From a virus: a stretch of 64,000 nt of DNA. The translations under genes were made by a program, and so were the position numbers. Below the pieces are notes generated by a model. The model was not told the DNA's origin, did no database searches, and saw only the letters and a program-made list of their open reading frames with translations. The stretch's first letter is position 1. Each line of letters starts with the position of its first letter. The stretch is from the IMG/VR virus record IMGVR_UViG_3300027509_000012. One strand, given 5' to 3'. Of the stretch, positions 1 to 64,000 are shown in pieces.

Positions 1-564
1 AGCATTCATTCCATATGTCCACATTGGACTGTTCAATGAATGTGCTTTAATTAAACCAAATATAGGTGTGGTCACAGTAATAGTGTGAGTTGTTTGGCAA
101 GTGCTCCCAACCATAGGACTAGCCATTTCGAGTTTCCATGATGATTTATTGTTAATTGCATAGTTATATAAAACACCACGGTGAACTGGATGCTCGGCAG
201 CATTGCCATTAGTTCTTATTATCTCTAAGATAGTTTTGATGTTGGGTGGAACTTCCATCACTCTATAATGATCAATGGCATTGGTTGGTTGACCGTATAT
301 GTTCGTGGCAAAGTTCTTACCATCATTGCAGTAAGATACCTCAGTCCAATTAACCTTGCTGCTTGTTAGTTTAGAATCATTAAAAGAGAAAAATTCAATA
401 CTATCACCTTTATCAAAAGCTGATTTGCTTGGAATAACAGCATAGTAAACCATAATATCATCAAAGTCCATTCTTTGTTCGTAGGCGTATACGGCACCAG
501 CAGCCAACAACAAAAAAATTATAATTGTCTGAGCTATCATCAATAATCGTTTATAAATACTCAT
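1..564 (-). CDS. Membrane-anchored hypothetical protein, truncated at the window edge
   Basis: Manual translation MSIYKRLLMIAQTIIIFLLLAAGAVYAY..., open to base 1; upstream GGA and TATAAATA (~589-596). Confidence 0.75.
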   Translation of the reverse strand, partial: MSIYKRLLMIAQTIIIFLLLAAGAVYAYEQRMDFDDIMVYYAVIPSKSAFDKGDSIEFFSFNDSKLTSSKVNWTEVSYCNDGKNFATNIYGQPTNAIDHYRVMEVPPNIKTILEIIRTNGNAAEHPVHRGVLYNYAINNKSSWKLEMASPMVGSTCQTTHTITVTTPIFGLIKAHSLNSPMWTYGMNA

Positions 565-608
565 AGTTTTAATCCAAAAGAATTATATATATTTATAATT
601 GTAGAGTA

Positions 609-1121
609 TTAAAGTGTTTCTAACTCGATAGATGTTTGATAAGCATCATGTATTTTTTCAGCATCTGAACTAGATAAGATAACATGATTCATTGAAATCA
701 AAATTATTTTGCCAGAATAATCCAGCTCATTTATATCACCATTACCAAAATCATCCCAATCATTATGCTTAACACAAAAGACAGATGGGATATTATTAGA
801 CGGATTCATGATCAATTGATCATCTACATCAATCACGACCATTAAAGTTGATCTTGATATACCAGTGACCTCACAATCATTAAAGTCATTATCAGTTGAT
901 TGATAGATTTCATCTTCAGTAGAATCAATAAAAGCATAATCATGAATGCGAAGATTCATTAATCGGTGTGAACGCAAATAATCGTTCATGGCATCATATC
1001 GTTCATAGTGTTTTTTGACAGCCGTGATGTAATGAGAACAATCAGTGGGGCTGCGTTCATAGGCAAATTCAGATTCTTCAAATAAATGCTCTGCAATGGA
1101 CTCAATCATTTGAGTATCCAT
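609..1121 (-). CDS. Hypothetical protein (C-terminal LxxL family)
   Basis: ORF 609..1163; likely start MDTQ after AGAG; ends IELETL. Confidence 0.7.
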   Translation of the reverse strand: MDTQMIESIAEHLFEESEFAYERSPTDCSHYITAVKKHYERYDAMNDYLRSHRLMNLRIHDYAFIDSTEDEIYQSTDNDFNDCEVTGISRSTLMVVIDVDDQLIMNPSNNIPSVFCVKHNDWDDFGNGDINELDYSGKIILISMNHVILSSSDAEKIHDAYQTSIELETL

Positions 1122-1181
1122 AATTAATTCTCTATTATTGATTTTTGTGGGACAAGTATACAATTAAATTAAAAATGATTA

Positions 1182-1197
1182 TGTGAACTGGTTCCGA
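1182..1197. promoter_or_regulatory. CRP-like box centred -41.5 from a minus-strand TATACT (1155-1160)
   Basis: TGTGA-ACTGGT-TCCGA. Confidence 0.5.
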
Positions 1198-1325
1198 TGT
1201 TATTAAAAACTGAGAAAAACGCTCCGAGATAATGACTGATTTAATGTGAATGTGGCCAGAGACTCGTGGGTATAATCGTCCTAGATCGTTTAAAGAGGTG
1301 CGCGAGGGCTGTGATAAATATGGAT

Positions 1326-1475
1326 ATGGATAATAAAGAACCAACCAAAGAAGAAGTTGAAGATGATCAGTATCTTCCTAAATCGATATTAGCTAAAGAT
1401 CTACCACAAGAAATTATCGATGCGATGAACGAACAATTAAAGCGTTATTCTGATAGTGAAGATGATTCTGATTGA
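1326..1475 (+). CDS. Small acidic protein, probable leaderless late gene
   Basis: ATAAATA 1314-1320, then 5 nt, then ATG in frame with ORF 1266..1475. Confidence 0.55.
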   Translation: MDNKEPTKEEVEDDQYLPKSILAKDLPQEIIDAMNEQLKRYSDSEDDSD

Positions 1476-1696
1476 TCATCTATAATTAATTCTTTAGCTT
1501 TAGCACTCAATTGGGCATGTTGTTTAGCCAGAAGTGCATTGCTAGTGTCAATAGAATCATGAATGGCCTGACGTTCGCGCTCGTTCAATCCCTCCATGCG
1601 ATCAGCCCTTGAGTGAAGCTCAGCTACTAGTTTAGCAGTTCGTGCCTTAAAATCGCTCTGAGAAGCTTCAAAATCTTTTAATGTTGGAAGACTCAT
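1445..1696 (-). CDS. Hypothetical coiled-coil protein
   Basis: ORF track; GGAG SD upstream. Confidence 0.7.
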   Translation of the reverse strand: MSLPTLKDFEASQSDFKARTAKLVAELHSRADRMEGLNERERQAIHDSIDTSNALLAKQHAQLSAKAKELIIDDQSESSSLSE

Positions 1697-1698
1697 AA

Positions 1699-2190
1699 TT
1701 ATTCTCCATCAATAATGTTAAGTTGTGTTTTTTCTGGGAATGCTTTGTGTACATCATCCATAGATTTTAGTATCACATGACAATCAACCAGATCACCAAC
1801 AAGATATTCATCTTGCTCAGTATTGGGATCGATTTGTATGAAACTCTCATACACAGCCAGATACTTTGAAAATTCAACCTGAAGATCATCCATTACAGAG
1901 TCTTCAGTAAATTCAACTCCAGCTCTACCTAATATAATAGATCGAATTATAAAACTAGATGTAAAAAACTGGGTGAAGTGGCTCAGAAGCATTTCTTCTG
2001 ATTTAGAACCTTCGTCATAATACGACGATAGTAATAAACTTAATCCTGTACAGCGAGACATAGCTTCTTGTGCGAGCGCAAGATCATTAGATATAGCTGC
2101 TCGATTTATAAGCTCGACTGGCGTTTCCTTGAATTGATCGGCTGACAGGGGTGATGCTATTAGCAATGCCAGCAGTATGATTAATTTCAT
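1699..2190 (-). CDS. Exported hypothetical protein
   Basis: Signal peptide MKLIILLALLIASPLSA; AGGA SD. Confidence 0.75.
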   Translation of the reverse strand: MKLIILLALLIASPLSADQFKETPVELINRAAISNDLALAQEAMSRCTGLSLLLSSYYDEGSKSEEMLLSHFTQFFTSSFIIRSIILGRAGVEFTEDSVMDDLQVEFSKYLAVYESFIQIDPNTEQDEYLVGDLVDCHVILKSMDDVHKAFPEKTQLNIIDGE

Positions 2191-2252
2191 AATTAATTAA
2201 TTTTCCTTTGAAATCAGATTATATCATATTTAATTGTGTTATAGTTAATCTT

Positions 2253-2498
2253 ATGAATTTACCCTACAAAATAAATGAATTAGTGGAAGTCACTCAACGG
2301 CACTACGGTGTGCAGTCAGTGGGTGAAGTTCCAGAACCTCCGAGAATCGAAAAGAAAATCGGCGCATTCAAGGGTATAGATCGAGATGGTATGTATATTG
2401 TTGTTGTCGTTGTGTCTGATCAACTATCATCCGAATTATATTATGAACCGTGGGATGTTGAGTCTGTGACTCTAATAGATGATTTAATCAGTATTTAA
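2253..2498 (+). CDS. Small protein (LxxI family), probably leaderless
   Basis: TGtTATAGT -10 lies 7 nt before ATG 2253; ends DDLISI. Confidence 0.65.
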   Translation: MNLPYKINELVEVTQRHYGVQSVGEVPEPPRIEKKIGAFKGIDRDGMYIVVVVVSDQLSSELYYEPWDVESVTLIDDLISI

Positions 2499-2803
2499 AT
2501 AAACTTCATTTTATCTATATGATGATTAAAGGGTATTCGCTTAGCAATAATCCATATATCACCATCAAATATTGACTGTACAAACTTAACGAAATCTTTA
2601 TTATCTATTTTATAATCTATTCGATAGTGCCATCCACGAGTACCTAATTCGGTTATATCTATAATTCCCTTCACCATATTGCCAGCGCGGTTTTTTACGT
2701 AAACAACATCGCCTTTTTTGAAATACGATTTATCAGGATTCGCATCAAAATCTTTTAGAGATGTATTTGCGAGGTTTAGATATTCTATGTGGTTTACTAT
2801 CAT
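2495..2803 (-). CDS. Small SH3/KOW-like protein
   Basis: FKKGDVVYV motif; ends DKMKFI. Confidence 0.65.
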   Translation of the reverse strand: MIVNHIEYLNLANTSLKDFDANPDKSYFKKGDVVYVKNRAGNMVKGIIDITELGTRGWHYRIDYKIDNKDFVKFVQSIFDGDIWIIAKRIPFNHHIDKMKFI

Positions 2804-2807
2804 AATT

Positions 2808-3020
2808 TTAAGGGCTTTCTAATTCCTTAGCATACTTGTCCATCAATTGATCAGCCAGATCAAAACTCTCTTTAACCAGTTCAAAACTTTCAACTTCGAC
2901 GCTACCAGCATCAACACCTTTTTGTAAGTCTGATAATAGCGCATCTATTTCTATTTTACTGGATGCTCGAAATTCGTTAAATTCTGTTAGTGTTCCAAAT
3001 TCTTCTAGTGCTTCATTCAT
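2808..3020 (-). CDS. Hypothetical protein
   Basis: ORF track; tight operon packing. Confidence 0.65.
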   Translation of the reverse strand: MNEALEEFGTLTEFNEFRASSKIEIDALLSDLQKGVDAGSVEVESFELVKESFDLADQLMDKYAKELESP

Positions 3021-3022
3021 AA

Positions 3023-3253
3023 TTAATATCCTATGTGTGCAATCGCAAGTGCTTCGTACTTGTCATCATCCTCTACCATACAAGTAACTTCAATGCCAAG
3101 TTCCTTCATAAAACCATTGAAATATTCACTACGCCATCTAGCATCATTCTCATACCATAAATCAATCACGTTATCGTCTTCATCAAAGACAGCTTCGAAT
3201 TCGCCTTGATCGTCTGTTTGAAAACTCAGTATTTTAATTTTACGCTTGTGCAT
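3023..3253 (-). CDS. Hypothetical protein
   Basis: ORF track; AAGGA SD. Confidence 0.7.
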   Translation of the reverse strand: MHKRKIKILSFQTDDQGEFEAVFDEDDNVIDLWYENDARWRSEYFNGFMKELGIEVTCMVEDDDKYEALAIAHIGY

Positions 3254-3520
3254 ATTTAAATTTCCTTTAATAAATTTATTTTTTGTTCCATACCATCTGT
3301 GATGGTGATTTGCTCTACTGTTATATCGGGTTAATTATCATGATTTAATTATATCATGGTTTAATCATATCATCAAATCAATAAATGTGTCGATGATGTT
3401 AAAAGTGTGAACTAGTCGAGGTTTTTATTATTGACAAATAAAACTTTATTAATTTTTTGTTGTTTGCTATAGTTTACATTCAGGATACAATTGTATGGAT
3501 GCAATAGCAGGAAATTAAAT

Positions 3521-3655
3521 TTGAGAAAATTAAATCGTTTCAAACGACGCAAAATACGTCAACGTCAAAATAAACCAATAATAAGAATAACTAAACTTTT
3601 TGCAGTCACAATAATTTTATTATATATTGGACTTCATATAGCTTCGGTATTATAA
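3521..3655 (+). CDS. Small basic single-pass membrane protein (44 aa)
   Basis: Manual: TTG start after AGGA; LRKLNRFKRRK...LFAVTIILLYIGLHIASVL. Confidence 0.45.
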   Translation: MRKLNRFKRRKIRQRQNKPIIRITKLFAVTIILLYIGLHIASVL

Positions 3656-3656
3656 A

Positions 3657-3917
3657 TTAATTCCAATCTTCGTCTTGTAGATCTTCGATAGCAGCGGTCA
3701 TGATCGCATCTTCATCTGCTGTAAATCCAACTCGATCTTCTTGTTGCCATTCAGAGAAGGTTTCGGAATTTAATTCTTTTATCTGTTGGAGTTTTGATCG
3801 TGCTTTATTAATCACATCATTAGGACTACCAGTAACTTTAAAAGTTTTAGATTTGTGTCCATCGAAATTGACTCGAATTATTAATACACCTTCATTTAAT
3901 AGTTCATACATTTTCAT
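3657..3917 (-). CDS. Hypothetical protein with MKxxEL N-terminus
   Basis: MKMYELLNE. Confidence 0.65.
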   Translation of the reverse strand: MKMYELLNEGVLIIRVNFDGHKSKTFKVTGSPNDVINKARSKLQQIKELNSETFSEWQQEDRVGFTADEDAIMTAAIEDLQDEDWN

Positions 3918-4503
3918 TGTTATTACTCAACTTCTTAATGTGTTCTTGTGTCTTTTGCTTCACTCGATCAAAAACACTGTTAGATATTAAATAGAAATTC
4001 GTATCTTTATGGAAATAAGTATAGTGTTGTAGTCGCTTAGCCATTCTACTGTATAACTTTTGTCGAGATGGTTCTGCTGCTTCGAGATGCATGAAATCTG
4101 GATATTCATCATTAATGAAATTGTTTATTCCCTTCATAACAGCACTGAAGATATACACCTGTTCACCATTTCCAGATATACCAAAATTACCATCCATATC
4201 AAATACCACACTGTAGAAGTGATCAGTTTGTTTAATTATATCAGCATATTCAAATTCAAATTCACTAAGAACGTTTCTTGGTATATCTTCGTAATTAGAT
4301 CCACCATTAGCCAATGCTTTTTGGAAGTATCTAAAAGCCCACATGGACAATACATCATCCATTTCTTCATGCAGGCGGGTTTTGTTTATTGCCAGTTCGC
4401 CTTGTTGATCGTTGGGTGTTACAAACTTGTACAGTCGTTCACCATGCTTGCTAGTGGTAACTTTTAATTCTACATCACTGGTAAAGAGTTCATCTAATCG
4501 CAT
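3904..4503 (-). CDS. Hypothetical late protein with MRLDELF N-terminus
   Basis: ORF track; ATAAATA upstream; SRQKLYSRM motif. Confidence 0.75.
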   Translation of the reverse strand: MRLDELFTSDVELKVTTSKHGERLYKFVTPNDQQGELAINKTRLHEEMDDVLSMWAFRYFQKALANGGSNYEDIPRNVLSEFEFEYADIIKQTDHFYSVVFDMDGNFGISGNGEQVYIFSAVMKGINNFINDEYPDFMHLEAAEPSRQKLYSRMAKRLQHYTYFHKDTNFYLISNSVFDRVKQKTQEHIKKLSNNNENV

Positions 4504-4579
4504 AATTAATTTCTATCGTTAATATACTATTTATTTGATTCTCATGTATAATGAATTAAATTCAATGTAGAAATTAATT

Positions 4580-4789
4580 ATGAATGAAGAAATTAAAAAA
4601 ATTGAAGAAGAACTCAAAGCAGAAGAAGCGCGAGCGTTGGGTGTTTATAATCTCTACTTGGAAAATAAGTCTCAAAAACTCGCTACTGAAATGGCGTTTT
4701 ATATTGATGGTGTGCGTTTTGCTATGACAAAGCTTAATTATATTGCCCGAAACAGTGATAAAGAAAATGTTGAAGAAACTAACATTTGA
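4580..4789 (+). CDS. Hypothetical protein
   Basis: ORF track. Confidence 0.6.
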   Translation: MNEEIKKIEEELKAEEARALGVYNLYLENKSQKLATEMAFYIDGVRFAMTKLNYIARNSDKENVEETNI

Positions 4790-5018
4790 TGTTAATGATG
4801 TATTTCATATACTGGTTTCAAGTAAAATAAATCCTTCTCTGGATAGAAATAAAATGGTCCCAACTTGCGTAACAGTCTCTCAAAAATATTTGGCTGAATC
4901 TGGATTATACGTTTACATTGCACATGATTGTCGTGGCGTGGATTATTTTATCCAAGCGGATAATAAAGGAATATATGAAATGATGGTAGTTGATACCGAC
5001 GATCTAATGGAGATTTAA
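4767..5018 (+). CDS. Small protein (LxxI family)
   Basis: In frame with ORF 4743; ends DDLMEI. Confidence 0.6.
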   Translation: MLKKLTFDVNDVFHILVSSKINPSLDRNKMVPTCVTVSQKYLAESGLYVYIAHDCRGVDYFIQADNKGIYEMMVVDTDDLMEI

Positions 5019-5588
5019 AATAACTGTTCTATTTTTTAAATATTTATTTATTTCATCGATAATTAAATGTTTGTGACGACTATGTACATATTGATGATGT
5101 GTGGGGCAGAGTGGTACTAAGTTTGATGGATCATCATTGCTATGATCTTCATCCATATGATGGACAGCTACTATACGACGCTCATCACACACAGCACATT
5201 TCTTTTCGTAATGTCTGAAGCATATAGTCCTGTAGTTTGTTGCTTTGTATCGTCGCTTAAAAAACTTATTTGAACATGCTCTAGAACATGTTTTAGCATT
5301 TTTCGTATTTACTGGTTTATCACACACTGCACAGAGTATAATATTCACTGGATTACGCAAACAATTTTTTACATGATTTTTAAACCCACTTGAAAATAAA
5401 GCGATTGTGCAATGTGGACATTTTTGTTTAATTAAATTTTTTGGATTCAGTGAACAATATTTTATATGTTTTTTAAATCCACAAGAAGATATTAGATCTG
5501 TGCAATGTGGACATTCTTTTTTTGTAGCGACAGCCTTTTTTCTTGCTTTTTCAAGATTTTGTAAATGTTGATCTGATTTTTGATACAT
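5004..5588 (-). CDS. HNH homing endonuclease with Zn fingers
   Basis: CxxC repeats and VHHMDEDHSNDDPSNLVPLCPTHH; adjacent to a tRNA. Confidence 0.85.
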   Translation of the reverse strand: MYQKSDQHLQNLEKARKKAVATKKECPHCTDLISSCGFKKHIKYCSLNPKNLIKQKCPHCTIALFSSGFKNHVKNCLRNPVNIILCAVCDKPVNTKNAKTCSRACSNKFFKRRYKATNYRTICFRHYEKKCAVCDERRIVAVHHMDEDHSNDDPSNLVPLCPTHHQYVHSRHKHLIIDEINKYLKNRTVILNLH

Positions 5589-5632
5589 TAATATATTATA
5601 TACTAATGTGAACCAGTTCGCAAATTAAGAAA

Positions 5633-5706
5633 TGGTCAGGATGGCAGAAATCGAATCTGCACCTTTTCTTTCCAAAAGAAATACTCTACCTTTGAGCTAC
5701 ACCCTG
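5633..5706 (-). tRNA. tRNA-Pro(UGG)
   Basis: CAGGGTG/CATCCTG acceptor stem, TTTCT-TTTGGAA-AGAAA anticodon arm, TTCGATT T-loop, encoded CCA. Confidence 0.9.
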
Positions 5707-5844
5707 ATAACTTAATACTTAAAATAGCTCGTTATACAAACGAGTAAGTAGTAAAGTTATCCGGCATCGGGCGAGCACTCTCAGAAGAAAGTAGAGTAGT
5801 CCCAATTGTAATATTTAATGTGCTCATTTTTTAGCTCTAGTTGT

Positions 5845-5921
5845 TGGTAGCGCGAGTCGGCTTCGATCCGACGACCTCTGGGTTATGAACCCAGCGAGAT
5901 ACCTGACTTCTCCACCGCGCA
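5845..5921 (-). tRNA. Initiator tRNA-fMet(CAU)
   Basis: CTGGG-TTCATAA-CCCAG (three G-C pairs), 1:72 mismatch, A11-U24 pair, encoded CCA. Confidence 0.88.
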
Positions 5922-6062
5922 ATTAATTCGTAATTCTATTTATGTAGAGTAACAAATAAATTATAACAAATCAATAATTATGTTTTATATTAAGTGAATC
6001 TTTAACTTCTCTATATATTGGACTTACCATCTGAGCTATCTGATACAACCATAATTAATTCC

Positions 6063-6221
6063 TCAATCATAATCGGCTATTAAATCATCAACTATACTTT
6101 CTAGTTTAGAAATTTCTTTATGGATTACAGCCTTTTGTTCTTTTATCAGTTTTTCCAATGCAGCAATTTCTTCTTTTGCTTCATCAATTCGTGTTAGTGG
6201 ATCTTTATCTTCTTCAGCCAT
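6063..6221 (-). CDS. Small coiled-coil protein
   Basis: Likely start MAEEDKDPL after AGGA. Confidence 0.6.
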   Translation of the reverse strand: MAEEDKDPLTRIDEAKEEIAALEKLIKEQKAVIHKEISKLESIVDDLIADYD

Positions 6222-6822
6222 AATTAATATTCCTATTGTTATTTTGCCATTCGTCTGCAAGAGCTTCGTATGTCATTAAATCACTTATGTGGACATTCTT
6301 GCAATCTGTCCAAAACTTAGTTCCGTTTGCTGGATCGACCTCTCCCTTCCTCCACACAGTCCCAAACTCATTAAACATGTCCTGACTCATTCCACCGAGA
6401 ATAAACGCTGTGTGATAGCGGCTGGAATCCTGAGTGGTATTTGAGCGATCCCTTTGAAGGGAAACAAATACATAATAATCTGGTCTTTGATGTGCATGAT
6501 TATATAGTGGAATCGAACAATCGTAATCTGGTCGTGGTCTAACAGTTCTATCTTTTGTTTTAACGTCAAAAGTAGCACCATCATCTAAACGATAATCGTG
6601 AGTTGTTTGCGTTAATTCTGGTGTAATTGAAACACCATCATAATCCAACCAAATTTCAGTCACGACTTCTCCAATTGTTCCGACGATATTCGCATCTACC
6701 TTTCGATGAGAATTATTAAACACTGGAAGTTTTTCAACACGTCGATCTACTTCATTTAAGATTTTTTTAGTTAATTTCAATTCAAGCAATCGATTTCTCC
6801 TGTATTTTGAGAATGATATCAT
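6214..6822 (-). CDS. Putative PD-(D/E)xK nuclease-fold protein
   Basis: GTIGE...HDY...FDVKT...PDYYVFV pattern. Confidence 0.55.
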   Translation of the reverse strand: MISFSKYRRNRLLELKLTKKILNEVDRRVEKLPVFNNSHRKVDANIVGTIGEVVTEIWLDYDGVSITPELTQTTHDYRLDDGATFDVKTKDRTVRPRPDYDCSIPLYNHAHQRPDYYVFVSLQRDRSNTTQDSSRYHTAFILGGMSQDMFNEFGTVWRKGEVDPANGTKFWTDCKNVHISDLMTYEALADEWQNNNRNINYG

Positions 6823-6864
6823 ATATAATTATGTGATACAAACACTTGCAAATGGGAATTAATT

Positions 6865-7080
6865 ATGACTAAAGATCAATTACGACTTGTTTACGTCCAC
6901 AACAATGGCTTGAAATTCAGAATTGAGTCGGCTAAAACAGTAGATCCTAAAGGCGATGCATACAAAAAAGCAGTTGATAAGCACGATCAATTTATTAAAT
7001 CATATGGTGGTAAAGCTGAATTAACCAAAATACTCAAACAGTATGAAGATTTAGTGGCATCTGAAAATAAAGGCAAATGA
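6865..7080 (+). CDS. Hypothetical protein, paralogue of 7121..7402
   Basis: MTKDQLR...YGGKAEL. Confidence 0.7.
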   Translation: MTKDQLRLVYVHNNGLKFRIESAKTVDPKGDAYKKAVDKHDQFIKSYGGKAELTKILKQYEDLVASENKGK

Positions 7081-7120
7081 AGTTACTGGTTAATAAATAC
7101 TCTATTACTGGAGAAATTAA

Positions 7121-7402
7121 ATGACTAAGAAAGAACTACGACCGATTATGATTCACTATAAACAATTAAAAGATCAAATCGCGTTAACCAAACAAGCCAT
7201 TGATAGTGTTAATCAAAATCCAAAAACTAATCGTTCGAAAGTCGAAAATTCTCGGATGGCTCTGGTAGCATCACATAAAAACGCACTTCGAGCATTTAAG
7301 AAATTTCAAGAAAAGCATGGTGGTGAAGTAGCACTAAATCAACTTGTAAGTCAGGCTGATGATGTAGTTACCGACAAAGACGATATATTATATCGATTCT
7401 AA
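7121..7402 (+). CDS. Hypothetical late protein, paralogue of 6865..7080
   Basis: MTKKELR...HGGEVAL; ATAAATA and GGAG upstream. Confidence 0.75.
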   Translation: MTKKELRPIMIHYKQLKDQIALTKQAIDSVNQNPKTNRSKVENSRMALVASHKNALRAFKKFQEKHGGEVALNQLVSQADDVVTDKDDILYRF

Positions 7403-7645
7403 ATCTTTAATATCTTCATCTAAACTTCTAATATATAAACAGTTGGCGTGTACTCCACCGCCACCTTTAACTTCAGGATCAATATTAGTAACTCTATAGT
7501 CATGGTGGAAACCTCTTTCTTTACCATAACCTATTTCTTCTATTATTACTTCAGTAAATTTTGTATCACTTATTTTTAAATATGCAATATCTCCGACTTT
7601 AAACGAAGTAGTTGTAGCTTGTTGATATTTCATAACCAACCACAT
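7388..7645 (-). CDS. Small SH3-like protein (LxxI family)
   Basis: FKVGD motif; ends KDLESI. Confidence 0.65.
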   Translation of the reverse strand: MWLVMKYQQATTTSFKVGDIAYLKISDTKFTEVIIEEIGYGKERGFHHDYRVTNIDPEVKGGGGVHANCLYIRSLDEDIKDLESI

Positions 7646-8124
7646 TTTTTATTAAATAATTCAGCAAATCCATCCAACACAAATATTCCACCCCTTGCAC
7701 TAACCAAACCTTTATCTGGATACACAATTGTAATATTAATTTTTTGTCCTGTTTTTAATACATCAATGAATGATTCATAAGTATGACCACCTTCTTGTAG
7801 TACATTTTTTCTAGCGATGGTTATTTCTCGATTAATTTGCATTCCAACTTTAGTTTTAAGTTTTTCTCCGTCAAGGTGCCGAACAAAAATATCTACTTGA
7901 CTTGTTACATATCTTGGTAATAAATCTAAGTTAATTAAAATAATAACATCATTTGATGTTGGTTTACATTGAATAATTAATGATGTGCCAAATTTTGCAT
8001 AATCTCTTGATTCAATTTTCAAAGAAGTAACACTGGCAGCATTTATTTCACTAGTCCATTCAGCGATTGTTGGAGTGGGAAAAAAGGTAATTGTTAAAAG
8101 TAACAATATTGATAAGAACTTCAT
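7630..8124 (-). CDS. Exported protein, paralogue of 9932..10438
   Basis: Signal peptide; GGIFVLDGFAE...C. Confidence 0.7.
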   Translation of the reverse strand: MKFLSILLLLTITFFPTPTIAEWTSEINAASVTSLKIESRDYAKFGTSLIIQCKPTSNDVIILINLDLLPRYVTSQVDIFVRHLDGEKLKTKVGMQINREITIARKNVLQEGGHTYESFIDVLKTGQKINITIVYPDKGLVSARGGIFVLDGFAELFNKKCGWL

Positions 8125-8136
8125 TTGAGTTTCCTG

Positions 8137-8427
8137 TTAAATAAATTTTAGTGCTGCTACTATGTCACTTCCTGATAATTCGTATATGGCAGAATAATAA
8201 ACACCGCTTGAGTATTCAAATCCACCTACAACATCAGCTACATCATAAGACAATATCCCACCATGAGATACTGTTTTTTTAGTGACATATACGTATTTAA
8301 ATTCTTGAGTTGAATTTTCATCAGGCACATAGTTTTTAATATAAAATTTATCACCAACATCATAAAAAGAAGTTAAACCTCGATCTTGATTTAAGTCTAA
8401 GGCACGAACAAATTTAAATCTCATCAT
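8137..8427 (-). CDS. Small protein (LxxI family)
   Basis: YDVGD motif; ends AALKFI. Confidence 0.65.
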   Translation of the reverse strand: MMRFKFVRALDLNQDRGLTSFYDVGDKFYIKNYVPDENSTQEFKYVYVTKKTVSHGGILSYDVADVVGGFEYSSGVYYSAIYELSGSDIVAALKFI

Positions 8428-8633
8428 TTACCCCATAATTTCAATATTAATATATCAGTGATATACATCCATATCGCACTAAAAAGAAATGAAAGTCCAA
8501 TAGAAACATACACGATAATAGTACCGTACACATCGATCATATGCATAGACTGCCTACTTAATGCCAACGTACCAAGATATAAAACAAACATGAATAATTC
8601 AAAGAGAAAAAATTGAATGAATTTATTAGTCAT
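8424..8633 (-). CDS. Small two-TM membrane protein
   Basis: Two hydrophobic segments. Confidence 0.6.
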   Translation of the reverse strand: MTNKFIQFFLFELFMFVLYLGTLALSRQSMHMIDVYGTIIVYVSIGLSFLFSAIWMYITDILILKLWGK

Positions 8634-8855
8634 ACATCACAAATTAATTAATAGTTAATTGTTATTATTATATCACGATAAATCAATTAAGTAATTAATT
8701 ATGAGTATAGAAAAGCAAGTCTTTAAATCTCCATTGGAAGATTTAATAAAATCTCGACCAAAAAACAAACCAACATCATCATCGTTTGGTCATAGACCAC
8801 AGGATATTGAGAAAAAGAAATTAGCTGAAGAAGCTGATGAAAAGAAGACCGATAC

Positions 8856-9101
8856 TTAAAGACATTGAAGTTCGTTTATAAACCGTGGAATGTAATCAAC
8901 AAAGTCTGGATCATCAAGCTCTGTAACTTGTACGGAGCCTAGACTTTCATCATTGATCGTAATAAAGAACCACAATCCTTCATCTATAATGCCAGTGAAT
9001 TTATTAGTCTCGCCCCAGTCGATAACAAAACCCTTTAGGTTAATTGTCTCAACGTAGTCGCCGACTTCTAAATCAATAATTTCTAATTCACTGAATATCA
9101 T
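8856..9101 (-). CDS. Small protein (LxxL family), leaderless late gene
   Basis: TATAAATA-ctcaa-ATG; LEVGD; ends NELQCL. Confidence 0.7.
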   Translation of the reverse strand: MIFSELEIIDLEVGDYVETINLKGFVIDWGETNKFTGIIDEGLWFFITINDESLGSVQVTELDDPDFVDYIPRFINELQCL

Positions 9102-9125
9102 TTGAGTATTTATATACTCGACAAT

Positions 9126-9356
9126 TCAAATTCTATCTAAATCCGTACAAGTCAATTTCATTAAATCTTTTACGCTTGCATCCCAGACTTTTATTTCTTC
9201 ATCATTAAAATCTTTAACTAGATAAAGACCAACAAAAAAATAATCTGCTTTATATAAAATACGAAATAATTTATCTGCATCTTCATAAGCATCAAACGTT
9301 CTGGCCTCACCCTCACCATCCACTGTTTCTACAAATTCGACACAATACTGATTCAT
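9126..9356 (-). CDS. Small protein (LxxI family)
   Basis: Ends DLDRI. Confidence 0.65.
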   Translation of the reverse strand: MNQYCVEFVETVDGEGEARTFDAYEDADKLFRILYKADYFFVGLYLVKDFNDEEIKVWDASVKDLMKLTCTDLDRI

Positions 9357-9894
9357 ATTAATTCAAGCTCGTTGCAGGCAGATTCACATGTAGTTTCAAC
9401 AAATATTTCTATCGAGTATCACATAGACCTAGTATAGCAAAATTAATTAATTATTCTAAATAATAATGTCTATAGTATCACATATTATATTATCAATTAA
9501 TGCGATAATTAATCGATATATTGGGTAGGAAAATATTATGGTGCTTTTTGGAATACTTGGAATTCTTATAGTTGTTGGTTGGCTTCGTTATGAAATAAGC
9601 GAAATAATAAAAAAACGCAAAACGCGGGCAAACTATAAACAAAAATAAACTTGAACATGCTGGTAATTAATTCATTAATAGTGTTACATACTGTTAAATA
9701 ACTGAGAATTAATTATGGATGTTTCAACTGAAGAAAGAGAAGCAATTGCGGCAATTGCAGCTATTCAAGAAAAACAACGACATAAAAAATGCGTTAAATT
9801 GCGAATAGATAAAATGATGTTTGGCTGGGTGTTGCCAATGACTATTGGTTTTGCTGGTGGTTTTGCGGTGGTTTATCATTATTACGTTTAATGA

Positions 9895-9927
9895 AAAAAA
9901 GAACCATCATACAGATGGTTCTTTTTT
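9895..9927. terminator. Bidirectional intrinsic terminator
   Basis: A-run, GAACCATC/GATGGTTC stem, T-run, between convergent ORFs. Confidence 0.8.
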
Positions 9928-9931
9928 GTCT

Positions 9932-10438
9932 TTACAGACTACAAATTTCTGCTAAGGTTTCTGTGAATCCAATTAGAGAATATTTACCACCCATAGTGAC
10001 CGAACCAATTTCACGGTCAGATACAAGTACAATCATTTCTTTACCTATCTTCATTTTCTCTAAAAGAACATCATAACTTTGTGTTGGTAAATCCGTTTCA
10101 ACGTCTTCGTCCAATTGCTTTCTTGTCAGCATTATAATACCATCTTGTGTAGAAGTTATAACAACTTCATTTGTTTCATCGACTGATATTACAGTTGCCG
10201 AAACATCATTTTTCATTACGCTGTTGGTGCGGTCAATTAAGAATATTTTTACATCATCATCTTCATATCCACATCCAAGAGCTAAATCCATTCTCGGTGT
10301 TGGTGTAAGCGGTACTGTCATGATTACATTTACACCGCTTTCTAATGTTAGACTAGTCCAATCATCTATAGCTTGTGCAGCGCCTGCAAATAAACCAGTA
10401 ATTGATAATAAAGCTATCGTCCGTATAGTTTTGTTCAT
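9932..10438 (-). CDS. Exported protein, paralogue of 7630..8124
   Basis: Signal peptide ending AQA; GGKYSLIGFTE...C. Confidence 0.75.
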   Translation of the reverse strand: MNKTIRTIALLSITGLFAGAAQAIDDWTSLTLESGVNVIMTVPLTPTPRMDLALGCGYEDDDVKIFLIDRTNSVMKNDVSATVISVDETNEVVITSTQDGIIMLTRKQLDEDVETDLPTQSYDVLLEKMKIGKEMIVLVSDREIGSVTMGGKYSLIGFTETLAEICSL

Positions 10439-10525
10439 ATGTTATCCTATATTTAATTAAACTTAACTCGTATTCTATCACGATAGACGCATAAATACTA
10501 GTCAATATTAAAATAGGAGAATATT

Positions 10526-10657
10526 ATGTTTTTTGGACTTATAGTTGGATTTGCGGCGGGATTTTATTACAGTAAGAAAAGCGCTCAAGTTAATGCACTA
10601 ATTAAAGAAAAATGGGCAGCATTTAATAACAAGGTTGACTCAACTGACGTTGAATAA
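10526..10657 (+). CDS. Small membrane protein (43 aa), late
   Basis: ATAAATA, AGGAG, then MFFGLIVGFAAGFYY... Confidence 0.6.
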   Translation: MFFGLIVGFAAGFYYSKKSAQVNALIKEKWAAFNNKVDSTDVE

Positions 10658-10660
10658 TTT

Positions 10661-10676
10661 TGTGAACTAGTTCACA
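10661..10676. promoter_or_regulatory. Perfect CRP-type box
   Basis: TGTGA-ACTAGT-TCACA upstream of TATAAT 10700-10705. Confidence 0.7.
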
Positions 10677-10711
10677 TTTCTTTAAAGCGGATTATATAGT
10701 ATAATTTGCTT

Positions 10712-11062
10712 ATGGGAAATCAAGAAGTAAAAGATATATTAGATTCATTAAAAACAAATCCCGATTATTTAACTGAGATGTTTAATGATAAAGAAGTGGA
10801 TTATATTATTCATTATGTAACTGGTGAGGTTCAATTAAATATTTTAGAAGTTGGAAAATTAGAAGCTTCTGATATTATAGGTCATCCATTTGTTAGATCT
10901 GTTGTATGGTTCTTTTATGATCTTAGTGGGGATCGTGAAAATGTAATGACTCGACATAAAGGTGTAGCCGATAAAGCCATTAAAGAAATAATAGATACTA
11001 ATAAACCTGTTATTATTTCTGCTCATTTATCAAAACAATTAACCGCATTAGATAAGATATAA
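10712..11062 (+). CDS. Hypothetical protein (LxxI family), probably leaderless
   Basis: TATAAT, 6 nt, ATG; ends TALDKI. Confidence 0.7.
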   Translation: MGNQEVKDILDSLKTNPDYLTEMFNDKEVDYIIHYVTGEVQLNILEVGKLEASDIIGHPFVRSVVWFFYDLSGDRENVMTRHKGVADKAIKEIIDTNKPVIISAHLSKQLTALDKI

Positions 11063-11087
11063 AAGGGACATATAAATGTCCCTTTTT
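11061..11087. terminator. Bidirectional terminator
   Basis: AAAAGGGACA/TGTCCCTTTT. Confidence 0.8.
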
Positions 11088-11111
11088 GTTTTCAGTATTA
11101 AAATTATTTGT

Positions 11112-12752
11112 TTAGAAATATTTATCAGCAAAATCGTTGAAATCATCAATAGTACCGCGCATACCCAAGATGTAAACTAACTCAACCGAATCAGAAAAAT
11201 CAACTAAATTTTTCTTATACATTTTGCTTAAAGCGAACTTCCATTGATCACCATACTTTGTATTGTATGCTTTGTTCAAAAATGCTGTACCATTTTCTTG
11301 CTTGAACTTAGGTGAACGACCACCCTTACCAAGATTAATACCAAGACCACCATTGTTACCATTACCAATAGTAATATAAATACCAAGATCTTTAATAAAG
11401 TTCATATTAGATGGTTTTGTTTTCTTTTCATTAAAAGCCTGTACACCAAACGAATGTTGAACAACTTTAACATTCTTTCGTTGTGCATCAGGAATGTTTC
11501 TCAACACATCAGCAGTAAAATCAGCAGGACCACCTTCGGCGACCCACACCGTACCGCCACCATTCAATGTCTGTTTCCAAATGCTAGTTACTGTTGCGAC
11601 AGTTTGTGACCATGCTGCGTGTGCATCCATTGTTTCAGGGAATAGAGATTTACAGTGTTCAGTACTTCCTTCAATGATTTCGGTATTCTCCCAAGATCTA
11701 GTTCCATTAATTACAATGTAATTTACTTTGGGAAGTGCATCAAGGATAAGTTTGTTTGCAATCATTGCTTGTAAATCATCTGGATCCATCGAAGAATCAA
11801 AATGCATTGAAATAAGATCATTTGCTTTATATACAGATGAAGTATACTCACCATCAGTATTAGTAGTAGTTTCAACTGGAGCGGAAACATCAGTACCTGC
11901 TTTTATAGAAGGACTTCGCAATTCAAGACCTCTGATTTCTGCATGGACAGATCGACCAATCATTTCAAGTGTATAAGTGCCTGCTTTGCTGATAGTAAAT
12001 TTGTTTTGTGCATGTGAGCCATCAATTTCAGCAGCGGTTGTTTGGTTCCACTGACCACCACCATTGAAGTAATGCTTTCGTAAATCAAAAACACCATTCA
12101 TTTTAAACCAAACGTCATTTCCTAAATCATGACGGCCAGCGATTAATGTTGCTGCACGACCTTCAAGTGCTAACGTGTAATCTCCAGCAGGAAGTTTAAG
12201 TGTATATTTAATTATACCTACAGTATCTAATGTATCATTCTTTTTCAAGAATCTATTAGCGCCAGTCCATTTAATACCATCAGCAGTTTGAACCCAACCA
12301 CCACCAATAAATTGACCTGAATTTAGATCGATTTTAACAACGCCGTTTGATACTTGTCCACCAGTAGTATTAGTTGATGGAGTAGATGGTGTTGATGGGT
12401 TAGATGGTGTTACTGGAGTTACCACTCCATTTAAATCAGATGCACTAAAATTCTTACTGGCTGAATAAAATGAACCATTAACTGGATCAGTATCTTTTGG
12501 ATTTGATCCGTATACTTTTTTATATCCTGCTCGTGCTTCTGCCAGAGTTGCTGCTTTAAAAAATTTAATTCCATTAGCTTCGAACGCTGGTGAATCTACG
12601 GGATCAGGTGTTGGAACTACCACAGGATCTGGAGTTGGTTCATGCTCTGATACGTCTGGTGCTGCCTTTAAAGAAGACAACGTATTAGTTATATTTGCTA
12701 TTGACTTTACAATTTCGTCAAGTTGTTCTTTTGTAATCGTAACATTACTCAT
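11112..12752 (-). CDS. Modular protein: N-terminal helix, PT linker, carbohydrate-binding-like beta domain and nucleoside-hydrolase-like domain
   Basis: PTPDP linkers; HFDSSMDPDDLQA and VWVAEGGPADFTA motifs. Confidence 0.6.
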   Translation of the reverse strand: MSNVTITKEQLDEIVKSIANITNTLSSLKAAPDVSEHEPTPDPVVVPTPDPVDSPAFEANGIKFFKAATLAEARAGYKKVYGSNPKDTDPVNGSFYSASKNFSASDLNGVVTPVTPSNPSTPSTPSTNTTGGQVSNGVVKIDLNSGQFIGGGWVQTADGIKWTGANRFLKKNDTLDTVGIIKYTLKLPAGDYTLALEGRAATLIAGRHDLGNDVWFKMNGVFDLRKHYFNGGGQWNQTTAAEIDGSHAQNKFTISKAGTYTLEMIGRSVHAEIRGLELRSPSIKAGTDVSAPVETTTNTDGEYTSSVYKANDLISMHFDSSMDPDDLQAMIANKLILDALPKVNYIVINGTRSWENTEIIEGSTEHCKSLFPETMDAHAAWSQTVATVTSIWKQTLNGGGTVWVAEGGPADFTADVLRNIPDAQRKNVKVVQHSFGVQAFNEKKTKPSNMNFIKDLGIYITIGNGNNGGLGINLGKGGRSPKFKQENGTAFLNKAYNTKYGDQWKFALSKMYKKNLVDFSDSVELVYILGMRGTIDDFNDFADKYF

Positions 12753-12779
12753 TTAGTTCTCCGTTGGTGAGTTTTGATC

Positions 12780-12791
12780 ATAAATATTTAT
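12780..12791. promoter_or_regulatory. Palindromic bidirectional late promoter
   Basis: ATAAATATTTAT reads ATAAATA on both strands between divergent genes. Confidence 0.6.
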
Positions 12792-12808
12792 CTTAGGAGA
12801 TAATATTT

Positions 12809-13960
12809 ATGATCATATTAACACAAGAAACAGTAGAAGATTTAATTAAAAGTCTTAATCAATTGAGTGATTTACTTAAATCATTAAGTAATACTGAAGA
12901 AGAACCAGATCCTACTGTAGCGCCAGAACCAACACCGGACCCTGTGGTTGTCCCTTTTCCTCCTGCGCATCACAAGGGTGTTGAAGTAGCAACAATTGCC
13001 GAATTTAATGCAGCAGTTGCGAATGCAAATAAAAACAGAACTAATGGTATAGCCCATATTAATTTAACACAAGATATTGCACATCGTGGACAGCAGGTAT
13101 TAATTCAGACTGCAAAGAAAGTTACTGTTAATGGAAGCAAATTTAAATTTCATCGAAAGCAAGATCAATATGGCAATCATATGTTTCATATGTTGGGGTG
13201 TGAAGATTTTAAATTTAGTGCAGTTGGTTTCGATGATAATAATGATGGTAAGTTTGGAAAAGTTGGAAATGGAAATACCAAACACATGATTTGGGTTAGA
13301 AACTCAAAAAATATTGATTTTGATGATACTGTTGTTGAAAACGCCAAAGGATATACTTTGTATATTCAAGATGTAGACGGTTTTTCATTCACTAATAGTG
13401 AAATGTTAAATGCTGGAATTCTTGGTTTGTATGTTGGACATGATAACCAGTATAGTGAACGGGTTGTTATTGAAGATAATCACTTCCATGATAATGCAAC
13501 AAACGCGATAGCTTTACTTGGTGTAGCTGGTGGTACTCAAAATATAGTTAGAAATAATTTGTTCGAACGAAACCATATTTACGGTCGATGGGCAGTAGCA
13601 CCACAATATGGAACTGGTTTCACTGGTGGAGGGCAATTATATATTGCACAAGCTGATAATCTACTCGTTGAGAAAAATAAAATTTATGATGGTAAATGTC
13701 TAAACGGTTATCATAGATTAAATAACTCTAAAAATGGTGATGTTTCAGGTATCGAGCTAAGTGAAAATAAGAGTGATCGAGTTCGAGTTAAAAACACTAT
13801 TATTCGATATAATGATATCAGAGATAACGATGGTCATAAAATAGCTCAAAACGTGTTATCTATTCTTGACAGTACAACTGAAATTTATGGCAATACTGGT
13901 ACTGGAAATGGACACAATGATCGAATCGTTGTTAAAGAAGGTCAAGCAAAAGTATCTTAA
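12809..13960 (+). CDS. Right-handed beta-helix (pectin-lyase-like) putative depolymerase
   Basis: Repeats such as IEDNHFHDN, VRNNLFERN, IRYNDIRDN; AGGAG SD. Confidence 0.75.
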   Translation: MIILTQETVEDLIKSLNQLSDLLKSLSNTEEEPDPTVAPEPTPDPVVVPFPPAHHKGVEVATIAEFNAAVANANKNRTNGIAHINLTQDIAHRGQQVLIQTAKKVTVNGSKFKFHRKQDQYGNHMFHMLGCEDFKFSAVGFDDNNDGKFGKVGNGNTKHMIWVRNSKNIDFDDTVVENAKGYTLYIQDVDGFSFTNSEMLNAGILGLYVGHDNQYSERVVIEDNHFHDNATNAIALLGVAGGTQNIVRNNLFERNHIYGRWAVAPQYGTGFTGGGQLYIAQADNLLVEKNKIYDGKCLNGYHRLNNSKNGDVSGIELSENKSDRVRVKNTIIRYNDIRDNDGHKIAQNVLSILDSTTEIYGNTGTGNGHNDRIVVKEGQAKVS

Positions 13961-13964
13961 AATA

Positions 13965-13992
13965 AATTCCCCCGTTTAAAAGCGGGGGAATT
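13965..13992 (+). terminator. Hairpin terminator
   Basis: AATTCCCCCG/CGGGGGAATT. Confidence 0.65.
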
Positions 13993-14003
13993 CCTACCAT
14001 TAA

Positions 14004-14019
14004 TGTGATCTAGTTAACA
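14004..14019. promoter_or_regulatory. CRP-like box
   Basis: AATGTGATCTAGTTAACATT versus consensus AATGTGATCTAGATCACATT. Confidence 0.6.
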
Positions 14020-14127
14020 TTAATTATTAAATCTACAGCCGATCTGACTGTAGATGGTGTAACTACTTCTATACCATTTGAGTTTACTGCTACTGAATAA
14101 ATTAAATTTTTAGTAGTATCTGAATAG

Positions 14128-14154
14128 AAAAGGCACTCGATTGAGTGCCTTTTT
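14128..14154. terminator. Intrinsic terminator
   Basis: AAAAGGCACTC/GAGTGCCTTTTT. Confidence 0.8.
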
Positions 14155-14198
14155 GTTTTTGTGTTATAGTGTGAATTTAAAAGTAGGAGAAAATTAAA

Positions 14199-14552
14199 TT
14201 GAATTTTGATGATATGCCAGATGAAGTTTATAAAATGTGTGTCAATGGTGCGTTAATTGTAGGCTCTAGAGCCATTGTAGCGATGGGAGAAGATGGAAAC
14301 CCTGATGATTGGGATTTGATTGTTCCACCAGAAAAATGGCACTCAATAGCTTTAATCATCCCAAACACAGCAACACCAAATAGTTTTGGTGGGTGGAATT
14401 TTGAAGTTTCAGATTACACTAAGGTATATGTTGATGTTTGGCCTGATACTGTTCAACGATATTTAACGAATTTTAAAAGTGATGTATATTATCAAGGCTA
14501 CGTACTGGATTTTTTAACCAACCGATATTATTCGTCTGGTGTCATTACTTGA
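14199..14552 (+). CDS. Putative minimal nucleotidyltransferase
   Basis: IVGSRA...DDWDLIV...VDVW Pol-beta-fold motif. Confidence 0.55.
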   Translation: MNFDDMPDEVYKMCVNGALIVGSRAIVAMGEDGNPDDWDLIVPPEKWHSIALIIPNTATPNSFGGWNFEVSDYTKVYVDVWPDTVQRYLTNFKSDVYYQGYVLDFLTNRYYSSGVIT

Positions 14553-15414
14553 TTTGAATATAAAAGACCAAGTAGCATTTAAGGAAAATGGTATTTGGCG
14601 GTTTGGTCAAGTTATGAACATAGACAATTTGATTGTAACAGTCGTGTCTTATGGTGAAATATTAAAAATACAATTGGAAAATATTTCTAATATTACAGAT
14701 ATAATTAATAATTGGGATAAAGATGAGTTATTATAAAAACGATATTGTTAAATTTGAATATATTTCAAAAGACCAATACTATGCACATACTCGTAGCACA
14801 CATGTTGAATATGGAGAGATTCTTCATACGGAAGGTTATTATTATTTAATCAACAATTCGTATAGAGTGGTCAGAAAAGTTCATGGTAGATGCATTGTAC
14901 AAATATTAGAATCAGTAAAATTCGATAAACACTTGGATAAATTAAATGATTTATAACATCGACGATATTGTTTGTTCATTTGATGGTACATTTGTTCATG
15001 GAAAAATTATTGGTTATGATAATAAACATCAAACATATGCTGTAATGTGGGATGAGAAAACATACGATTATAAAAAATCTAATGAAGAAATGTATGGGTG
15101 GACAGACAACACATTAATTCATTCCAATTTTATTAAAGTGGTTAATGAATTAGATGAAATATAAAGTTGGTGATGTATTGAAATATGCTGGATTTGTTTA
15201 TCATGAACAAAATGGTATAAGAGAATTAATTGCTTCTACTGTAGTAGTTAAAGAAATAATAGATAACAAAACAATTAAGGTTGATTGTTATTCTTATTCT
15301 AATAATAAACAATATGTACTTAATGAATATGACGATTGGGATATTTCAATTGACTACAGTGATTTCATTTTTTCACTAACCGACAAAAATATAGAAGAAT
15401 TGATGAGTATTTAA
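14539..15414 (+). CDS. Four overlapping small SH3-like ORFs (14539-14736, 14723-14956, 14946-15164, 15154-15414)
   Basis: YKVGD/YNIDD-type starts; three end in LxxI/L. Confidence 0.65.
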
Positions 15415-15490
15415 TATGAAGAAAAAATTAGATTATCGTATATTTAGTGTTGTTTCAAGTGTAAGGCTTACTAAGTTGGAAACTATATAA

Positions 15491-15922
15491 ATGTTCACGA
15501 TAGATAAATTCGATGGTGATTACAGATGGTTGAGTAATTTCTATCCTACTGAAGTTACATATGAAGATATCAAGTACCCAACGGTTGAGAATGCTTATCA
15601 GGCAGCGAAAACACTTGATATACAGCAACGTGTACCATTTGAAATAATGACTCCTAGTGGAGCTAAGGCTGCGGGGAGAGCGCTTGTAATGCGCAAGGAT
15701 TGGAATTCAGTTAAATTGCATGTCATGAATCAATTAGTTTTTCAAAAATTCATGTTTAATGAAGATTTAAAAGAAAAATTAATGGAAACTGAAAACGATA
15801 TGATCGTTGAGGGGAATACTTGGAATGATACATTCTGGGGAGTATGCGAAGGTGAAGGTGAAAATCACTTGGGCCAATTAATAATGCAGACTCGAAATAT
15901 GATTCGGGCGTTTGGTTACTAA
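15491..15922 (+). CDS. NADAR (YbiA-like) protein
   Basis: WLSNFY...TVENAYQAAK...EGNTWNDTFWG...GENHLG. Confidence 0.92.
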   Translation: MFTIDKFDGDYRWLSNFYPTEVTYEDIKYPTVENAYQAAKTLDIQQRVPFEIMTPSGAKAAGRALVMRKDWNSVKLHVMNQLVFQKFMFNEDLKEKLMETENDMIVEGNTWNDTFWGVCEGEGENHLGQLIMQTRNMIRAFGY

Positions 15923-15936
15923 ATTAAGGAACTGAA

Positions 15937-16182
15937 ATGATAACCTATAATCTCGGTGATACTCTGTTGATTGATGATGGTGTTGGTTGGAATGGGGGTA
16001 CATTATACATTTATGTTGGTGAAACAACAGTAGATGATGGAGTAGGGTTAGTTTGTGTTGAGCCTGAAAAATTCAATGCTGATGTCACCTACAAACTCAA
16101 TCATAAAGATGTAACCAAATTTGCATTATATAGATTAATGAAAAATATTACTGATGATACTAAAGAGTTGGATAAAATCTAA
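15937..16182 (+). CDS. Small protein (LxxI family)
   Basis: YNLGD; ends KELDKI. Confidence 0.65.
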   Translation: MITYNLGDTLLIDDGVGWNGGTLYIYVGETTVDDGVGLVCVEPEKFNADVTYKLNHKDVTKFALYRLMKNITDDTKELDKI

Positions 16183-16183
16183 A

Positions 16184-16594
16184 TTAAATTTGTATTAATT
16201 TATTAGATGATTCTATCAAAGTTCTTGTTTTAAGTATCTCACTATCAATATAAAAAATAAAATCATCATCAGCAAATATAAATTCACCAGTTGATATCTT
16301 ATCGGCATCATATCGGTGTGGTAATTTCAATTCAACTTCTTCACATTTGCTACCATATTTAATTTTAAATGCATACCTGTCCGAATTTAATTTCAAAATA
16401 TCATCAACTTCTTTAACCATTGATCGAATATTGCCAGTAGCTGGCTCATGTACAGTATGTGTATTACTTCCAAAGAACTGGATTATTATTGTGTCACCCA
16501 CTCGCACATCATGGTAATTAATTTTCTCAAAACCATCAATCATCTCAATATACCTAGAATTAATTTTATAGTGTTTATTATACACCGAATTCAT
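16184..16594 (-). CDS. Hypothetical protein (LxxI family)
   Basis: VRVGD; ends NKLIQI. Confidence 0.65.
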   Translation of the reverse strand: MNSVYNKHYKINSRYIEMIDGFEKINYHDVRVGDTIIIQFFGSNTHTVHEPATGNIRSMVKEVDDILKLNSDRYAFKIKYGSKCEEVELKLPHRYDADKISTGEFIFADDDFIFYIDSEILKTRTLIESSNKLIQI

Positions 16595-16641
16595 TATTAA
16601 ATAAATAAGTAAACTGCTTTTAATTAATACTGGAACAATTA

Positions 16642-17496
16642 ATGTTATTATCTGAGATACATGATCAAGAAAAAATAAACCGCCAGAAGAAGGTGGAAGA
16701 TTTTGCTGCTAAAGTAGCCAAATACTTACGCAAAAATCCAGATCAATCTGATATAGTTTCTAAAATGTTGGGGGTAGAAATTAGAGTACGAAGCAATAAG
16801 CCAGTGGCGATGGGCGATCTTAAATTAGAAAGTTCATTTAAAAGTGGTCTGAGTGATGTAGTTAAGAATTCAAAAACTGATTATGCTCGTGATGAAAGTC
16901 CACTAGAAAAATCGGTTCCGGTTAAGAAAAAGCTAAAACCAAAATCACCTGAAGCTTTGAAATATACCATATCAAAGCATGGAAAGAAAACACTAATAAA
17001 ACAGCAGTTTGCACCAGACGAGCCTGAAAGACAACCAGCAAAACCAAAAAGCGCTGGTTTGGCTGATAGAGATAAAGAGTTCTATGGTAAATTCTTTAAT
17101 AAAAAATCTGGTATTGATCCTGAAATAGATTTAGGAAATCCCGATGAAGAATCAGTAATTCCAAATAATGATAAAGAATCAGTGACTCCTGATGTAAAAA
17201 AGAAAGGTAGATTTGCTCGCTTTAAAGATTTCACCAAACAATCATTTAATGATGGTAGAAGTGAGGTTTTAGATAAACATGCTGCCAAGCAAGCTGAAAA
17301 AGAGTCTGCTCGTAAAGCTCAACAAGCAAATCCAGAAATTTCTGGTGGTGATGCTCCAGTAGATGATAATTATGATTCTGGTAATCAAGCAACTGAGTTG
17401 AATAACACCACCTCAAAGATATCCACAATTGTGGGACGATTAACACCAGAAGAAAAGAAAGTAGTTGCAAACTCTGTTGCTTATCTAGTAAGGTAA
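16642..17496 (+). CDS. Charged late protein, possible internal head protein
   Basis: MLLSEI start; ATAAATA upstream. Confidence 0.65.
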   Translation: MLLSEIHDQEKINRQKKVEDFAAKVAKYLRKNPDQSDIVSKMLGVEIRVRSNKPVAMGDLKLESSFKSGLSDVVKNSKTDYARDESPLEKSVPVKKKLKPKSPEALKYTISKHGKKTLIKQQFAPDEPERQPAKPKSAGLADRDKEFYGKFFNKKSGIDPEIDLGNPDEESVIPNNDKESVTPDVKKKGRFARFKDFTKQSFNDGRSEVLDKHAAKQAEKESARKAQQANPEISGGDAPVDDNYDSGNQATELNNTTSKISTIVGRLTPEEKKVVANSVAYLVR

Positions 17497-17501
17497 AGAC
17501 T

Positions 17502-17560
17502 ATGAAAAAATTTATTTTAGGAAATTGGTTCCATTAGTTTAATTTAAACTAGGAGAACCA
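17502..17560 (+). promoter_or_regulatory. Leader ORF MKKFILGNWFH-TAG overlapping an SD-sequestering hairpin
   Basis: AAGGT SD; TAG at 17535; hairpin 17526-17560 covers AGGAG. Confidence 0.55.
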
Positions 17561-17561
17561 A

Positions 17562-18098
17562 ATGATCGAAGTATACAAATCAATAACCGCTGGACACCCA
17601 CGGTTAGTTGAATTCTATGATAATTTTGAAGATTTCTTCAGAATTAATTCTGAAGCCATTATTAAATCTCAATATGGCTACACACAAGACCAAATATTTT
17701 ATAATGATTCGCCTTTCTGGGGAGAAAATCCTAGAATGTATCCTGCTGGATATGTTAAAGTTGCTTATGTGGATGGTAAGCCTGTCACACCCGATTATTT
17801 AATTGGATTGGAGCGTAAAATTGGTTTTTACTCCACACAAGTTAGAAAAAAACGTTGGAAAAAACGAATTTTTCAGCGTAGACAGGGACAGACAACCCCA
17901 TGTTATGGTGGTTCCAGACGCCCACAATATCACAATGAACTAAGAAACAATGTTATTGTGGATGAATTAGAACCTCCAATTCGTGGATCGCGTAAAGCAT
18001 TAATGGAATTAAATGATTGGTGGAATGAATTTCCATCTCATGCTGAAAAGAACTGGAAGCATTACAGAAAAACACAATGGAAGACTCGTGATATTTAA
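17562..18098 (+). CDS. Basic hypothetical protein
   Basis: C-terminus IRGSR...WW...KNWKHYRKTQWK; AGGAG SD. Confidence 0.8.
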   Translation: MIEVYKSITAGHPRLVEFYDNFEDFFRINSEAIIKSQYGYTQDQIFYNDSPFWGENPRMYPAGYVKVAYVDGKPVTPDYLIGLERKIGFYSTQVRKKRWKKRIFQRRQGQTTPCYGGSRRPQYHNELRNNVIVDELEPPIRGSRKALMELNDWWNEFPSHAEKNWKHYRKTQWKTRDI

Positions 18099-18339
18099 AG
18101 TTGGTGATGAAGTTGAATTTGATTTTGAAGATGCTACTGGTGGCATGTATGGCTATACAAACTTAGTGCATGGGTGCGCTATAGTTGAATCAGTAGATTA
18201 TAAAACTTATACTGTTACATTACATAACTTTCAAGATGGACAATATGAAGGTTATGAAGGTATGGAAATACCAATGAAACATATTACTTGGAATTTTGAA
18301 TTTCTTGATCGTATTGTTATTCCACTGGAAAATTTATGA
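18088..18339 (+). CDS. Small SH3-like protein (LxxL family)
   Basis: GTG start, IFKVGD; ends IPLENL. Confidence 0.65.
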   Translation: MIFKVGDEVEFDFEDATGGMYGYTNLVHGCAIVESVDYKTYTVTLHNFQDGQYEGYEGMEIPMKHITWNFEFLDRIVIPLENL

Positions 18340-18506
18340 ATAAGATAAAAAGTATTTTCTTATATATTAAAAATAAATTTTTTGGGTCTAATGGTACTGA
18401 AAATTTTGATGGCAACGCATTCTTTGACCATTTAATAGATGAAATAAAAGAAGGTAAAACCAAAGAAAGAATGGATCCAATCGTGGATGAATTAGACGAT
18501 ATATAA
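18336..18506 (+). CDS. 56-aa protein (LxxI family)
   Basis: Manual translation; ATGA overlap; ends VDELDDI. Confidence 0.6.
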   Translation: MNKIKSIFLYIKNKFFGSNGTENFDGNAFFDHLIDEIKEGKTKERMDPIVDELDDI

Positions 18507-18507
18507 A

Positions 18508-18550
18508 TGTGAACTTCGTCACATTAAAAATTAATTATTAATTGTATAAT
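18508..18550 (+). promoter_or_regulatory. Class II CRP-type promoter upstream of the RNA ligase
   Basis: TGTGA-ACTTCG-TCACA centred -41.5 from TATAAT 18545-18550. Confidence 0.65.
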
Positions 18551-18680
18551 ATGAAAACTAAAACACCAACAAAAATATCGCAACAAGCAAGAGAAGAAAA
18601 TATAAAACGTGCTGTTGCCATTACCAACAAATGGCCTGACTGGAAAAAGAATTACCAGTTAACTAAGTGGAAAAACAACA

Positions 18681-19907
18681 ATGTCTAATTTTGAAGTTAA
18701 AGTTGTACAAGTAACAATTGAAGAACATCCAAACGCTGATGCAATAGAGCTGGCAAACATTGCTGGCTTTCAATCTATTGTTAAAAAAGGTCAATGGAAA
18801 ACTGGTGATTGGGGTGCTTATATTCCTGAAGGTGCATTGCTTCCAGAGTGGCTTTTGAAACAAGAAGGTTTTTGGAAAGAAGAAAGTGGTAAGGGAATGC
18901 TCGCTGGTAGTCGTGGTGATCGCGTAAAGCCAGTAAAACTTCGTGGTGTACTGTCTGAGGGAATATTAATTAAACCACATCTAAAAGTTATGCCTGATTT
19001 TAAAGATCAAACGCTTTTCATATTTGGTCGTGAAAAAGAAGCCTATCTAGCCGACAAAGAAAAATTCAAGGCTGCGATATCAGATGAATATGATTTTGAA
19101 TGCCGAATGGATCATGTAGAAGATACCGTAACAGTTGAAGCTGGTGATGATGTTGCTGAATTTTTCGGCATCACTAAATGGGAACCACCTATCCCAATTC
19201 ACATGCAGGGTGCTCGTGAAAATGCTGATGGATGGACTATTAAATTTGATATAGAAAACTTTAAAAAATTTCCTGATGTATTGGGTATGGGTGAGCAAGT
19301 TGTAATCACCGAAAAACTACATGGTACATTTGCACAGTTTGGTTATGTACCAGATCTTGATCGTAAGATTGTTGCATCGAAAGGTCTTGCTGCTGCTGGC
19401 ACAATGCTAAAATCAAACGACGAAAACAAAGACAATCTTTACGTTAAGACTGCGTATCAAGCAGATGATGGTGAAGAAAGTATAATGGATAAAATTCAGC
19501 GCATTTCAGAGCAGAAGAAGGAACCATTTTATATATTAGGTGAAATATTTGGTCGTGGCATTCAAGATTTGATTTATGGTCAAGATAAGCCAGTGTTTCG
19601 AGCCTTTGATATGTACATCGGTCAGCCTCAACGTGGTCGTTACTTGAACTACAAAGAAATGCTTGAGATTTGTAAAGAATATGATATTCCACATGTGCCG
19701 ATTCTTTATACTGGTTCGTTTAACCACGAAGTGTTGGATGAATACACCAATGGTAAAGAAACTTTGTCTGGTAAGGAAAATAATATCCGTGAAGGAATTG
19801 TTATCAAGCCGTTTGAAGAACGTCCTGATGTAATGATCGGTAGAGTTATTCTTAAAAGTGTCAGTGAGAAATATCTGACCCGAAAGAATGGTACTGAATT
19901 AAATTAA
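18681..19907 (+). CDS. RNA ligase (DRB0094/Rnl5-type)
   Basis: EHPNADAIE N-domain; TEKLHGT, GEIFG, FRAFD, REGIV motifs. Confidence 0.92.
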   Translation: MSNFEVKVVQVTIEEHPNADAIELANIAGFQSIVKKGQWKTGDWGAYIPEGALLPEWLLKQEGFWKEESGKGMLAGSRGDRVKPVKLRGVLSEGILIKPHLKVMPDFKDQTLFIFGREKEAYLADKEKFKAAISDEYDFECRMDHVEDTVTVEAGDDVAEFFGITKWEPPIPIHMQGARENADGWTIKFDIENFKKFPDVLGMGEQVVITEKLHGTFAQFGYVPDLDRKIVASKGLAAAGTMLKSNDENKDNLYVKTAYQADDGEESIMDKIQRISEQKKEPFYILGEIFGRGIQDLIYGQDKPVFRAFDMYIGQPQRGRYLNYKEMLEICKEYDIPHVPILYTGSFNHEVLDEYTNGKETLSGKENNIREGIVIKPFEERPDVMIGRVILKSVSEKYLTRKNGTELN

Positions 19908-19937
19908 TATGATCGATAACACTCTCGAACCGGAGCC

Positions 19938-19964
19938 ATAAATACCTCACTAATAAAGTGAGGT
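19938..19964 (+). promoter_or_regulatory. Late promoter plus SD-sequestering hairpin for the HNH gene
   Basis: ATAAATA overlapping ACCTCACT/AGTGAGGT. Confidence 0.7.
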
Positions 19965-19971
19965 TGGTTCA

Positions 19972-20580
19972 ATGTCAAAAAGTGATCGAATAAGAGAAAT
20001 GTTAATTGAAGGCATAAAACACAAAGAAATAAGCAATGAAGTAGGTGTAGCAAAATCAACAATATCTTATCATGCAAAGCAGTTAGGATTATCCAAGCAT
20101 ATGCCTACATATGATTTAATTAAAATGCAGGCACATTATGATGCTGGTAATACTATTAGAGAAACTATAAAACATTTTGGTTTAAATCGAAGTACATGGA
20201 ACAAATATGTAAGACTCAATAGAATTAAATTGGATAATACACCAGAGCGCGAAGCTTTATTAAAAGAATCTAGAAAAGTTGATAGTAGAAGCCATACAAT
20301 ACCTATTGACGAAATGTTTATCCGTAAATCTAATTCAAACACAACAACTATCAGAAACCGCATCAAAAGAGACAGTTTGATGATTTATTCATGTGATATG
20401 AAAAATTGTCCTTTGTATGGAATAATTAATCCCAAATGGTGCGGAAATGATTTAATTCTTCATTTGGATCATATCAATGGTGTATCGAATGATCATAGAC
20501 TTAAAAATTTAAGATGGTTATGTGCTAACTGTCACACACAAACCAGTACATATTGTGGTCGAAATATAAAAAACTATTGA
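19972..20580 (+). CDS. HNH homing endonuclease with N-terminal HTH
   Basis: LHLDHINGVSNDHRLKNLRWLCANCH. Confidence 0.92.
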   Translation: MSKSDRIREMLIEGIKHKEISNEVGVAKSTISYHAKQLGLSKHMPTYDLIKMQAHYDAGNTIRETIKHFGLNRSTWNKYVRLNRIKLDNTPEREALLKESRKVDSRSHTIPIDEMFIRKSNSNTTTIRNRIKRDSLMIYSCDMKNCPLYGIINPKWCGNDLILHLDHINGVSNDHRLKNLRWLCANCHTQTSTYCGRNIKNY

Positions 20581-20615
20581 CAAATTAATTACGACATAGT
20601 AAATTATTAATTAAT

Positions 20616-20707
20616 GGCTCCATAGCTCAGTTGGTAGAGCAAGGGATTCTAACCCCCTGATAGTAACTTATGTTGCAGCGTCGGTTCAAATCCGACTGGA
20701 GCCTCCA
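20616..20707 (+). tRNA. Amber suppressor tRNA (anticodon CUA) with long variable arm
   Basis: GGCTCCA/TGGAGCC-T-CCA acceptor; TAGCTCAGTTGGTAGAGC D-arm; loop TT-CTA-AC; GTCGG-TTCAAAT-CCGAC T-arm; TTGACA promoter at 20577. Confidence 0.85.
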
Positions 20708-20776
20708 TTTTATTTTGTAACAAGGAAGCTTTTATGAGTATTTTACTAAATACTAAAACAACAAAGGAAAATAACA

Positions 20777-20890
20777 ATGCATTAGATCAATTATTCAAGA
20801 GGGCCGCCCTCGACTCTATTTTTAAGCCTTGACAAAGGTAGTATGAAAAACTTTAAACCTAAATTTAATTATAGAGAGAAAACAACATGA
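20777..20890 (+). promoter_or_regulatory. Putative amber-readthrough leader peptide MH*INYSRGPP...
   Basis: AAGGA SD, ATG CAT TAG, then open frame to TGA overlapping ATG 20887. Confidence 0.5.
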
Positions 20891-21498
20891 ATAAAGTAAC
20901 AAAACCTCAACTGCCAATTAGTGGCACAGCGTTTATTAAAACAAAATCCGACTATTTACTGTTTATTGCCAATTGGAAACGAGTGGTAAAGCGTGATAGT
21001 GAAAGAGATTATGGTTCAACATTTGCATCATTAATGATTTTTCGAAATCTTGCTATTGGCAGTGATACATTCAAAGGATTTACTCCATCCCAAAAAATCA
21101 ACGTATTAAAAAACGGAAGAACATTTCTTTCTGGTTGGCTTGATGCGTATGATCTACTATGTAGTTCAATTAATCGAGTAAAGCAGGATTCCGATAGAAA
21201 ATCCAATCTCATTGATGATCTTAAAGAATTAATGGACGGTATTTCGGATGAAAGTATGAATGATTTCAATAACATTTATGCTGAACTCGTTCAACCAGTT
21301 AAATATAGTCACCTGAACTCGCGTAGCTATACTAGATGGATTCACGACCATTTAGTGACCGATATTGCATCTGGTGAGCATAAGCGCGTACAGACGATTA
21401 CAGAGATTCTAAACCACTACGATGGAAAACGAGAAACAGTTGAACCTGCAATGGAAGTAGCTGAAGTCGAAATTGACAGGCAAGCTGAAGTCGCGTAA
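20887..21498 (+). CDS. Hypothetical phage protein
   Basis: ORF track; KGFTP...KNG motif. Confidence 0.8.
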   Translation: MNKVTKPQLPISGTAFIKTKSDYLLFIANWKRVVKRDSERDYGSTFASLMIFRNLAIGSDTFKGFTPSQKINVLKNGRTFLSGWLDAYDLLCSSINRVKQDSDRKSNLIDDLKELMDGISDESMNDFNNIYAELVQPVKYSHLNSRSYTRWIHDHLVTDIASGEHKRVQTITEILNHYDGKRETVEPAMEVAEVEIDRQAEVA

Positions 21499-21576
21499 TA
21501 TAAATATTATCTATTAATATTTTTAACAAAATGGATTCTAAAATTAGAATCCATTTTTAATTGAGGATCATGAGTT

Positions 21577-21774
21577 ATGGATATGAGAGGCAAAATAGAA
21601 GTTTATAAAGCAGATGATGGATGGCGATGGAGATTACTAGCTACTAATGGTGAACCACTATCACACGGTGGAGAAGCATTCTCAAGTAAACAAGCCTGTA
21701 AGAAAAGTATTTCTGTTATTGCTGAATGTTTTCAGGGTTATAGTGAAGATGAAATGTTAATCGAATCCGATTAA
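21577..21774 (+). CDS. YegP/DUF1508-like protein
   Basis: YKADDGWRWRLLATNGE...EAFSSKQAC. Confidence 0.8.
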   Translation: MDMRGKIEVYKADDGWRWRLLATNGEPLSHGGEAFSSKQACKKSISVIAECFQGYSEDEMLIESD

Positions 21775-21776
21775 TC

Positions 21777-22025
21777 ATGCCAACCTTAGTAGAACTATTA
21801 TCTAGTATAGATGTTCTAACATTAATTGCAATTAACAGCATATCGTTTATTATAACAGTGACGTTTACGCTTTTAGTTGTATTTTTGGGAATGTCTTCAG
21901 ATCGCTTCAATTTTAAAAAGCGGCTTATTCAAATGGCGTTGATGCTTATCAGTATCAACGCTATTATTTCTGTAGTTTCCTTTTTTATAGTGGGCGTGGT
22001 TATATACTCAAACACATTAATTTAA
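21777..22025 (+). CDS. Two-TM membrane protein
   Basis: Hydrophobic segments. Confidence 0.6.
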   Translation: MPTLVELLSSIDVLTLIAINSISFIITVTFTLLVVFLGMSSDRFNFKKRLIQMALMLISINAIISVVSFFIVGVVIYSNTLI

Positions 22026-22077
22026 TTTGTGCTTAAACACACACAATCTACGAATTAACTCCTGTATCATCTGATTC

Positions 22078-23238
22078 ATGATAAACACAAAAAATATAAA
22101 AACATTTCTAGTCGGTGGTGCTGTAAGGGACCAAATTATCGGTGTGCCTGTGAAGGACCGAGATTGGGTTGTTGTCGGTGCAACTGTACAAGATATGATT
22201 GATGCTGGCTTCTCACAAGTTGGCAAAGACTTTCCAGTATTTCTCCACCCTGAAACTGGCGAAGAACATGCGCTTGCCAGAAAAGAACGTACAACTGGTG
22301 GTGCTCATGATGAATTTGAATTTAATGTTGATCCATCGGTTACACTGGAGGAAGACCTCGTGCGCAGGGATTGTACTATGAACGCTATTGCAATGGATGA
22401 TACTGGTAACTTCATAGATCCGTTTGGTGGTGTTGCTGATATTAAAAACAAAATCATACGTCATACATCAGATGCTTTCAAAGAAGATCCTGTTCGTATA
22501 TTGCGAGTTGCTAGATTCTTTGCAAGATTCGGTCACTTGGGATTTAAGATCGCACCAGAAACAATAGAACTAATGACTGATATGGTCAGTAATGGTGATG
22601 TGGAACATTTAGTTCCAGAACGTGTGTGGCAAGAAATGGAAGGTGCATTAGGTGAAAGAAGCCCAATGCTTTTCGTGCTTACAATGGCACTGGTCAAAGC
22701 ATGGGCTGATGTATGTCCAGAGCTTGAAGAAGTTGCTGATAATTTCTTTTTCAGTGGTATTGATTTTAATTCACTGTGTTCACACGATATGGAAAAGCCT
22801 GTTCGTATGGCAGTATTGTGCAAAGATCTAACACTAGATGAAGTCAATGGACTAGTAATGAGATTGAAGCTACCAAATGAGTTTTCTGAGCTTCTTCTCT
22901 CATGCGTGTGTGTTACGCCAAAAATAAAACATTCTACTGGTTGCAATGATTCAACTGTAATATTGAATACTATTAAGTTGATGGATTTTAGAAGAAATCC
23001 TGAAAAGGTTGAAACTCTATTACGTGTTGGTGAATTAACAGGTCAATTGTTCGGTCAAGGAAATTTTATCAGACTCATTGTTCAGCGGTTGTTGGACATT
23101 GATGAAGGTGGTGTTGCTAAGGCTACATCTGATCCTAAGAATATTCCAGATGCAATTAATTCAGCACGATTAAAAGCTATTGATGAACTGATGCAAGAAT
23201 TAAAGATTGATAGTAATCAGCAAATAATAGCAAATTAA
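22078..23238 (+). CDS. cca: tRNA CCA-adding nucleotidyltransferase
   Basis: VGGAVRD, DRDWVVVG, DLVRRDCTMNAIA, EDPVRILR. Confidence 0.95.
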   Translation: MINTKNIKTFLVGGAVRDQIIGVPVKDRDWVVVGATVQDMIDAGFSQVGKDFPVFLHPETGEEHALARKERTTGGAHDEFEFNVDPSVTLEEDLVRRDCTMNAIAMDDTGNFIDPFGGVADIKNKIIRHTSDAFKEDPVRILRVARFFARFGHLGFKIAPETIELMTDMVSNGDVEHLVPERVWQEMEGALGERSPMLFVLTMALVKAWADVCPELEEVADNFFFSGIDFNSLCSHDMEKPVRMAVLCKDLTLDEVNGLVMRLKLPNEFSELLLSCVCVTPKIKHSTGCNDSTVILNTIKLMDFRRNPEKVETLLRVGELTGQLFGQGNFIRLIVQRLLDIDEGGVAKATSDPKNIPDAINSARLKAIDELMQELKIDSNQQIIAN

Positions 23239-23255
23239 TAACTATAAAAATTAAA

Positions 23256-23314
23256 TTGATACTAAAGGTAAAAAATGATATCCTCATCGCATAATTTAAA
23301 AATGAGGATATCAT
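23256..23314 (+). promoter_or_regulatory. Sigma70 promoter overlapping a 13-bp SD-sequestering hairpin
   Basis: TTGATA-17-TATCCT; ATGATATCCTCAT/ATGAGGATATCAT. Confidence 0.65.
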
Positions 23315-23317
23315 CAC

Positions 23318-23884
23318 ATGAATTACAACGAATTCGTCCCATCGGCGATACGAACAGAATCAATCATTAGCGAAGTAGTAATAGATAAATCAATGTATCA
23401 AGCATTGATAACAGCCAGCCTAAGACTTGCCGACAATCTTGACTTAATTAAAAAGAATGTTTTCTATGGTAAGCCAATTGATTCAGATCGATTCAATAAT
23501 AACATCACCGAAGTATCCTATCAAATTCAATCTTCATTGCAACCTGAAACTATATTAGAAAACACTGCGACTGTTCCAGTACCAGTGACAGTAAATCCAC
23601 GAGTATTTCATGGTGTAATTGGTATCATCACAGAAGCTCTAGAATTAGCAGAGTTGATTGATTTGGATGAAGAATATCCTGATAAAAAGCAAATTGGTTT
23701 AGAGTTAGGTGATTTACAATGGTATTCTGCTATTCTATGTGATTCAATGTCATTGGATATGGAGGAAGATGTATTGGTGGCAGTTATAACTAAATTAAAA
23801 ACTAGATTTCCTGACAAATTTGAATCTGCATTAGCTATTACACGAAATAAATTAGAAGAAGATTCGTCAGTGCATAATATCTAA
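23318..23884 (+). CDS. MazG-like NTP pyrophosphohydrolase
   Basis: HGVIGIITEALE...ELGDLQWY...KLKTRFPDKF. Confidence 0.85.
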   Translation: MNYNEFVPSAIRTESIISEVVIDKSMYQALITASLRLADNLDLIKKNVFYGKPIDSDRFNNNITEVSYQIQSSLQPETILENTATVPVPVTVNPRVFHGVIGIITEALELAELIDLDEEYPDKKQIGLELGDLQWYSAILCDSMSLDMEEDVLVAVITKLKTRFPDKFESALAITRNKLEEDSSVHNI

Positions 23885-23885
23885 A

Positions 23886-24986
23886 ATGGTAAAATCTCGT
23901 GCTGAAATGAAAAATTTAAAGAAATTGCATCTCGCAAATGCAATTTCTTGGCATGATGGTTTAGATTTAAATACTATAAATAATTGGGTTATTATGCCGA
24001 ATAAAAGAATTGAGAAATCATCAGATATATTCATACACAATGCAAATATTTTACACGAAAATAAATATTCATATGACGAAGTACAATATATAAACAACAA
24101 CACGGGTGTAAATATTAATTGTTCTGATCATGGTTTATTTAAACAATTACCAAGCAATCATACAAGTGGTAGAGGGTGTCCAAAATGTAAATATGAAAAT
24201 TTTGATTATGGTGCAATAAAACAAAATTTCATAAAAAAAGCAAAGCTGATACATGGTGAAAAATATAATTATGAAAATATAATTAAATTAGTTTGGCGCG
24301 ATCAAATTCCAATATTATGTCCAATACACGGAGAATTTTTGCAATTACCAAATAATCATCTAGCGGGAAAGGGTTGTGGTAAATGTGGTAGAATTCAAGG
24401 TGATTTACAAAGAAAATACACTAAAAAACAATTTATAGAAAAGGCCGTAAATGTTCACGGAAATTTATATGATTATTCTAATATAAATTATAGTGGTATA
24501 AAGAATAATATTACAATTTTATGTAAAAAACACGGAAAATTTAATCAAACTCCCGATAATCATTTATCGGGAAAGGGATGTAAAAAATGTTCTACGTTTA
24601 AAACACAATTAGATGTATAAAGAATTGTTCGTATACTCTATCCAACCTACACAATAAAATCTAATATATATCTGAATGAACTAAAATATAAAGAAAATGG
24701 TATAATTAAAAAATTAGAACTAGATATATATTTACCAAAAATAAAACTCGGAATAGAATTTGATGGAGTTTGGCATTTTAAACCACATTGGGATGATTTG
24801 ACTGGTGTTGGGTTGTTCGAGCAGCAAGCTAGAGATAAAATGAAAAATATTCAATGTGAGAAAGCTAATATTAAGCTTATTAGAATCAAATATACAGAAT
24901 ACAATCTAAAAATGTCAGATGAAGAAAAAATTAAAATAGTTAAAAAAGCCATAACTGGATACCCCTATATTTGTAGAGTATTATAA
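23886..24986 (+). pseudogene. Zn-finger-repeat homing endonuclease interrupted by an in-frame TAA (24618-24620)
   Basis: Three CxxHG...GCxKC repeats; the same frame continues into ELDIYLPKIKLGIEFDGVWH nuclease domain. Confidence 0.8.
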
Positions 24987-25060
24987 CTAATATGGGGTTT
25001 TATCTAAGTTTGTCCTAAATATTATTATCTAAGATTTATTGTAAACCGAGGATCAATAAT

Positions 25061-25825
25061 ATGTCGAAAAAGGCCCGTTCTAATCACCACTCACGCCGCC
25101 ATCACGAAGATAATAATATCATCGCAATCCATAACGACCAACAAGCCAGATTAGCTGGACCCAAAAAGAAAAGTTGGTCAATTCACGATTTAAAATCCAT
25201 ACGTCCATTAACAGATACACAATCAGATATGTTTCAATCTTGGTTTCAAGGTGATAACATTTGTGCTGCTGGTTCTGCGGGTGTGGGGAAATCGTTCCTA
25301 GCTTTCTATCTATCTCTTAACGAAATGTTGAGTCGTGGTGAACACGATAAAATAATTGTTGTTAGATCTGTAGTAGCTGGTCGAGAAATGGGACACTTAC
25401 CCGGCAGTAAGGAAGAAAAAGAAGAAGTTTTTGAATTGCCATACCATGATATCTGTCATGAATTACTTGGAAGAAAATCTACTTATAATGATATGAAAGA
25501 AGCTGGTAAAATTAAGTTTGTTTCAACATCACACATACGTGGATTAACTTGGGACAATGCATTAGTAATTGTAGATGAAAGTCAAAACATGAATTTTGAT
25601 GAACTAGATTCAGTCATGACACGAATTGGTGAAAACACCAGAGTAATTATCTGTGGTGATCATAAACGTCAATGTGATTTAAAACGTCATGAAGTATCTG
25701 GTCTTGACAGATTAATTGATGCTTTTGATTATATGGATAATTTCTCTAACATTAAATTTACTGCTGATGATGTTGTTAGATCTAAATTAGTTAAACAATG
25801 GTTGAAAGCAACTGATCAAGTATAA
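25061..25825 (+). CDS. phoH: PhoH-like ATPase
   Basis: GSAGVGKS, IRGLTW, IVDESQN, LTRIGE-like, GDHKRQCD. Confidence 0.93.
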   Translation: MSKKARSNHHSRRHHEDNNIIAIHNDQQARLAGPKKKSWSIHDLKSIRPLTDTQSDMFQSWFQGDNICAAGSAGVGKSFLAFYLSLNEMLSRGEHDKIIVVRSVVAGREMGHLPGSKEEKEEVFELPYHDICHELLGRKSTYNDMKEAGKIKFVSTSHIRGLTWDNALVIVDESQNMNFDELDSVMTRIGENTRVIICGDHKRQCDLKRHEVSGLDRLIDAFDYMDNFSNIKFTADDVVRSKLVKQWLKATDQV

Positions 25826-25832
25826 TTAAAGT

Positions 25833-25890
25833 TTGACTTAATTCACATTCTAAATTATCATATCTCCTGAAATCAATTGGGAGATATGAT
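25833..25890 (+). promoter_or_regulatory. Sigma70 promoter overlapping an 11-bp SD-sequestering hairpin
   Basis: TTGACT-17-TATCAT; ATCATATCTCC/GGAGATATGAT. Confidence 0.65.
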
Positions 25891-25892
25891 TA

Positions 25893-26108
25893 GTGTCTGA
25901 AGAAAAAACTTATCTGTTTAAAAACGAATCTGGTGAGCATATCGAAGTTGTTCTAACTGGACGAACAGCAAAAGATAAATTAAAAGCTGTTGGTACTGCT
26001 CAAGAACGAACTATTAATCTTGTACAAATAACTCCTGTTGAAATCGACGATGGACGATGGAAAAAATTCGTCCGTAAAGAATTATTAATCGAAGTAGACG
26101 TTGAATAA
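25893..26108 (+). CDS. Hypothetical protein
   Basis: GTG start after GGAG. Confidence 0.7.
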   Translation: MSEEKTYLFKNESGEHIEVVLTGRTAKDKLKAVGTAQERTINLVQITPVEIDDGRWKKFVRKELLIEVDVE

Positions 26109-26121
26109 TAGGAATACCAAT

Positions 26122-26949
26122 ATGAGTGGAATAGAAGTAAAATTAATAGAACACAGCCAATCCGAAGCTGGTAAGGATTTAATTACCTTTCAACTTCGCT
26201 ACCATCGATACATTTTAAGTGAAGTTAATACACATAGAATGATAAGTCGAAATTCAAGCTCAAGCCGAGCCATACCAATCGCTAAAACTATAGAACAAGT
26301 TAAAACTAATCCTGCCATGCCGATACATTGGGGCAAGAACATGCCCGGTATGCAGGCAACAGAACAGCTCGAAGGCGAAGAACTGGAAGCTGCAAAGGCT
26401 TTGTGGTTAGAAGCTGCTGAATCAGTTGCTAATATTGCTGAGAAATTGGATGAATTAAATATTCATAAGCAAGTTGGCAATCGTATCATGGAACCATTCA
26501 CTTATATTTCCACCATTGTTACTGGTACTGAATGGGATAATTTCTATGAGCTACGTGCTCATCCAGACGCTCAACCAGAATTTCATGAGTTAGCGATTAA
26601 GATGAGAGACTTAGTTGAGGAATCTAACCCAAAAATCTTAACAGAAGAAGAATGGCATCTTCCTTATATTTCTGATGAAGAACGAAAAACATATCCAACA
26701 CTCAAATTAATTAAGATGAGTGCTGCCAGATGTGCACGAGTTTCTTATTTAACACATGATGGTAAAACACCTAACGTGGAAAATGATCTTAAACTATATG
26801 ATCGATTGGTTGGATCTGTGCCATTACATGCATCACCGATTGAACATCAGGCAAAACCATTTACTTTTGCTGAAATGGAATCTCGTAACTTTCGTGGTTG
26901 GCATCAGTATAGAGCAATGATGGAGGATAATGAACTACCGTGGAAATAG
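26122..26949 (+). CDS. thyX: FAD-dependent thymidylate synthase
   Basis: THRMISRNSSSSRAIP, HKQVGNR, AHPDAQPE, HASPIEH. Confidence 0.92.
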   Translation: MSGIEVKLIEHSQSEAGKDLITFQLRYHRYILSEVNTHRMISRNSSSSRAIPIAKTIEQVKTNPAMPIHWGKNMPGMQATEQLEGEELEAAKALWLEAAESVANIAEKLDELNIHKQVGNRIMEPFTYISTIVTGTEWDNFYELRAHPDAQPEFHELAIKMRDLVEESNPKILTEEEWHLPYISDEERKTYPTLKLIKMSAARCARVSYLTHDGKTPNVENDLKLYDRLVGSVPLHASPIEHQAKPFTFAEMESRNFRGWHQYRAMMEDNELPWK

Positions 26950-27455
26950 ATAAACAATTATCGATAATGTTATCAGTTGATGAAAATGGTGGATTTTCAA
27001 AAAATGGAAAGATACCGTGGTACTCAGAAAATTATATGGAGTTCTTAGATACATTAACTGATAAAGAAAATACTGCGTGTGTTATGGGGAGAAATACGTA
27101 TAACACATTCCTTGAAGAAGATTCAAAATACTTCGATATATTTTCTAATAAAGATATATTCGTGGTTTCATCTACTGAATCATTTAATCCAGCACACGGT
27201 ACTAAGGTGTCCAATCTTCATCAGGCTCAATTGTTAAATCAACATAACAGTAAAAAGGTTGTTGTACTAGGTGGTCGGCGATTATTTATCGAAGCATTAT
27301 CTCATAAGCCTTTGATTTTAATGGGAATAATGAAAAAACAATTTCATCAATGTGATAACAATTTTAATATTGAGGTATTAACACCAGACAAATATAAAAT
27401 TGCACATGGTGATGATTTGGATGATTGTAGGTTATTAATATACGAACCAGCATAA
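26940..27455 (+). CDS. Dihydrofolate reductase-like protein
   Basis: DENGGFSKNGKIPW, VMGRNTY, VLGG. Confidence 0.8.
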   Translation: MEIDKQLSIMLSVDENGGFSKNGKIPWYSENYMEFLDTLTDKENTACVMGRNTYNTFLEEDSKYFDIFSNKDIFVVSSTESFNPAHGTKVSNLHQAQLLNQHNSKKVVVLGGRRLFIEALSHKPLILMGIMKKQFHQCDNNFNIEVLTPDKYKIAHGDDLDDCRLLIYEPA

Positions 27456-27459
27456 ATAT

Positions 27460-27819
27460 ATGTTTTATGATGGAGAAATGCAAATGCATCCGAAGATGAA
27501 AGCTCGACGAGAGCGAATGGCGAAACTTGCTGGGAAAGAAGTAGAAGCTGTTGAAGAAGAAGAAGTTGAAGACGACGCTGTTGAAGAAGAAGTTGTTGAA
27601 GACGAAGCTGAAGACGAAGCTGAAGACGAAGCTGAAGACGAAGCTGAAGACGAAGCTGAAGACGAAGCTGAAGACGAAGCTGCTATCGAAGACATGACTG
27701 AAGAAATGAACGTGGAAGAATTGCGTGACCGCGCTGCTGAATTGGAAATTAAAGGCCGATCTGGAATGCGTAAAGCAGATTTAATTAAAGCTATTAACGA
27801 AGCCGAGGGAGATGCATAA
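27460..27819 (+). CDS. Acidic protein with C-terminal Rho-N-like domain
   Basis: EDEA repeats; ELRDRAAELEIKGRSGMRKADLI; start may be 27484. Confidence 0.75.
   Translation: MFYDGEMQMHPKMKARRERMAKLAGKEVEAVEEEEVEDDAVEEEVVEDEAEDEAEDEAEDEAEDEAEDEAEDEAAIEDMTEEMNVEELRDRAAELEIKGRSGMRKADLIKAINEAEGDA
27598..27681 (+). repeat. 12-bp tandem repeat x7
   Basis: (GAAGACGAAGCT)7. Confidence 0.95.
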
Positions 27820-27852
27820 CTACTAAGTAGATAAGCATTTTTCGAGGTTAGC

Positions 27853-28383
27853 ATGTTAATTAATGAATTGTTTGAAGATAAATCTGATAAAGATGAAAAA
27901 GGTACATACGCTGCTGCTAGATTCTCACAAGAATCTAAAAATGCACTTACCAAGTATATCAAAAACAATAAAATAGTTAATTCTGTTGACATAAGCAAAC
28001 TCCATGCAACACTTTTATATAGCAGAGCTTATATAAAAGATTATAAACCAGTTGGTAAATATGATAAACCCATAGAGTGTAAACCTATGGGTTTTGAAAT
28101 TTGGCCTTCAAAGCCTGATGAGAAAACTGGTGAGAAATCAAATTGTCTAGTATTAAAACTAGATGCACCTGAATTTAAAGCTCGACATAAAGAATTAATG
28201 TCGAAGTATAAAGAAGCCACATACGATTTTCCCGAATTTAAAACACACGTTACGTTAAGTTACAGTGTTGATGATCTTGATCCTAAAGAATTACCTGAGT
28301 TTAATGATATACTATATTTAAATGAAGAATATAGTAAACCACTAGATTTAGATTGGGCTAAAAATAATACGGCCAAAAAGTAA
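27853..28383 (+). CDS. 2H phosphoesterase, T4 57B/Acb1-like
   Basis: GTYAAARFS, LHATLLYSR, ATYDFPEFKTHVTLSY. Confidence 0.85.
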   Translation: MLINELFEDKSDKDEKGTYAAARFSQESKNALTKYIKNNKIVNSVDISKLHATLLYSRAYIKDYKPVGKYDKPIECKPMGFEIWPSKPDEKTGEKSNCLVLKLDAPEFKARHKELMSKYKEATYDFPEFKTHVTLSYSVDDLDPKELPEFNDILYLNEEYSKPLDLDWAKNNTAKK

Positions 28384-28432
28384 TTCACTTTCACTTAATT
28401 TTAACTTTAGATAATAACAGGATAATTGTTAT

Positions 28433-29062
28433 ATGAATGATACTGTCAATAGTAATGAGCCTGATATGAATTGTGGAGTGCATTATTTCCAAGAGCACTT
28501 AACTGCTATCATACACCACTTTTATATTACTGGTGATGTTGGACTGGCAGTTAATTATATAGAAATGATACACACGATAAGAAGTGCTGCTCCCAACGAT
28601 ATAATAAAAATTCATTTAAACACTGTAGGTGGATGCATGGATACCGGTATACAAATAATCAATGCAATACGCGAATCTCACGCGCATGTAGTATGCGAAT
28701 TAGAAGCACAAGCATTTTCAGTCGGTTCTTTAATATTTTTAAGTGGTGATGAATTTGTTGTTCATGACAATGCTGTTTTAATGATTCATAATTTTAGTGG
28801 TATGGTATTTGGTAAAGGCCATGAACAACGTTCTAGGTTAGATGCTGTCACTGATTGGTTTCATGATTTTGCAAGACCATTATATGTTCCTTTTATTTCT
28901 GAAGAAGAATTTGACTTCGTATTAGATGGTAAAGATATGTGGATGCACTCCAGTGAAATAGGTGTTCGGATAGAGCACATGGTCGATGAAAAAATGGCAG
29001 CTATAGAAGCAGCAACAAAAAAACCAAGAAAAAGGAAACCCAGTTCACAAAACAAGAAATAA
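28433..29062 (+). CDS. ClpP-like serine protease
   Basis: HLNTVGG, AFSVGSLIFLSG, LMIHN. Confidence 0.85.
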   Translation: MNDTVNSNEPDMNCGVHYFQEHLTAIIHHFYITGDVGLAVNYIEMIHTIRSAAPNDIIKIHLNTVGGCMDTGIQIINAIRESHAHVVCELEAQAFSVGSLIFLSGDEFVVHDNAVLMIHNFSGMVFGKGHEQRSRLDAVTDWFHDFARPLYVPFISEEEFDFVLDGKDMWMHSSEIGVRIEHMVDEKMAAIEAATKKPRKRKPSSQNKK

Positions 29063-29078
29063 TGTGAACTAATTCACA
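29063..29078. promoter_or_regulatory. CRP-type box at the primase promoter
   Basis: TGTGA-ACTAAT-TCACA; TGtTATCAT -10 at 29091. Confidence 0.6.
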
Positions 29079-29103
29079 ATCTATTTGTGTTATCATTCCG
29101 TCG

Positions 29104-30132
29104 ATGAATGAAGTAGAACAAATAATCAGAGAACACGTACTATTAAATCCACCTAATAATAAAGGCTGGGAATCATGCGTACACGTTGGTTGTGATCATG
29201 GAAGTAAAGGTCCACGTTCTGGTTTCATATTCAATTCAGAAGGTGTGACATTCAATTGCTTTAACTGCTCAGTAGCCACTGGCATCAAATACAATGAGAG
29301 TTTTGGTATTCCACCTAAACTAAGATCGGTGTTAACTGATTTTGGTATGAGTGATAAAAATTTAGATATACTAAGTTTTAATTTATTTCAACAAAATGCA
29401 TCAAATCGTTCATCAGCTTCTTCTAATGTTAAAACTAAAATTAAATCAATCGATCCTGTTGAGCTACCATTACCAAAAGATTTTGATCTATTAGATACGT
29501 CTGGTGATATTGAAGTGGATAATAAAATAATCGAATATCTAGAATCCCGAAAAATTAATCCAGAAGATCATATGTTCATGGTGTGCAGGCAGGCATCTAA
29601 AATAGAATTTAAAAAATGGGAAAATCGTGTGATTGTTCCTATATTCCACAATGACAATATTGTGTTTTATCAAGGTCGTGATATTTCAGGCAAGTCAGCA
29701 AAGAAATACATGAATGCTACAAACAAGAAATTAAACCGCAATAAGATTATTAGTAACTACGATATTTTGTTTGAAGATTACGATAAACCATTATATGTCA
29801 CTGAAGGATGGTTTGATGCTTATCATTTAAATGGTGTAGCATTGTTTGGTAATCACATCAGAGAGGAACAGGCAGCGTGGCTGAGCAAGTCAAGTCGAGA
29901 GAAAGTCTACGTGATGGATCGGTTCGGTGATGGGCAGGAGGCGGCTCTGGAGGCCGTTGAGATGGGTTGGAGCGTGTCAATTCCGTTCGAATCATCATTT
30001 GATGACAAAATTAAGGATGTAAACGATTTAATTGACAAATATGGTAGGTTATATACGTTAAAATTAATTCAGAGTAAAACATACGATGAATTTTCTGCAA
30101 AAATTAATATTCAACTGCATACTACATCCTAA
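29104..30132 (+). CDS. DNA primase (gp61-like)
   Basis: Zn-binding FNCFNC, YLESR, YQGR, TOPRIM VTEGWFDA, KDVND. Confidence 0.9.
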   Translation: MNEVEQIIREHVLLNPPNNKGWESCVHVGCDHGSKGPRSGFIFNSEGVTFNCFNCSVATGIKYNESFGIPPKLRSVLTDFGMSDKNLDILSFNLFQQNASNRSSASSNVKTKIKSIDPVELPLPKDFDLLDTSGDIEVDNKIIEYLESRKINPEDHMFMVCRQASKIEFKKWENRVIVPIFHNDNIVFYQGRDISGKSAKKYMNATNKKLNRNKIISNYDILFEDYDKPLYVTEGWFDAYHLNGVALFGNHIREEQAAWLSKSSREKVYVMDRFGDGQEAALEAVEMGWSVSIPFESSFDDKIKDVNDLIDKYGRLYTLKLIQSKTYDEFSAKINIQLHTTS

Positions 30133-30553
30133 TGGATCGATGTAATGGGATATTAGATTCTTTTAATTCCTGAGTCCATGAGTAAAAACTCTTTCCATGT
30201 TTCATTTCTTTGTGAGATTCCCTTCTAACCTCCCATTGCCATTGATGAACCATTTCATGAGCTAGCACTTCGATAAAGGTTAATTGTGTTGTTATTTTAG
30301 AACTTAATCCTAATTTAACACGGCGCTGTTTAGCGGCTGATTTACCAAAGGTGGTGCACCAGCCAGCATCATGGAAATTGCCAAGCTCGAAGCGTACTGG
30401 TGGAATTAATTCCCCGTCGAAGAATGCAGCGTTTAAATAGTCCCACCAGTAGTAACACAAGGATTCGGTAATTATTAAATTATCGTCCTCGGTGGAGTTA
30501 TTTATATACTGCTGAATTTTTTTATGCGCTGCTTTCTTTGAGATTTTTTTCAT
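30122..30553 (-). CDS. SprT-like metalloprotease
   Basis: LNAAFF...LAHEMVHQWQ...HGKSF. Confidence 0.85.
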   Translation of the reverse strand: MKKISKKAAHKKIQQYINNSTEDDNLIITESLCYYWWDYLNAAFFDGELIPPVRFELGNFHDAGWCTTFGKSAAKQRRVKLGLSSKITTQLTFIEVLAHEMVHQWQWEVRRESHKEMKHGKSFYSWTQELKESNIPLHRSIRM

Positions 30554-30717
30554 GTAAGTATTTAAGAAATTAATGACTAAAAGTGATGTTAAATTTCAGC
30601 CACAACTCATAATATCACAATGAAATTTAACCTGATGTTAATAAATACTGGTATCCCTACAGCCCCCGTAGATTGCCATGTTGACCTAATTAATCAACTA
30701 TGGTATAATTAATTCCT

Positions 30718-31371
30718 ATGAATAAAAATAAATTTAAAAACGAATATTTAGCAAGTCTGTATGGGCATACTTGGGACGAAAGATTATCAAGAACTTTTCC
30801 ACGATTGAAAAAGCCACATATCTATAAAGAATGGGATAGCTACCATAAGAACAAATCAGAAATAGAAGTCAATGCATCTGACAAAGATCGTATTTGGTTT
30901 TGTAGTGATCATCATTTTATACATAGAAATATTATCAAATACGCAAACAGACCTTATGACAATCCTGATCAGATGAATCACGATATGATGCATAAACATA
31001 ATTCAGTTGTTGGTGAAGATGATATTGTTTTTATGTTAGGTGATATCGGAATGGGTTACACTGGTTTAGTAAATGAATTCTTAGATAAGATGAATGGTTA
31101 TAAGATTTTAATAATCGGAAACCATGATTGGGAAAAGGGTTATAAACTAAAAAATTATCATGTAGATGAAATGTATGTTTCATACTACTTAGATTGGGCT
31201 GGGATTATGATGACTCATGCTCCATTTGATAGTTACATTCCATTTGCGGAACAATTTCTTAACGCACATGGACACATACATAATAAGATTGTACCTTCAG
31301 AACAATACAGAAATGTTTGTGTTGAGCATACTAACTACACACCCATCAGTTATAATGACTTGGTTAAATGA
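30718..31371 (+). CDS. Calcineurin-like metallophosphoesterase
   Basis: SDHHF, LGD, GNHD, THAP, HGHIH. Confidence 0.9.
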   Translation: MNKNKFKNEYLASLYGHTWDERLSRTFPRLKKPHIYKEWDSYHKNKSEIEVNASDKDRIWFCSDHHFIHRNIIKYANRPYDNPDQMNHDMMHKHNSVVGEDDIVFMLGDIGMGYTGLVNEFLDKMNGYKILIIGNHDWEKGYKLKNYHVDEMYVSYYLDWAGIMMTHAPFDSYIPFAEQFLNAHGHIHNKIVPSEQYRNVCVEHTNYTPISYNDLVK

Positions 31372-32726
31372 ATACTAAAATAACAGCAAAAGAAATAGTA
31401 GACCTAAGTAGAGCTTATTCCCTATACACCATTAGCAATCGCGCAATTCCACATGTATCCGATGGAATGAAAGCGGCTGCGCGAAGGTTGTTATGGAAAG
31501 CGAAGGATGGTAAGCGACACAAGACTGTCACATTGGCTGGTTCTACATTAGATATACATCCACACGGACTACCAGAATCGGCTGCAAATACATTAGCAGC
31601 GTTTTATGGAAACAATGTTCCTCTTATGGATGGTGATGGTTCGTTTGGAACATTAATAGATCCAACTGAATACGGTGCAACTAGATATACTCACATGCAG
31701 GTATCTCAATTCACTAAAGATTGTGTCTATATAGATATAGATATACTGCCACATCAAGCTAATTACGATGGCACTACAACAGAGCCTATGCATTTTCTAC
31801 CATTGATACCAATTGTATTATTAAATCCACAGGATGGTATAGCGAGTGGATTTGCAGCATCTATTTTACCAAGATCACTAGATGATATTATCAAAGCTCA
31901 ATTAAGTCATTTAAAAAATAAGAAGATTGTAGAGCCAAATCCTACGTTTCTCCCCACAAAGAATTTTTCAACTGGGAAGGTCGTAGATAACAAAGGTGAT
32001 GAACGCTGGGTATTTAAGGCAGACATTGATGTGGTCAATACATCCACTGTTAAGATAAACACGTTGCCATACGGCGTTCAACATGCGAAGTATATTACTA
32101 CTCTGCATAAATTCATTGAAGCGGATAAGATCGCATCCTATACTGATGATTCAAAAGATATATATGATATTACAGTTAAATTTAAACGTGGTGCATTGAA
32201 AGGTAAGACCGTTGATGAAGTTAGATCAATGTTAGGACTGACTGTACAAATAAAAGAGAATTTGAATGTGATTGACTTCGATGGTCAGTCTATCTATCCA
32301 TCATCATTTAAAGAGATTGTCCAAGACTTTACCGATTGGCGTCTATCTTGGTATAAGACTCGATATGAACATAAACGAGATTTACTCAAAGTTGATATCC
32401 AGCGATACTTAGATATTATAAAAGCGATCAATAAAAACGTTGGTGGTTTGGCTAAGAAAACTGAATCGCGAGCAGAATTGAAGGAACTACTTGCTAGCTT
32501 CGATATTGTTATGTTAGATTATATTGCTGATCTACCTGTTTATCGATTTACACAAGCTGAGAAGCAAAAGATCCAAGATAAATTGACAGAAGCACAAAAG
32601 GTATTGAAGCAATATAACCGAATCATAAAGAATGAAAAACTTCGAGTTGATATCTATGTTGATGAACTCACGGAGTTAGCAGCGAAAAGTAAGAAGGGTA
32701 TATATTCACAAGATTTTTACGACTAA
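31368..32726 (+). CDS. Type II topoisomerase GyrA/gp52-like subunit
   Basis: RAIPHVSDGMK, HPHG, GATRYT (catalytic Tyr), GIASGF. Confidence 0.92.
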   Translation: MNTKITAKEIVDLSRAYSLYTISNRAIPHVSDGMKAAARRLLWKAKDGKRHKTVTLAGSTLDIHPHGLPESAANTLAAFYGNNVPLMDGDGSFGTLIDPTEYGATRYTHMQVSQFTKDCVYIDIDILPHQANYDGTTTEPMHFLPLIPIVLLNPQDGIASGFAASILPRSLDDIIKAQLSHLKNKKIVEPNPTFLPTKNFSTGKVVDNKGDERWVFKADIDVVNTSTVKINTLPYGVQHAKYITTLHKFIEADKIASYTDDSKDIYDITVKFKRGALKGKTVDEVRSMLGLTVQIKENLNVIDFDGQSIYPSSFKEIVQDFTDWRLSWYKTRYEHKRDLLKVDIQRYLDIIKAINKNVGGLAKKTESRAELKELLASFDIVMLDYIADLPVYRFTQAEKQKIQDKLTEAQKVLKQYNRIIKNEKLRVDIYVDELTELAAKSKKGIYSQDFYD

Positions 32727-32735
32727 TAAATATTA

Positions 32736-32751
32736 TGTGAAACGAATCACA
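32736..32751. promoter_or_regulatory. CRP-type box
   Basis: TGTGA-AACGAA-TCACA, -40.5 from TGgTATGAT. Confidence 0.6.
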
Positions 32752-32783
32752 CCAATAATTAATTATAATGGTATGATTAATTA

Positions 32784-33047
32784 TTGATTTTTAACCGAAG
32801 AAGGGCAATGCGTAACAACAAAAACGAGTTTGATCGACAGATTCTATCTGATATTAAAACAATGGATGCTGATGAATTGATGAAGATTCATGGCATATCT
32901 ATTAATGAAGAAACGAAAGAAGTATACGATCAGACATACGATAAAACTTTCTCGGATATTAACGAGTGGATTTATTTTTCCTCTGAAGATCAGGAAAGTG
33001 AGTTTGAAAAATTTGGTGTAGACGATGAATACTACGACGATTACTAA
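32784..33047 (+). CDS. Hypothetical acidic protein
   Basis: ORF track; start may be ATG 32808. Confidence 0.7.
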   Translation: MIFNRRRAMRNNKNEFDRQILSDIKTMDADELMKIHGISINEETKEVYDQTYDKTFSDINEWIYFSSEDQESEFEKFGVDDEYYDDY

Positions 33048-33468
33048 CGATGATTCAGAAAATAATGATACTGATGAAATAGCCAACCAGAAAAAAGGTT
33101 GGGCTGGAATATTTCTTCTTGAACGTCATAGAGATTTTATCTATAGAAAGTTCAAACCCAAATTTGAAAAGCAAACAGATTGCCACATAACCACAGCTTT
33201 TAATGTTACTGGCTTAGATGAAGATTTTAATCTAGAACGTTTAAAGATAATCGGATATGCTGGTGGTGAAACTATTGAATGTATTGTTGTGGAAGTAAAC
33301 AGTAAATTGTTTAGACCATCAGGTGGCTATTACCATATAACACTATCTTATAATCCTGCGCTTGCTACTCCAAAGGATAGTAACGTCTTACTAAAGCAAG
33401 GCTTCAATGGTATCGATCATATTCATTTACCACCAAAAGGTTGTGAATATAAATTTGTGGAATTTTAA
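33025..33468 (+). CDS. Second 2H phosphoesterase-like protein
   Basis: Two HxT motifs: CHITTAF and YHITLS. Confidence 0.65.
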   Translation: MNTTTITNDDSENNDTDEIANQKKGWAGIFLLERHRDFIYRKFKPKFEKQTDCHITTAFNVTGLDEDFNLERLKIIGYAGGETIECIVVEVNSKLFRPSGGYYHITLSYNPALATPKDSNVLLKQGFNGIDHIHLPPKGCEYKFVEF

Positions 33469-33743
33469 TGACCATTGAATTTCTAAATGAAATAAACGCA
33501 ATGATCCTACTTCCAGATAAGCCGTTGGTTGGTGATTATATAGCAACCGATTGGGATGAACAGCATCCATCTGATTGGAAGGATCAAAATATAAGTTGGT
33601 ATTGCGCTCAAGTAATTGAGGTTGATGGTGATAAATATAAAATGAGCTATGATGATTCATGGTATACGTTTACTGAATTTGGTACGCCCAAACCAAGTAA
33701 ACTTCAATTAGTAAATATCTACCCAGCAATACCAGCGATATAA
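33468..33743 (+). CDS. Hypothetical protein
   Basis: TAATG coupling. Confidence 0.65.
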   Translation: MTIEFLNEINAMILLPDKPLVGDYIATDWDEQHPSDWKDQNISWYCAQVIEVDGDKYKMSYDDSWYTFTEFGTPKPSKLQLVNIYPAIPAI

Positions 33744-33752
33744 GGAACGACA

Positions 33753-34004
33753 TTGATATTATATAACATGGAAGATGTAAAAAAATTACTACACTATAAT
33801 TCCATGCTATTTTTTGGAATGATATTGTTGCTGTTCTTGGCTGGCAATGTAATAATTAATAATGAATTTCTAACAGGAATATTTTCATTGATATTCAATA
33901 TCAGTTATATGGTATTCTTACTATCTGTTTGGTTAATGGGTTGGAGATTTATTCAATTTCAAGAATTTATAAATCGACCTAATCGAGTAGTAGTTAAAAT
34001 CTAA
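33753..34004 (+). CDS. Two-TM membrane protein
   Basis: Hydrophobic segments; AAGGA SD. Confidence 0.6.
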   Translation: MILYNMEDVKKLLHYNSMLFFGMILLLFLAGNVIINNEFLTGIFSLIFNISYMVFLLSVWLMGWRFIQFQEFINRPNRVVVKI

Positions 34005-34195
34005 GATTTCTTTTTGGGTGTCTCATGTACCACTGCATGAGAAAATGATCTATGACAGCATTTATCTAAAACTTCTTTTTGTTGGGCTTCGTTCATTGAA
34101 GCCCAATTATTAATTTCTTCTAAAGTTCTATAACAGCCTGCGCACCTACCATTGCGTATTTCGCATATACGAATACATGGTGATAGGTTAGCCAC
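34001..34195 (-). CDS. DUF1289-like Cys-rich protein
   Basis: SPCIRIC...CAGCYRTLEEINNW; GTG start overlapping the RNR end. Confidence 0.7.
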   Translation of the reverse strand: MANLSPCIRICEIRNGRCAGCYRTLEEINNWASMNEAQQKEVLDKCCHRSFSHAVVHETPKKKS

Positions 34196-36092
34196 ATTTA
34201 GATCCACCACAGTCAGCACAAACGCTACATCCGCTTTCATATCGAACGTTTTCACTTCCACATTCTAAGCAAGTCGCGTTTTCTACTTTTTCACCATCAT
34301 TGACATAACCTGATAGTAATTTCTTTATTGCATATGTGAATGATCCTGCCACTGCATTTTCACTTCGATCAAGAGTTGCTACGATATTCTTAATGAACAC
34401 GCCATGACGTAGATTGAGACTTACAAGACGTGCAACTTTATTAATGTTGTTATCTTTATTCATCTTCTTTACTTGATCATCAATGTGAACCTGTGGAATG
34501 CCTTTGGATATGGCAAGTTCTAAAAGAAGATCAACCGCTTCGTCTGCGACTAATGAAGTTTCTGTATAGTTTGATTTAACAAACAATGCAAATGGTCGAT
34601 TTGAATCTGGAAGCATACTGACAGTACAATATAGTTTCTTCTTTTCAGCTCGAAGTACTTTAACTTCTGCTGGTGATGATTCTGGTAATTTAACATCTTC
34701 TAAGATGATTTCTTCTTCATCTGGAGAAGCAGTCTTTTCTTCGGCGGCAGACAATACAGAAGTCATGGTATTAGCTCGGTATGTAGTTAACCCTTTCAGG
34801 ACTTCTGAATTATATCCATCAAGATAAAGATTTTTAAATTTTTCATATGGATAATCTTCTGGGATATTGATCGTTTTGGAACAACTAGAATCTATCCAAT
34901 AAGCAAATCCCTTTAAATCTATAAGATGATCTTCTACTGATAAATCTAGTGTCGAAACTGCCCAATCAGCATCTGGGTTCCATTCATTTGATTGATTTAA
35001 TGAATGTACACCATAATCTTCACACAGAGTTTCTTTTGTTAAGCCACGATTTGTGTCTATTTTATAAACCGTCCCATCTGGGCCGATGCCTTTAAGGATT
35101 GTTTCATCCCCCTCTTTTGTAAATTTAAACATTTCTGTTTCATGAAATTCACCTTCATACCATTTCGGACAAACATCAGCTATATCATCTGGCATAGAAT
35201 TTATAATACTTGTACGCACGTAAGATGGCATAAAGATTGGTTCTAAACCACCAGAAACAATATTAGCCGCTATTCCAGTGTTACCCGTAGGTTGAATAGA
35301 TAATAAGTTTGAATTTCGAATGCCAGTAGTTCGAAGTTTCTGCATATATTCTTCTGGGAGGTTTAATCTTTTTACAAATTCCGCTTCTGCGTGTAATTCG
35401 GGTTTGCAATAAGTATACATACCTCTTTCTATTGCCAAATCAATTGATGACATGTATGCTTGCTGTGCTATTGCCGACATAATTTGTTCTTTAATCACTT
35501 CTGCCTTTTCTGATCCAAATTTAACTTGTAACATATATAAAGCTGATCCCCAACCCATAATTCCAATACCGATTCGACGTTTATGATCGCGAGAATAATC
35601 ATATTCAGGTAATGGTGTTAAAGATACGTTGTTTACATTATCTAAAAACCTCACCAGATACGAAACAGTTTTTCTTAACTCAACAACATCGAAACCACTT
35701 TTATCTTCATTAATAAATTTAGTAAGATTGATACTAGACAAGCAACAAATACCACCTGATAATGCTAAAAGCTGCTCTCCACATGGGTTACTGGCTTTAA
35801 TTTTTTCGCTCGGTTCATACGTTGATGGTGCTAATTTATTTGCACGCTCTAAAAACAATACGCCGGGTTCTGCTCGATTATAAGTGCTTTGCATAATCAA
35901 ATCCCAAAGATAAGAAACTTTCACTGTTTTATGTACAATAACTGGATATTCTAATTCTTTCCAATCAGATAAAAATCCATTCCATTTTTCTGCATACATT
36001 TCATGTGTAGTATCAGGGAATTCTAAATTCCAATTCTCAAGTTCTTCAATTTCTTTATCTATATCTGCTATCTGCTGTTCAATATTATTCAT
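34188..36092 (-). CDS. nrdJ: Class II (B12-dependent) ribonucleotide reductase, C-terminal fragment
   Basis: EPG, NPCGEQ, CCLSSINL, RRIGIG, QPTG, SKTIN, C-terminal Zn ribbon and CGGSKCG. Confidence 0.9.
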   Translation of the reverse strand: MNNIEQQIADIDKEIEELENWNLEFPDTTHEMYAEKWNGFLSDWKELEYPVIVHKTVKVSYLWDLIMQSTYNRAEPGVLFLERANKLAPSTYEPSEKIKASNPCGEQLLALSGGICCLSSINLTKFINEDKSGFDVVELRKTVSYLVRFLDNVNNVSLTPLPEYDYSRDHKRRIGIGIMGWGSALYMLQVKFGSEKAEVIKEQIMSAIAQQAYMSSIDLAIERGMYTYCKPELHAEAEFVKRLNLPEEYMQKLRTTGIRNSNLLSIQPTGNTGIAANIVSGGLEPIFMPSYVRTSIINSMPDDIADVCPKWYEGEFHETEMFKFTKEGDETILKGIGPDGTVYKIDTNRGLTKETLCEDYGVHSLNQSNEWNPDADWAVSTLDLSVEDHLIDLKGFAYWIDSSCSKTINIPEDYPYEKFKNLYLDGYNSEVLKGLTTYRANTMTSVLSAAEEKTASPDEEEIILEDVKLPESSPAEVKVLRAEKKKLYCTVSMLPDSNRPFALFVKSNYTETSLVADEAVDLLLELAISKGIPQVHIDDQVKKMNKDNNINKVARLVSLNLRHGVFIKNIVATLDRSENAVAGSFTYAIKKLLSGYVNDGEKVENATCLECGSENVRYESGCSVCADCGGSKCG

Positions 36093-37618
36093 TATAGTGC
36101 CTTTAGTTTATATTTTATTAATCCACAATCCCATATTCTATAGAATCCATTATTTTTACAATTTACATATTCACTTACATTTTCATCATAGTTTTTTAAT
36201 TTCTTTTTTAATATAGATTTTCGAAATGAAAATTTATGTATTCGTTTTGTTCCTACTTTATATCTGTAATCAGGTTTAGTTATGTATTCAATTTTAAATC
36301 CAGTTTTTTCGTATAAATTACCGTTACTCCATCGACGATCTGCAAAGGTAAATAAATCATAATTTCTATATTTTGATATTATCTTAGAGAAACCACCAAC
36401 TACGTGTTTTGATGATGCATAGCGAGTAATCATTAATCCATCCTTTTCTTTTTTAAATAATGCAAGACATACTAATTCATCGTTATCATCAACTAGCCCG
36501 GTTCTAATGGATGATCCACCATATCCTTGAATATGATATTTAGACATAAAGTTTTTAGCTGAATCAACATCAATATTATATTTTATATTTGTTTTTCTGG
36601 CGTATACTTTCTCTCTATTATCTGTTTTTAATAAACTTAATATTTTAGATTTTACTAATTCTTTTGAATGTAACCATTCATCCTCAAAGATTGTAATAAG
36701 CTGAATTCCAACTTCTTCACACATTTGAGTTTTTCTTAAATGATATTTTTTGTCTATTTTATGCTCGATTGCTTCTGAATGCCAATAAAGTCCACAATAT
36801 TCAAACGCTATATTTTTATCAGGTATGTTTATGTCTAATTGATAAGGTGCAATTGTTTTATTGTCTGAAGTTATTATTGGGCAATCACAAATAGTATGAA
36901 TAAATTCAGATAATTCTCTTTCTTCTGTTGAAATAAAATGGGTTTTGGGTTTAATATTATGTTTATTAAAATATCGAGAAACCGTTGTTCTATTTACTGA
37001 AAGGTGATTTGCAATTTTACCCAAATGCATAGTTTTATTTAATTTTTTGAGTAATTCTACATTCATTAAATCATCATGTGGAAATTCTTCGTTTAAATGA
37101 TAATTATAATTTAGTGTGCCGAATTTATCAATCATTGTTTCCTGTTGTTTTTCTAAAAGTTTTTTATTCTTTAACGGAGAGGTCACTCCAAATTTATCAA
37201 TCATTCCATCAACAACTTTTTGTTTTCCTTCATCTGAACTAAAAAAATAATCTGAACCATATTTTTCTTTACATGTAGTTCTTATTTTATCGCTAACAAA
37301 ATTTGAGTTTGCGGAACATTTTAAAGAACAGAAACGATTATAACCTTTTATTCTACTAGGACTTGGTTTGTTGGCACGATCAACCCATGTAGTTATGTTT
37401 TCACAAGATTCATTACCACATATAATGGGTTCTTTAATATTAAGCCTAACATTATGTAGCTTTTGAAGGTGGGAAATATTTGATGGAAATTTTTCATTCC
37501 ATTGATCTAATAAATCAGAAACTGTAGAGTTACTTTTTAATAAGCGAACTGCTTTTTGACTAACTCTACCCGATTTAGTAATAATTCCAGCATCAATTAA
37601 GTGATCAGTTAAATTCAT
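36092..37618 (-). mobile_element. Free-standing Hef-like homing endonuclease gene inserted in nrdJ
   Basis: KYG/KFG repeats, QLDINIP...AFEYCGLYWH, YARK, TFADRRWS, IWDCG. Confidence 0.85.
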
Positions 37619-37619
37619 T

Positions 37620-38354
37620 TTATAGTTGTTTTTCTAATTCTACCTTTTTTGCTTTGAGTTCAGCTATTCGATTTACTCTGTCCATAAATGCATCGGTGCA
37701 ATTTACTGAAATATTAAATTTACTTAAACGGCCTGCGGTTTGTTTAGCAGTAATAAACTCAACAATATCTGGATGAGTTACATCAAGAATTCCCATCATC
37801 GCACCTTTGCGGATCTTAGTTTTCTTTGCAATGTTTTTAGAATCTGTGTCCGCACCAGCTCCACTGGTTATAACATCACTGCTTTTATCAAAAAGTTCCA
37901 TAAATTTTACAGCGCCGGGTGTGGCAGCACCAACTCCCATTATATCCGCACCACGAGGGCGAATATAAGAAAAATTCTCTCCCCAACCACCTTCACTTTT
38001 TAATGTCTGAGCTTGTGATCTTAAATGGGCCAAAATACCATCAAGTGAATCAATATCGTATTTTTCGGTTGGGCCAACAAAGCAATTAAATTGCGTAGTC
38101 TTACCATATCCAGCTCCAGCGTTTGATAAAATCCGGCCACCCGGCACGACTTTAAAGCCATTTAACATCTCATAAAAACGATCTTCCCAGACTTCTTTAT
38201 CTTTTTGGTTATCTTCTCCATCAGCGATTCCTTTAGCTACACGTTGAAAAGTGTCGTCTATCGTTTCGTCTGAGTGATACTTGTAAGTGGTTTCCCAGAT
38301 TTCTTGTGAAAAATCATTCGTAAATTCAGTTGGGGGCAGATTGGACTTTGACAT
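37620..38354 (-). CDS. nrdJ: Class II RNR, N-terminal fragment
   Basis: PGGRILSNAG, FNCFV, EGGWG, IRPRG, RKGAMM, HPDI, FNISV. Confidence 0.9.
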   Translation of the reverse strand: MSKSNLPPTEFTNDFSQEIWETTYKYHSDETIDDTFQRVAKGIADGEDNQKDKEVWEDRFYEMLNGFKVVPGGRILSNAGAGYGKTTQFNCFVGPTEKYDIDSLDGILAHLRSQAQTLKSEGGWGENFSYIRPRGADIMGVGAATPGAVKFMELFDKSSDVITSGAGADTDSKNIAKKTKIRKGAMMGILDVTHPDIVEFITAKQTAGRLSKFNISVNCTDAFMDRVNRIAELKAKKVELEKQL

Positions 38355-38487
38355 TAAATGGTTTCCTATTATTGTTTATTTTCTAGTAGGGTTATTTATA
38401 TTGACCCGATTACATTCATGTCATTAATCATATCTGATTGTGTGACATGTTTCAATATGTTAATTAGTTTTATTTTGAATTAAAATA

Positions 38488-38503
38488 TGTGATATACTTC
38501 ACA
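38488..38503. promoter_or_regulatory. CRP-type box in the divergent nrdJ promoter region
   Basis: TGTGA-TATACT-TCACA. Confidence 0.6.
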
Positions 38504-38558
38504 TTAATATTTTGTGACAATTTTAACTAAATACATAATATATGTCGAGATAATAATA

Positions 38559-38747
38559 ATGAATAAAAAAGATGTAGCTCTTATGAATTACCTAGAATTC
38601 AATTTGATTGGACTTATCGAAGAAATACGTCCACATATTAAAGATGATACTAACATTGAAGATATTTATCGTCTAGCATATAATATGCATGATGATATAA
38701 AAAAGACTGTCGCTGAACCATCCGGATTAATGTCAGAAAGAAATTAA
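38559..38747 (+). CDS. Hypothetical protein
   Basis: Likely start MNKKDV within ORF 38514. Confidence 0.55.
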   Translation: MNKKDVALMNYLEFNLIGLIEEIRPHIKDDTNIEDIYRLAYNMHDDIKKTVAEPSGLMSERN

Positions 38748-38782
38748 TTTAACATACTCAAAATACCTGTATATATACATAT

Positions 38783-39337
38783 ATGAAGTTATACAACTTA
38801 TTAAAAGATGATACTGGTTTATTGAAAGCAGTAAAATTAAATTGTCAAGAATTTATTGAAGTCTCAAATGATCTACCGTTGATAAAATGGTGTTCCTCTC
38901 ATTATGCTGACGTACACAAAGTTAAAGTACGAAAACGAAAAACTGATGATGAATTTACTCAGATGTTTAATTCTGCATTCACTAAAGATTATCCTTCATT
39001 AATTAATCGTTCTATTGTTATCAATCCAGAACAAGAAGCCAATGGCTCAGAACAATTCTATATATTCCCGACTGATGGATTTAAATTTATATACAACACA
39101 GAGATAGTTAATTCTCGACGACAATTAACTGATACATTAGAAGAAATTAATCAGAACATGCCCGATGGTGGTTCAAATATCATCACTGATGTTTTAAGTT
39201 TAACTTACCAAAATACAAATCTGTCAAAAGCAATCATGGACAATGTTGAAATTATCGTTTACAATATCCCTGTTTTTTATGCTGTGCGAACGAACGTAGA
39301 GTATTCAGTCCTTTTGGAGATATTAAAAGATGGTTAA
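38783..39337 (+). CDS. Hypothetical protein
   Basis: ORF track; FYIFPTDGFKF. Confidence 0.75.
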   Translation: MKLYNLLKDDTGLLKAVKLNCQEFIEVSNDLPLIKWCSSHYADVHKVKVRKRKTDDEFTQMFNSAFTKDYPSLINRSIVINPEQEANGSEQFYIFPTDGFKFIYNTEIVNSRRQLTDTLEEINQNMPDGGSNIITDVLSLTYQNTNLSKAIMDNVEIIVYNIPVFYAVRTNVEYSVLLEILKDG

Positions 39338-39626
39338 ACCTATAATGGTAGTTGATGAAGTTGTTGCTCTTAAATTAATTTCGGGTGAAGAAATGGTGGT
39401 CCGTGTGACTGGTATTGGTGAAGGTGTGGTTGCTGTTAAAGATTCAAGAACTTTAATGCCAAGTCAAAATGGTCAAGGCGTTGATATGATTCCAACCTAT
39501 TTTCTTGGTGGTGAGTTGCAAGAAGGTCAAGTATATCTTGATAAAATTATTGCCATAAGTAAATTAAATCTAGAAAATGAAAATAAATATCTCTCTGCTG
39601 TTTCTGGGTTACAATTGCCTAAATAA
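39330..39626 (+). CDS. Sm-fold-like conserved phage protein
   Basis: LKLISGEE motif. Confidence 0.6.
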   Translation: MVKPIMVVDEVVALKLISGEEMVVRVTGIGEGVVAVKDSRTLMPSQNGQGVDMIPTYFLGGELQEGQVYLDKIIAISKLNLENENKYLSAVSGLQLPK

Positions 39627-39629
39627 GAG

Positions 39630-40607
39630 ATGAGAGATATAACCGTATATAAATGTAATGTATGTGATCGCGAAGTTCAGTTAGTACGAAAACCACAGAC
39701 TATTGAGACTGTTGGTAAATGTATAATCACTGAGAATTGTCGCGGTCAATTATACATAGAAAAATTAATTCAAACTTCAGAACCTAGAATTAAACGAACT
39801 CCTGATGAAGTAGGAGTTGATAATTTCTATGCTCGACCAAAACTAAGAAAATTCACTCAGCCATACAATAAAGATAATTGGTACATAAATCATCAACTAG
39901 AAACATTTCCAATCATATCGGTTTACAGTGATGATGACGATCAGACTCCAATATCTGATCTTAATTATGAAATTGAGTTAGTCGATAATAATACTGTTAT
40001 ATTACAATTTAATGCACCAACATCTGGAACAGCGGAGTTATATGTTCGCGAAGTTGCACCAGTAGAATCGGTAGTGGCTGCACAAATCACTGATGAAGTA
40101 TTTTCACCTGTTAGCACAAACCTATTAACTGGAACTATAACGCTAGCATTAACAGAAACGATATTAGATGAACTTGCAGAGGCAGACACTCCAGATGTAG
40201 TTCGAATTAAATTTACTGATGCTAATAAACAAATATTATTTGGTACATTTGATTTAGAATCAACAAATACAAACTCTCCGTGGAATAGTGTTAATAAAGT
40301 AGTTTATAAAAATAAATCTTATTTTCTAAAAACAATTAATATATTTTCTTCTGGATATAATGCTGCATTAATATCAAACGGAACTACAGCCGAAATATTA
40401 AAATCTGATAATTCACAATTTGACTCAAATCAAGTGATTGCACTTTTAGCGCAAGACCCATTTGATCCTGCTGATATTATCACTAATGAAATAGTAGAAA
40501 TTGATAAAATAAATTCTTCTACCAACATTCTTTTCTTTGACAACGATGAATTGTTTTGCAATAATAATGCGAAGACCAGCACATTTCCTAATTTGCTGCT
40601 CTCTTAA
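39630..40607 (+). CDS. Probable virion structural protein
   Basis: YKCNVCDR Zn motif; WYINHQL...P beta-rich domain. Confidence 0.55.
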   Translation: MRDITVYKCNVCDREVQLVRKPQTIETVGKCIITENCRGQLYIEKLIQTSEPRIKRTPDEVGVDNFYARPKLRKFTQPYNKDNWYINHQLETFPIISVYSDDDDQTPISDLNYEIELVDNNTVILQFNAPTSGTAELYVREVAPVESVVAAQITDEVFSPVSTNLLTGTITLALTETILDELAEADTPDVVRIKFTDANKQILFGTFDLESTNTNSPWNSVNKVVYKNKSYFLKTINIFSSGYNAALISNGTTAEILKSDNSQFDSNQVIALLAQDPFDPADIITNEIVEIDKINSSTNILFFDNDELFCNNNAKTSTFPNLLLS

Positions 40608-40621
40608 TTATTTGAGCAAAT

Positions 40622-42046
40622 ATGAAATTTAAAAAACAAAAAGAATTAATCGAAAATTTAGTTTCCTCTCCTGATGCATTTGCATTATGCAATGCGATAA
40701 TAGATTACGAATATTTTGACGTTGAGCTTCAGCCGACGATGAAATTCATTCTAAGCTACTTTGAAAAATATACTGACCTACCATCTATATCTCAAATAGA
40801 AGCTGAGACTGATGTTGTGTTGGAGCTTAAAGAGATTAAAGAACATCATTTACAATATACTGTAGATGAAGTTGAAATGTTTTGTAAAGGCATGGCACTA
40901 CAAGATGCTGTAATGGAATCGGCAAAGATAATCACAGAAGGTAAGGATTCTGAGCTTATAAGAGAGTTAGTTGAAAATGCTTTATTAGTATCAGTCAAAA
41001 AAGATTTAGGAATTGATTATTTTGCTACTGTTGAAGAACGACTTGCGCGTATGCAGGAAGAAGCAGAATTATTACCTACCTGCTGGCCTATATTTAATGA
41101 AATTATATTTGGTGGATTGGCGAGAAAAGAACTTGTGTTGTTTGCTGCAAATTCTGGTGTTGGTAAATCAGTTGCGCTTGCGAATCTAGGGATGCATTAT
41201 GCCGAGGATGGATTAAATGTGTTATGTATAACATTGGAACTTGCTGAAGATCTTATAGGACAACGATTTGATACCTCAATCACTAGAATATCTAGACGCG
41301 ATTGGAGAGATAATATTAGAGAGATAATAGCTGGTGTTGAAGAACATAAAAAAGAATGTCGTGGTAATTTACAAGTTAAATATATGCCCACAGAAACAAA
41401 GGCTGTTGAGATTCGGACTTACTTAGAACAATATAAATTACATTATGGATTTTATCCTGATGTTATATGTCTTGATTATCTTGATAAGATGACACCAAAC
41501 GCAGCAGTTACTGGAAATGCATTTGATGTTGATAAGAAGATAGCAGAACAACTTCGCCAGATAGCAGTAGATTTTAATCTTGTGATGATCACAGCTTCAC
41601 AGTTAAACCGAGATGCTATTGGTAACTCACAACAAAACCATGCACATATAGCTGGCGGTATCTCTAAAATCAATGAATCTGATTTAGTGGTATCTCTATA
41701 CAAACCCGGCTCCGTTGAAAGTGATGGAAAACAATCAAATGCGCTGCCAGATGCCCTTAATGAAGTAACATTTAAATTTCTCAAGACTAGAAATAGTGAT
41801 GGAGTCGATAAAATTATCGATATGAAATTTAATTCCAACAAAATTCAGTTTGAAGAAGACTCTGAACGTAGCAGAGAATTAAAATTAATTGATGATATGG
41901 ATAGACGTGACAAAGATAAAAATGATATAATTAAAAACAGAACAACATTCGATAAAATAGAAAGCGGTCAATTAGGAATTTCAAATGACAATGACAGCAG
42001 CGAATCCGTATCGTCCGACGACTTATCCAACTTCGAGTTCGGATAA
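40622..42046 (+). CDS. Replicative DnaB/gp41-like helicase
   Basis: ANSGVGKS, ITLEL, LDYLD, TASQLNR, KTRNS. Confidence 0.93.
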   Translation: MKFKKQKELIENLVSSPDAFALCNAIIDYEYFDVELQPTMKFILSYFEKYTDLPSISQIEAETDVVLELKEIKEHHLQYTVDEVEMFCKGMALQDAVMESAKIITEGKDSELIRELVENALLVSVKKDLGIDYFATVEERLARMQEEAELLPTCWPIFNEIIFGGLARKELVLFAANSGVGKSVALANLGMHYAEDGLNVLCITLELAEDLIGQRFDTSITRISRRDWRDNIREIIAGVEEHKKECRGNLQVKYMPTETKAVEIRTYLEQYKLHYGFYPDVICLDYLDKMTPNAAVTGNAFDVDKKIAEQLRQIAVDFNLVMITASQLNRDAIGNSQQNHAHIAGGISKINESDLVVSLYKPGSVESDGKQSNALPDALNEVTFKFLKTRNSDGVDKIIDMKFNSNKIQFEEDSERSRELKLIDDMDRRDKDKNDIIKNRTTFDKIESGQLGISNDNDSSESVSSDDLSNFEFG

Positions 42047-42653
42047 CGATTATCATACAATTAATAAAAAGTTAAATGACATATATTTCGACCACGTAAG
42101 CAACTACCACAAATCTCTATTAACTTTTGCAGGCCCATACTGTACTAGTTTGGCTGTGATTGAGAATATGTGTTATCTACTGGCGAAACAAAATCCAGAT
42201 ATTAAAATCGATGTATATGGATTTGGTGGTATGCATATTAAACATACCAGAAAACATTATGATGATTATTCGTTAGAAGCAATGATAACAAAGATTTGGA
42301 AAGATCCACCAGATTTTTTTATTGCTGATTCTCATTCGTCACATGATAAAAGTATACATAATTATTTAATTAGAGCTATTAAAGTTTGTAATGGTATATT
42401 TCTTATATCGCCGAATCGAAATGGTAATTTAACGCAAACAACTATACTAACAAATTCATCGATAGTATTAAAAATTGATGAAGTAATTCAAGATACTGGT
42501 GAAATAAAATTTACTACCTATAAACATATACACTTTGTTCCAAACTCAAATGAATATAATTTAGATTTATATCTTGACAGACAAAGCGACTGTGTATACA
42601 ATTTCGACTATATCAATATGACCGACAACATTAAAGAACTAATTAATTCATAG
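41985..42653 (+). CDS. Hypothetical protein
   Basis: ORF track; ends in TAG. Confidence 0.6.
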   Translation: MTMTAANPYRPTTYPTSSSDNDYHTINKKLNDIYFDHVSNYHKSLLTFAGPYCTSLAVIENMCYLLAKQNPDIKIDVYGFGGMHIKHTRKHYDDYSLEAMITKIWKDPPDFFIADSHSSHDKSIHNYLIRAIKVCNGIFLISPNRNGNLTQTTILTNSSIVLKIDEVIQDTGEIKFTTYKHIHFVPNSNEYNLDLYLDRQSDCVYNFDYINMTDNIKELINS

Positions 42654-42665
42654 GAGAACCTTTAA

Positions 42666-42974
42666 ATGTCTGATGAGAACAACCAAAAAGAACAAACAAT
42701 TACAATCGATGGAGTAGCTTATCCAGTCTCTACGCTTTCAGAAAAAGCACAGAGTTTGGTTATTATGTACAATGATTGGAAGGGCGATTTAATTAAAGCT
42801 GAAAAACGTTTCAACCAATTGCAGGTTGCGGTAGAAGGATTAACAAATCAAACCGTACAACAAGTTAGAGCTGATAACCAAGAAAAGGTTAATGCTGAAG
42901 CTAATAGTAAAAAAGCTGATTCTGGTGGTGATGGTGACGGTGCTAGCACTGGTACACCACAAACTGCTGAGTAA
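42666..42974 (+). CDS. Coiled-coil hypothetical protein
   Basis: TITIDGVAY; AGGAG SD. Confidence 0.8.
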   Translation: MSDENNQKEQTITIDGVAYPVSTLSEKAQSLVIMYNDWKGDLIKAEKRFNQLQVAVEGLTNQTVQQVRADNQEKVNAEANSKKADSGGDGDGASTGTPQTAE

Positions 42975-43104
42975 TATCCCCGTTTTATCAATAGCAATGA
43001 GATGATTAATTGTCTCATTGCTATCTACTTGTTCAAAAATACATTAAAGCAGGCATTTCTGACATAAATATAGTTTATACACTATAGTTGGGAACCTGTG
43101 AAAT

Positions 43105-44238
43105 ATGTCATTACTTAATCAATTAATTAAAGAATCTGCTTCTGCTGGTGCATCTAGTGCTGGAGGAATTGCTAATTCTCGTGACTCTCTGTTTGGTGGT
43201 GGTAGTGGCGATAGCGCAAATACAGGCGTTACTAAGATGATGAAGCGAATGGGCTTTATCGATCTTTCTGAAATACCTTCAAAGAAAAATAAAAAGAAGT
43301 GGATGAAAATGGTGGAATCTACCACCACATATGATTCTGAAATGAAATCATATGACTACAATGATGTAATGTCCAAATTAAATCAAGCAGCAAAAACAGC
43401 CAAGAACGATGGAGATGTTGCTGTGTTTGGTGTTGAAGATGATGAAGGTGCTATTGTAAAAATCTATGTCCCGACTGATCAAGCCGAAGAATTCCAAGTT
43501 GCATTAGCAGAACTTCTTGCTGGTGAAAGCGAAATGTCTCCGACTGGAGAATATGAAGCTGTATCATCTAAAGATATTGCTGAGATAGTTTATGATTTAA
43601 AAACTAAATTTGACATCATCGATGCTGACTGGGGTGAGATTCAAGGCACCGAGGAAGAAGAAGTTGAAGGTGATGTTGTTGCTGGTGATGCTGTAGAAGA
43701 TGATCTTGAAGGTGGTGAGGATCTTGAAGGTGAAGACCTAGAAGGTGGAGATGATCTTGGTGGTGAAGATGAAGCACAGGCCATGACTGCACTACAAGCT
43801 GTTATACAGGCACTTCAGGGTGATGCTGAAGCTAAAAAGGCTGAAGCTGAAGCAAGAAAAATGGAAGCTGAAGCTAAGATTGCACAATACTCTGCTGATG
43901 CTGCAATGGCTAAAGTAAAGCAAGAAGAAGATATCATGGATATGGAACAACATGAAAAGGCTCAAAAGGATGCAAAGAAAGAAGCCGAGACATTAGCAAA
44001 GCTTGCCAAATATAGAAAAGAAACAGATGAAGATGATGTAGATGTTGATTCTAGCGACTTTGTTAGTGATCAAGATGTAGATGATTTTAAATCTCTTGAA
44101 GGTAGTGATCTGGGTGATGATTTGGAAGATGTACCAGAGCCAAGTAAAGAGGAAGAAGAACAATCTGATGATATACCAGAATTAAACAAAGATAAATTAA
44201 TTGAATTGATTTTTAAAAGCTTATCGGCTAACGGATAA
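43105..44238 (+). CDS. Acidic late protein, possible prohead core/scaffold
   Basis: ATAAATA upstream; LIKES start; acidic and coiled-coil segments. Confidence 0.6.
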   Translation: MSLLNQLIKESASAGASSAGGIANSRDSLFGGGSGDSANTGVTKMMKRMGFIDLSEIPSKKNKKKWMKMVESTTTYDSEMKSYDYNDVMSKLNQAAKTAKNDGDVAVFGVEDDEGAIVKIYVPTDQAEEFQVALAELLAGESEMSPTGEYEAVSSKDIAEIVYDLKTKFDIIDADWGEIQGTEEEEVEGDVVAGDAVEDDLEGGEDLEGEDLEGGDDLGGEDEAQAMTALQAVIQALQGDAEAKKAEAEARKMEAEAKIAQYSADAAMAKVKQEEDIMDMEQHEKAQKDAKKEAETLAKLAKYRKETDEDDVDVDSSDFVSDQDVDDFKSLEGSDLGDDLEDVPEPSKEEEEQSDDIPELNKDKLIELIFKSLSANG

Positions 44239-44242
44239 TAAT

Positions 44243-44539
44243 ATGAAACGAGAACGAAAATTTATTAAATTTCTTTCTGAGGCCGGTGAAAAAATGGTCA
44301 CAGTTGATGCATCTGATCGCAGAGCGGCTGCACAAGAAGTAAATCGGGCGGCTAACAAGAATAGTGCGCAGCTTAAAAAAGCAGAAAGAGCAGACGCCGA
44401 TAAAGAAAAGGCTGAAGCTAAAGCTGAAGAAAATCCTCAATTAAGAGCATTAAAACAACGTCGAGCTAATATGCAGGCTCAAATGGCTGGTATTAATGAT
44501 CAAATTTCAAGAATAGAAGGAAATGGTGGCGAACGATGA
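44243..44539 (+). CDS. Hypothetical late protein
   Basis: FIKFLSEA motif. Confidence 0.65.
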   Translation: MKRERKFIKFLSEAGEKMVTVDASDRRAAAQEVNRAANKNSAQLKKAERADADKEKAEAKAEENPQLRALKQRRANMQAQMAGINDQISRIEGNGGER

Positions 44540-44934
44540 AATTAAATGAAATAATCGGTGAAGAAATTTCGCTTGAAGAATGTGAAGTAATATGGTGTGA
44601 CGAAGCTGGAAATGAAATACTAGATGAAAGTGCTATTCGGCAATTCAAACGAGTTGGTGCAAAATTAATTAAGAAATTTCGCTGTACAAGCGGTCCTAAG
44701 ACTGGAAAGATGGTAGCTTCACCACAGGCTTGTGGTATGCGAAAAGATCCCGCTAAGGTACGCAGAGGGCGTAAGGTGATGCGAACTAAAGGCGCTATAA
44801 TTAAACGTAAATCAGCGATTGCAAAGAAGAAGTCTAGTTCTAAAATTGTTGCAAGATTAAATGCTCGAATTCGAGGTGATAAACCAAAAGGATCGAATAT
44901 GGGATCTAGAAAGCCGGTAATGAAAAGACTTTAA
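44536..44934 (+). CDS. Basic prohead-core-like protein
   Basis: MKLNEI start; KFRCTSGPKTGKMVA, Lys/Arg-rich. Confidence 0.6.
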   Translation: MKLNEIIGEEISLEECEVIWCDEAGNEILDESAIRQFKRVGAKLIKKFRCTSGPKTGKMVASPQACGMRKDPAKVRRGRKVMRTKGAIIKRKSAIAKKKSSSKIVARLNARIRGDKPKGSNMGSRKPVMKRL

Positions 44935-44967
44935 ATTAATTCCCTTTAGCAAACACTTGCTAGAAAT

Positions 44968-44997
44968 AAAGGTGGTCTTAGGATCGCCTTTCTTTTT
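44968..44997 (+). terminator. Intrinsic terminator
   Basis: AAAGGTGGTC/GATCGCCTTT followed by T-run. Confidence 0.65.
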
Positions 44998-45053
44998 GTT
45001 GACGATAAAGCAGTTTTGTTTTAAAATAGCTCATCGACAAAGAAAATTAATTA

Positions 45054-45743
45054 ATGTTCATACATAAACCACCCAAAATAAAAATTCCAGAAATATACGA
45101 TACCACCACTGAAGATGGTAGAACATACAAAGTAGATGGTGGGAAGATCTATCCATCAATAACAACAGTATTATCGATTAATGATCAAGAATGGTTAACC
45201 GAATGGCGAAATGCTGTTGGTGAACCAAAGGCTAGAGAGATATCAGACATTGCTACGATTCAAGGCAATGCTGTTCATGATATGGCTGAAAAATATCTGG
45301 ACAATGAAGCAATGAAAGATATTTTGATTAACCGTGAAGAAGAACATAAATTTATGTTCCATCAATTGAGATTAGAACTAAAACATATAAACAACATTGT
45401 TTTGCAGGAAGTAGGTTTATACAGCCACGTATTGAAAACGGCTGGTCGAGTTGATTGTATTGGTGAATATAAAGGGATGCCAGCAATTATTGATTTTAAA
45501 ACATCAAGTAATATCAAGGAAAGAGATAAGATATCGAACTATTTCAAGCAAGGGGCTGCATATTCGTTAATGTGGTATGAGCTAACAGGAATAACTATAG
45601 ATAAGGTAGTTATTTTAATGGCTGTTAAAAACAGTCTGTCGCCATTATGTTTTATTGAGCCAGTAGATAAATGGATTAATCCATTACAGAGTGATATAAA
45701 TCGCTTTTTAAGCTCAGCACACAAATTAGAGGTCATATTATGA
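45054..45743 (+). CDS. PD-(D/E)xK exonuclease
   Basis: YPSITTVL, GNAVH, AGRVDC, IDFKTS, QGAAY. Confidence 0.88.
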   Translation: MFIHKPPKIKIPEIYDTTTEDGRTYKVDGGKIYPSITTVLSINDQEWLTEWRNAVGEPKAREISDIATIQGNAVHDMAEKYLDNEAMKDILINREEEHKFMFHQLRLELKHINNIVLQEVGLYSHVLKTAGRVDCIGEYKGMPAIIDFKTSSNIKERDKISNYFKQGAAYSLMWYELTGITIDKVVILMAVKNSLSPLCFIEPVDKWINPLQSDINRFLSSAHKLEVIL

Positions 45744-46732
45744 TTAAGTATAATAGCTTAAAAGAGTTAAACACAGCATTCACAAGTAAAAGAAGTATTG
45801 TCACAGAAGATAGATTTGAATTAGATGGATCTGTTTATACGTATATGGACTCTACATCCACTCGTCTGCGAGATACATATAAAAAAACACCAAAGCCAAA
45901 TGTCATCGTATATAAAATGACTGAATCTCGTGGTGTTGCTACTAATAGTAATAATGCAATTGTATTTTTATATGAATCATCGATTCAAGGTGCGCGACCT
46001 AAACAAGCAAAATCAATAAGCTTAGATCCTTTTATTAAAAAAATAACTGAAGATGAAGGTAAAGATCCTAATGCAAATAGAATGGTTCTTGGTGATAGTG
46101 TTGAAGTTAGATTCACTAATCTAACAACATCTAATTTCATTAAAGGTAAGGTTGATACTGGTGCGACCATATCATGCTTACATGCTGATGATTACAGTGT
46201 TGATAAATCAACAAATCAAGTAACATTCAAATGCTCTTACTTATCAAATAATTCTCTTACATTATCTTTGGTTGATATGCAATCTGTGCAATCTGCCAAT
46301 GGTACTGAGTTTCGTCCTGTAGTTGAAATGGATATTAAAATTGGCGAAGTTGCATTATCTAAAATGAAATTTAATTTAAATAATCGTGGTGAGATGGATA
46401 CTCCAGTTCTAATAGGACAAAATGTATTGGAAGCAGGTAAGTTTTTAATAGATCCTACTGTTAATGAAAGTTCTGTAATTTCTTGGAGTGATCTTAATGC
46501 TTATATCATAGAAAATATGGAATTCGAATTCTCTCCAACCGCTGGTACTAGCGCTGATGGTCCAAGTAATGATACTATGGCTCCACCAACTGGCTCACCA
46601 GAAGATTTTGAAGCCAGTGAACAAGAGCCTGAACAACACAGTGAAATTGATGATGTATATCAGTTATTGCGTGGTTCTGATATTAAGTTTTCTGATCTAA
46701 TCGAGTACGCTAATACCTATAATGCGGATTAA
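45740..46732 (+). CDS. Protein with retropepsin-like aspartyl protease domain
   Basis: KVDTGATISCLHA...RPVV...LIGQN. Confidence 0.75.
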   Translation: MIKYNSLKELNTAFTSKRSIVTEDRFELDGSVYTYMDSTSTRLRDTYKKTPKPNVIVYKMTESRGVATNSNNAIVFLYESSIQGARPKQAKSISLDPFIKKITEDEGKDPNANRMVLGDSVEVRFTNLTTSNFIKGKVDTGATISCLHADDYSVDKSTNQVTFKCSYLSNNSLTLSLVDMQSVQSANGTEFRPVVEMDIKIGEVALSKMKFNLNNRGEMDTPVLIGQNVLEAGKFLIDPTVNESSVISWSDLNAYIIENMEFEFSPTAGTSADGPSNDTMAPPTGSPEDFEASEQEPEQHSEIDDVYQLLRGSDIKFSDLIEYANTYNAD

Positions 46733-47303
46733 AAGCCCATTTATAATTAATAAAAAAATAGTTCCTTCAAAGTTATGTGAGGAACTAGTGGATAGCGCGT
46801 TTATAAAAGAGAATGATTTTTACAGTGATCCGTTGAGTAATTTAATAGTAGATGCTATTGCGTTTGAAATTAGCAAACAAATAAACAAGCACTACGATAC
46901 TAAGATAAAAAACTTTTCAGTTACTAGTGAAACATACGATGAAGGTGTTGAGGAAATACATCGTGCAGATAATTCTGTTTATAGTAATGGTAACTGGTAT
47001 AGAAATAAAGATATCGATTTCACGACTATAATTTTCCTAAAAGATTTTAATACTAAACCACCACTTGATCCTAACACTGAAATATTCGGTGGTAACTTAG
47101 AATTCCCCACATTTAATTTTACATTTAATCCTGAAGCTGGTACTGCTGTAACGTACCCTGCATATCCTAATTTTTTAAATGTTTTTACCCCTCCAAAAAT
47201 AGGTACGAATCATATATTGCGAATCTCTTACGAGTCTGATACTATGTTTGTATACGATCATTCAAAGTTTCATGGTAAACCGAATGATTGGTTCAACATT
47301 TAA
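46722..47303 (+). CDS. 2OG-Fe(II) oxygenase-like protein
   Basis: HRADN, GGNLEFP, PEAGTAVTYP; the distal His is not evident. Confidence 0.6.
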   Translation: MRIKSPFIINKKIVPSKLCEELVDSAFIKENDFYSDPLSNLIVDAIAFEISKQINKHYDTKIKNFSVTSETYDEGVEEIHRADNSVYSNGNWYRNKDIDFTTIIFLKDFNTKPPLDPNTEIFGGNLEFPTFNFTFNPEAGTAVTYPAYPNFLNVFTPPKIGTNHILRISYESDTMFVYDHSKFHGKPNDWFNI

Positions 47304-47329
47304 ATTAACATATATCAGGAGTTAAATTT

Positions 47330-47647
47330 ATGAGTGATATTATCATTCCATCGAATCCAAAAGATCGTCAAAAATTAAAAGCTGGAATTACTGAAATCGT
47401 TGACGTATTGACAATGATGGATGGACTCAAAGAAAAGAAAAAGGATATTGTCGATACCCTTAAAGAAGAATATGAATTAAAACCTTCGGTCATCAATAAG
47501 ATGGCAACGATAATGCACAAGCGTTCTTATTCACAACTACAACAAGAAAACGAAGACTTTGAAACAATGTATGAGTCTGTAATTGAAGGTGCTTCGTTAC
47601 CAGAAGATGCGGAAGATGCGGAAGAAGTAGAAGAAGAAACTGAATAA
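47330..47647 (+). CDS. T4 DsbA-like dsDNA-binding protein
   Basis: Helical pattern KDIVDTLKEEYEL...KMATIMHK...FETMYE. Confidence 0.65.
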   Translation: MSDIIIPSNPKDRQKLKAGITEIVDVLTMMDGLKEKKKDIVDTLKEEYELKPSVINKMATIMHKRSYSQLQQENEDFETMYESVIEGASLPEDAEDAEEVEEETE

Positions 47648-47649
47648 GT

Positions 47650-49248
47650 ATGAGTTACATTTCTGCTGTAAAGAAAAACGAAACAGTATTTGTTTGGGAG
47701 CGAGATAACGATGGTAACAGGGTAACTAAATCTTACCCTGCCCCGTTTTATTTTTACTCTGGCGATAAGAATGGAAAGCACACCAGTCTATATGGTGAAC
47801 CACTCGAACGCTATGATTTTACTTCCGACTCTGAGTTTTATAATACGAGAAAGAAAGCTATCCAACATGGATATGATTTGTATGAATCAGATATTCCACC
47901 AGAATTAAAAATCTTATCAGAACATTATTATAATGTTCCCGCACCCAAGCTAAATGTGACCTTCTACGATATAGAGGTTGATTACGATACTAGTATAGGA
48001 TTTAGTTCACCATCTAATCCATACGCGGCTGTGAACGCGATAGCTATGTTTCACACTCATAAAAACCAAATGGTAGTTATTGCCATCCCACCAAAAGATG
48101 CCAACTGTGATGTGCCTGACGTTGGTGTTGCTGGTGAAGATTACATTAAAAAAATGAACGACATTACTCCCATTATAGATGGAGTAGACATTGTGATAGA
48201 ATTCTATAAAACTGAAAAAGAAGTTCTTGAACGGTTTTTATTAGAAATCGAAGATACTGATTTAATATGTGGTTGGAACAACAGTGGATTTGATGATCCA
48301 TACATGGGCAAGCGATTAGAATTAATGGGTAAGAAATATTTTAATAAAATGTCATTTGTTGATGCTCCCAATCCGAAATGGAAAATGGTTGAAATTTTTG
48401 GTAAGGAACAACCAGTCATAGAATTGTTTGGTAGAGTATCATTAGATTATCTTACGCTGTTTAAAAAGTATATGATTGAAAATCAACCATCATATAAACT
48501 AGATAACATTGCAGATAAGTTCTTACGTACTGATGGCAAGCCAGATATGCCAAAATTGGAATACGAAGGATCGCTAGCTAGATTATATAAGGATGATTTT
48601 GATTATTTCATTCGATACAATATCCGTGATACAGAAATTCTGTTTGGTTTTGAAAATAAATTAAAATATGTTGCGCTGGCTAATGAAATGGTGCATTTAT
48701 CTACTGGTTTATTTCAACACGTAGCTGGAACAATCAAATTGCACGAACTATCTGTAATAAATTATTGCCATCACGAAATGGGTGGAGTAATCGTTAACGA
48801 TAAAAGAGATAATGATTGGGGTGAAGAAAAAATCAAAGGTGCAATTGTTTTAGATCCTGTTACTGGAATGCATGAATGGAGTAGTTCAATAGATTTAAAT
48901 AGTCTATATCCTTCTGTAATTCGTGCTAATAATATATCACCAGAAACAAAAATAGGACAATTTAAATTAGAAGAAGCTGCGGTGGACCACATTCGAAGAA
49001 AGAGTGATACCCAATTGATATTTGAAAAGGTTAACGGAAAGATAATATCAAAAACTGGAGCTGATTGGAGGAAGTATTTACTTGATCATAATTGGTGTAT
49101 TAGTGGATTTGGCACAGTGTTTAATATGAATAAGCAGGGAGTTGTTCCTAAAATTTTGGAAGATTGGTATGCTAAAAGAAAAACGTATCAAAAACAAATG
49201 ATAGAAGCTAAAGATGCTGCTGCCAAAATATTAGAGAAGTATAAGTAA
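47650..49248 (+). CDS. Family B DNA polymerase, N-terminal part (exonuclease and palm A)
   Basis: YDIEVD, GWNNSGFDDPY, YNIRD, DLNSLYPS. Confidence 0.93.
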   Translation: MSYISAVKKNETVFVWERDNDGNRVTKSYPAPFYFYSGDKNGKHTSLYGEPLERYDFTSDSEFYNTRKKAIQHGYDLYESDIPPELKILSEHYYNVPAPKLNVTFYDIEVDYDTSIGFSSPSNPYAAVNAIAMFHTHKNQMVVIAIPPKDANCDVPDVGVAGEDYIKKMNDITPIIDGVDIVIEFYKTEKEVLERFLLEIEDTDLICGWNNSGFDDPYMGKRLELMGKKYFNKMSFVDAPNPKWKMVEIFGKEQPVIELFGRVSLDYLTLFKKYMIENQPSYKLDNIADKFLRTDGKPDMPKLEYEGSLARLYKDDFDYFIRYNIRDTEILFGFENKLKYVALANEMVHLSTGLFQHVAGTIKLHELSVINYCHHEMGGVIVNDKRDNDWGEEKIKGAIVLDPVTGMHEWSSSIDLNSLYPSVIRANNISPETKIGQFKLEEAAVDHIRRKSDTQLIFEKVNGKIISKTGADWRKYLLDHNWCISGFGTVFNMNKQGVVPKILEDWYAKRKTYQKQMIEAKDAAAKILEKYK

Positions 49249-51467
49249 TGCCAATTAGAAAAGGAATAAAAATAAGCAAAGAAGATGCAATTGAATATGA
49301 TCGTTTAATTGCGGAAGCTGAATACGCAGACAGAATTCAGTATGTACTGAAAATAAAATTGAATGGTTTTTACGGCGCACTTTCTAATCAACACTTCAAA
49401 TTTGGTGATAGAACATTGGGTGAATCTACAACTGCTGGTGGGAGACATATAGTAACGCATCAACATCGAAAAGTTAATGAACTTTTGGCTGAAGAATATG
49501 ATGAATTTGGTGATGGTATCATATATGGAGATTCAGTAGCTGGTGATACTATTATAAAAACTTCTACTGAATCATTAAAAATTGAAGAATTATTTACCCA
49601 TATAGATGAAATAAAGAATAATAAAGAATATTGCAATCGTGGTGATATAAAATCATTAACCTTTAATGAAGCCACTCAACAAAATGAATATGGAACTATA
49701 AAATACGTAGTTCGTCATGCAGCAAAAAAACAAATGTATCGCATTCATTATGGAAACTTGCGCTATATTGATGTTTCTGAAGATCATTCTCTTATTGGAT
49801 ATGCTAATACTAAATCAAAAACACCCGGTCAATTAGTCAATGTAAAACCTACAGAAATAGGCAAGAATGGTATTAATAGTATGTTATTGAATACTAATAA
49901 TTTACACACACCAACTGATATTACTGAATATCCAAAAGAGTTATATATATTAATGGGTCTTGTATTGGGTGATGGATATGCCGATAATAAAACAAACGGT
50001 TGTACACATTTGTCCACTGGATCTAAAGATAAAGAAGAAATCGTTAAACATGTATTAAATCCCCTGATAGATGCCGGGTGGATTACTAGTATTGGTCATA
50101 GAAAAAATGATCATGATATTAATTTACACGGTGCAAAATTAAGAGTGTTCTTACGTAATCATTTATATGATGATGAATCTATAATAAAAAAAATTCCTGA
50201 TTTTTTATATAATGATTCAATTGAACATATTGGATTATTTTTAAATGGGTTATTTACCGCTGATGGTACTGTCATCAAGGGGATTCCAAGATTATCTTCA
50301 ATAACGATTAATCATATTACTGGTGCAAATGAACTACTTAAATTGTGTGGTATTGGTTCTAATTTTTGGCAAGAAAATACCGAAAATTCATATGATGGAA
50401 TTAAATCTGGAACATTTAGTATTATTCTTAACGTATATGATGCTGTCAGATTTGAACAACTTGTTGGTTTTTCTTTAATAAGAAAACATAACGCAATTAA
50501 ACTCGATTGTAGTACTAGAAAAATACATTTAATTGGTCAAAATGGTTATACGCATATAACTCCCACTAATATAGAAAAGATAGAATCACCAAAATATATT
50601 TACGATATTGAAGTGGAAAATACCCATATGTTTTATGGTAACGATATATTGTTACACAACACTGATTCAACCTACTTTCATACTTTCACTGATAATACAG
50701 AAGATGCTCGTGAAGTAGGAGATGCTATTGCTGATGGTGTAAATAAATCATTTTCTAAATTCATGAAAGAATCATTCTTAATAAATGATGATTTTGATGG
50801 AATAATTCAGTGTGGCCGTGAGATTGTTTCCAAGCGTGGTATTTTTGTCATGAAAAAGAAATACATGCTTCATCTAGTTGATCTAGATGGTTATGATGTA
50901 GACAAACTAAAAGTAATGGGCTTAGATACAAAGCGAACCACAATCCCAAAAACAATATCCACAAAACTAGAAAAATTCATAGAACGATTGCTTAAAGGTG
51001 AGTCGTGGGATGATATTGAACAAGATATTGTTGATTATAAAGATGAATTATTAACTGGAGAAAGTATTCTGGATATCGGAATACCATCTGGAGTTAATAA
51101 GATAGAAGAATACACACAAGCTCTAAAGCTAGATCCAAAGACTTATTTGCCCGGCACTGTTGCGCCCTGTATACACTATAATCAGTGTAGAGAGCTGCAT
51201 AACGACAATGAGAGTCCCATGATAACTTCTGGAATGAAAACAAAGAAGTTTTTCTTAAAAAAGAAGAATGGTAGATTTGGAACTATTTCATTGCCAACTG
51301 ATATGACAATATACGAAATCCCTGAATGGTTTAAGGATTTTGAAATTGATAAAGACACTCACATGGATCGACTTGTCGATGCTCCAATTAATAATGTTAT
51401 TAAGGCTATTGGTGAAGAATCACCAACAAAGCAAAGTATGCATTTAAAATCTTTATTTGAATTCTAA
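49248..51467 (+). CDS. Family B DNA polymerase, C-terminal part, contains an intein
   Basis: KIKLNGFYG, YGD-intein-TDS, KKKY. Confidence 0.93.
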   Translation: MPIRKGIKISKEDAIEYDRLIAEAEYADRIQYVLKIKLNGFYGALSNQHFKFGDRTLGESTTAGGRHIVTHQHRKVNELLAEEYDEFGDGIIYGDSVAGDTIIKTSTESLKIEELFTHIDEIKNNKEYCNRGDIKSLTFNEATQQNEYGTIKYVVRHAAKKQMYRIHYGNLRYIDVSEDHSLIGYANTKSKTPGQLVNVKPTEIGKNGINSMLLNTNNLHTPTDITEYPKELYILMGLVLGDGYADNKTNGCTHLSTGSKDKEEIVKHVLNPLIDAGWITSIGHRKNDHDINLHGAKLRVFLRNHLYDDESIIKKIPDFLYNDSIEHIGLFLNGLFTADGTVIKGIPRLSSITINHITGANELLKLCGIGSNFWQENTENSYDGIKSGTFSIILNVYDAVRFEQLVGFSLIRKHNAIKLDCSTRKIHLIGQNGYTHITPTNIEKIESPKYIYDIEVENTHMFYGNDILLHNTDSTYFHTFTDNTEDAREVGDAIADGVNKSFSKFMKESFLINDDFDGIIQCGREIVSKRGIFVMKKKYMLHLVDLDGYDVDKLKVMGLDTKRTTIPKTISTKLEKFIERLLKGESWDDIEQDIVDYKDELLTGESILDIGIPSGVNKIEEYTQALKLDPKTYLPGTVAPCIHYNQCRELHNDNESPMITSGMKTKKFFLKKKNGRFGTISLPTDMTIYEIPEWFKDFEIDKDTHMDRLVDAPINNVIKAIGEESPTKQSMHLKSLFEF
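49533..50660 (+). mobile_element. Intein (376 aa) with LAGLIDADG endonuclease in the YGDTDS motif
   Basis: Begins SVAGDT, block B SEDHS, LMGLVLGDG and FLNGLFTADG, ends LLHN|T. Confidence 0.93.
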
Positions 51468-51486
51468 GAACTGGTATACTTATATA

Positions 51487-52209
51487 ATGACTAAAATTAA
51501 TTCTGAAGTAACTAAATTTTTAACAGAAGCAGTGAAAACCGCTCATTCAGTGAATGTGCCTAATATCGTTATAGATCAAGATGGTCTACGTGGCTTAGAT
51601 CCAAATAGTAAATTAGTTGTCATACTAAAGCCTGTTATCGATATCAAACTTCCATTTGAGTCATTGGCATTAGGTGATGTATCTAAATTTCTACAACGAA
51701 TGATGATTCACCAAGATAATGATGCTAGCGAAATTTCTTTAGATCAAGATGATAATGGTGGTGTTAAATTAATTAAATTCAAATCAAAAGGTTTGAATAT
51801 AGAATATCGTTGTGTTAAAGCTGCTCTATTCAATAAAATTATACCTAAAAAAGTAAATGATACTTATATTGGTGTTATTACATTAGATGATAATGCAGTT
51901 GAAATGTTAAAGAAGGGTGCTAATACGATGAAATCTGAGCACGTTCTTTTCTATAAACCCAAAGAAGAAAATTCAGTTCAATTTGTATTAAAGGATGATA
52001 CTAAGAGTGAATTCACCTTTGATATAGAAGAAGATTTTTTAAGTATAGAGGAAGATGTAGACATTACATTTGCTAATAATTATCCAGTGAAGACAATTCT
52101 TTCTGCCATGAATGACGCCGACAATTTAGAATTATTAATAGGAGAGAGCGGTACATTAACAATTAAAAAGAATGGTATCGATATTGTCATACCACGGAGA
52201 CTAGTATAA
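51487..52209 (+). CDS. Putative sliding clamp (gp45-like)
   Basis: Follows the polymerase; about 240 aa two-domain pattern; TGgTATACT, 6 nt, ATG. Confidence 0.6.
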   Translation: MTKINSEVTKFLTEAVKTAHSVNVPNIVIDQDGLRGLDPNSKLVVILKPVIDIKLPFESLALGDVSKFLQRMMIHQDNDASEISLDQDDNGGVKLIKFKSKGLNIEYRCVKAALFNKIIPKKVNDTYIGVITLDDNAVEMLKKGANTMKSEHVLFYKPKEENSVQFVLKDDTKSEFTFDIEEDFLSIEEDVDITFANNYPVKTILSAMNDADNLELLIGESGTLTIKKNGIDIVIPRRLV

Positions 52210-52811
52210 TGAATGACCAACACGATTTAACACCGAAGGATGTTGAGGATGATACTCCCTTAATGTCTGAAGCAATGAAAGCAGATCCAGATGATGTACA
52301 GATGGATGTAAATGTTAATTTAAATGAACCTGTATCAGAAGATGATACTCCATTAATGTCAGAAGCCATAGAAAATTCTGATTCAGCCGATATAGACGTA
52401 AATGTAGAAAATCTTAAAGAATCTACATCCGAATCAGTAGAAGGGTTTTCCGAAGTAGGAGAATACATGAAAACTTCTGATGTTCAATCTTATATACAGG
52501 CAGAATTCGAACGTATCTATAAATCTAAATCTACACAAGCTCAAATGGAGATAGATGCACGTAGAGCAATCGAAGATGCTTCTAGGGAAGCATTTGTCGG
52601 ATTGATGAAAGATTCTCCTGAACCGTGGGTTGAAATGACATCATTTAGAATAGACGATAATGGACAAATTCGTACTGAAGTTGATTGGAACGATGCATTC
52701 ATTGCCGAATTAAAAAGAAACAAGTATGAAGGAATTACTGATGAAGAATTAGTTCAGAAGTGGCTTCTCATTATTTTAGCACAAACATCTGAAGGGATTG
52801 CGGAGGAATAA
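52209..52811 (+). CDS. Hypothetical protein with duplicated acidic N-terminal repeat
   Basis: EDDTPLMSEA x2; EPWV...DWNDAFI. Confidence 0.75.
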   Translation: MNDQHDLTPKDVEDDTPLMSEAMKADPDDVQMDVNVNLNEPVSEDDTPLMSEAIENSDSADIDVNVENLKESTSESVEGFSEVGEYMKTSDVQSYIQAEFERIYKSKSTQAQMEIDARRAIEDASREAFVGLMKDSPEPWVEMTSFRIDDNGQIRTEVDWNDAFIAELKRNKYEGITDEELVQKWLLIILAQTSEGIAEE

Positions 52812-53734
52812 TGCGATATTTAATATTTGATGTAAGTAATATTTTACATAAAACCTTTTATGCTCATACTACTGAGGATGATATCACTATTGGTGGTATT
52901 GCTGCTCATAGTGCATTGCTTACGATAAACAAATATTTCAATCTTTATAAACCAGATAAAATCATAATGGCGTTTGATCGTTATTCATGGAGACATGATT
53001 ACACTGCTTCTGATAAATGTATAAGTGGTTTAAAATATAAAGGTGAGCGTCGTAAAAATCAAACACCAAAACAAGAAGAAAAGTATAAACTATTCAAACA
53101 ACATGTAGATGACTTCGAAGATTTAATAGATAAACATACTAAGATAATCAATTTGGCTGCTGATGGTTTAGAAGCTGATGATATTATTTCTGGATGTGTG
53201 CAGACGTTAACTCTAGAAGAAGAAAATGAAGTTTTAATAGTAAGTGCAGATAAGGATTTTATGCAACTTCTTCGCTATGACAATGTACATTTAATAGATC
53301 CTGCTACTGGTGATGAGCGAGACTTATCAGAATATAACAATGATGCTGATTATTTTATGTTTATCAAATGCTTTCGTGGTGAAGGTGCCGGTGGTGATAA
53401 TGTGCAAAGTGCTTATCCTAGAGTAAGAATCAAGAAGCTAGAAGAAGCTTGGAGAGATGAGTTTGCACGTCAAACGATAATGGAACATAAATGGGAACAT
53501 CCCATTTCTGGTAAGAAATTTGTAGTGAAGGATCTACATAAAGAGAATCGATTGCTAATGGATCTAGAAGCCCAACCAGAGGATATAGAAGAATTAATTT
53601 TTGATACTGTAACTGATGGTCTTGCCAGAAAGAAGAAGTTTGATTTCTTTGAATTTCTAAAATTTTGCGGTAAATTTGATCTTAAAAAAGTACAAGAAGG
53701 ATCTGATCATTATATAGATATGTTGTCTCTGTAA
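52811..53734 (+). CDS. RNase H / 5'-3' exonuclease
   Basis: FDVSN, YKGER, EADD, SADKDFMQL, GDNV. Confidence 0.9.
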   Translation: MRYLIFDVSNILHKTFYAHTTEDDITIGGIAAHSALLTINKYFNLYKPDKIIMAFDRYSWRHDYTASDKCISGLKYKGERRKNQTPKQEEKYKLFKQHVDDFEDLIDKHTKIINLAADGLEADDIISGCVQTLTLEEENEVLIVSADKDFMQLLRYDNVHLIDPATGDERDLSEYNNDADYFMFIKCFRGEGAGGDNVQSAYPRVRIKKLEEAWRDEFARQTIMEHKWEHPISGKKFVVKDLHKENRLLMDLEAQPEDIEELIFDTVTDGLARKKKFDFFEFLKFCGKFDLKKVQEGSDHYIDMLSL

Positions 53735-53815
53735 TATTTGTCAGGATCGCCCTATTTTTTTGATGCTAAATAAAAGTATAATAACAAAAACATCTATTTT
53801 TAGGAGATACATAAA

Positions 53816-54253
53816 ATGGCACGTACTAGACCATTAGAAATTTTTAAAACAAACATTCCACATGTAGTTCGTATGGATATCGATGACGATGGTGTAACCC
53901 ATGAATGTGCCGTTGTTAAACAAGATCAACATGGTAATATAATTTATATCAAGATATCTTCATTAGATATGATTGATAGAGAGCGTCTTGGTAAGGTGCT
54001 ACGCAATCGATTTGCTGCTCAACTACCATTATGGGATCTTCTAAGTCAAACTACATTAAAAAATGGTGTAAATGCTTTGGACTATTTTCATCAGGTAGTA
54101 GCTGGAATTAATTCAGATGGAAATAAATTCATACCTAGAGTTGGTACTGCTGGATATACTTCAGTAAACCACACTTTACAGGGACAAGCGCAAACTGCTG
54201 CAACTCAAGCTGCACACGCAGAAGCTAAAAAGGCTGAAGCTAGCTCTGAATAA
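53816..54253 (+). CDS. Hypothetical late protein
   Basis: AGGAG SD; NGVNALDYFHQ. Confidence 0.8.
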   Translation: MARTRPLEIFKTNIPHVVRMDIDDDGVTHECAVVKQDQHGNIIYIKISSLDMIDRERLGKVLRNRFAAQLPLWDLLSQTTLKNGVNALDYFHQVVAGINSDGNKFIPRVGTAGYTSVNHTLQGQAQTAATQAAHAEAKKAEASSE

Positions 54254-54278
54254 TAATTAATTTTTAATTATGTAAATG

Positions 54279-54307
54279 AAAAGGCCAGATTATTTCTGGC
54301 CTTTTTT
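54279..54307. terminator. Bidirectional terminator
   Basis: AAAAGGCCAGA/TCTGGCCTTTT between convergent genes. Confidence 0.85.
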
Positions 54308-54316
54308 GTGGGTTAT

Positions 54317-55486
54317 TTAAACAGTTCGACCGACTGAAACAGTCAATGTATACGTTATGGTTATTTCGCGGGATTCACTTTTAAATATTGGTGTGAAAAT
54401 TAAATGTGTAAGCAATCGCTCACCTTCTAAATCCGAATCTGCGACATTATTCTGAACACCAGCGGCTTCACCTGTTACTGGAGTTAATATAACACCACCC
54501 AACGCTGTAAATAAGTCTGCTGCTGAGCTATCAGCGGTTGGTGCCACAACAACTGACGATGTTGCTCCTGTGCTTCCACTGAGGAATTGTAGGAATCCAA
54601 AGGTTTCTGCGCTTCGAGTAGTTGTAAAACCAGTGCTTCCATCATCAGAAATTTTAATAACAGAACCAGCAGGTAATGGAGATGTTGACCAATCAGAATT
54701 CCATGCTGAATCGCCAGAATTAATTGCTTCTACCAAATCACCATATAAAATCTCACCACTATCACCAGATCCTGCGACTGGCGTAAATGGTATTTCAAGT
54801 TGAGTTCCACTGGTATCTACTTCAATACGAAAACTATATTTCTGACCTACTATTAATCCTGTATCATCAGTAGAAGATTTGGTGCCAACGTTGATATTGG
54901 CATAACCTATGCTGTCAGCCACTCCACGGCCCGATGTGTAGAGTCCTAGCTCATCAAAAGAGAATGATCCGTCTACAGCACTAACGCTCTGAGAGAGCTG
55001 TCCTTGTGGCTCATTGGCATTTAATATCGAAGTTATAACGACTTCGGACGTAATACCTAGATCATTTGATACTACACCAGTACCAAAATCGGCAGTTGGG
55101 TCAGATCCACCACCAGCTCTTGAACCAGATGAATCAGATGAACCTAAATCTTGGCCTAATAGTGAATTTGAATCATCAATTACTTCTGAATAGGTTTCAT
55201 TATATAATCGACTGTTCCAAGTTCTAACATCTGGTGGCTGTCCATCATTTGGTGTTCTAAAGGATACATTAAAACTGGCATCCGTTGATGTTCCACCATT
55301 ACCTAGAGCTATACGGAAAATACTAGAATTATCTTCATTCGATAATGCTCTAGCTATGATTCTAGCCAAGTTTTGTGGATGTACTGCATTTTTCTTGTCT
55401 AGTAAAACTTTGCCAGCATCATCTTTAATTAATACGTGACCTTCTACTCCGACTCCTAAAGTTTCATTTGCTGTGTTTTTTGTCAT
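54317..55486 (-). CDS. Virion structural (baseplate/tail) protein
   Basis: GHVLI...KKNAVH...GNGG...FDELGL...THLIFTPIFKS. Confidence 0.7.
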   Translation of the reverse strand: MTKNTANETLGVGVEGHVLIKDDAGKVLLDKKNAVHPQNLARIIARALSNEDNSSIFRIALGNGGTSTDASFNVSFRTPNDGQPPDVRTWNSRLYNETYSEVIDDSNSLLGQDLGSSDSSGSRAGGGSDPTADFGTGVVSNDLGITSEVVITSILNANEPQGQLSQSVSAVDGSFSFDELGLYTSGRGVADSIGYANINVGTKSSTDDTGLIVGQKYSFRIEVDTSGTQLEIPFTPVAGSGDSGEILYGDLVEAINSGDSAWNSDWSTSPLPAGSVIKISDDGSTGFTTTRSAETFGFLQFLSGSTGATSSVVVAPTADSSAADLFTALGGVILTPVTGEAAGVQNNVADSDLEGERLLTHLIFTPIFKSESREITITYTLTVSVGRTV

Positions 55487-55504
55487 TTTAATATATACTC
55501 TGTT

Positions 55505-56821
55505 TTAAGTTGATTCTAGCCAGCCGCCACCAATAGAATCTATTAATGTGGATGATACTGTAATATTGCTTGTTTGTCCAATTACTTCTATGTCTACAAT
55601 TGTGTGGTTTCCATCATTAGATTCAGAATTAATTGCATTCACCACATCACCATTTTTAAAATACTTACTTACATCGCCATTGACTGTAAATGTATCAGTA
55701 TTAATAACTTCTCTAATAACATATTGAGCGCCATCAATTACGTCATCAGTTCCAACCTCACCCCAGCTAAACGAAATACTTTCTGATAGAGAAGTTTGAA
55801 CTAATCCTTCTGCTTGATCACTAGTAGTTGAATTTGCATTAGCATAAGCTTCATCAATACCATAGAATTTCTCTATTACTTTAGAATTAGCGTAATCATC
55901 ATCTGGATCGATTGTTTCATTAACTCTGATTATAGTCTTATCCGTAGATGCATTATAATAAGTTGCTGCTACAGTAAATTCTCTAGTTTGTTCATTTTCT
56001 AAAAGAGCTACTAACTTAGCTCCAAACGGATATTCTTTTGCAACATCTTCAAATAATAAAATAGAATTTGTATACGTACCATCTTCTATACTTTCATTAG
56101 GTTCAGAACCAACCGTGGTATCTTCAGGGTATGGTAATGGTGCACCGCCCGGTGGTACACTAGTATAAGCAATCTGTTTAGTATTCCCATAACCAGTTAT
56201 AATTGAATGAATGTCTACTGGTTTTATTTGCACAATAGCAGCGTATTCTTCATCGTCACCTAGTGGTGGAATTGCTGATGTATCTTCTAAATCAGTTGTC
56301 ATTTTAAGTAACGTTACAGGATTATTTAAAATACCAAGTATCTGACCAGTTGGTACATATGTAGAAGAAGCTATTACATATTCCGTTTGAACACCAGTCG
56401 TTCTTTCACCAGTTGTAATGTCAATTGCATACAAATCAACTTCTATAGTTCTCCCAGCTCTATAAACAGCCGTTTGATTATCTGGTATTGATACTGAATT
56501 ATTTGAAACATTGTAACTAGGATGGGTTGTGTCAAATGCACCATCTTCTAATGATTGATTAATTGATACTACAGGCCATCCATCAGATGTACCATAACCA
56601 CCTTGACCGAATGTTCCATTTAAAGAATTTAACAATGATGCATTAGTAACGTTGGCTCGACTTGAAATAACAATACCAAAATTAGTAATTAAACTTTCTG
56701 TTATAGCTACCTTTATATCTTCATCATGCACATACTCAGTTAATACCTCTATCACCTTAGAGTGATATGGTTTTATTTCATTTGCATAGTTTATTAAACC
56801 ATTAATTGGATCAGTCATCAA
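55505..56821 (-). CDS. Virion structural protein
   Basis: YANEIKPYHSK motif; beta-rich. Confidence 0.65.
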   Translation of the reverse strand: MMTDPINGLINYANEIKPYHSKVIEVLTEYVHDEDIKVAITESLITNFGIVISSRANVTNASLLNSLNGTFGQGGYGTSDGWPVVSINQSLEDGAFDTTHPSYNVSNNSVSIPDNQTAVYRAGRTIEVDLYAIDITTGERTTGVQTEYVIASSTYVPTGQILGILNNPVTLLKMTTDLEDTSAIPPLGDDEEYAAIVQIKPVDIHSIITGYGNTKQIAYTSVPPGGAPLPYPEDTTVGSEPNESIEDGTYTNSILLFEDVAKEYPFGAKLVALLENEQTREFTVAATYYNASTDKTIIRVNETIDPDDDYANSKVIEKFYGIDEAYANANSTTSDQAEGLVQTSLSESISFSWGEVGTDDVIDGAQYVIREVINTDTFTVNGDVSKYFKNGDVVNAINSESNDGNHTIVDIEVIGQTSNITVSSTLIDSIGGGWLEST

Positions 56822-59800
56822 AGAACCTCTGTGTTTCTAATACCTTAACACCATAAACCGAAATCATTGATGTTTTAAGGAATTTTTCATATTTATTTTT
56901 TAATGATAACGCATCATTTAATATTAAAAAGAATATTCTATTAATATCTTCAGATTTAAATGTGTTATACATATTTTCCATTAACGTAACGATATCATCT
57001 GGCGTATCAAATGAATTTAACGTTAAGAAGCTTGATATATCAATACCAATAAATTCATTTTCCAAATTATTTAAATCTGCTAGTATTGTATTAATAGCTA
57101 TTGTACCATCAGTGAATGATTGACCAGTTTTAATCCCAAATCTAGTATCAGAACCAGTTTGTTGATCGTATATAGATCTATCAATGCTAGGAACTCTCAC
57201 AGAACTATCAGTTAGAGTATATCCAATCATACTTTCTGTGATTTTATCCCATAACTCTCTATCTACTTTAAAATTCTGGTGCTCTCTAAATAACTTCCAC
57301 TCTTTATGTAGATTTTTATTATTAATATCACTCGAAGAATCATCTTGAGTAAAATCCTTTCTGAATCTAACAGTATATCTATTTGATTCCGATATATACG
57401 ATCTGATGTTTCTAATAATCGCCTGCGTATAACGAGCTGGCAATACTGTAGAATCTGTTGCACGTTCAGATGTATATTCCAAAGATATATTTGAATCGAC
57501 AGGTAAATCAACCATTATATCAATATTTCTAGCAGTATCATCAAGTCTATATTGTGAATCAACATTAAGTTCGGTTCCATTAACCGACAGTTTAAAATAA
57601 ACTGGTGTTTCATCAGAAACATATTTTATAGGAACACTTAAATTCATATAAAGTCCACCAATGTTAGCTCTATTCGGTCTTATAGTAAAACCAGTCCCAG
57701 CACCAGTAGTGGAAGCCTGAGTCAATACTTGATGTTGAGTTACTAAGTCACCAGTATATGTGATAGTAAAACCATTAACTTTGCCAACCGGAACTAATGT
57801 TGTTATTTCTACTGTAGCACCGTTGGATAGAGTTACTTCATCACCAACTTCATAATTAGAACCAGTTGTGAATATTCCATTAAATCCAGAACCATCATAT
57901 TTAGATTGAGTATCTAATTGCAAAGCAGATACAGTATTTTCTCGTAGTTTTGTTGATACATTATCATTAAAAGATACTACATATTCTTCTGTTTCAACAG
58001 ATAATACTTTTGATCGAGCTACTGGCTTCTGTAGAACAATATAAGGATAATCTACATTGGACCATGTGTTTTCTATATTTTTTGGTGAAATATTTTTATT
58101 TCTAGATCTAGTAAGTTTATTTTTAACCCAGAAATAATAGTTTGTTATTTCAGAACCATTTTTATTGAATGATGTTTTTTCCGTGTATTCATAACCCACT
58201 TGAACAATCTCTAATTCGAGAGCAGTTTCAAGTTCTTCTTCAGTATATGAATGTTCGTGAAGTAAAACAACAGTATCTTTTTCTGTTAGACCATCTACGG
58301 TCACAACTAAATCAGCTTCGGGTACAGGCATTTCTATATTAGATGTTTTTAATATTCCATTAACAATGATATCATAGGTTCTAGTACCAAAAATCGGGCT
58401 ATTTAAAAAATCTTCATCTAATGGGAATTCAAATTCACCAGACGTTCCAGTTGAGACACCACTTTCTAATACAGTAAATTCTCTCACTTCATTTTTCAAT
58501 CTTTGTAATTCAAAAGGAACATCTACATCATCTGTTAAAACTTTACGATAAACAATTCTATCAGCATTACCAGATAGACGATTAAATTCTCTAATATCAG
58601 CATCACCTTCTTCAGCTTCCGCTATTTCATCGTATTCACTTGGATGTACTGGTGATTCAACCCATTCCCATGCAGTCAATCTAGAATTGTATGCTTGCTT
58701 ACCCCAGTAACGTAATCTATCATCTACATTAGAGAATACTGATTCGTCGTAATAAGGCATATAGCTTAATTCAGATGTATCTACCCAAATAGTTCCAACT
58801 TCATGTTTACCCCAGAAATCTTTGTTTATAAATTCATCAACTGGAGTTTCATCTATTATGTTGTCCAATTTAGTAGTTGTTGTTGCTGGATTGTATTCAG
58901 AGATTATATCAATAGCATTAATAATTAAAGTATTATACATACCACGAGCAGGATCGAATAGATTAAGATTACTAACAACCGTATCTGATTTATTGTCAAT
59001 CAATTTAGATGCATTGTTTGATTCGAAATTAGGCTGTGTTCCATACATAACTATTTTAGCAGACGTTGAAAAGAGTTCGTTGCTTTTAAAACGAACTGCA
59101 TTTGAATTAATTTGTAAGTAGTGCAAATCACTGATCAAAATAGAATCATTGTATGACACTTCGATTACATCCCCAGCAACTAAAGGTTTAGTAAATTTAA
59201 CTTTATCAGAAAATACAGTGGTGCCAGATGTATTTGTTGCTACATAATAATCTGTGGTTTCTTCTAAGATCAAACCATTTTTAACGACTATTACTGGGCT
59301 GGTAAATGGCAATACCTTATTTCGTATTGTCAAAGTATTAGTATCGACAGTAAAATCTGAGTCATCATATCGATCATACGCATCATAACCAAAATCAACC
59401 GTGATTATTAATTGATCAGATTTGAAATTGTGTATAATCAATGGTGCATCTTGAGATACTAATGATGTATTATCTAATTCAATAGATTTATTAGCTAATG
59501 ATTCAAAATACATTACCAATCCATTATCTGAAAGAGTTGCAAATTGATCGGGTTGGCGATACCAACGTTCATTGTCATTTATCGTAATTGGCGTGAATCC
59601 TACTTCAGATGTCAAATCAGTACCATCAGTAGCATCGAAAGAGATAACGTCATATGGGTTGTTATCGAGGCCGGGTGTGCTGATAGATGCGTTTTCAACA
59701 AATTCTAATTTAATATTGTTGTCAGTTACATCTTCAACACCCACAAATAGTTCTGGATATTCTTGTTCTTCAACCGAACCATACTCTGCTACTTCGTAAG

Positions 59801-62800
59801 CCCAAAATTCATCAAGCTTGGCGTCAATAAATTGCTTGGAATTTATAAAAGCATCTATAGAGCGAGTGGATCCTTTTGTTTGGATCAGTCCCTGCCAAAA
59901 TTGAAATTGAGATTTTTCATTAATATTTAAATCATTCAAATAATTTTCTGTTGAATTAATATCATAACCCAATGTTCTTTTTGCAAATGGTGCGAATCTG
60001 TTACTTTCATTTCGCGTAGGTGAACCATATGCTTCTCGTAGATCTGTTATAGATCGTTCTAAATTATCGAAAGTTTCTAATTTGTTAGTATTCTTGACTA
60101 AAGAACTACCACCAATATTAGGTCTACAAGTATTAGCTGTTTGTCTATTAAAATTCACACTCAATGTGTCTAGATTTAATCCAATAAATCCATCATAGAT
60201 CAATTTATTATCAATAGTATAGTTTTTGAATTCCACAACATGTTCATACGTGTCAATAAACAAAGTAGCAGCGCTTATATAATGATATTCTTCTACATTT
60301 ATTGGATCTAAAACGTTAGGTATAAATGAAAGATCAGATCGTAAATCATTTGCTAGAAAAATTTCTGTCTTTTTATCAGTTCTAGTGATAACCAAATCTC
60401 GAATACTTAATGGATCGCCATTTCTATCTAAGATTGTTTTTGCTATCTGAATATCATCAAAAGGACCACTAATTATATCCGACACAACTCCGTATGAAGG
60501 ATTAAACACTAGTTTATCCTTGAATGAGTTAACTTCTATTTGAGGATATTTTATTGTGTTTTCAACAGCAACATGCAATTCATACTTTTCTGCTGATCCG
60601 ATATCCAATAACGGAACCTCAACACCAAGCTCAGATCTAGTAGCTGAATTTGCTAAATTGAAAGTACCATCACCATTGTTAATAACATAATATGGAATTT
60701 TTTGTAAAAATGGAGTAGGCATATTACCATCAGTTGCAACAATATTAACTGGTGTGCTAGTTGGAAATGGTGTGCCTGTTACACCTAAGAATGACCAACT
60801 GCCATTTTCTACACTTGGCTTAATCTCATATAAATTATCTATTGTTCTATTTCTTAATAGATTTCTAGAGCTATAACAATAATTAATAAATTCTTCAATT
60901 TGACTTTGCCATTTATTAACGTTGTCCGAAAAATCAAACCCTTTTTCGGACAAAATCTTTACATAACCATCGATTAAATCTATAAAACTTTGAATGCCAG
61001 TTATGACGGTTGGCATTTTAAAGCTGTAAACACTTCTAGTATCTAACTTATAATGTCTCCAGTTTATAACTGTATTTTTACCGCCGTTTGCCATAAACGT
61101 ATTATTAAATTCACCTATGTGATGAACTTTATCACCAGAATTTATTATGTCTATTGGTAATAGAGCTGTAGCTGCTGCTAATGTCTCTGCCAACTGAAAT
61201 TGAGTGTCATTTATTTTAATAATAAAATATTGAACTGGTCCAATTCTACCAGTATCACCTAATAATGGAGCTGGTAATGTTCCGTTGGTTGTTAACCAAA
61301 CACTATCACCAGTATTCCACGGCAATATTCTATTATCTACGGTTATCAAATCATTGCCTGTAATGCCAACTGGAAGTTCGCGTACTTTTATCTGTGTTCT
61401 TTTCAAACTATCATTATAGTTTGATGAATCAATAGTAAATTCAACAGCACCATCATCAGATGATATAGTTTGACCATTTACTAATATATCAGTAATGTCT
61501 CCATCTACTTCTATTACTTGTTGGATTAATTCAATGTTAGCTATTTTATATTGGTATATGGTACAAGTGTTAGTTGTGGTATTAACATGAAATGGAAAAT
61601 TCAGGGTTGGATAATAATCAAACGTAACATTGTTAGATGATTTATTTGATAATTGTATTTTCCACTCAGATGAATTGTCGTTGTTTATTGATTTAGGTGG
61701 AATTGATATTAAAGTCGCAACCAGTCCTTGTGCAGAAATACTTTCAACTCCACTAGATTTCTTTATAAAGATATCATAATCTACATTTTGTTCAATATCT
61801 ACAGAATTGTTTGTTACATCAAATGTATTCACATCTATGAACGAATTGAATTGATATGATAATGGTGCAGTCCATGTTTTCCATAATTTATGGAAATTAG
61901 AAAAGTTAGTATCGATACCAGTATATCTATTATAGTTTATATACCATTGATTCAATCCGCGCACTTTAGTTAATTCATTATCTAAAATAGAACCATGAAA
62001 TGTTACACTTTTGTTTGATGGAACATTCTTTGTAGTCTTGTCTATCGACAATCCACCCATTGAAAGATATTCACCTCCAAAAGTATTCAATAAAAACTTT
62101 ATTGGGTTTTCTAGATAAATCTGAATAAGAGTACTATATAAATATTGAGAAGAAACTCTCCAGTCATATTCGTATATACTATTTTGTCCGAATGTATAAT
62201 CCGCATTGGGGCTTATTACATGCAAACTAAAATTATCAAATAATGATCTAGTTGTAGAAATCAAATCTAATGATTCAACTGCTGAATGATCAAAATATGG
62301 TGGTAATAGATCGTCTGGATTATAAAACACTACGCCATCATCTGAAATTGGTGCATCTGTTATGTTTACACTAAAATAGCTATACTTAACTACGCTTCCA
62401 CTAGAGCCATCAGAAGTATCTCCATTGGGGAGGTCTTTACCACTGGGAACTATACCCAATCGAATATTTTTCCACATTCCTTCATCAGAATCTTCTATAT
62501 GTCTCCATTTACGATTTCCATAAATTGATGGTTCATAATTTAAATATTCTTCATCCCACCACGCCGGTTTACTATTATAACCCTGTAATATCCACGGTTC
62601 TTGATTTGGATATGGAGTTCCATAAAATCTAAGATATAATCCCTTCCAATAAGCTGAAGATTCGGCACCAGTGTTATTGGTTGATGGGAAAACTCCCTTA
62701 TATAAAATCCCTGTAGCAGTACTAGTAACATCTTCCTTTACCGTAATTACAGTAGTTGACGATGTTTCTTCTACAGATTTAACAGTCCACTCACCATCAT

Positions 62801-64000
62801 TAGCTCCTGCATTTTTGATTGAAAATGTTGAACTTGTTGCGAATGATCCTGCGGTTAACTGATCCAATGTAAACGTATTGGTATCTGGGTCGGCAAAAAT
62901 CATATCGTAGCCGGTGCCGGGTATTGAATTGTAATAGTTCCAAGAAAATGCATCAATTGGACTATAGATAGAATTAGTAAACGGCAAATCAATATTCTGA
63001 TCATTAACATATTTCAAAAAATATGATTCTAAAAATGTATCTGTAGAAAGAGGAAAATCCTTTTCTTTACTTTGAGTAAAAAGATCTTGTTCGAATGATA
63101 ATATAGATTTAACCATTATTTCATTTACATCAACTATTTCCCACATAGAAATATCAGATGTCGCGATATCATCTCCAATGTATAATGCACCATCAGATAA
63201 TTCATTATCGTTTAGTTCCCATTTAGAACCATCTAATACATGAACCCAATCAGTTCCATCTGAGTATAGTAACGCTCCTAATTCTGTGTTTGTGTTAAAC
63301 CAAAATGTATCTTCTACTGGTGTAGGAACATTTGGTTGAATATAGTCAATTACTAATTGATATAAAACATCAGTAGCTGAATTATGCCAAAAATACTCAT
63401 TAGGTAGATTACTACCTATCTCAGATAATAAATCTTGATATAATTTAGGTGCATCGACAGTCTTAACAACTATTTTTTCTTTTTCTTGTAAAGCATCAAT
63501 TACATTTGATAATACTGTTGCTTTCTCTGCACCATTCATTATGTAATTAGTTCGATGACTATCGTGATGTGATAGTTCATATAATTGAATTGCTTTATCT
63601 ATGTTTAGATTAGGCTCTACAGGAGACACTATACCAAAATTTGGTAGTGTTGCAATCCAGTTTTTAGCTCCCGAAGTTGTATCTCCATATAAAAATTCTA
63701 AATTAGAATCTTCAGCATATAATTTTTTTGTAATATCAGATAACTTAGAAGTGGTATCGAAATTCCCAAGATCTTCAGTAATTGCCTGAACTAATGATTG
63801 AGTAGATATTTTTCTTACCTTATCTAACAAAATTTCATATTGAGTTTGAGCAAAGTCTATTAAATCAGGAACAATAACATTGTCTATGAATATAGATGAT
63901 AAGAACGTTGAGAAGTTATTATTGTATTGTCGAATTGTTCCACCACGACCGTAATCAATATTTTCTGCCTGTAGTGCATGAAATTGTGTTTGCTTATTAC
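56811..64000 (-). CDS. Very large baseplate-type structural protein, 5' truncated (>2390 aa)
   Basis: Frame stays open beyond 63830 to the window end; PWILQGY, FWQGLIQTKGS, YYFWVKNK. Confidence 0.75.
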   Translation of the reverse strand, partial: NKQTQFHALQAENIDYGRGGTIRQYNNNFSTFLSSIFIDNVIVPDLIDFAQTQYEILLDKVRKISTQSLVQAITEDLGNFDTTSKLSDITKKLYAEDSNLEFLYGDTTSGAKNWIATLPNFGIVSPVEPNLNIDKAIQLYELSHHDSHRTNYIMNGAEKATVLSNVIDALQEKEKIVVKTVDAPKLYQDLLSEIGSNLPNEYFWHNSATDVLYQLVIDYIQPNVPTPVEDTFWFNTNTELGALLYSDGTDWVHVLDGSKWELNDNELSDGALYIGDDIATSDISMWEIVDVNEIMVKSILSFEQDLFTQSKEKDFPLSTDTFLESYFLKYVNDQNIDLPFTNSIYSPIDAFSWNYYNSIPGTGYDMIFADPDTNTFTLDQLTAGSFATSSTFSIKNAGANDGEWTVKSVEETSSTTVITVKEDVTSTATGILYKGVFPSTNNTGAESSAYWKGLYLRFYGTPYPNQEPWILQGYNSKPAWWDEEYLNYEPSIYGNRKWRHIEDSDEGMWKNIRLGIVPSGKDLPNGDTSDGSSGSVVKYSYFSVNITDAPISDDGVVFYNPDDLLPPYFDHSAVESLDLISTTRSLFDNFSLHVISPNADYTFGQNSIYEYDWRVSSQYLYSTLIQIYLENPIKFLLNTFGGEYLSMGGLSIDKTTKNVPSNKSVTFHGSILDNELTKVRGLNQWYINYNRYTGIDTNFSNFHKLWKTWTAPLSYQFNSFIDVNTFDVTNNSVDIEQNVDYDIFIKKSSGVESISAQGLVATLISIPPKSINNDNSSEWKIQLSNKSSNNVTFDYYPTLNFPFHVNTTTNTCTIYQYKIANIELIQQVIEVDGDITDILVNGQTISSDDGAVEFTIDSSNYNDSLKRTQIKVRELPVGITGNDLITVDNRILPWNTGDSVWLTTNGTLPAPLLGDTGRIGPVQYFIIKINDTQFQLAETLAAATALLPIDIINSGDKVHHIGEFNNTFMANGGKNTVINWRHYKLDTRSVYSFKMPTVITGIQSFIDLIDGYVKILSEKGFDFSDNVNKWQSQIEEFINYCYSSRNLLRNRTIDNLYEIKPSVENGSWSFLGVTGTPFPTSTPVNIVATDGNMPTPFLQKIPYYVINNGDGTFNLANSATRSELGVEVPLLDIGSAEKYELHVAVENTIKYPQIEVNSFKDKLVFNPSYGVVSDIISGPFDDIQIAKTILDRNGDPLSIRDLVITRTDKKTEIFLANDLRSDLSFIPNVLDPINVEEYHYISAATLFIDTYEHVVEFKNYTIDNKLIYDGFIGLNLDTLSVNFNRQTANTCRPNIGGSSLVKNTNKLETFDNLERSITDLREAYGSPTRNESNRFAPFAKRTLGYDINSTENYLNDLNINEKSQFQFWQGLIQTKGSTRSIDAFINSKQFIDAKLDEFWAYEVAEYGSVEEQEYPELFVGVEDVTDNNIKLEFVENASISTPGLDNNPYDVISFDATDGTDLTSEVGFTPITINDNERWYRQPDQFATLSDNGLVMYFESLANKSIELDNTSLVSQDAPLIIHNFKSDQLIITVDFGYDAYDRYDDSDFTVDTNTLTIRNKVLPFTSPVIVVKNGLILEETTDYYVATNTSGTTVFSDKVKFTKPLVAGDVIEVSYNDSILISDLHYLQINSNAVRFKSNELFSTSAKIVMYGTQPNFESNNASKLIDNKSDTVVSNLNLFDPARGMYNTLIINAIDIISEYNPATTTTKLDNIIDETPVDEFINKDFWGKHEVGTIWVDTSELSYMPYYDESVFSNVDDRLRYWGKQAYNSRLTAWEWVESPVHPSEYDEIAEAEEGDADIREFNRLSGNADRIVYRKVLTDDVDVPFELQRLKNEVREFTVLESGVSTGTSGEFEFPLDEDFLNSPIFGTRTYDIIVNGILKTSNIEMPVPEADLVVTVDGLTEKDTVVLLHEHSYTEEELETALELEIVQVGYEYTEKTSFNKNGSEITNYYFWVKNKLTRSRNKNISPKNIENTWSNVDYPYIVLQKPVARSKVLSVETEEYVVSFNDNVSTKLRENTVSALQLDTQSKYDGSGFNGIFTTGSNYEVGDEVTLSNGATVEITTLVPVGKVNGFTITYTGDLVTQHQVLTQASTTGAGTGFTIRPNRANIGGLYMNLSVPIKYVSDETPVYFKLSVNGTELNVDSQYRLDDTARNIDIMVDLPVDSNISLEYTSERATDSTVLPARYTQAIIRNIRSYISESNRYTVRFRKDFTQDDSSSDINNKNLHKEWKLFREHQNFKVDRELWDKITESMIGYTLTDSSVRVPSIDRSIYDQQTGSDTRFGIKTGQSFTDGTIAINTILADLNNLENEFIGIDISSFLTLNSFDTPDDIVTLMENMYNTFKSEDINRIFFLILNDALSLKNKYEKFLKTSMISVYGVKVLETQRFFDD

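Follow-up and report, generated by a model that had tools for sequence, protein, structure and literature searches.

A likely translational switch formed by an amber-interrupted mini-leader behind a suppressor tRNA gene in a jumbo-phage contig

We analyzed a 64,000-nt stretch of viral DNA (IMG/VR record IMGVR_UViG_3300027509_000012; hereafter, the window), which is part of a 302-kb contig with jumbo-phage replication genes. At 20577-21557, a tRNA gene with the anticodon CUA is followed by an amber-interrupted mini-leader and then by a gene for a 203-aa protein, ORF203 (Table 1). Read with the standard code, the leader comprises a Shine-Dalgarno (SD) sequence, ATG-CAT-TAG (20777-20785, with TAG at 20783-20785), INYS, and RGPP (20798-20809, with Pro-Pro at 20804-20809), and its read-through frame runs to a TGA at 20888-20890 that overlaps the ORF203 start codon as ATGA. 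All elements named in the original prediction were present base for base, including the GAGGG-CCG-CCCTC hairpin and the overlapping 32-codon ORF that it had also cited. The sigma70-like scan of the window returned 15 sites vs 11.6 expected, and the site ahead of the tRNA is not significant alone. TAAATA was enriched in window intergenic DNA (32 sites vs 13.6 expected by area, without AT-content correction). The inverted repeat behind ORF203 is possibly the end of the transcript.

Table 1. Features of the locus, with positions in the window
Feature	Position	Strand	Basis or remark
Sigma70-like promoter, TTGACA-17-TAAATT	20577..20605	+	Directly ahead of tRNA; consensus match only, 10/12
Amber-suppressor tRNA gene, anticodon CUA	20616..20707	+	ARAGORN; Rfam RF00005, 57.9 bits
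Overlapping 32-codon ORF	20734..20832	+	Start predicted occluded
TAAATA, candidate phage late-type promoter element	20747..20752	+	25 nt before leader
Leader Shine-Dalgarno, AAGGA	20764..20768	+	Sequence
Amber-interrupted leader, M-H-(TAG)-I-N-Y-S-R-G-P-P	20777..20809	+	Sequence
GAGGG-CCG-CCCTC hairpin over Gly-Pro-Pro codons	20799..20811	+	Flagged terminator-like by scan
Anti-RBS strand, CTCTAT	20814..20819	+	Covered by ribosome with second Pro in A site
ATAGAG, pairing partner in ORF203 RBS region	20871..20876	+	Fold prediction
ORF203, putative regulated gene, 203 aa	20887..21498	+	ORF list; helical model; N-domain relatives
Perfect 12-bp inverted repeat after ORF203	21528..21557	+	Seen in sequence; absent from terminator-scan list

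The neighbors of this cassette in the window are an RNA ligase gene (18681-19907), an HTH-HNH endonuclease gene (19972-20580) that lies between the ligase and the tRNA and overlaps the tRNA promoter with its 3' end, and a gene for a CCA-adding enzyme (tRNA nucleotidyltransferase, 22078-23238); no Pth2-like gene was found beside the cassette. Further, we identified an Acb1 anti-CBASS gene (27853-28383; PF23474, 106 bits) and a NADAR gene (15491-15922). The ribonucleotide reductase large subunit (34188-38354) is encoded by 2 ORFs around a homing endonuclease and the DNA polymerase (47650-51467) by 2 abutting ORFs with an unmatched insert, and both splits are likely intron or intein insertions.

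The tRNA (20616-20707) has a long variable arm, an encoded CCA, and an A31.C39 mismatch closing the anticodon stem, and its fold had a z-score of -3.9. ARAGORN labeled it "Pyl," a label that reflects the anticodon alone. The shape of tRNA-Pyl includes a short variable loop, and the pyrrolysine system includes PylRS; we rejected such a system on the basis of the long variable arm and of the missing pyl genes, none of which was found among the 44 window ORFs scanned plus the other ORFs profiled in the 64-kb window. Amber recoding (code 15) was also rejected, with TAG ending 8 of the 90 window ORFs of at least 80 aa and coding density at 0.79, vs 0.80 with TAG as sense (64 of 302 kb examined). 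The window uses the standard code and is not recoded.

A leader of the form SD, start codon, TAG, and Pro-Pro or Pro-stop appeared in 1 of 3000 dinucleotide shuffles of 20708-20886, and in 0 of 3000 when R[AG]PP was required. Only 1 of 93 window genes, namely ORF203, has an upstream element of this form, and the leader RGPP is the sole R[AG]PP, R[AG]GP, or RAP[GP] motif across the 6 frames of the window. The matching contig of a sequencing run that is possibly the window's own source had no alternative letter at the TAG (depth 54).

The structure model of ORF203 is all-helical (pLDDT 83). No Pfam or PHROG family and no release factor matched the protein, and a Foldseek search of the model against the PDB returned no match at E <= 0.001; an assignment to DUF932/DUF3871 from the ESM Atlas (0.92 by features, from a poor model) lacked Pfam support and was taken as no more than a lead. 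Searches of viral contigs, metagenome contigs, and cultured phages found no DNA loci for ORF203 or its 10 closest protein relatives (P0002-P0011), and its link to the leader families therefore rests on a remote profile match, in which residues ~16-93 are related to proteins located behind the same leader type elsewhere. A scan for a tRNA plus ATG-NNN-TAG, blind to the prolines and to the downstream gene, yielded at least 2 loci (L286 and L408) with downstream proteins matching the ORF203 family profile (79.6%, E 1.5e-5), and a protein search with these 2 products added 4 contigs and 18 cultured-phage records, 4 of which were examined. A 9-protein bridge set matched the ORF203 family profile in hhalign with 93.6% and an E value of 2e-7 over 80 columns (residues 16-93), and the ORF203 protein itself scored 13.6 bits in this comparison, a score reached by 0 of 2000 shuffles.

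The original prediction had proposed that the leader and tRNA-CUA be sought together around ORF203 homologs, and for remote homologs this association was found. All 8 non-seed loci of the N-domain relatives (L511-L518), retrieved by protein alone, carry M-x-TAG followed in frame by xPP, the proline motif being RAPP, RDPP, RGPP, or TGPP, and tRNA-CUA lies directly upstream in 4 of the 8. Four cultured jumbo phages in this set have a tRNA-Gly directly upstream of the leader instead, with tRNA-CUA ~17-18 kb from the leader in 3 of them. In L518, the leader is present and tRNA-CUA was not found with one search pattern; an HNH gene is also upstream of the leader there. Gene callers do not detect the leader, which is, thus, unannotated in the cultured jumbo phages GAP32, CBB, BF, and BUCT-ZZ01. 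In the 5 cultured phages with the most similar DNA polymerases (33-43% identity), neither leader nor family gene was found with a pattern that required GGA and would miss GAP32-type leaders.

A second leader-bearing protein family emerged from a pattern scan for SD-ATG-NNN-TAG-gap-RGPP, which returned 120 loci, mostly chance matches, including 80 with full flanks that represent 59 distinct leaders. Seven of these 59 precede one small protein family, 6 of the 7 having tRNA-CUA, whereas 0 of 32 distinct leaders preceded it in a control scan with TAA in place of TAG. Two matches were discarded: L202, the only TAA match accompanied by a suppressor-like tRNA call ("tta"), turned out to combine the end of a gene with a piece of a tRNA, and L245 falls within coding DNA of the opposite strand, where it is out of frame. 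To avoid the circularity of the pattern scan, the second family was searched by its downstream proteins only, and we examined 25 loci, comprising 6 cultured-phage records out of 11, the 5 left out being additional DLP5 and OLIVR records, and 19 viral loci out of 21, with L133 and L135 set aside as apparent duplicates; 5 of the 25 were seeds. A leader headed by an SD and interrupted by a stop, with Pro-Pro or Pro-stop after it, was present in 20/20 non-seed loci, the leader loci not being phylogenetically independent. The stop was an in-frame TAG in 18, TGA with the motif in the +1 frame in 2, and TAA in none, and a CTA tRNA was identified in the locus for 17 of the 18 in-frame-TAG cases, the remaining one having a "ccta" call. 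Shuffled upstream regions of this family gave a leader in 2 of 2500 trials.

The second-family protein was also modeled as helical (pLDDT 88), and the ESM Atlas held no match for the family. Direct hhalign of the ORF203-relative profile against the second family gave 0.2-0.3%, and passage through the 9-protein bridge set gave 22%, a sequence comparison that suggests a weak link between them. In one sub-family, a Pth2-like gene adjoins the regulated gene, with 9 of 12 scanned matching PF01981 at E <= 0.008 and 5 above cut-off. The order in L136-L147 and L185 is leader, small gene, Pth2-like gene, and then tRNA-CUA in most loci, and the small gene's stop codon overlaps the start of the Pth2-like gene. 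Upstream of position 1333 in L146, tandem Ser-Pro-Pro units follow the amber codon with a second TAG between them, possibly a double gate.

The arrest motif RGPP, central to the original prediction, proved not to be conserved: it occurred in 0 of 18 non-seed in-frame second-family leaders and in 2 of 8 (plus one RAPP) among the ORF203 relatives, and the dominant leader motifs were KPP, TGPP, RSPP, RDPP, and xSP-stop. Pro-Pro or Pro-stop was retained in 28/28 non-seed loci of both families. The constant feature is this proline motif, and RGPP is the form that a less strict signal takes in the window. Among the matches listed, an in-frame Pro-Pro occurred in 4 of 25 ATG-NNN-TAG matches behind tRNA-CUA and in 1 of 115 behind tRNA-Arg(TCT) (Fisher p 0.004), leaving 21 of the 25 without Pro-Pro, some of them genes with TAG at codon 3. 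In 6 loci among the matches listed (L295, L296, L381, L386, L357, and L444), the gene behind tRNA-CUA itself starts M-x-TAG and continues in frame, and 2 of these genes resemble Pth2-like genes by eye; in such an arrangement, the amber codon would gate the gene directly, with no stall involved.

We also found a sister class, in which the stop is TAGA (L001, L020, L063, L068, L152, L154, L188, L190, L193, L194, L344, and L385) or TGAA (L121 and L131) and Pro-Pro follows in the +1 frame. The anticodon arm favored a 7-nt loop at 22 of the 24 in-frame loci, and 7 of the 8 +1-frame loci favored an 8-nt loop; the +1-class tRNAs carry TCTA or TTCA loops, and the TGAA locus L131 has a TTCA-loop tRNA. 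An exception is L124, with an in-frame leader and an even-loop tRNA; in this locus (724-800, from Agrobacterium phage OLIVR1), a tRNA with an even CCTA loop, annotated as Val, stands before an amber leader with 2 TAGs. That anticodon loop and leader frame change together is the strongest indirect indication of a functional partnership between tRNA and leader, and the +1-class tRNAs are candidate natural 4-base decoders. The window tRNA ties 4:4 between the 7- and 8-nt loop registers, and the window prolines are reachable by triplet reading only, 4-base reading missing them.

In both the minimum free energy and the centroid folds of the window, the CTCTAT strand pairs with ATAGAG, and the start codon of ORF203 is paired too; the window leader fold alone reached only a z-score of -1.55. 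We calculated the cost of opening the ribosome-binding site (RBS) as an ensemble energy with the ribosome footprint forced single-stranded at the stop vs at the prolines, and applied this test to 35 related leaders (25 second-family loci and 10 pattern-found loci). With the ribosome at the prolines rather than at the stop, the mean gain in RBS opening was 5.8 kcal/mol vs 0.55 kcal/mol for shuffles. The gain exceeded the locus's own shuffle mean in 33 of 35 loci and fell in the top 10% of shuffles in 27 but not in the other 8; L146 and L068 showed no energy gain. As these loci are related, the p-value of the comparison overstates their independence. In the window, the cost dropped from 5.6 to 1.7 kcal/mol (gain 3.9), and 1 of 60 shuffles did as well. 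Because the modeled proline-paused ribosome cheapens RBS opening, read-through likely corresponds to the ON state, the direction that the original prediction had assigned and with which the energetics of 33/35 loci and the window agree.

The same calculations bear on whether the leader is a chance or decayed element, inactive in the phage, with ORF203 expressed otherwise, from TTGACA at 20829 or by way of the 32-codon ORF. A ribosome ending that ORF would lower the ORF203 RBS cost from 6.1 to 2.8, and the A.C mismatch closing the anticodon stem of the tRNA also fits decay. The start of the 32-codon ORF, however, is predicted to be occluded (opening costs 8.7 kcal/mol, against 1.1 for that of the amber leader), the promoter scan made no call at 20829, and the family layout is preserved in full, at the chance rate of 1/3000 obtained above. 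We regard decay as highly improbable. Transcription attenuation is another very unlikely account; here, the GC hairpin over Gly-Pro-Pro plus a T-run would be a weak terminator, blocked by a stalled or passing ribosome. The hairpin and its tail were indeed flagged as terminator-like, but the stem is 5 bp with a 3-nt loop, the T-run begins 8 nt downstream, and the scan found 2 such sites vs 0.9 expected. Gly-Pro codons are, moreover, inherently self-complementary, and RBS occlusion alone accounts for the family data.

Translational coupling would dispense with the stall: a read-through ribosome would run 36 further codons, unwind the helix, and re-initiate at the ATGA. The window frame ends exactly there, as the original prediction had pointed out, and some phages have TAG at codon 3 of the gene itself, right behind tRNA-CUA. 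The overlap, although present at 20887, recurs in only 4 of the 35 other leaders, 1 leader being in frame with its gene, and is probably secondary. Most leaders end at or a few codons past the prolines, 45-93 nt before the gene, and coupling has no need of the Pro-Pro or Pro-stop that all non-seed loci retain, which makes it an unlikely explanation.

The arrangement of amber gate, adjacent suppressor tRNA, and proline site over an anti-RBS strand, as originally predicted, recurs in dozens of other, distant phage loci, and we consider the locus to be, quite probably, a translational ON switch, in which read-through of UAG by tRNA-CUA and a proline pause open the ORF203 RBS. By default, release factor 1 (RF1) would terminate ribosomes at leader codon 3, and the ORF203 RBS would remain paired in the predicted helix. 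Charged phage tRNA-CUA would carry some ribosomes through UAG, and these would pause on Pro-Pro and keep the anti-RBS strand open, allowing ORF203 to be translated. Output would follow the contest between charged suppressor tRNA and RF1, rising as the tRNA accumulates or RF1 weakens. The sequence, its recurrence, the co-occurrence, and the fold energetics are results of the analysis, and the charging of the tRNA, read-through, stalling, and the direction in vivo are inferred; the stall would be best described as a short Pro-Pro/Pro-stop pause, taking the RGPP form in the window.

The original prediction had further proposed a sensor of suppressor tRNA integrity or RF1 activity. Competition with the release factor, or a timer, fits the ON switch better than an integrity alarm does, since the gene would stay off once the tRNA is lost. 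An alarm of the opposite sign, an OFF switch in which the leader reports tRNA cleavage by anticodon nucleases and output rises on tRNA loss, would suit a cassette flanked by RNA ligase and tRNA nucleotidyltransferase genes, with Acb1 and NADAR genes nearby; the fold energetics are opposite in 33/35 loci and the window, where the RBS stays paired without read-through, and such an alarm seems quite improbable. More speculatively, and with less than even confidence, the ON switch may be one instance of a widespread, unannotated phage termination sensor. In such a sensor, a dedicated stop-reading tRNA (3-base for UAG, or 4-base for UAGA/UGAA in sister loci) would compete with RF1/RF2 on the mini-leader, and the proline stall would induce a small helical protein, in many cases together with a Pth2-like peptidyl-tRNA hydrolase, to rescue translation once release factors are disabled by host defense or stress. 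If true, this would give a purpose to the orphan suppressor tRNAs of standard-code phages and a source of natural quadruplet-decoding tRNAs.

Among known systems, prfB (RF2) reports release-factor activity through a +1 frameshift at an early internal stop, bypass of which gives expression; it uses a slippery codon and an internal SD within the regulated gene and no dedicated tRNA. Some leaders among the relatives share with it the use of +1 at TAGA/TGAA. The window locus is unlike prfB in its separate leader, frame-0 motif, contest of phage tRNA with factor, and stall relay, and in ORF203 having no release-factor match. It resembles translational attenuators in that the strand under the stalled ribosome is predicted to pair with the RBS of the next gene.

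The arrest peptides with RAPP/RGPP motifs described in the main text of PMC12992588 include ApdA, ApdP, ApcA, SecM, CruR, and S. lividans examples. RGPP is given there as the strongest arrest motif across contexts, RSPP and RDPP as permissive, and the motif alone as insufficient, ApdA/ApdP-class arrest requiring N-terminal context (PMC12992588). Like these peptides, the window leader places RGPP, with Pro-Pro predicted at the P and A sites, ahead of a co-oriented gene with proposed control of that gene, and its RAPP-like core motif is in frame after read-through. The described peptides are longer ORFs, mostly with localization signals or sensor domains, whose default state is arrest, relieved by a signal, whereas the window leader has 11 codons, with just 7 residues before the Arg and no N-terminal, localization, or sensor region, its motif is reached only after stop read-through, and its family keeps xPP or xP-stop. 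Membership in the ApdA/ApdP class, as originally predicted, is thus not upheld: since the motif is insufficient alone and RGPP is loosely kept, the leader is better termed an arrest-peptide-like attenuator. The main text of PMC12992588 makes no mention of phage, amber, suppressor, or stop codon.

According to the accessible text of 10.1101/2022.06.29.495998 and PMC13037316, phage suppressor tRNAs are tied to recoding, with Sup-CTA tRNA gating late genes in amber-recoded (code 15) phages and read-through serving as timing. The window shares with such phages a tRNA-CUA upstream of a gene that would need it and differs in having a single TAG in a leader and no recoding. Together with its relatives, the locus points to a second use for phage suppressor tRNAs, in which one tRNA and one planted stop would feed a switch. 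Engineered circuits also combine a suppressor tRNA with a planted amber codon for control of expression, as described in the accessible text of PMC7969014 and PMC13276491; these are synthetic, place the amber codon in the output gene or a regulator, and have no stall-and-unfold relay. A phage leader gated by a suppressor tRNA was not described in the literature searched, in which subscription papers were poorly covered. The locus is real and conserved, and its likely mechanism would be a variant of translational attenuation with an input not found in print within that search. The role of suppressor tRNAs becomes directly testable here with a 150-nt reporter, and the regulated genes point to an unstudied protein superfamily that is likely tied to translation, with the +1 class as a source of candidate natural 4-base decoders.

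The C-terminal residue is Ala in ORF203 (window 21490-21498) and in 21 of the 36 other regulated proteins, often as part of Ala-Ala. Ala-Ala ends resemble ClpX-type degradation tags, and by this analogy the Ala-ending regulated proteins are possibly short-lived.
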